The position numbers and the translations under genes are program-made. A stretch of 27,003 nucleotides of DNA from Planctomycetota bacterium (GTDB lineage Bacteria > Planctomycetota > UBA1135), in NCBI GenBank assembly GCA_045047305.1, contig JASFYO010000055.1:1-27003 (forward strand), in the 5' to 3' direction. Position 1 is the first letter of the stretch. Each line of letters starts with the position of its first letter. Shown in pieces: positions 1-27,003 of the stretch. The notes beneath the pieces are model-generated. The model made no database searches, was not told the DNA's origin, and worked only from the letters and a program-made list of their open reading frames with translations.

Positions 1-83
1 CGCTTTGAAGCCCAAAAGCCAACACCTAAAAGCAACACTTTATAAACCACTAAGGTGGCGATGAGTGCAGTGGTGCCGTCCAT
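1..83 (-). CDS. N-terminus of a probable sodium:solute (PutP-like) symporter, truncated by the window edge
   Basis: Not in the ORF track. ATG at 83, 3 nt after the meaB stop, reads MDGTTALIATLVVYKVLLLGVGFWASK, a hydrophobic first TM helix typical of SSS-family N-termini. Only 27 codons are visible. Confidence 0.55.
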   Translation of the reverse strand, partial: MDGTTALIATLVVYKVLLLGVGFWASK

Positions 84-86
84 GGG

Positions 87-1076
87 TTAGGAGTGGTTAA
101 ACAAAGATAGCAGCATGTCCGCGGCAGCAGTCGGCGGCATCGCACCGGAGACGACGGCCTGCTCCACTTCTGCTAGCTTGGCCTGGACCGCTGGGCTTGC
201 CTGAAAGGTGGCGAGTAAGCGCTCTTCGATTTGTGCCCACATCCACCGCCCCATTTGTTCCTGGCGATGGCTCTCAAACACACCGGCCTCCGCACGCAAG
301 CGTCGATGCGCAACCACCACCTGCCATAGCTCCTCTAGGCCATCGCCAGTGAGGCCTGAAAGGCAAACGGCTTTCGGGGTCCAACACGCATGGCGCGGAG
401 TGAGGTAATGCAAGGCGTTGGCGTAATCACGCATCGAGCGCTCGGCACGATTCACGTTATCGCCATCAGACTTATTCACGGCGATGACATCTGCGAGTTC
501 GAGGATGCCTTTCTTGATGCCTTGCAATTCATCGCCGGCTCCTGGGAGCATCAGCACCAAAAAGAAGTCGACCATGTCGGCGACCACCGTTTCCGACTGG
601 CCGACGCCTACCGTTTCAATGAGGATGACATCGAATCCAGCGGCTTCACAAAGGAGCATGGATTCACGGGTGCGCCGGGCAACCCCACCTAGAGTGGTAC
701 CGCTAGGGCTCGGGCGAATGAAGGCCGTGCTTTCTTGCGCTAAACGATGCATACGCGCTTTATCGCCAAGAATACTGCCACCACTTAGCCGACTAGAGGG
801 GTCGACGGCTAAAACCGCAACACGTTTTCCTGACGAAGCAAGTTGCATGCCAAAGGAATCGAGAAACGTGCTTTTTCCGACTCCCGGAACTCCAGTCACA
901 CCAATGCGCGCCGCTTTGCCTGTGTCTGGAAGTAACTCCGTCAACAACTCCTGAGCATGAGCATGGTGCGCCGGCAAAGACGACTCCACCAAGGTAATCG
1001 CACGCGCAAGCAAGACTCGGTCGCCGCGACGAATGCCGTCGGCGAGTTCTTGCACGGTGGGAAGGGTTGGTGGCAT
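87..1076 (-). CDS. meaB: Methylmalonyl-CoA mutase-associated GTPase MeaB (ArgK family)
   Basis: LARAITLVES, Walker A GVPGVGKST, AVDPSS..SGGSILGDK, ETVGVGQSE, GDELQGIKKG and NKxD motifs. Adjacent to mutB. Confidence 0.97.
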   Translation of the reverse strand: MPPTLPTVQELADGIRRGDRVLLARAITLVESSLPAHHAHAQELLTELLPDTGKAARIGVTGVPGVGKSTFLDSFGMQLASSGKRVAVLAVDPSSRLSGGSILGDKARMHRLAQESTAFIRPSPSGTTLGGVARRTRESMLLCEAAGFDVILIETVGVGQSETVVADMVDFFLVLMLPGAGDELQGIKKGILELADVIAVNKSDGDNVNRAERSMRDYANALHYLTPRHACWTPKAVCLSGLTGDGLEELWQVVVAHRRLRAEAGVFESHRQEQMGRWMWAQIEERLLATFQASPAVQAKLAEVEQAVVSGAMPPTAAADMLLSLFNHS

Positions 1077-1083
1077 GCTTGGA

Positions 1084-3219
1084 CTAGGCCTGCAACTTTT
1101 CCAACAGAGACAAAGCGGCTTGCGGGATCACTGTACCGGGCCCGAAGACATCGGCGGCGCCCATTTCTTTGAGCGTGTCGTAGTCCTGCGGCGGGATGAC
1201 TCCCCCGACCACAATCAGTATGTCTTTGCGGCCGAGCTCGGCAAGGGCATCGCGCAGGGCTGGTACCAGAGTTAAGTGTCCGGCAGCCAGCGAGCTTACC
1301 CCGACGATATGCACATCGTTTTCCACCGCTTGACGCGCGGTTTCTTCTGGGGTTTGAAAGAGTGAGCCTATATCGACATCAAAGCCAAGATCCGCAAATG
1401 CCGTTGCGATTACTTTTTGACCACGGTCATGGCCATCTTGCCCCATCTTTGCGACCAAAATCCGCGGACGTCGGCCATGGCCGGATTCGAAGGCTGCAAC
1501 TTGGGTGCGCACGGCCGAGAGTTGTTGGTTGTCCCCCACCTCGCCACTGTACACGCCCGATATGGTCTGAATGGTCGCTTGATGGCGCCCATACACATCT
1601 TCGAGTGCCGAGGTGATTTCACCCACGGTCGCTTTGGCGCGAGCCGCAACCACCGCCAGCGCCAAGAGGTTGCCCTCGCCTGATTTCGCGGCCTCGGTGA
1701 GTGAAGCCAAGCTTGCACTGACATCTTCTTGATTGCGTTCCTCACGCAACTGCTTTAATCGGCTCAACTGTGCTTCACGCACCTCTTGATTGTCGACCGA
1801 ACGCACGGGGACTTGCTCTTCCTCCTCCAACACAAAACGGTTCACGCCAACAATCGTGCGTTGCCCGGAATCGATGCGCGCTTGCGCCCGTGCCGCCGCC
1901 TCTTCAATGCGTAACTTAGGGATACCGGCCTCGATAGCTTTGGTCATGCCACCTAAACTTTCGACCTCCTTGATATGCTCCATCGCGCGGTCGGCCAAAT
2001 CTTGGGTGAGACGTTCCACGTACCAACTACCACCCCAAGGATCTGCCGGACGACAAGTCCCCGATTCTTCCTGCAGCTGAATCTGCGTATTACGCGCAAT
2101 GCGTGCGGAGAAATCGGTAGGCAAGGCAAGCGCTTCATCCAAAGAGTTGGTGTGCAGCGATTGAGTGTGCCCTTGGGTGGCTGCCATGGCCTCCACGCTG
2201 GTACGCACCACGTTGTTGTACACATCTTGAGCAGTCAAGGACCATCCTGATGTCTGCGAGTGAGTGCGCAACATGCTCGACTTGGGGTTTTTGCAATCAA
2301 ACTCTTGCATGAGCTGATGCCACAGCAAGCGTGCTGCACGAAGCTTGGCCACTTCCATAAAGAAATCCATGCCAATCGCCCAAAAGAAACTCAAACGTGG
2401 TGCAAAGGCATCCACCTCTAAACCCGATGCAACTCCAGTACGCACATATTCCAAGCCGTCGGCCAGAGTGTAGGCAAGTTCGATATCGGCGGTCGCGCCA
2501 GCTTCTTGCATGTGATAGCCAGAAATCGAAATGCTGTTGAAACGCGGCATGTGCTCTGCGGTGTAAGCAAAGATATCCGCGACGATGCGCATGGATGGTG
2601 TGGGCGGATAAATGTAAGTGTTCCGCACCATGAACTCTTTGAGAATATCGTTTTGAATGGTGCCAGCAAGCTGCTCTGGCTTCACTCCTTGCTCCTCCGC
2701 CGCAACAATATACAGCGCAAGGATTGGCAAGACTGCGCCGTTCATGGTCATCGACACGCTCATTTTATCCAGCGGGATGCGGTCGAACAGAATGCGCATA
2801 TCCAAAATGGAATCAATCGCAACTCCAGCCATGCCGACATCCCCAGTGACGCGTGGATGATCCGAGTCGTAGCCGCGGTGCGTAGCGAGGTCGAATGCGA
2901 TGGACAAACCTTTTTGCCCGGCCGCCAAGTTGCGACGATAAAACGCATTCGACTCTTCGGCGGTACTGAAGCCGGCGTATTGACGAATGGTCCATGGACG
3001 TCGGACGTACATGGTGGTGTAGGGTCCGCGCAGATACGGCGGGAAACCTGGCTTAGAATCCAAGGCCGGGGACGCAGCTACATCTTGCGGTGCATAATGC
3101 TCCATCACCGAAATACCTTCCGGACGTTTGAAGCTTTGACGCTCCTCCTTTGCAGCCTTCGCAGTGACCTGCTCGGGATCGGTCAGGGGAACTTCTCGAA
3201 AGTTAGGTATGGAACTCAT
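1084..3219 (-). CDS. mutB: Methylmalonyl-CoA mutase, catalytic (large) subunit
   Basis: [10 protein letters not shown] (Tyr specificity residue), [24 protein letters not shown] and the B12-binding motif [10 protein letters not shown]...SSLAAGH. 711 aa. Confidence 0.98.
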
Positions 3220-5159
3220 GCTGAGACCTCCAGCAGAGAATCCATCAATGCGGGGATATTGGTGCGTAAATCAAGACAAGTAAGACTTTCGTCTTCCAGC
3301 TTAGGCCGTCCGGCAATAAGAATGCGCGCGCCAACCGCTTTACACTTTGCAATCGCAGCTTCCAATTCGCTTTGATAAACCCCATCGCTGCCACAAATAC
3401 AAACGACGCCGGGGGCTGGCTGCTCGACGCGGGTGGTGGTCACGCTGGCAGTGGCGAAAAGAGTTTGCGCAAAACCAAGGCGGCCGGCCGCAGAGGCTTC
3501 GCTACCAAGCGCAAAAAGTTGCACCTCAAGATCGGCGCAACGCTCACGCAATTGCTCAAAGACTTCAGCGTCGCGCTGCGGCCAAAGCGGCTGCATACTT
3601 GGCCCTCCACAATTCGCGGGCAAACTATTACGCTGCGCTTCTGTAAGTGCAAAAACATCGGCGCCGTCTTGCGCAGCGCTTAACAAATCGTCCATGGCAT
3701 GGTCCACGCGCATCACGCACGGAGCAGACGCTTCCCATGTCTGCATGCGTTTTTTCTCGGGGTTGCCGACGTATGGCTTCACCACCGGAGCGGAATCCCC
3801 AAGAGGCGGATAACTGGAAACTCCCGTCATCGTAAGCCGGCGGGTAGCCAGTAGATGCTTGCGCTTTCCAGTTTGCACGGTCATTTGTGCGGCGACCCAA
3901 CCACTGCGTAAGGCTGCAGCCATGCCTCCTCGTGCTTCAATTCTTTGGAAGAACGCCCAACCCTCCTGCGCTAATTCCTCCGTAAGAGCCTCAAACACAT
4001 AAGCACCTCCTGCTGGATCCGCGACGTCGCCTAAACGGCTTTCTTCAGCAAGGATGATTTGCGTGTTACGCGCAACGCGACGTCCGAGTGTGGATGGAGC
4101 ACACAGCACTTCATCGTAGGTACAAGTGGTGATGGCATCTGCGCCTCCAAGAATAGCGGCAAAAGTTTGCGTGCTAGCACGAAGCTGATTGGTCCAGGGA
4201 TCACGTCGGGCAAGCGAACGCCGCGAACCAATCGCATGAATCCATGGAGCTGGAATATCCTCAACAGCACAAGCCTGCAAAATGCGTGACCACAAACGTC
4301 GGGCGGCGCGCATACCAGCAATGGCAGGGAAGACATCGCGATCAACTGCCATACGTAAAGCTATGGATGGCGCCAATTGGGATGGGGCTACGCCGATCGA
4401 CTCCCCCAGCTGCAGATAGTGCACCAAAGTGGCTGCCATCAGTCCAAGCTCTTGTGCCAAGCTAGCACCCGCGTTGTGATAGACCTCAGTGGAGATGGTC
4501 ATGACCCGGGCTTTCGGCATGTGCGCGGCACACCAAGTCATCAAGTCTCCGACTTGATGCTTCATCGCTTTGGAACCTAAGGGCAACAGCCCGTCGCGCG
4601 CGAGAGAAGCCAAAGGATCCAAGCCCAGGTTCCACGCAAGCGAAGCGATATCCATACCGCGATTCTTAGCCAAACAGATGAGTTGTGCCAAACTTGCCAT
4701 GGTGTTGGCGCCTGCGTCTAATTCCAAATGCACCATTTCAAGATGCACACCATCCAGGGCAGCGTGCCAATCCTGGGCCGTCCACAACATGCAACCGCCA
4801 TCGCCCCATGCTTCCTTACCTATTTCTGAGGTTGGTGCTTCCCCCAGACGAGCACAGGCATCAAGTTGCAACCATAAAGCATTGGTGCCGCCCGGCAAAT
4901 CCTGCAGCAGGGCCTCACGCAAGCTTTCGGGATGAGGCAAGTCATAGCGCGGAGCATTGCACCAAGCAGCATCGGCGTGGGCGGCCGTACCGCGCACAAA
5001 AGGAGCCTGCCCGATTTCTTCTTGCAGGTCCAATCCATGCAAATCGGAGGCAGCATAAAGAGGAGCCAGCGTAATACCAGCGAAGGCGTCGTCCATCAGA
5101 GCGCGATCAAAATCCGCACCCTTCAACTCCTCTTCAACGCGTTTGCGCCATGTTTCCAT
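3216..5159 (-). CDS. mutA: Methylmalonyl-CoA mutase small (non-catalytic) subunit
   Basis: [51 protein letters not shown]. Lacks DxHxxG as expected. Its TGA stop overlaps the mutB ATG (ATGA, 3216-3219). Confidence 0.93.
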
Positions 5160-5168
5160 GGCAAGATT

Positions 5169-5726
5169 CTACCCTTGCGTAACGCGCATCTCGGCTTCCA
5201 AATCCACACCCAAACCATCTGCCAGACGATTCACGTAATTGAAATAGGCCACCACCTGGCAGGCGTCGTGAATCTCTAGGTCACTCCAGCCAAGGTCGCG
5301 CAAGCGGAGGACGTCGGCCTCTTGCATGGAACCTGGCGTGCGCGTGAGTTTGCTTGCATAAGCACACATCTCGCGCTCTTTTTCACTTAAGGGTGCCGAT
5401 TGCCAGCCCTTTTCGAGTAATGAATCTGCAATTTCTGAGCCGCCAACCTCAACACGGAGGTCGCCTGCATGCGCAAAAGTTCAGTAATGGCAGTCATTTT
5501 CCTGGCTCACCACCACCGCAAGGGTTTCCCGCAGCCGCGGCTCAAGGCTCGAGTCAGCTGCCATCACACTGCGATACAGCCCCATATGAGCCCTAGTCAT
5601 ACCCCCGTTCAGGCTAGTTAGGCGGACAATGTTCCACACTCTCCCAGCCCGACGAAGGGCGTCAGCAAAGATTTTTTTGACTACCCCTTGGGCATCTTGG
5701 TCCGCAATCTGTTGAATCCACGCCAT
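5169..5726 (-). CDS. AhpD/carboxymuconolactone-decarboxylase-like peroxidase-related protein, probable selenoprotein (185 aa, Sec at codon 82)
   Basis: ORFs 5481..5726 and 5169..5369 are in frame and joined by 37 open codons after a single TGA (5481-5483). Read-through gives RETLAVVVSQENDCHY-U-TFAHAGDLRVEVGGSEIADSLLEKGWQSAPLSEKEREMCAYASKLT...VVAYFNYVNRLADGLGV, matching the AhpD CxxCxxxH core and the family's C-terminal FNYxNR motif. Confidence 0.88.
5444..5463 (-). promoter_or_regulatory. Candidate bacterial SECIS hairpin
   Basis: Minus strand CGACCTC-CGTGTT-GAGGTTG: a 7-bp stem (one G-U pair) with a 6-nt loop and G at loop position 2. The stem starts 17 nt and the loop 24 nt after the in-frame UGA. 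Confidence 0.65.
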
Positions 5727-5848
5727 GGGAGAAGGATAGCAGTGCCAACAAGTGATTTGAATCTGTAGAGAAGCTTCAGAAAGGCAGCTCCCCCTGCCGA
5801 AAAGGAAATGTCCGCTCCCCCACGCGGGCTTTTACCCATCATCGATAC

Positions 5849-7645
5849 GTGATTGCATTCATAAAGGACCTAGTGCGCCCTCCCAAAACGGAAGGGAACG
5901 ACCACTCTTTAGAGGCTGCGCGCTATCGCATGGTCAAAGGCCTAGCTTTCGGGCTGTGCCTGCTAGCGCTGTTCTATATTGGTGTCGACATACGCGAAGG
6001 CGCCAGCGTCTTTTCCCTGGGCATGATGGGGCTTGTAGGCATGGCTGGAGTGATTCGGGTCATGGTCCACCGCCAGCGCCCGATTGCAAAAATCGGCCAA
6101 GTCATCACCGTAGGCCTATTTTTGGCATCCACTTTTGTCACTTTGCACAACGGAAGTGCTGACGCGGCATCGATTGCATGGTTTGCCTTGTTGCCGCTGT
6201 GCTCCGCCTTATTGACCGGACCAGCCGCTGGCATGGGCTGGGCTGCCGTCAGTTTGGTAAGCGTTTTGGTTTTGGGCCAACTGAATCAATTTGGCATAGA
6301 ATCCTCTGCCGATCTCGCCGGGCATAGCCAATCCATCTACAAGATGCTCGAGAACTTAATCCTTCTCGCTGGTGTCGCGTTTCTAATGAGTGGTTTCTTA
6401 GCGGAGCATCATCGCAAGCAAAAGGAGATCGACGACGTCACCGAGGAGCTCGACCGCGAACGCACTGGGCGCGCAGCCGCAGACCGTCGCGTGCACGAAA
6501 CTTTGCAGGTCCAGAACCAGATTCTGGCCAAAGTTGGCAGTGAAATGCGCGTACCGTTGACCGGCATTCAGGGCATGACTCGGATGCTACATGGCACCGA
6601 AATGGACCAAGTGCAACGCGATTACGCGGAAGCGATTTCTGCTTCTGGAACCGCTCTGATGGAATTACTAGAGGATGTCCTAGACTTCTCTCGCATTGAA
6701 TCTGGAGAACTAGAACTCGAGTACAAGCCATTCGATATTGAAGTGGCTGTCGCTGGCGTCGCCAAGCACCTTTCCCAAGGCGCGCAATATCACGGAGTCG
6801 AAATACTTCTACGTTTTGCGCCGAAGACCCCGCGCTTTTTCACTGGTGATGCCGGACGGATTCAACAGATCCTGGGCGCCTTGGTGAAAAATACCATCGG
6901 CCTGAGCGAAGAAGGCCACGTGCTAATCGACGTCGAAGAAATGGACACGGGTGACCGCAAATCAATGATGCGTTTCCACGTACGCGGCTCGGGCAAGAAC
7001 CTTTCTGTCGAAAAACGCACCGCTTTGCAGATGAACTTCCGCGAAGGCGAAGCCGATGCCGGAGCTCAAGGCGGCAATGGATTTGGCCTTGCACTGAGTC
7101 AACGCATTCTCGGCCTCATGGGCGGAGAAATGGGATTCGAGCACGATAACGACAACACGGACCTGTGGTTCGATCTAGAGCTGCCGCATAGCCGCGAGCC
7201 AAAGGTGACCAACCTGTTCTCCGGAAACCTCGCAGGCCTCAAGGCCCTGGTGGTGGAAGACAACGCCTGCAACCGCGAAGTTTTGGTCGAACAGCTCATG
7301 GAATGGGGCGTGCAGCCAATCCTCGCATCCAGTGGCCAAGAGGCTTTGAAAATGATGCGCGTCGGACTCGACGACCGTTGCCCCTTCCAGCTTGCAGTCA
7401 TCGATCATCAACTGCCCGACATGGACGGCAAACGTCTCGGCATGATGATGATGAGTGACCCCATTCTCGAATCCTGCTGCATGGTTTTGTTGACCTCAGA
7501 AGCGGGCCCTGGAAGCAGCAAGGAATTCCGCCGTGCTGGATTCAGCGCCTACCTTGCTAAACCGGTCACGCCGAGCATTCTGCGCGACACCCTTGCGATG
7601 GCTTGGGGACTGCAGGAAGAGAAACGCGCGAAGGCAAAAACTTAA
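5849..7645 (+). CDS. Membrane-bound hybrid sensor kinase/receiver protein with a degenerate kinase core
   Basis: About 5-6 hydrophobic helices, HisKA-like ILAKVGSEMRVPLTGIQG and LLEDVLDFSRIESG, HATPase-like GDAGRIQQIL and GGNGFGLALS, and a C-terminal REC domain (VVEDN, VIDHQLPDMDG, LLTS, YLAKP). Confidence 0.9.
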   Translation: MIAFIKDLVRPPKTEGNDHSLEAARYRMVKGLAFGLCLLALFYIGVDIREGASVFSLGMMGLVGMAGVIRVMVHRQRPIAKIGQVITVGLFLASTFVTLHNGSADAASIAWFALLPLCSALLTGPAAGMGWAAVSLVSVLVLGQLNQFGIESSADLAGHSQSIYKMLENLILLAGVAFLMSGFLAEHHRKQKEIDDVTEELDRERTGRAAADRRVHETLQVQNQILAKVGSEMRVPLTGIQGMTRMLHGTEMDQVQRDYAEAISASGTALMELLEDVLDFSRIESGELELEYKPFDIEVAVAGVAKHLSQGAQYHGVEILLRFAPKTPRFFTGDAGRIQQILGALVKNTIGLSEEGHVLIDVEEMDTGDRKSMMRFHVRGSGKNLSVEKRTALQMNFREGEADAGAQGGNGFGLALSQRILGLMGGEMGFEHDNDNTDLWFDLELPHSREPKVTNLFSGNLAGLKALVVEDNACNREVLVEQLMEWGVQPILASSGQEALKMMRVGLDDRCPFQLAVIDHQLPDMDGKRLGMMMMSDPILESCCMVLLTSEAGPGSSKEFRRAGFSAYLAKPVTPSILRDTLAMAWGLQEEKRAKAKT

Positions 7646-8529
7646 GCATCGTCTTGCAGCATCCTCTGCACCGCTGCAATCACAACTTCCGGTGCCTCCA
7701 CGTGGACATGATGTCCGACACCAGGAACATCGACGCGTGAGCAATTGGGGATTTTGGCTAAGCGCTCACTGAGCTCTGGAACGCGGAACATGTATCCCCC
7801 TTCCGGCGCCACAACCTCGACCCTTGCTGTGACGCGCGAACAAATTTCCTGCCAGTGGCCTTCAGGGAAACGATAAGGATTCGGCCCACGCAAATTCGGA
7901 TCCAAGCGCACGCGAAACTTCCCTTCTGCAGTTTGATCAAGATAATGGCGCACGATGCGTTCACTTCCAACTTTGCTCAAGCCGGGATTATTTTGCCGCA
8001 CACGGGACTCCACCTGCGCACGCGAATCAAACTCGCGAAAACCACGGGGAGCACCACGCAAGTGCTCCACCACTTGGGTGAGCTGATCGATTTGAGTCTT
8101 CGCATCGGCTGCATATCCGCCAACGCAGTCCAAAAGCAGTAATCGCGAAATCAAGCTAGGAGCAAATCCTGCCGCCATCAATGCGATGATGCCACCCATG
8201 GAATGGCCGACCACAAGGTCTACTGGGGTGCCATCGGCCTCGAGTTCATCCATGACCGCCACCAAATCCTTTAGGTGATCCAATTGGTGATTACCCGCAT
8301 CGGTCCCCGCCCAAGCACTCGCTCCATGCCCACGCCAATCCAGGCAGAGAGGTCTACAGGAAGTACGTAGAGACCATGCAATATCCTCGAAGCTACCTGC
8401 GCCATCGAGGAATCCGTGTGTAAACAGCACAACTGGACCGTCGCCGCCATAGTCCCACAGCGCCAGCGGTATCCGCTCGGCATTCACACGTCGTTGGATT
8501 GGGATTGGAGTGTCCTGCGCATCGGCCAT
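7642..8529 (-). CDS. Alpha/beta fold hydrolase
   Basis: HGFLD, DWRGHG, nucleophile elbow GHSMGG and GHHVHVEAP. Start moved from 8616 to the ATG at 8529, which avoids overlap with the divergent gene and follows a -10-like box. Confidence 0.9.
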   Translation of the reverse strand: MADAQDTPIPIQRRVNAERIPLALWDYGGDGPVVLFTHGFLDGAGSFEDIAWSLRTSCRPLCLDWRGHGASAWAGTDAGNHQLDHLKDLVAVMDELEADGTPVDLVVGHSMGGIIALMAAGFAPSLISRLLLLDCVGGYAADAKTQIDQLTQVVEHLRGAPRGFREFDSRAQVESRVRQNNPGLSKVGSERIVRHYLDQTAEGKFRVRLDPNLRGPNPYRFPEGHWQEICSRVTARVEVVAPEGGYMFRVPELSERLAKIPNCSRVDVPGVGHHVHVEAPEVVIAAVQRMLQDDA

Positions 8530-8614
8530 GCCTACATTATTGCGAATGCGTCGCACTACGCCTACCATCGAAACTCTCGCCTCTTCCCGGGGCCTCACAA
8601 ACGGAAACCTTTTC

Positions 8615-9187
8615 ATGAAACCTACCCTTATACTTTTAGTTGGCCTTCCCCTGCTTGGAAGCTGCTCGCTATCTCAGGGACCCGCGCCAATGCAGCCCTT
8701 TCACCAAGGGATGCAGCGCAGTTCTCTTGGCGTGAATCAATACGAGTCGAGCACCGTTTCAGCGCCCAATACCCCAGACGTGAACACTGATTCTCTCCAA
8801 CTGAACTTCTCTCACGGCTACTTCGTGACCGACGATATTGAAGTTGGCGGCAAGTTGGGCTATTCCGATACCGACAACGGCACCACTTCCCTGAATGCCT
8901 GGACTATCGATGCTTATGGCCGTTGGTATTTGGATAACCGCTCCCGACTACGTACTTGGACACAAGTCTTCGCCGGCATAGGCACCTCCGAACGTGCAGG
9001 CACTCTTCCGGACGACGACACCACTCAATTGGGTATCGGCATTGGCGTTAGCGACATGATTTCCGAGTCCACGTCCTTCGATCTCGGTTTGGATTACCGC
9101 ATGTTTAGCAAGGACCGCGTTGGTGGCAATATCGACACCGACAGTATCTTCCTCACCGCAGCATTCTCCGTGTTCTACGGAGGCTAA
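8615..9187 (+). CDS. Outer-membrane beta-barrel protein with a lipoprotein-type signal peptide
   Basis: MKPTLILLVGLPLLGSC (lipobox LGSC), amphipathic strands (HGYFVTDDIEVGGKLGY, YGRWYL, LGIGIGVS, FDLGLDYR) and an aromatic C-terminal strand FSVFY. Start moved from 8510 to 8615. Confidence 0.75.
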   Translation: MKPTLILLVGLPLLGSCSLSQGPAPMQPFHQGMQRSSLGVNQYESSTVSAPNTPDVNTDSLQLNFSHGYFVTDDIEVGGKLGYSDTDNGTTSLNAWTIDAYGRWYLDNRSRLRTWTQVFAGIGTSERAGTLPDDDTTQLGIGIGVSDMISESTSFDLGLDYRMFSKDRVGGNIDTDSIFLTAAFSVFYGG

Positions 9188-9205
9188 GCGACGTTAACTT
9201 GATGG

Positions 9206-9236
9206 GGTGGTCGACTACGGTCGACCACCTTTTTTT
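9206..9236 (+). terminator. Rho-independent terminator
   Basis: GGTGGTCGAC-TACG-GTCGACCACC, a perfect 10-bp stem with a cUACGg tetraloop followed by T7, just downstream of the beta-barrel gene. Confidence 0.92.
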
Positions 9237-9271
9237 CTGCCTCACTCGCCCCCCAGCACTTCTGCCCCAAC

Positions 9272-10264
9272 ATGTTTGGTCTCTACCGCTTCGCACTCGC
9301 ATTCTTGGTGGTCTTGGCGCATCTATGGCCGGACTTCAACAACTACGCGGGCATCTACGCAGTTTTTGGGTTCTATGCACTCTCCGGCTACCTCATGGCC
9401 CTGGTGCTCGACCGCCGCTATGGTCACAGCCTCAGTGGAACCGTGCGCTTTCTGAGCAATCGTTTCTTGCGCTTATTCCCTCCTTATTGGGCAACCCTAC
9501 TCCTCGCCTACCTGGTCATTCGCGCATGGCCGGAAGCAAGCCAAGCGATCAATCCATCGATGGTCATACCTACCGATAGCAGCGGCTGGCTCTCCAACTG
9601 GTTTCTGTTCGGGTTGAATGGAGCAAAGCAAAGATTAGTACCACCCGCCTGGTCGCTCGACGTAGAGCTTTGCTTTTATGTTTTCATGGGCCTGTTCCTC
9701 ACGCGCAACAAAATCATCACCAAGCATTGGGCGCGAATTTCGGTGGGAGTGCACCTATTCCTCTTAGCCACCGGCGCCGATTTAGGGGAGCGCTATTACC
9801 CACTCCTTGCTGCATCGCTGCCATTCTCCTTTGGCGCATGCATTTACCATTTTGAGTTGGGCAAACGCTTCACCCAACGCAAACACTTGTATTGGGCCCC
9901 GATTCTGTTTTTCCTCAACGTAACCATAGCCCCCGACACCAACAAGACGGGCTTCTACCTTTCCCTGTTGAGTGCCGGCTACCTCATTATGGTTTTACGT
10001 CAGGTGGACACAAAAAAGGTGCATGCGCGCTTACGCAAAGCGGATAACTTTCTCGGCAACCTTTCCTACCCTGTTTTCCTTGCGCATTGGCCGATGGCCA
10101 TTTTGATGATCCAAGTAGGCTGGGCAGAGCATAAAGGAGGTTGGCTCTTGTTGGTCGCCTTGCTGCCGATCCTTTTGTTTGCAATCATCATCCATTATGT
10201 GGTGGAAGTCCCAGTGGAAACTCTGCGCCGAAGAATCCGAAACAGCAGCCGCAAAGACGTTTAG
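9272..10264 (+). CDS. Acyltransferase family 3 (OafA-like membrane O-acyltransferase)
   Basis: R..LA..VV..H, VFGFYALSGYLM, RFLRLFPPYW, AWSLDVELCFY, LGNLSYPVFLAH and VVEVP motifs. Multi-pass membrane protein. Confidence 0.92.
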   Translation: MFGLYRFALAFLVVLAHLWPDFNNYAGIYAVFGFYALSGYLMALVLDRRYGHSLSGTVRFLSNRFLRLFPPYWATLLLAYLVIRAWPEASQAINPSMVIPTDSSGWLSNWFLFGLNGAKQRLVPPAWSLDVELCFYVFMGLFLTRNKIITKHWARISVGVHLFLLATGADLGERYYPLLAASLPFSFGACIYHFELGKRFTQRKHLYWAPILFFLNVTIAPDTNKTGFYLSLLSAGYLIMVLRQVDTKKVHARLRKADNFLGNLSYPVFLAHWPMAILMIQVGWAEHKGGWLLLVALLPILLFAIIIHYVVEVPVETLRRRIRNSSRKDV

Positions 10265-10275
10265 AATCTAAGGCG

Positions 10276-11496
10276 ATGGCCCCACTCGCCTCTCTGCAGC
10301 AAGTTTCTTTCTTCTCGCTTTGCCTGGTTAGCGTCTTGGGCATGGGGTGCAGTAAAACCGACTCCCCCAGCCCGCAGCAGCCGGAAGCGAACGCTGAGAC
10401 TCCCCGCAGCGAGCTCGATTCCCTGCAGGCACTCGGCTATGTCGATTATGTCGCATCGGATGAAGAGCAAGGCCCTACTGGAGCGAGAGTCCACCAAGCC
10501 GATTCTATCCAACCGGGGCTCAACTTTTTTAGCATCCACAGCCCTTGCGAAGCACGTTTGATCGATGTCGACGGCAACCTTCTGCACTCATGGAGCCGCG
10601 AGGGAAATGTCTGGGGCCATGCAGAACTCCTAACCGACGGCTCGATTGTGGTTCCGGCCAAAGAGGATGATGGCTCCTTCTTAGTGAAGCTGGACTGGAA
10701 TAATCAATTGGTATGGCGGCAGCCAATCCAAGCCCACCACGACGTAGAAGTTTTACCCGACGGCAGCCTGGCTACGCTGAGTTCCGAATTGCGCTCCATC
10801 CCATCCATTTCCACCGAGCATGAAATCCGCGACGACCTCATGGTGCAAATGAACTCAAAGGGAGAAATTCAAACTGAGTATTCCCTGGCCACCCTGCTCG
10901 ACGCGCAAGCGGAGTGGGAATGGGAAACGGTGCAACCCTCCTTGGTCACACGCGACAAGAGCATCATTGATCTCATCCATGCGAATTCCATTGTGTGGAT
11001 GCATCCTGGCTGGGCGAAACTCAACCCCCTCTTCCAAGAAGGCAATGTCATGGTTTCCATGCGCCACCAAAACCGCGTTGTTATTTTGCACCCGGAAAAT
11101 GGTGAGCTCCTGTGGAGTTATGGCCGCGGTGAAATCCTGGGCCAGCACGACGCCACGGTCTTAGAAAATGGCAACATCCTTATTTTTGATAACGGCTTGA
11201 GTCGCGGATGGAGCCGCGTCATTGAGGTGGATCCCAACTCCAAGGAAATCGTTTGGCAGTGGGCCGCCCCAGAACGCGAGGCTTTTTACACCGCCGGCCG
11301 CGGGGCTGCGCAACGCCTTGCAAATGGAAATACTCTCTTACTGGAGTCCGATAAGGGCCACGCCATCGAGATCACCAAGGCCGGCACAGTCGTTTGGGAA
11401 TATACTCAACCGCCGAACGAGGATGGAAAAACATCCACCATCGTGCGTATGAAACGCTACGACTTGAATTACTTAAACGACTCACTGTTGCAGTAA
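10276..11496 (+). CDS. Arylsulfotransferase (ASST)-family beta-propeller lipoprotein
   Basis: Signal peptide with lipobox-like LGMGC, LQALGYV, AHHDV, HANSI, SMRHQN, GQHDA, FDNG and AQRLANGNTL. Start moved to 10276. Confidence 0.8.
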   Translation: MAPLASLQQVSFFSLCLVSVLGMGCSKTDSPSPQQPEANAETPRSELDSLQALGYVDYVASDEEQGPTGARVHQADSIQPGLNFFSIHSPCEARLIDVDGNLLHSWSREGNVWGHAELLTDGSIVVPAKEDDGSFLVKLDWNNQLVWRQPIQAHHDVEVLPDGSLATLSSELRSIPSISTEHEIRDDLMVQMNSKGEIQTEYSLATLLDAQAEWEWETVQPSLVTRDKSIIDLIHANSIVWMHPGWAKLNPLFQEGNVMVSMRHQNRVVILHPENGELLWSYGRGEILGQHDATVLENGNILIFDNGLSRGWSRVIEVDPNSKEIVWQWAAPEREAFYTAGRGAAQRLANGNTLLLESDKGHAIEITKAGTVVWEYTQPPNEDGKTSTIVRMKRYDLNYLNDSLLQ

Positions 11497-11523
11497 GTCG
11501 TTTAAGCGAAAAGCCGATTTAGC

Positions 11524-13071
11524 TTACAGGTCGAAGGAGATACCCTGCGCGAGTGGCAGTTCGGTACCCCAGTTGACGGTGTTGGTCTGACGTCGCATGT
11601 AGGCCTTCCATGCATCGGAGCCGGACTCGCGGCCGCCACCAGTTTCCTTTTCACCACCGAAGGCGCCACCAATCTCAGCACCGGAAGTACCGATGTTGAC
11701 GTTGGCGATTCCACAATCAGAACCGACGGCGCTGAGGAACTTCTCGGCGTCGCGCATGTTGAGGGTGAAGATGGCAGAGCTGAGGCCTTGTGGCACATCG
11801 TTGTGCAACTTGATGGCATCCTCGAGACCGTCGATCTCGATGATGTACAAGATTGGCCCAAAGGTTTCGTGCTGCACGATGTCCCAGTGATTTTCCGCAG
11901 TGGCAATCACCGGAGTCATGTAGTGACCGCCTTCACAACCTTCCGGCTGTACGCGCTCGCCACCACAAAGGATTTCGCCGCCTTCCTTTTTCACAGCTTC
12001 GACCGCATCCATCACCCGTTGCACAGCATCGGCATCGGAGAGAGGGCCCATCAGGGTGCCTGGATCAAGTGGGTGCCCGATCTTTACCCCAGAATAAAGC
12101 TCGAGTAAACGTTTTACCAATGGCTCCTTCACACCTTTCTGCACCAAAACGCGGCGAGTGGAAGTACAGCGTTGACCAGCAGTGCCGACGGCACCAAAGG
12201 CAATCGCACGAGCGGCCATTTCGAGGTCGGCGTCCTCCATCACGATCACGGCGTTGTTGCCACCAAGCTCCAACAAGCTCTTGCCGAAACGCGCGGCAAC
12301 CTTCTGCCCCACGATCGCGCCCATGCGACAAGAACCAGTAGCGCTAATCAGTGGCAAACGCTTGTCGCTGGTCATGGCTTCGCCGATTTCCAGGTCAGGG
12401 CCAACGATCATCGAGATCAGAGCGCCGAAACCTGCAGGCTCCAAAACCTTGGCGCATACCTTGGTCATGGCAATCGCAGTGAGTGGAGTCTTCCAGCTTG
12501 GCTTCCACACCGTGGCATCGCCACAAATCAGAGCGAGCATGGAGTTCCATGCCCAAACCGCCGACGGAAAGTTGAACGCCGAAATCACACCGACCAAACC
12601 GATTGGGAGGTACTGCTCGCGCATGGCGTGTTGCGGACGCTCAGAGTGCAAGGACAAACCGTAAAGCATGCGTGATTGGCCGACCGCAAAGTCAGCGATA
12701 TCGATGGCTTCCTGTACTTCGCCCAGGCCTTCTTGCAGAATCTTGCCCATTTCCAGGGTTACGATTTTGCCCAACGAATCCTTGTACTTACGCATTTCCA
12801 CGCCACACAGGCGCACGTACTCGCCGCGCTGAGGTGCTGGAAGCTCACGCCAACGCAAATAGGCTTCCTGAGCAGCTGCTACTACTTTTTCGTACTCCGC
12901 AAGAGTGGCCTGCTTGACGCGGCCAATCTCTTCGCCGGTAGCTGGGCTCACAACTGCGAGTTCTTCGCCGCTGCACTCCAGCCATTCGCCTGCGTAGGCG
13001 CCAGAATGCAAGCCTTCGAGGCCAAAGTCGGCCAGAAAGGAAAGGTCCAATGAGGATGTGGTAGTGGTCAT
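11524..13071 (-). CDS. Aldehyde dehydrogenase, ALDH7/piperideine-6-carboxylate dehydrogenase type
   Basis: ISAFNFP, WKPS, SATGS, LELGGNN, GTAGQRCTS (catalytic Cys), ETFGP and the ALDH7-type SGAEIGGAFGGEKETGGGRESGSDAWK and ELPLAQGI. Start moved to 13071 (alternative 13083). Confidence 0.93.
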   Translation of the reverse strand: MTTTTSSLDLSFLADFGLEGLHSGAYAGEWLECSGEELAVVSPATGEEIGRVKQATLAEYEKVVAAAQEAYLRWRELPAPQRGEYVRLCGVEMRKYKDSLGKIVTLEMGKILQEGLGEVQEAIDIADFAVGQSRMLYGLSLHSERPQHAMREQYLPIGLVGVISAFNFPSAVWAWNSMLALICGDATVWKPSWKTPLTAIAMTKVCAKVLEPAGFGALISMIVGPDLEIGEAMTSDKRLPLISATGSCRMGAIVGQKVAARFGKSLLELGGNNAVIVMEDADLEMAARAIAFGAVGTAGQRCTSTRRVLVQKGVKEPLVKRLLELYSGVKIGHPLDPGTLMGPLSDADAVQRVMDAVEAVKKEGGEILCGGERVQPEGCEGGHYMTPVIATAENHWDIVQHETFGPILYIIEIDGLEDAIKLHNDVPQGLSSAIFTLNMRDAEKFLSAVGSDCGIANVNIGTSGAEIGGAFGGEKETGGGRESGSDAWKAYMRRQTNTVNWGTELPLAQGISFDL

Positions 13072-13144
13072 GGAAGCGGCCATTCTAGCGAGTTCACGCG
13101 GAAATCGCTGCATCTTTGCTAGTCTGGAAGTCCCCTGTTCCACC

Positions 13145-15580
13145 ATGGACCTACTCACCCTCATTACTCTCAGCCTGAGCCTCGCGCAGGTATCTCCACC
13201 GCAAAATCCGATCAAAGACTTGCTGCAAATCCCGGTGGCTAGTGCCGAAGATTACCAGCAGCTACAGCTTCTCCTGGAAGATGTCGACGACCACCATGCC
13301 GTCGCCATGTCTGGGATGGCAGTGGCCTATGCCACGGATGCCGAGCAAGATTTATTACGCAGTGCAGGCATTGGGTTTTCAGTAGAGATTGAAGATTTAA
13401 CCCGCTATTACTCAGAGCGTGCAGCTTTGGACTTAGCGCAAAGCCAAGCGCAGGGAGTCGCTGCGGTGGTCGGCGGTTCGATGGGTGGATTTAAAACGCT
13501 CGCTGAGATTGAAGCCGAGATGGACCGCTTGGCTGCGACCTACCCAATGCTGTGTTCGCCCAAGTTTGCCGTCGGCAGCACCATCCAGGGGCGCACCATT
13601 TGGGGCATGCGCATTAGCACCACTCCCACTGTGCACGACCCAGCGAAAGCGGTCGCTTGGTACGACGCCCTCCACCACGCGCGCGAACCGATGTCAGGCG
13701 AATCGTTGTTGTTGTTCGCCGATGAAATCCTCGCTAACTACGGCACCGACACCACTGCCACACGCCTGGTCGAAACGCGCAACCTCATATTCGTGCCATG
13801 CGTGAACCCCGATGGGTATGAATACAATCGCCAGATTGCGCCCAACGGTGGCGGTTTGTGGCGCAAGAATCGTCGCAACAATGGCGATGGAACCCGTGGC
13901 GTCGACCTAAACCGCAACTACGATTGGGAATGGGGTCCGCAATGGCCAGGTTCGAGCGGCAATACCAGCAGCGAGACCTATCGCGGAGTTGCGCCGTTCT
14001 CGGAGCCGGAAACACAAAGCTTGGTCAACACCATGGCGCTTATGCCTCCGGGGATTTCCATGTCGGCGCATACCTACAGCAACCTCATGCTCTACCCGTG
14101 GGGCTACAACACCATCGTCACCCCCGACGACGCTATTTATCGGCAGTACGGAAGCTCCTTCACGGCTGAAAACGGATGGCCGCGCGGCACCATTTGGCAA
14201 GTGCTTTACATTGCGAATGGTGGCAGTGTGGATTACCACTACGGTCAATACGGGACCTTGGCATTCACCCCTGAGATTGGAAGTTCCTCCGACGGCTTCT
14301 GGCCGCAGCCATCGCGCATTCCTGCGCTGTATCAAGACATCCGGCCGGCCTATATGCAGGCGGCTGAGTACACCGGCGCATGGGCATCGGTAGGCAATTT
14401 GATTTGGAATGAGATCGTGGGCGATGGTGACCTTGCGCAAGAACCCGGTGAGAGCTGGGCTTTGCAAATCAAGGTAGATAATGGTGGCACCACGACACTA
14501 GACGTCAATTTTAGTCTCAGTGACACTCATGCATTTACGCTAGTTTCAGGCTTGCCCGGCAATCTTGTGATTCCACCACGTTCCTCGGCATTCACCACCC
14601 AGTTCCAAATTGACTTTGCAGCCAATGCTCCAGTCGGCACTCCTTTTGCACTGGATTTAGAGTTTGATTACGACGGATGGCTGGATAACTATCCAGTAGA
14701 AATCGTGCTTGGCCGAGCACGCGTCTTGATGCGCGATTCCATGGAGGTCGATGACTTTGGCTGGTCGGCAAACAATGCCACCAATTGGTCGTGGGAGCGC
14801 GCCAATCCAGAAGCTACCAACTCGGGCGGCAGCGAAGTGCAATCTGGAGACGACCACACACTCAACGGCACGCAATGTTGGGTCACAGGCGCTGCTGCAG
14901 GTGGCTCCGTCGGCAGCAACGATGTCGATGGCATTGCAAGTCTGACTTCCCCACGTTTCACACTTGTAGGTTTTTCGAATGCAAGCCTGCATTACGCGCG
15001 CTGGTTCGCCAACCGCCCCGGCGGCCCGCTGGATGATCGTTGGATTAGCGAAATCAGCAATGACGATGGCCTAACTTGGACCGCCCTGGAAGACCTTGCC
15101 GACACCGGTTCTCAATGGGTGGACACCGAGATCGAGTTGGGTGGCGTGATTGCGTTTACCCAAAACATGCGTTTACGCTTCACGGTTGCGGATAGCCCGA
15201 ACGACGACATCACCGAAGGCATGTTGGATGACCTTGAGATCCGCACCTTGCAAGCGGGTCCAAGCTTGGGATTCTGGGGTGAGCCTAGCGTGGGAGAAAC
15301 GGTGCGCTTTGTGGTCGACGGCGAACCAGGTGTAAGTTTTGATTTGGCATACAGCCCTAACCTCAGCGGTGGATCCACAGTACCTGGAATCTTGGGGACT
15401 CTATTCCTTGCTCCAGCTACGCCAATTTTTAACTCTGTTTGCGGCACCGACGGCGTGGGCACCATCCTGGTGAGCTTGCCGCCAAGTGTGGCCGGCGTCA
15501 CCTTACATTTCCAAGCAGTCGTTGAGTTGGGCATGCCAAACGCCACTTTCACCAACCCCCTGAGCATCTCCTTTAACTAG
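13145..15580 (+). CDS. Secreted M14 zinc carboxypeptidase (carboxypeptidase T-like) with accessory C-terminal domains
   Basis: HHAREP (HxxE), NPDGY, WRKNR, GVDLNRNY, FSEPE, SAHTYS, LYPWG and FTPEIG, followed by Ig-like and jelly-roll-like segments. Start moved to 13145 (signal peptide MDLLTLITLSLSLAQ). Confidence 0.92.
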   Translation: MDLLTLITLSLSLAQVSPPQNPIKDLLQIPVASAEDYQQLQLLLEDVDDHHAVAMSGMAVAYATDAEQDLLRSAGIGFSVEIEDLTRYYSERAALDLAQSQAQGVAAVVGGSMGGFKTLAEIEAEMDRLAATYPMLCSPKFAVGSTIQGRTIWGMRISTTPTVHDPAKAVAWYDALHHAREPMSGESLLLFADEILANYGTDTTATRLVETRNLIFVPCVNPDGYEYNRQIAPNGGGLWRKNRRNNGDGTRGVDLNRNYDWEWGPQWPGSSGNTSSETYRGVAPFSEPETQSLVNTMALMPPGISMSAHTYSNLMLYPWGYNTIVTPDDAIYRQYGSSFTAENGWPRGTIWQVLYIANGGSVDYHYGQYGTLAFTPEIGSSSDGFWPQPSRIPALYQDIRPAYMQAAEYTGAWASVGNLIWNEIVGDGDLAQEPGESWALQIKVDNGGTTTLDVNFSLSDTHAFTLVSGLPGNLVIPPRSSAFTTQFQIDFAANAPVGTPFALDLEFDYDGWLDNYPVEIVLGRARVLMRDSMEVDDFGWSANNATNWSWERANPEATNSGGSEVQSGDDHTLNGTQCWVTGAAAGGSVGSNDVDGIASLTSPRFTLVGFSNASLHYARWFANRPGGPLDDRWISEISNDDGLTWTALEDLADTGSQWVDTEIELGGVIAFTQNMRLRFTVADSPNDDITEGMLDDLEIRTLQAGPSLGFWGEPSVGETVRFVVDGEPGVSFDLAYSPNLSGGSTVPGILGTLFLAPATPIFNSVCGTDGVGTILVSLPPSVAGVTLHFQAVVELGMPNATFTNPLSISFN

Positions 15581-15624
15581 GAAGCCCAGGTGTAAGCGCA
15601 TGATGGCGCGCGTAAACTTTGCTT

Positions 15625-16404
15625 ATGCGTGCCATCAGCTGGAATGTAAACTCCCTCCGCACCCGTCTCGAACGGACGCTTGGAGTTCTAGAACGTCATC
15701 AACCCGACCTGCTTTGCTTGCAGGAAACCAAAGTCCAAGATGCAGACTTCCCCCACACGGCCATGGAGGAAGTGGGGTATCAAGCTGCGGTGCATGGGCA
15801 GAAAACTTACAACGGTGTGGCGCTCATCAGTAAAAAACCGTTGCAAGATGTGCGTTGCGGCTTCGACGACAACCCTGCTCCAGAACAAGCGCGCGTCATT
15901 TCCTGCGTGTTAGATGGAGTTCGCTGGATCAACGTTTACGTCATCAATGGCAAGCAGCTCGGCACCGATAAGTTCGCGCTCAAGATGGAATGGCTGACTG
16001 CCTTGCGCACGTGGATGGAAAAGGAATTCTCAACCGAGGAACCACTGGTGATTCTCGGAGACTTCAATATTGCACCGGAGGAGCGCGATGTGCACGAACC
16101 GGATTTATGGCGCAACAAGATTCACTTCAGCGCTGAGGAGCACGCGCAGTTGGCCGCATTCAGCGATTGGGGCCTGCAGGATTTGTACCGCAAGCATCAT
16201 CAGGATGCCGGGCTCTATTCCTGGTGGGATTACCGTGGCGGCGCCTTTCCACGCGATTTAGGGCTGCGCATTGACCTTGCACTGGGCACCCCCGCTGCCA
16301 TCGAACGTTGCACTGCTGCCTCGATGGACCGCGACGAACGCAAAAAGGGTGACTGGGAATCGAAGCCTAGTGACCACATTCCGGTCATCGTGGACCTGAG
16401 CTGA
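15625..16404 (+). CDS. xth: Exodeoxyribonuclease III (AP endonuclease)
   Basis: SWNVNS, LCLQETK, YNGVA, GDFNIAP, YSWWDYR, GLRID and SDH motifs. Confidence 0.96.
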   Translation: MRAISWNVNSLRTRLERTLGVLERHQPDLLCLQETKVQDADFPHTAMEEVGYQAAVHGQKTYNGVALISKKPLQDVRCGFDDNPAPEQARVISCVLDGVRWINVYVINGKQLGTDKFALKMEWLTALRTWMEKEFSTEEPLVILGDFNIAPEERDVHEPDLWRNKIHFSAEEHAQLAAFSDWGLQDLYRKHHQDAGLYSWWDYRGGAFPRDLGLRIDLALGTPAAIERCTAASMDRDERKKGDWESKPSDHIPVIVDLS

Positions 16405-16447
16405 GCCTTTAAATCGTTGGAATCGTCGGATTTTCAGCGTGGGAAGC

Positions 16448-16475
16448 TCAAGAAAGGCCTGTAGAGCACCGATAA
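16448..16475 (+). promoter_or_regulatory. Candidate sigma28-like promoter upstream of the first prepilin
   Basis: TCAAG-N15-ACCGATAA resembles the FliA consensus TAAAG-N14-GCCGATAA. Confidence 0.35.
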
Positions 16476-16555
16476 GCGATTGAACACCTGAGCTCACCGA
16501 TTCATAAGGAGCGAGACGGTATTCCCTCTAACTTCACGGTTCATAACAACTTACG

Positions 16556-17056
16556 ATGAAAACTAACAGACAATCCGGCTTCACGATCATCGAGATGTTG
16601 ATCGTGGTCACCATTCTGGCCATGTTGGCCGGAATTTTGATTCCCGTTCTTGAGGATGCAGCAAAATCCTCCCGCGACTCGCGTCGTGCCTCTGACTTGA
16701 AGACTATGCAGACTGCACTTGCTAGCTTCCACCGCGTCAACGGCGCTTACCCTGACACTTCTGGTGCATGGCAAGGCGATGCTACTGGAGTTGGCAGCAA
16801 CCACGGCTACGGTGTCACTGGCGGCTACTGCCCAGGTCTTGTACCTGACTTCATGCCAGCATTGCCGAAGGATCCAAGCCCGGATCTTCCAGATGCAACC
16901 AACGGCTATCAGTACCGCTCCGACGGCATTGATTACAAGTTCTCGGCCAAAGGTGGTCCTGAGACCTTCCCAACCGGTAACCCGTTCTTCGATTCGCAAG
17001 ACTCCACTACCGTATGGTCGATCAGCACTCCTGGCGGCTACAACTGGGCCAACTAG
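16556..17056 (+). CDS. Prepilin-type N-methylation domain protein, GspG-like (copy 1)
   Basis: Class III signal QSG|FTIIEMLIVVTILAMLAGILIP, followed by RDSRRASDL, G.YP, LPKDP and YQYRS. Confidence 0.9.
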   Translation: MKTNRQSGFTIIEMLIVVTILAMLAGILIPVLEDAAKSSRDSRRASDLKTMQTALASFHRVNGAYPDTSGAWQGDATGVGSNHGYGVTGGYCPGLVPDFMPALPKDPSPDLPDATNGYQYRSDGIDYKFSAKGGPETFPTGNPFFDSQDSTTVWSISTPGGYNWAN

Positions 17057-17075
17057 TCCTTAGCTAGCCAAACCT

Positions 17076-17110
17076 AACCGCCGCCCCGTTTGGGGTGGCG
17101 GTTTCTCTTT
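17076..17110 (+). terminator. Probable intrinsic terminator between the two prepilin genes
   Basis: AACCGCCGCCCC-GTTT-GGGGTGGCGGTT, a 12-bp stem (one G-U pair) followed by TCTCTTT. Confidence 0.75.
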
Positions 17111-17143
17111 GGTTTCCGTGCAAATATTCCGATAAAGAAAAGC

Positions 17144-17653
17144 ATGAAAACGATGCGCCTCTTTGCTCCCCTCGCACGTCGAGGCTTCACGATTATCGAA
17201 ATGCTCATCGTGGTGACGATTCTTGCCATGCTGGCTGGAATCCTGGTACCTATCCTGGCAGAGGATGCGGCAATTGCTCGTGATGGCAGACGCGCCTCGG
17301 ATTTGCGCTCTGTGGCTTCTGCTTTAGCCAACTACAAAGACCGCAATGGTGTTTACCCCACCACTTCTGGCACCTGGCAAGGAGACGCTGGCAACTACGG
17401 AAGTTTGGATTACGGCACCAGTGGCTACATTCCGAACCTAGTGCCCGATTACATTCCATACTTGCCACAGGATCCGGACCCTCAGTTTCCAAACGGAACC
17501 GATGGTGGCTATATGTATCGCTCCAATGGAACAGACTTCAAGTTTGTGATCAATAGCACCCCTACCACGTACTACGTGAGCAACCCCTTCTTCGACCCCA
17601 CTCGCCCCACCATTGGTTGGCAAGTGAGTTCGCCGGGTGGTTACGACTGGTAG
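17144..17653 (+). CDS. Prepilin-type N-methylation domain protein, GspG-like (copy 2)
   Basis: RRG|FTIIEMLIVVTILAMLAGILVP, RDGRRASDL, LPQDP and YMYRS. Clear paralogue of copy 1. Start moved to 17144 (alternative 17153). Confidence 0.9.
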   Translation: MKTMRLFAPLARRGFTIIEMLIVVTILAMLAGILVPILAEDAAIARDGRRASDLRSVASALANYKDRNGVYPTTSGTWQGDAGNYGSLDYGTSGYIPNLVPDYIPYLPQDPDPQFPNGTDGGYMYRSNGTDFKFVINSTPTTYYVSNPFFDPTRPTIGWQVSSPGGYDW

Positions 17654-17658
17654 TTGTG

Positions 17659-17736
17659 GTTTGAGGCGCAGCCCGGTTGCGCTTCACAGGAACGGGATAC
17701 CGCCCCAGAGGCGCGCCTCCGGGCTGCGCCTCAAAC
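17659..17736. repeat. Inverted repeat, REP-doublet-like element
   Basis: GTTTGAGGCGCAGCCCGG (17659-17676) and CCGGGCTGCGCCTCAAAC (17719-17736) form a perfect 18-bp inverted repeat with a 42-nt spacer. Each arm extends into its own small palindrome. Confidence 0.8.
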
Positions 17737-17778
17737 TTTCTTACTGGGAGTAGAGCTCTGTCTCCGGTGGGGAATGGA

Positions 17779-20700
17779 TTATTCCGTAGTGAAGGATATT
17801 TCTAGGTTTTGATTTGGGATTGCGGTTACGTAGATTGGGTCTTGGACGAGTTGGTATTCGAATATTTCAGGTCCACCCTGCCATTGATGGAATTCCACTC
17901 GGTAGTTGCCCGGTAGGAAGGATGGGATGTTGATTTGCCAGCTGGGTTTCGCTGGATCCAACCAGATGCCACGCTCCAAAGGCTCGGCTTGCGAAAATTC
18001 ACTTGCATCATCTAAGTTGTAAAAAAACGCTTGCATCTGTTGGCCAACCATGGCCTCGTTGTAAGGGATATCCACCGTCGCCGATGTCATCCTTGGAACC
18101 GAAACCACGTATTCCTCCATTCCGGCAGGAATAAGTACCTCTCCTTTTGCCCCACCCAGTTCCCACTTTAAGTGGAACGAAGATCTTGGGTTTTGGGCAA
18201 GCACATAGCCACCGTTGTCTTGCTCTGACCCGTCCATGTTCTGGCCTGGACTCTGGATCCAGCCGTCTAGGTAGTTTTTTCCTTCGGAATCCCGCAAGAA
18301 AACTGTGACTACGCGTTCTGGCTCCAGCACCAAGGTGAGTCCTTCTCCACTTTGGCTCGGTGCTAGATTCTCCAAGATTTGAGCGGCATAGCCTGCTTTG
18401 GAAACCCGCATATCAATCTCCGTTGCGTTTAACCCCCCAAGGTGGAATAGGCCATCTTGCTTGGTTAATGCCCGCCCCAGAGTTCCATCCGGACTCGGAA
18501 GGTTGACTTCCACATTCCCAAGCGGGTTCCCCGCTTGATCGGTAACCAATCCAGAAATCTGCAATGGCAATCGCTCGAAACGCAACTCTATTTCCTTCCA
18601 TTCGCCTTCCATCATGGTAATGGATTCTACGTTTGTGAATGCTTCCCCCTTCCGAGTAGAGAGTTTGAATTGAAGCGAGGTTTCCGTTTGTAGCCCCCAA
18701 AGCAGGACCTCGTTCTGATTGGCTTCCAAGGCAACAATTCGGTACTGCATTCCATTGCGAGTCCCCCCATGCCAATAGCTGCGTTTCGATTCCTCCCGCC
18801 TCAAATCTCCATTGAGAGAATTCAAACCAGAGTTTCCCTTCCAATAAACATCTTCTTCCGACTCAATCCACAAATAGACCTCTCCCAAATCCACCCCCTC
18901 CGGCAAATCCCATTTCACTCTCATCTTATTGGCGGGTTCCAGTTGAACTTCAAGGGTTTGCCCTGAGGATTCAGGGAGTTCCGCCGCCAAAGGCCTATAG
19001 CCAGAGGCTGCAACCAAGACTTGCGTGGTGTCGTCGGCAAGAAAAGCGGTGGTCTCGCCTGCATCGTTAGTGCGTTCTGCAATTTCATAAGTTTTCACCA
19101 AAGCACCCTTTAACGCTTGCCCGTTTTCATTGAGCACTCGAACGGATAGTTCTTTACGTTCCCCCACAGCAAATTCGCCAAGCTCCCATGGATTCTCACG
19201 GAGACCTAAATCCATTTTTGCGAACTCGACATCTGCCCATTCCCCGCATTGAACAAGGCTCACTTCGGCGGCGTACGGGCGGACAAGATTTGCGTCTTCG
19301 CTCCAAGCGATGCGCTCCTTTTCACTGCCCACCGAAACGGGCACTCGAAAGTAACCGTCTGCATCGGACACGCCGCCCAAACCAAACATAGATCCGGGTT
19401 CATCCCGCGCGGCCGTGAAGTAAGGCTGCACAATTACCCCAGCATCGGCCACGCCCTTGGTGCCATCGGGAGTCACCACACGTCCCGAAAAGTAAGGTAG
19501 CTCCATCACCTGAATCACAAGGCTTGTGGAAAGTCCCTTCAAGTGGACAAAGTCTCCCATCCCTCCAACTTCTCCTTCGCTAGACGCATAAGCAATAAAC
19601 CCGCGCGGGACTTTCAAACGCCCTTCCCAATTGCTTGGTAACCCACGCACGGTAAAACTTCCATCAGGCTGCAGAGGGATATAGACGCCAATCATGGAGG
19701 CCCCCCTTTCTTTCAGCTGTTCTTTCACCGATAGCGGCATCTCTTTCGGACTTTGTAGCGTCGGTGAAATATGCCATAGGACAAAATCCGTCCTATCGGC
19801 TTGAGCTCGTTGAAACTCAACGCGTCCAGACAAGGCAAAGCCCTCTTTTAATTCAATCCGGATCGGATCACCAACAAATTCCTCAACCCGATGCACCACG
19901 CGATAACCCGGAGCGAGCACTGCAATCCCGCCGCTGCCAACGCAAGCTTGTAAAGTTGCTTGCCCCGATGCATCGGTAGTTTTCTCTTCGCGCAACTCTT
20001 CTCCAACCCAAGGTACAAGGCGCACTTGAGGCACAGGCCGACCGGCAGCATCTACAACCGTAACTGCAACGGATCCTGCTTGTGATAGGCCGGAAGCAGG
20101 CTCTACCATTCTCGAAATTTGCTTCGTCCCAGGCTCCTTTTCGGCTGAAAGTATCGCAACCGGAAGTGACACAGTTGGAGCCGACGCGATTTCCGCAGGA
20201 GTCTTCACATCCTCCTTGCTCTCCCAAGGAGCTACGGCAAAAAGGGTAATCAGTGCCAGGGCAGCAAGGCTCCCCGCTATCTTTGTTTTCATAGTCATCG
20301 CTACTCCAAGAGTGATGGCACCGACGGGCGCCGTTTTGAGTGGAATGCCGAAGATCATGCACCGTTGCCGCCAATCGCCGCCAACGCTCGCAGTAAGTTC
20401 CTGGCGCATGAGCAAGAGGCCGCGTTGCAACCTCGCATGGACTGCTGATTCCGAAACCTGCATTTGCTCCGCGATTGCGCGCAAAGTGAGTTCCTCAAAG
20501 AATCGCAGATACAAGGTGGTCGCAAAGGGCTCCTCCAACGCAGACAAGGCAAGCGCAAGTTTGCGGAAGGTATCCATCCGCTCCACCAAGTGATCCGGCT
20601 GATGCGCAGCTTGCGCTTGCGTCTCCACATTCCACTGACTTTGCGCCACGAACTGCTCACGCCGCCGACGAGATTTTTGCTCCCGCCAATGCATACCCGC

Positions 20701-20904
20701 AACATTGCGCACCACCGAACCAAGCCATGCACGCGGGTTGGCACCATGCTTTGGCGGATGCTCCACTGCTGCTAACCAAGTCTTTTGCTCGAGGTCGTCA
20801 GCAGTAGCCCGGTCGGATACCAGACTTGCAGCCAAAGCGCGCACCCACCCACCATGCTCCAGAAGAGCTTCTAAGTTTGGCTTGGAGGATGAGGGATTCG
20901 TCAT
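17779..20904 (-). CDS. ECF sigma factor with a transmembrane helix and a large C-terminal extension of carboxypeptidase-regulatory/Ig-like domains
   Basis: Sigma2 (WVRALAASLV..ADDLEQKTW, RAWLGSVVRN), sigma4 HTH (LYLRFFEELTLRAIAEQM..SESAVHARLQRG), hydrophobic IAGSLAALALITLFAVAPW and repeated G.V.D..G.P...V / T...G.F modules. Confidence 0.88.
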   Translation of the reverse strand: MTNPSSSKPNLEALLEHGGWVRALAASLVSDRATADDLEQKTWLAAVEHPPKHGANPRAWLGSVVRNVAGMHWREQKSRRRREQFVAQSQWNVETQAQAAHQPDHLVERMDTFRKLALALSALEEPFATTLYLRFFEELTLRAIAEQMQVSESAVHARLQRGLLLMRQELTASVGGDWRQRCMIFGIPLKTAPVGAITLGVAMTMKTKIAGSLAALALITLFAVAPWESKEDVKTPAEIASAPTVSLPVAILSAEKEPGTKQISRMVEPASGLSQAGSVAVTVVDAAGRPVPQVRLVPWVGEELREEKTTDASGQATLQACVGSGGIAVLAPGYRVVHRVEEFVGDPIRIELKEGFALSGRVEFQRAQADRTDFVLWHISPTLQSPKEMPLSVKEQLKERGASMIGVYIPLQPDGSFTVRGLPSNWEGRLKVPRGFIAYASSEGEVGGMGDFVHLKGLSTSLVIQVMELPYFSGRVVTPDGTKGVADAGVIVQPYFTAARDEPGSMFGLGGVSDADGYFRVPVSVGSEKERIAWSEDANLVRPYAAEVSLVQCGEWADVEFAKMDLGLRENPWELGEFAVGERKELSVRVLNENGQALKGALVKTYEIAERTNDAGETTAFLADDTTQVLVAASGYRPLAAELPESSGQTLEVQLEPANKMRVKWDLPEGVDLGEVYLWIESEEDVYWKGNSGLNSLNGDLRREESKRSYWHGGTRNGMQYRIVALEANQNEVLLWGLQTETSLQFKLSTRKGEAFTNVESITMMEGEWKEIELRFERLPLQISGLVTDQAGNPLGNVEVNLPSPDGTLGRALTKQDGLFHLGGLNATEIDMRVSKAGYAAQILENLAPSQSGEGLTLVLEPERVVTVFLRDSEGKNYLDGWIQSPGQNMDGSEQDNGGYVLAQNPRSSFHLKWELGGAKGEVLIPAGMEEYVVSVPRMTSATVDIPYNEAMVGQQMQAFFYNLDDASEFSQAEPLERGIWLDPAKPSWQINIPSFLPGNYRVEFHQWQGGPEIFEYQLVQDPIYVTAIPNQNLEISFTTE

Positions 20905-21100
20905 GGTCTTCAGGGTGTCAATGCAACCGCACCAGCAATCTTCACACTTTTAGGATGATTTCCTGCTTGGCACACAGATTGCAAGTACCCCAGTAGCCGG
21001 CCGCACCCCTTGAATTTGACTCCTAAGAGCCATTTCATGTTACTGGAGCGGCTATTCCGTGCTTCATCGCACACTCTTTACACCCTACTCCCATCATCCC

Positions 21101-22804
21101 ATGACTCTTCGTTTCATCGCCCTAATTGCTCTGATGAGCCCTGTTCATGCCCAAACGGTTGGGGGTGGGTTCGAACTCCAATTTGAATTAAATGGAAGCT
21201 TTGCCGCGGAAACGGCAGGACTTGGTGGTGCCATTTCCAAAGTTGGCGATATCAACGGTGACGGGGTCAATGACATCATCGTTGGTGCCCCATTATCTTC
21301 ACCAGGAGGACTATTCCAGGCTGGCGCCGTAGTGGTTTATTCGGGTGCTGATGGAACGGTTCTGTATCATTTTATTGGCGCAGAGGCCTTCGATCACTTT
21401 GGCGGATCTGTCAGTGGACTCGGCGATATTAACCAAGACGGTTTCGATGAAATTCTTGTGGGCGCGAGTGATGCCAATCCTTCTGGATTGCTCCGAGCTG
21501 GTTCTTGCTATATATATTCTGGGCAAGATGGCTCTCTCCTCAGGCAATGGACTGGAGAAGGGGAATCCGATGCGTTTGGCAGCGCTGTCTCCCATGCTGG
21601 TGACTTAAATGCGGATGGCTACCCTGATATTTTGGTAGGTGCTCCTTCTGCCAATCCAAATGGAGTCGTAGACGCGGGCTCAGCTTATTGCTACTCAGGT
21701 CAGAATGGCGTTTTACTCTTTCAATGGAATGGCGCGGTCTCTCAAGACTTTCTGGGCAGCTCGGTTTCGTTTGCGGGCAACCTAAACGGAGACCTAATCC
21801 CGGATGTCCTGATTGGAGCCTATGGCGCAACCTCCCCCAACGTCTCATCTCCCGGTGGCGCATTCGCTTTTTCAGGTGCGAGTGGAGTTGAGATTTATCG
21901 TTGGTATGGCGAGGCCTACGCTGACCAAATGGGTTGGTCGGTTTCAGGTGGATATGATTTAAATAATGACGGCTTTGACGATTGCATTGTCGGAGCTCCA
22001 GGTGCAAACATTGGCTTCATTTACAACTTTGGATCAGTTTTTGTGTATTCAGGACAAGACGGCTCCCTCCTGTATCGATGGGACGGAGATAATGAAGGCG
22101 ATTTTTTGGGCGCTTCCGTTTCTGGCGTAAAAGATGTTAATGGTGATGGCATGGACGACATCATCATGGGTGCGCAGTCCGTAGGTAATATCCATAGATT
22201 TCATATTGGCTATGCCCATTTACGATCCGGCCGAAATGGAGCACTCATTCAAAAGTGGAAAGGCCTTACCTCAACTGATGCCTTTGGCCTTGTAGTTGCC
22301 GATGCAGGGGACCTCGATACTGATGGGTTTTCTGATATTGCAATCGCCTCTCCAGCATCTGTATGGTCTGGCCAGTTTGGGCCTGGCTCAGTCCGGCTCT
22401 ACACAATAAATCCTTATCTAAAAGCAAACACTGAAACGCTATCAGACTCATCGTCGGCACTCATCAGTCTGTCCCTTTCTTTCCCCAAAAGCGCAGCGTT
22501 TTATGACTATCAAATTCTCCTTTCAGCGGCCAACACGGGCCCGACATCGCTTGGAATCCAAATCCCTCTTGGCCTAGACAATCTATTTGTCAACTCTTAC
22601 TTTGGCAACTATCCGTTTCCACTCTCCTCCAACCTACGCGGCAGACTTAATGCAAACGGTGATGCAGGGGCCACTTTCGGGAAACTCGCAGGGACTCCAA
22701 CGGGAGCCGTCGGCCGCACCTTCTATCTAGCCGCCATCGCCAACCAACCGGGGCAGCTTCCGGAGTACAGTTCGGTAGCGGTGGCGATTGAGATTACGCC
22801 TTAA
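21101..22804 (+). CDS. Secreted FG-GAP (integrin-alpha-like) repeat protein
   Basis: Signal peptide MTLRFIALIALMSPVHA, then seven DxNxDG..D.+VGA repeats with FG.SV / G.VYVYSG elements and a C-terminal beta domain. Start moved to 21101. Confidence 0.92.
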   Translation: MTLRFIALIALMSPVHAQTVGGGFELQFELNGSFAAETAGLGGAISKVGDINGDGVNDIIVGAPLSSPGGLFQAGAVVVYSGADGTVLYHFIGAEAFDHFGGSVSGLGDINQDGFDEILVGASDANPSGLLRAGSCYIYSGQDGSLLRQWTGEGESDAFGSAVSHAGDLNADGYPDILVGAPSANPNGVVDAGSAYCYSGQNGVLLFQWNGAVSQDFLGSSVSFAGNLNGDLIPDVLIGAYGATSPNVSSPGGAFAFSGASGVEIYRWYGEAYADQMGWSVSGGYDLNNDGFDDCIVGAPGANIGFIYNFGSVFVYSGQDGSLLYRWDGDNEGDFLGASVSGVKDVNGDGMDDIIMGAQSVGNIHRFHIGYAHLRSGRNGALIQKWKGLTSTDAFGLVVADAGDLDTDGFSDIAIASPASVWSGQFGPGSVRLYTINPYLKANTETLSDSSSALISLSLSFPKSAAFYDYQILLSAANTGPTSLGIQIPLGLDNLFVNSYFGNYPFPLSSNLRGRLNANGDAGATFGKLAGTPTGAVGRTFYLAAIANQPGQLPEYSSVAVAIEITP

Positions 22805-25179
22805 GGCCGCTCAAACAACTTAGGATCGACCTCGACGCCCGTTTCAAAAGTATCCAAAGTCATCACGGTGCGGCCACTGAAGTTATCGCTGGAAGTGACA
22901 AGGTACGCCACGCGAATGCCATCGACCAGACGAAAGTCTTGATTGTAGACCACGGTTGGACTGGTGATGTTGAGGCTAGGCATGTAGAGCTTCATGCGAA
23001 AACGCAGGAGGTCTCCAGTTTCGACGTCAACAAAACCATCGATGATTGGAAGGTCTTTCGCTTTCAGCGCGACTGCATAGACCTCGCGACCATCGCGTTT
23101 TGACTTACCAGTCACGCTGACAGACTCCAATAGGCTCGACCAATCGCCAGGAGTCGTAAGGCTTTCCATGACCCGCGCCTGGAGTAAGTATTTGCCCTTC
23201 AACTCAGTGAATGGATTCAGGCTGGAATCCATCCAACCCTGCTCTGCGCTGTAGAACTGATGAATCCAGCCAAACTTACCGAAATCAGTATTGGTATAGC
23301 TTTTGCCGTGGCCGTCGGAGAAACGGGTTGCCCGCGCCTTGACCCCAGAGTGCACCATGTCGATCTCTCCTGTTGCACGGTAGGATCCAACCTCTAGTTT
23401 TCCCGCCGCCTTACGCAAAGCCAGGAGCTCGGCTTGAGTTGGATAAATCGGGGTTGCTTGCTCAGCAACACGTACGAAATCACCTTGCACCTCTCCGTTG
23501 CGGAGCATTTGCAAGGTTTCACCGCGGCCCTCTGCATCACGAGTAAAAGCGACTGCAAGGGAATCCTTCACCCGGAACACCCACTGATCTTTGTCATTCG
23601 GCAAGCGGAGTTCATAAAGCATTTCCCCCGGAACATCGACGGCTAAGCGGTGATGGAAAATCTTCACCTCGAAGGTGATGTCCCCCTTTTCTGAGTAGTA
23701 CTTCCCCAGTAACGGCTCCAAGATGGAGCGGTCCACTTCCGGAGCAATCACGATGCCCTCGCGCGGCAACTCAAAAGTCATGCCGGCTTGGTACATCTTG
23801 GCCCCTACGACGCCACCATTTTCATCGTGGTCAAATGAAATCGCGATTTGATCCGTGATGCTAAAATACCGTTTTCCGTCTTCATCTGGAGGTTCCAGCG
23901 CATAAAGGGTTTGGCCAGGAACGTTAATGGCAAGCTTGCCGGACTTCATTTTCACCTCGAAGACTTCTTGCTTAAACGCGCCAAAGTTCGCCAGATAGTT
24001 GCCGAGGTAGGGTTCGTAGGACTCACCATCCGCCGCATCCGATTCTTCAGGCCACTCGTTCAGCAAGGCGTCCGCCACTAAGGAAATCGAAAGTTGCTGC
24101 AGCGGAGTGGCGGTGACGTTGGTCAACAACACAAATCCCAAATCCGATTCTGGGAATAAGCCGACTTCCGCAGCGAAGCCGTCGATGTTACCGCCATGCT
24201 CCACCACCCGGCGCTCGCCCAGCTGATGCAACATCCAGCCCATGCCATAATCGACGCCAGGCTGCATATTCATTTGCTTGGTCCAAGTCATTTGATGCTG
24301 CTCTTCCGACAGCAATTCCTCGCCCGCAAAACTCCCATGACCTAATTGGAAACGGACCCACTGTGCCATATCTTCAACATTCGAATTGATACTCCCTGCA
24401 GGACCGATGATGTCGAGCGTGCGCATCGGGAGTTGCTTGAATTCTTGATCCATCTCCATCCACTGATAACCCAAGCTCATGTGTGCATCTTGCTTCGCAA
24501 CCGCGGTGAAACTGGTGGTGTTCTCCATACCAAGTGGATTCAAAATGCGCTGCTGCAACAACGCATCCCAAGTCATTCCTGCTGCCGCAGCCGCAGCTTC
24601 CCCCGCCGCAAGATAGGTCACATTGTTGTAGAAGAACTTCTTGCGAAAACCAGTCCATGGTTTGGCGCGCATCGCCGCACGCAAAACTTCTTCACGCGAC
24701 ACCGCATTGCCCGCCCATAAAACACCCATGCGGGTAAATCCCGTGCGGTGCGCTAAGACATCGCGCATGATGACCTGGGCATCGGCATCGTCACTATCGA
24801 TGGGCAAAACGAAATACGGCAGATAATCCGTAATCGGGGCATCCCAACTCATCTTGCCTTCGTCGACCAGCATGCCAACCAACGAGGCCGTGAACGCTTT
24901 GGTGGTGGAGCCAATCGCGAACAGGGTTTCTGGGGTCACCGGCTTGCCGTTCTCCAGGTCCGCCATGCCAAATCCGCGGCTATAAATCACTTGATCGCCC
25001 TGAACCACGGCTAGCGCCATACCTGGAATATGCCGCTCGATACGCTGCTCCTCCATGACTTCGGTCAGCTTTTCAAGCCTCTGCTCGATAGTTGGGCCGG
25101 GCTCTTGTGCCAGAGCTTGCGGCGCTGAAATCAAAGGAAAAAGGCCTAGAAGGCCGATAAAGCATATTTTTTGGAGCAT
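22801..25179 (-). CDS. Secreted serine hydrolase, beta-lactamase/S12 peptidase family, with C-terminal extensions
   Basis: F.IGSTTK (SxxK), FFYNN (YxN) and HGGNIDGF, with a signal peptide ending ALA. The start is uncertain (25179 or 25203). Confidence 0.9.
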   Translation of the reverse strand: MLQKICFIGLLGLFPLISAPQALAQEPGPTIEQRLEKLTEVMEEQRIERHIPGMALAVVQGDQVIYSRGFGMADLENGKPVTPETLFAIGSTTKAFTASLVGMLVDEGKMSWDAPITDYLPYFVLPIDSDDADAQVIMRDVLAHRTGFTRMGVLWAGNAVSREEVLRAAMRAKPWTGFRKKFFYNNVTYLAAGEAAAAAAGMTWDALLQQRILNPLGMENTTSFTAVAKQDAHMSLGYQWMEMDQEFKQLPMRTLDIIGPAGSINSNVEDMAQWVRFQLGHGSFAGEELLSEEQHQMTWTKQMNMQPGVDYGMGWMLHQLGERRVVEHGGNIDGFAAEVGLFPESDLGFVLLTNVTATPLQQLSISLVADALLNEWPEESDAADGESYEPYLGNYLANFGAFKQEVFEVKMKSGKLAINVPGQTLYALEPPDEDGKRYFSITDQIAISFDHDENGGVVGAKMYQAGMTFELPREGIVIAPEVDRSILEPLLGKYYSEKGDITFEVKIFHHRLAVDVPGEMLYELRLPNDKDQWVFRVKDSLAVAFTRDAEGRGETLQMLRNGEVQGDFVRVAEQATPIYPTQAELLALRKAAGKLEVGSYRATGEIDMVHSGVKARATRFSDGHGKSYTNTDFGKFGWIHQFYSAEQGWMDSSLNPFTELKGKYLLQARVMESLTTPGDWSSLLESVSVTGKSKRDGREVYAVALKAKDLPIIDGFVDVETGDLLRFRMKLYMPSLNITSPTVVYNQDFRLVDGIRVAYLVTSSDNFSGRTVMTLDTFETGVEVDPKLFERP

Positions 25180-25323
25180 AGCAGGCTGGGATTTCGGAGT
25201 CATGACCTTAGGTACGGGCAAGATAGCAAAGTGATATCACTTCTTTTCCCTTCCTCCACAATATATCAACCTTGCTCCGCCCCTGTCAGCACCTCTCTTG
25301 TTCCGTCAGCAAACGTCTAAGGA

Positions 25324-25683
25324 TTACACATGGCACAAATCCTTCTCTCGACTAGCAAAGCGTGTTTTTACCACCTTTTCGGCGAAGCTGTCCGCAGAAT
25401 CAGAGCACAGAGCAGCAGCAATGAACCCACGCTGGCTTTCGAGGCTCATCTCAAAGGGCAAGGCAACTCGATTCTGATACACAGCCCACAGAGACTCGCC
25501 AACAAATAGTGTGGCGCTCGCATCTCCCTTAAAAAGCCTTCGCCCAAGCAGGCCGTGCTTGGATACCTTCACTGTTGTGCCTGACCTCTCAAAATGAAAA
25601 AAGAGCGGCTCGCCATTGGCGAGAACAACTTTGGCCCAACCATTTGTTGTGGACTGGTTGGAAGAGCTGGTGAGATGTGACAT
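25324..25683 (-). CDS. Hypothetical protein (119 aa)
   Basis: ATG-initiated ORF that fills an otherwise empty gap, with plausible composition and no recognisable motif. Confidence 0.55.
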   Translation of the reverse strand: MSHLTSSSNQSTTNGWAKVVLANGEPLFFHFERSGTTVKVSKHGLLGRRLFKGDASATLFVGESLWAVYQNRVALPFEMSLESQRGFIAAALCSDSADSFAEKVVKTRFASREKDLCHV

Positions 25684-25731
25684 GGCGATTTCGGGATCAC
25701 GCCAAGGAACAAAGGCGCGAAATGTACCTCA

Positions 25732-25758
25732 ACATCGGTTTTCTGTTGATGGACTTAA
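25732..25758 (-). promoter_or_regulatory. Candidate sigma28-like promoter for the 119-aa gene
   Basis: Minus strand TTAAG-N14-ACCGATGT. Confidence 0.3.
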
Positions 25759-25805
25759 GGCATTCTTGTGAAAACTAAGCGCACCGGCACCACTATCCTT
25801 GCATA

Positions 25806-27003
25806 ATGCTTGTGTTATCCCTCATGCTCGCCATCAGCCTCCAAACCGAGGAGCTGCCATTGGACACGCTTACTTTGAAGGGTGGTAAAGAGCTCCAAGG
25901 CATTATCCTGTATGTAGATAAAAGCACGGTGGTCCTGGGCCAAAAAACTACGGAACGTGCCCTGAAACGGGTTTCTGTCATGAAGATGGTAGGACCGCGC
26001 GCCTATTTCCCAATCTATATAGAGGAGCTGCAGCTGGTCTACAGCGCCCGTGCCACTGCCGACCAAGCCATCGCATTAGCTGAGTGGTGCACTGCCAACG
26101 GCTATCCGCGCGACGTCAAGTTGCACTATTGGCGCGCGTTGGAACTTGACCCCGAAAACAGAGAGGCGCACTTTTCTCTTGGCCACCGCGAGCAAAATGG
26201 CGTTTGGACTGTACCCACAGGAAAAGGACCATGGGTGAGTTTGGAACGCTTGAAGGAACGCAAGTTAAACAGCCAAGATCCGTGGGAATTCCAAACGGCA
26301 CACTTTGATTTGAAAGCAGTCACGACATTGCACCACGCATTGCGTACCGCAGCAAGTCTAGAAATTTACTACTTCCACTTTTTTCAATTGCTACAGACGA
26401 TGGCCGGGTTTTATGAACTGCGTCAGCCGATGCAAGTGCACATTTACCAAAACCGAGAAAGCGGCTATCCAAACGTTGGTGCGGGGGTGGAAGGTTACTT
26501 TGATGAAGCCACGGGCATCACCCATGCTTACTTTGTTGATAACGAACTCAAAAACGGGATTCGCGTGCTCACCCATGCACTGCAATACAAAACCGTTGAG
26601 GCGCGGGCCAAAGGAGAGCCAGATCAATATCCTGGGTGGCTGTGGGAAGGATTAGCGACCTACTTTGAAGCCTCCTATCTGCCCACCGATGGGGTGCCAG
26701 ATTACTTACCGGCCCGTTTGCATGGAGGATGGATTCACAAACATGCTTCAGCCGACAAAAAGCAATTACGGGACCTTGACGACATCTTAGTTTTTGAGCG
26801 TAGCGCCATGGGCGACGCCACCAACAGCCAACTGCTTTATGCGCAGGCCTACACCCTGTGCTATTACTTACTCCACAGCGAAGATCTTTCCACATTGGAA
26901 TCTTTTAAGGAGTACCTCCACTTCGCCTATCGAGACCAAGGCTCTAGAAGTAAATTCCGTAAAGCTTTCAGTAAAAGTCAGCGCAAGTCCCTTCAAAAAA
27001 AGT
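25806..27003 (+). CDS. Secreted DUF1570/peptidase-MA-like protein, truncated by the window edge
   Basis: Not in the ORF track because there is no stop in the window. The frame is open from ATG 25806 to the end: MLVLSLMLAISLQ.., DTLTLKGGKELQG, LAEWC..NG, ALELDPENREAHFSLGH, QTAHF, PGWLWEGLATYFE and YAQAYTLCYYLL. Confidence 0.85.
   Translation, partial: MLVLSLMLAISLQTEELPLDTLTLKGGKELQGIILYVDKSTVVLGQKTTERALKRVSVMKMVGPRAYFPIYIEELQLVYSARATADQAIALAEWCTANGYPRDVKLHYWRALELDPENREAHFSLGHREQNGVWTVPTGKGPWVSLERLKERKLNSQDPWEFQTAHFDLKAVTTLHHALRTAASLEIYYFHFFQLLQTMAGFYELRQPMQVHIYQNRESGYPNVGAGVEGYFDEATGITHAYFVDNELKNGIRVLTHALQYKTVEARAKGEPDQYPGWLWEGLATYFEASYLPTDGVPDYLPARLHGGWIHKHASADKKQLRDLDDILVFERSAMGDATNSQLLYAQAYTLCYYLLHSEDLSTLESFKEYLHFAYRDQGSRSKFRKAFSKSQRKSLQKK

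Follow-up and report, generated by a model that had tools for sequence, protein, structure and literature searches.

A UGA-interrupted AhpD-like gene of a planctomycete as a probable member of the known CxxU selenoprotein family

Introduction

Two short open reading frames on a planctomycete contig stand in the same frame and are divided by a single TGA and a short run of sense codons. The question raised by this locus is whether they are two genes, the remains of one, or a single gene whose internal TGA is read as selenocysteine (Sec). They lie in the window, the whole stretch of 27,003 nucleotides that was analysed, and were first taken, from the sequence alone, for the halves of an AhpD-like selenoprotein gene. 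We conclude that the locus is very probably one intact AhpD-like gene, with the UGA specifying Sec and the product a CxxU enzyme of antioxidant-type function. The features on which the argument turns are collected in Table 1.

Results

An AhpD-like reading frame interrupted by one TGA

Translation of the minus strand gives a frame that opens with ATG at 5726, closes with TAG at 5171..5169 and has as its sole in-frame TGA codon 82 (5483..5481), in the context NDCHY-U-TFAH; on the plus strand of 5169..5726 the frame is closed by several stops. Under table 11 the upstream piece is called as an ORF of 81 residues (5481..5726), and the first ATG, GTG or TTG past the TGA is the ATG of codon 120, which leaves 37 sense codons in between. 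The original prediction of a single 185-residue gene, split by one TGA and free of other lesions, agrees with this translation; its coordinates, and the TGA and 37 sense codons that it placed between the ORFs, are exact, and only the minus strand had been left unstated. It had also anticipated that standard annotation would yield two fragments, and public protein sets indeed hold the halves as separate entries of 101-132 residues each. Reading through the TGA mends an annotation that the databases have cut in two. Rough substitution counts against six relatives gave pN values of 0.09-0.28 for the upstream half and 0.18-0.26 for the downstream half, with pS at 0.68-0.91; judged by these counts, both halves are under purifying selection.

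Separate database entries are also what one would expect if the locus encoded two polypeptides, of 81 and 66 residues, the second restarting at Met120, that assemble with one another. That arrangement would leave codons 83-119 without translation, although His86, Leu90 and Arg91 are all kept in 30 of 30 related loci. Moreover, Met120 is present in only two of the eight closest aligned sequences, the break in the loci checked is always TGA and never TAA or TAG, and the model of the read-through protein is one compact fold. We judge a split gene to be very improbable.

Table 1. Positions of the features discussed, given in the window unless a contig is named
Feature	Position	Strand	Evidence or remarks
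AhpD-like gene, TIGR01926 peroxidase-related family	5169..5726	-	185 codons and TAG; profile scores, fold model
TGA codon 82, predicted selenocysteine, second position of CxxU	5481..5483	-	Aligned to Cys in 6K40, 2OYO, 2PFX, 3C1L and Cys homologues; TGA in 30/30 close loci
Cys79, first Cys of CxxU, predicted resolving residue	5490..5492	-	Cys in 29/29 readable loci
Glu67, proton-relay Glu equivalent (Glu118 of M. tuberculosis AhpD, Glu36 of PA0269)	5526..5528	-	29/30 loci; precedes the first Cys by 12 residues, the spacing of the relay in PMC3141380
Tyr81, equivalent of relay His132/Tyr50	5484..5486	-	30/30 loci
His86, equivalent of relay His137/His55	5469..5471	-	30/30 loci; between the TGA and any restart codon
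SECIS-like hairpin	5444..5463	-	7-bp stem CGACCUC/GAGGUUG, loop CGUGUU, G at second loop position
mutA-like small subunit, methylmalonyl-CoA mutase, meaB	87..5159	-	Context; probably outside the system
17 candidate selenoprotein genes (L053-L069)	Contigs C3, C7, C10, C13, C23, C28, C29, C34, C44, C45, C56, C73, C82		Family match across the TGA
FG-GAP/ASPIC-UnbV (CRTAC1-like) genes	C63:2548-5670 (L112), C63:171-962 (L142), C17:7-660 (L143)		In-frame TGA; outside the window

Family, fold and predicted active site

Profile searches gave the read-through protein a score of 129.7 bits against TIGR01926 (cut-off 81.8) over residues 3-174. It also passes TIGR00778 (30.2 against a cut-off of 27.8) and PF02627 (41.1 against 23), and the latter match reflects the common fold. 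NF041238 (CFYUT, alkylhydroperoxidase-related (seleno)protein) and NF053654 (YciW-related) describe the same superfamily and match weakly, at 51.9 and 25, far under their respective cut-offs of 175 and 310; the protein is a member of neither. Two other assignments were rejected. Gamma-carboxymuconolactone decarboxylase proper is described as having neither CxxC nor the relay (PMC3141380), and both are present here, the motif as CxxU. Mycobacterial AhpD proper, the AhpC reductase, was set aside for a protein that has its motif in the N-terminal half and no adjoining ahpC gene; peroxiredoxin genes lie on other contigs.

An AlphaFold model, built from an alignment of 20 sequences with Cys substituted for Sec, is all-helical and forms one compact fold (pLDDT 92.6). 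Its best fold match is 6K40 (TM 0.90), the structure of DR1765 from Deinococcus radiodurans, which at 38% identity is also the closest experimentally tested relative. In the alignment, 6K40 and the other nearest solved relatives, 2OYO, 2PFX and 3C1L, all have Cys opposite the TGA, as do the Cys homologues, which bears out the proposal that the TGA stands for the second Cys of the AhpD/CMD motif. The five-residue proton relay of AhpD, formed by Glu, Cys, Tyr/His, Cys and His (PMC3141380), has its equivalents in E67, C79, Y81, U82 and H86. These residues are carried by model helices 63-76 and 80-92, a two-helix hairpin, and the four that flank the TGA are conserved (E67 29/30, C79 29/29, Y81 30/30 and H86 30/30 loci).

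The fold also brings in a different selenol chemistry, namely that Sec82 would serve a reductive dehalogenation of the Bmp8 type. Bmp8, an AhpD-fold debrominase, matches the model with a TM of 0.80 and 19% identity; a deiodinase-like Sec candidate is present in the same genome; and the substrate-binding site of AhpD-like proteins is given as not known in PMC3141380. The DR1765-type proteins nevertheless fit far better (TM 0.90, 38% identity). A literature search on Bmp8 or debrominases together with AhpD found nothing. A D. radiodurans mutant without DR1765 is sensitive to H2O2 and is complemented poorly by CxxC variants (reviewed in PMC8945050), and PA0269 of Pseudomonas aeruginosa has weak peroxidase activity (PMC3141380). 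By analogy with such relatives, the AhpD-like CxxU protein is likely to reduce peroxides or protein disulfides.

Conservation of the TGA among relatives and across the phylum

Matches were found in 32 of 41 related genomes, and the best 30 loci were extracted, comprising the locus itself and 29 from other genomes at 40-78% protein identity. Column 82 is TGA in all 30, which rules out chance or an assembly error as its source. In two paralogues that score lower and contain no stop, the column reads TGT or TGC, and eleven named loci, which may overlap the loci in other sets, have TGA in nine cases and TGC in two. The seven closest named homologues, 56-78% identical, all come from Planctomycetota MAGs, as befits the planctomycete-like host that had been suggested. 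It had been allowed that close relatives might all have Cys, with no conserved TGA or hairpin; they keep both.

A sample of 301 genomes drawn evenly from the phylum contains 108 with a match at E <= 1e-25, and a TGA is contained in 131 of the 132 matches. Its column was confirmed in 28 new loci, with TGA in 28/28, and in genome G212. In Planctomycetota this AhpD-like subfamily usually takes the Sec form (107 of the 108 matching genomes in the 301-genome sample). The fragmentation of the host genome, in 91 contigs, might be held to favour an assembly error, or the gene might be a pseudogene. But the same TGA stands in the 29 loci of other genomes and in the 28 phylum loci, and purifying selection acts on both halves, which carry no other lesion; this explanation is exceedingly improbable.

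Within the phylum sample, selA is found in 105 of the 107 TGA-form genomes against 122 of the 194 others, a comparison among kin that are not independent, which would inflate any test. The only genome with a no-stop match alone, G058, has TGT in the column, and none of its selA, selB, selC and selD matches is over cut-off. In G099 selA was not found; there are two selB and two TGA-containing selD copies (C294, C261). G212 (90% complete, 140 contigs) has the TGA and an intact hairpin in its AhpD-like gene (C69:7355-7900, L102), but selA, selB and selD all failed to reach their cut-offs there and the match to the tRNA-Sec family is a tRNA-Leu; a missing contig, mis-binning or a recent loss could explain this exception. 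We also observed, at G150:C15:64551-66451, a TGA-form AhpD-like match convergent with a selA match, the ends of the two lying within ~20 bp. Three full-length database homologues (P0026, P0030 and P0035) have Trp in the Sec column, probably through read-through of the TGA by a gene caller under another table.

Selenocysteine machinery of the host

The use of Sec by the host, which the original prediction implied, is supported by the genome (2.83 Mb in 91 contigs, 87.7% complete). Matches to selA (397.5 bits), selB (280.5 bits) and selD (299.5 bits) are all over curated cut-offs, and a tRNA-Sec with anticodon UCA scores 75.6 bits. The selD gene has an in-frame TGA of its own and clusters with selC and selA on contig C29; selB is on C10. 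In C29:98240-106277, selD and the tRNA-Sec are accompanied by a 461-codon frame that overlaps the tRNA, with selA ~4 kb off; we take the product of this frame to resemble glutamate-cysteine ligase. Among the 41 relatives, selB is over cut-off in 38 and a tRNA-Sec match is present in 40, the anticodon being checked in the host's own genome only. Marginal RF01852 matches were not accepted as selC, because that of G212 is a tRNA-Leu and one of the two in G099 a tRNA-Ser. Sec machinery and selenoprotein candidates in planctomycetes have been reported before (PMC4807772).

These data bear on whether a reassigned code or a suppressor tRNA might place Cys or Trp at the UGA, a reading to which the Trp in three database proteins and the TGA form in G212, with its Sec machinery undetected, would lend themselves. 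TGA terminates 336 of 1177 long frames in the host genome, however, and the genetic code is therefore not reassigned. The only UCA-anticodon tRNA found is the tRNA-Sec, alongside a normal tRNA-Trp(CCA) and tRNA-Cys(GCA), and the TGA tracks selA across the phylum. With the Trp proteins more likely to be the work of a gene caller, we consider decoding as Cys or Trp highly unlikely.

A SECIS-like hairpin downstream of the UGA

A hairpin (Table 1) starts 18 nt after the UGA, with its loop starting at 24 nt, and these dimensions (6-nt loop, 7 bp, 24 nt) conform to the bacterial SECIS criteria set out in section 5 of PMC13188914. The folding energy of +10..+52 is -14.5 kcal/mol. Folding energy was rejected as evidence for a SECIS, the 84-nt region being no more stable than shuffles (z = +1.05), and 11% of synonymous recodings of this gene alone also yield the full stem. 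The case for the hairpin therefore rests on its conservation. Leu90 is CTC in 29 of the 30 loci and Arg91 is CGT in 26, against 29% and 10%, respectively, elsewhere in these genes, a codon constraint that none of the other conserved degenerate positions (57 in all) reaches. The full 6-bp stem occurs in 20 of the 30 loci; 2000 synonymous recodings that left the proteins unchanged gave 2.2 such loci on average and 9 at most. In the phylum loci the pair +21/+34 is C-G in 20/28 and U-A in 5/28, a thin covariation; in this register, no more than 3-4 of the 7 pairs are preserved in some of the distant TGA loci. By these comparisons the predicted SECIS-type hairpin after the UGA is under strong synonymous constraint, and the AhpD-like genes supply a well-conserved SECIS for the lineage.

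The proposal that a UGA at the catalytic Cys position means Sec is thus supported by the host machinery, the conserved TGA and the conserved hairpin, and on this sequence evidence we hold it almost certain that codon 82 is decoded as selenocysteine.

Gene neighbourhood

The mutA-like gene, whose score is below the TIGR00642 cut-off, starts 9 nt past the AhpD-like stop codon, so that co-transcription of the two is plausible; it probably forms one operon with the genes for methylmalonyl-CoA mutase and meaB. Upstream lies a divergent hybrid sensor kinase. A scan of positions 5000-6000 found no promoter and a single terminator-like site, which lies inside mutA; neither count departs from chance.

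The 9-nt spacing might point to a role of the AhpD-like selenol in the upkeep of the adjacent B12-dependent methylmalonyl-CoA mutase, again a non-antioxidant use of Sec. Examined with flanks of <=1.5 kb, however, the link to mutA is found in 6/30 close loci (its own, four of the same genus and one other) and in 0/28 phylum loci, and the remaining neighbours vary freely among loci. On these counts we read the AhpD-mutAB-meaB arrangement as local synteny and reject it as a functional module of general occurrence. Sec with non-antioxidant chemistry, be it Bmp8-like dehalogenation or mutase upkeep, strikes us as unlikely, and the preferred reading remains a CxxU enzyme of antioxidant-type function.

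Elsewhere in the window, 16556-17056 (-) and 17090-17653 (+) are divergent paralogous genes with the prepilin-type N-terminal motif GFTIIEMLIVV, and their products are presumably pilin/GspG-like. The frame at 17779-20904 (-) encodes a 1041-residue protein, in which an ECF sigma factor seems to be linked by a membrane helix to a long extracytoplasmic part.

Candidate selenoproteins and respiration of the host

A screen of the genome for further Sec genes reduced 40,906 TGA-containing frame pairs to 72 by a coding-score filter, after which candidates were picked by eye, both among the 72 and in lists of motifs; it was not exhaustive, and the counts are lower bounds. In 17 of the 19 candidates scanned, a family match spans the TGA at a Cys-type motif. 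They comprise AhpD-like 2, SelD, FdhA, MsrA, a thioredoxin-like protein with two Sec residues and a VPGU motif, two Ogt, Prx, Bcp, an ArsC-like, a deiodinase-like and a DUF3179 protein, and five Trx/TlpA-like proteins. Candidate C49:19296 proved to be two adjacent genes, BolA and Grx4, C20:24068 was dropped with no family match, and about ten other in-frame neighbours were set aside by eye as ordinary gene pairs.

Three FG-GAP/ASPIC-UnbV genes are additional. Their TGA falls within the motif D-L/V-U-S-x-F-W-R and is followed by a hairpin. The family occurs in 26 of the 41 relatives, where 56 of the 62 matches contain a TGA. In each of the 26 TGA loci that were examined the codon falls in the same column, and in most a hairpin accompanies it; the five loci inspected that have no stop encode Asp, Glu, His, His and Asn at this place, not Cys. 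Table S9 of PMC4807772 lists the family, the main text of the 2026 catalogue (PMC13188914) does not mention it by name, and a literature search on FG-GAP/ASPIC-UnbV selenoproteins found nothing relevant. With these three and the AhpD-like gene, the host total comes to at least 21 candidate selenoprotein genes and 22 UGA codons.

The distribution of some candidates is uneven. For one Ogt gene (C13:527-1066), 24 genomes have a match and 10 of these, namely all 9 of the genus and G011, carry a TGA; the Prx gene (C44:4071-4619) carries one in 13 of 24, including all 9 of the genus, with 6 close sister-genus orthologues having no stop. In sister genera both genes mostly do without the TGA. One Trx-like protein has a TGA in 18/18 matches (all three counts take a TGA within the match, whatever its column). 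The patterns for Ogt and Prx suggest a genus-level gain of Sec in place of Cys, or losses elsewhere.

A cbb3 oxidase subunit and NirK are over cut-off in the host and an aa3-type subunit is just under, and from these we infer that the planctomycete probably respires oxygen. At C44:9464-12856, on the contig of the Sec-Prx candidate, NirK stands beside a vWA-type gene and a short heme-copper-family subunit, which is likely an NO reductase. Aerobes rarely retain selenoproteins according to a 2026 review (PMC13188914), and at least 21 candidate genes in a small genome with O2 reductases is unusual for a presumed aerobe; the number is well below the 46-63 selenoproteins of the top ten in BSepDB.

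Discussion

Predicted mechanism

In the mechanism that we propose, SelB would bind the hairpin, with its loop 24 nt downstream, and bring Sec-tRNA to codon 82. If selenium were short, translation would stop at 81 residues, with the loss of His86 and the C-terminal helices. In the complete protein a Glu67-water-His86 relay would flank Sec82, which would attack a peroxide or disulfide; Cys79 would then resolve the adduct to give a Cys79-Sec82 selenenylsulfide. In M. tuberculosis AhpD the attacking residue is the second of the motif. Our search of the AhpD literature found no statement of which cysteine attacks first. A dithiol donor would then reduce the selenenylsulfide again; as with mycobacterial AhpD (PMC8945050), this donor is most likely a lipoyl protein.

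More tentatively, the gene could be one link in an almost all-selenium antioxidant and repair network of oxygen-respiring planctomycetes, in which Sec-AhpD would supply electrons to Sec-peroxiredoxins, a 2.8-Mb genome would sustain at least 21 Sec genes, and Sec would still be being gained in the genus. We think this possible but rather doubtful. If true, such a network would contradict the notion that selenoproteins are seldom kept by aerobes, and the orphan marine AhpD-like, Prx and Trx-like selenoproteins known from GOS would gain a named host.

Comparison with known systems

AhpD-like CxxU selenoproteins were described in 2005 from the Sargasso Sea survey, with 27 sequences (PMC1088965), and 299 were found in the GOS survey (PMC2398784); in 2006, two sequenced genomes had such a protein (PMC1794560). 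'AhpD-like protein, TIGR01926, CxxU' is a catalogued selenoprotein family (PMC13188914, PMC9312934), and BSepDB has a family page for AhpD-like selenoproteins (PMC13326102) and may already list this gene. Table S9 of PMC4807772 has no entry named AhpD-like, and one P1 entry is given merely as 'hypothetical'. The rarity that the original prediction ascribed to AhpD-like selenoproteins was thus overstated; with the family described since 2005, the gene call is real but ordinary. The gene adds to a family known for twenty years and is no new kind of system, its TGA form being present in about a third of the phylum sample (107/301). Of greater significance than the gene is its host, with its many candidate selenoprotein genes. 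A literature search for biochemical studies or assays of a Sec-form AhpD found none, and a comparison of the Sec and Cys enzymes would show what selenium contributes to this fold.

The two-helix hairpin and five-residue relay of M. tuberculosis AhpD and P. aeruginosa PA0269 are shared with the protein described here, which likely employs the same kind of thiol chemistry. The motif of M. tuberculosis AhpD is located C-terminally and its gene shares an operon with ahpC (PMC3141380), whereas here the corresponding residues are 67-86 of 185 and the gene is flanked by mutA and a sensor kinase. The resemblance is closest in structure to DR1765 (6K40) and to 2OYO, 2PFX, 3C1L and 2PRR, with TM values of 0.86-0.90 and 24-38% identity. 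The DR1765-type structures share the relay E-x11-C-x-Y-C-x3-H, although their motif is CxxC and that of the AhpD-like protein CxxU. With the family 'AhpD-like 1' (COG2128/TIGR01926, CxxU) the agreement extends to the same HMM over cut-off, the same CxxU motif, the pairing of a Sec form with widespread Cys homologues and a SECIS-type hairpin inside the coding sequence. Only the host and context differ, here a Planctomycetota genome with the full machinery.
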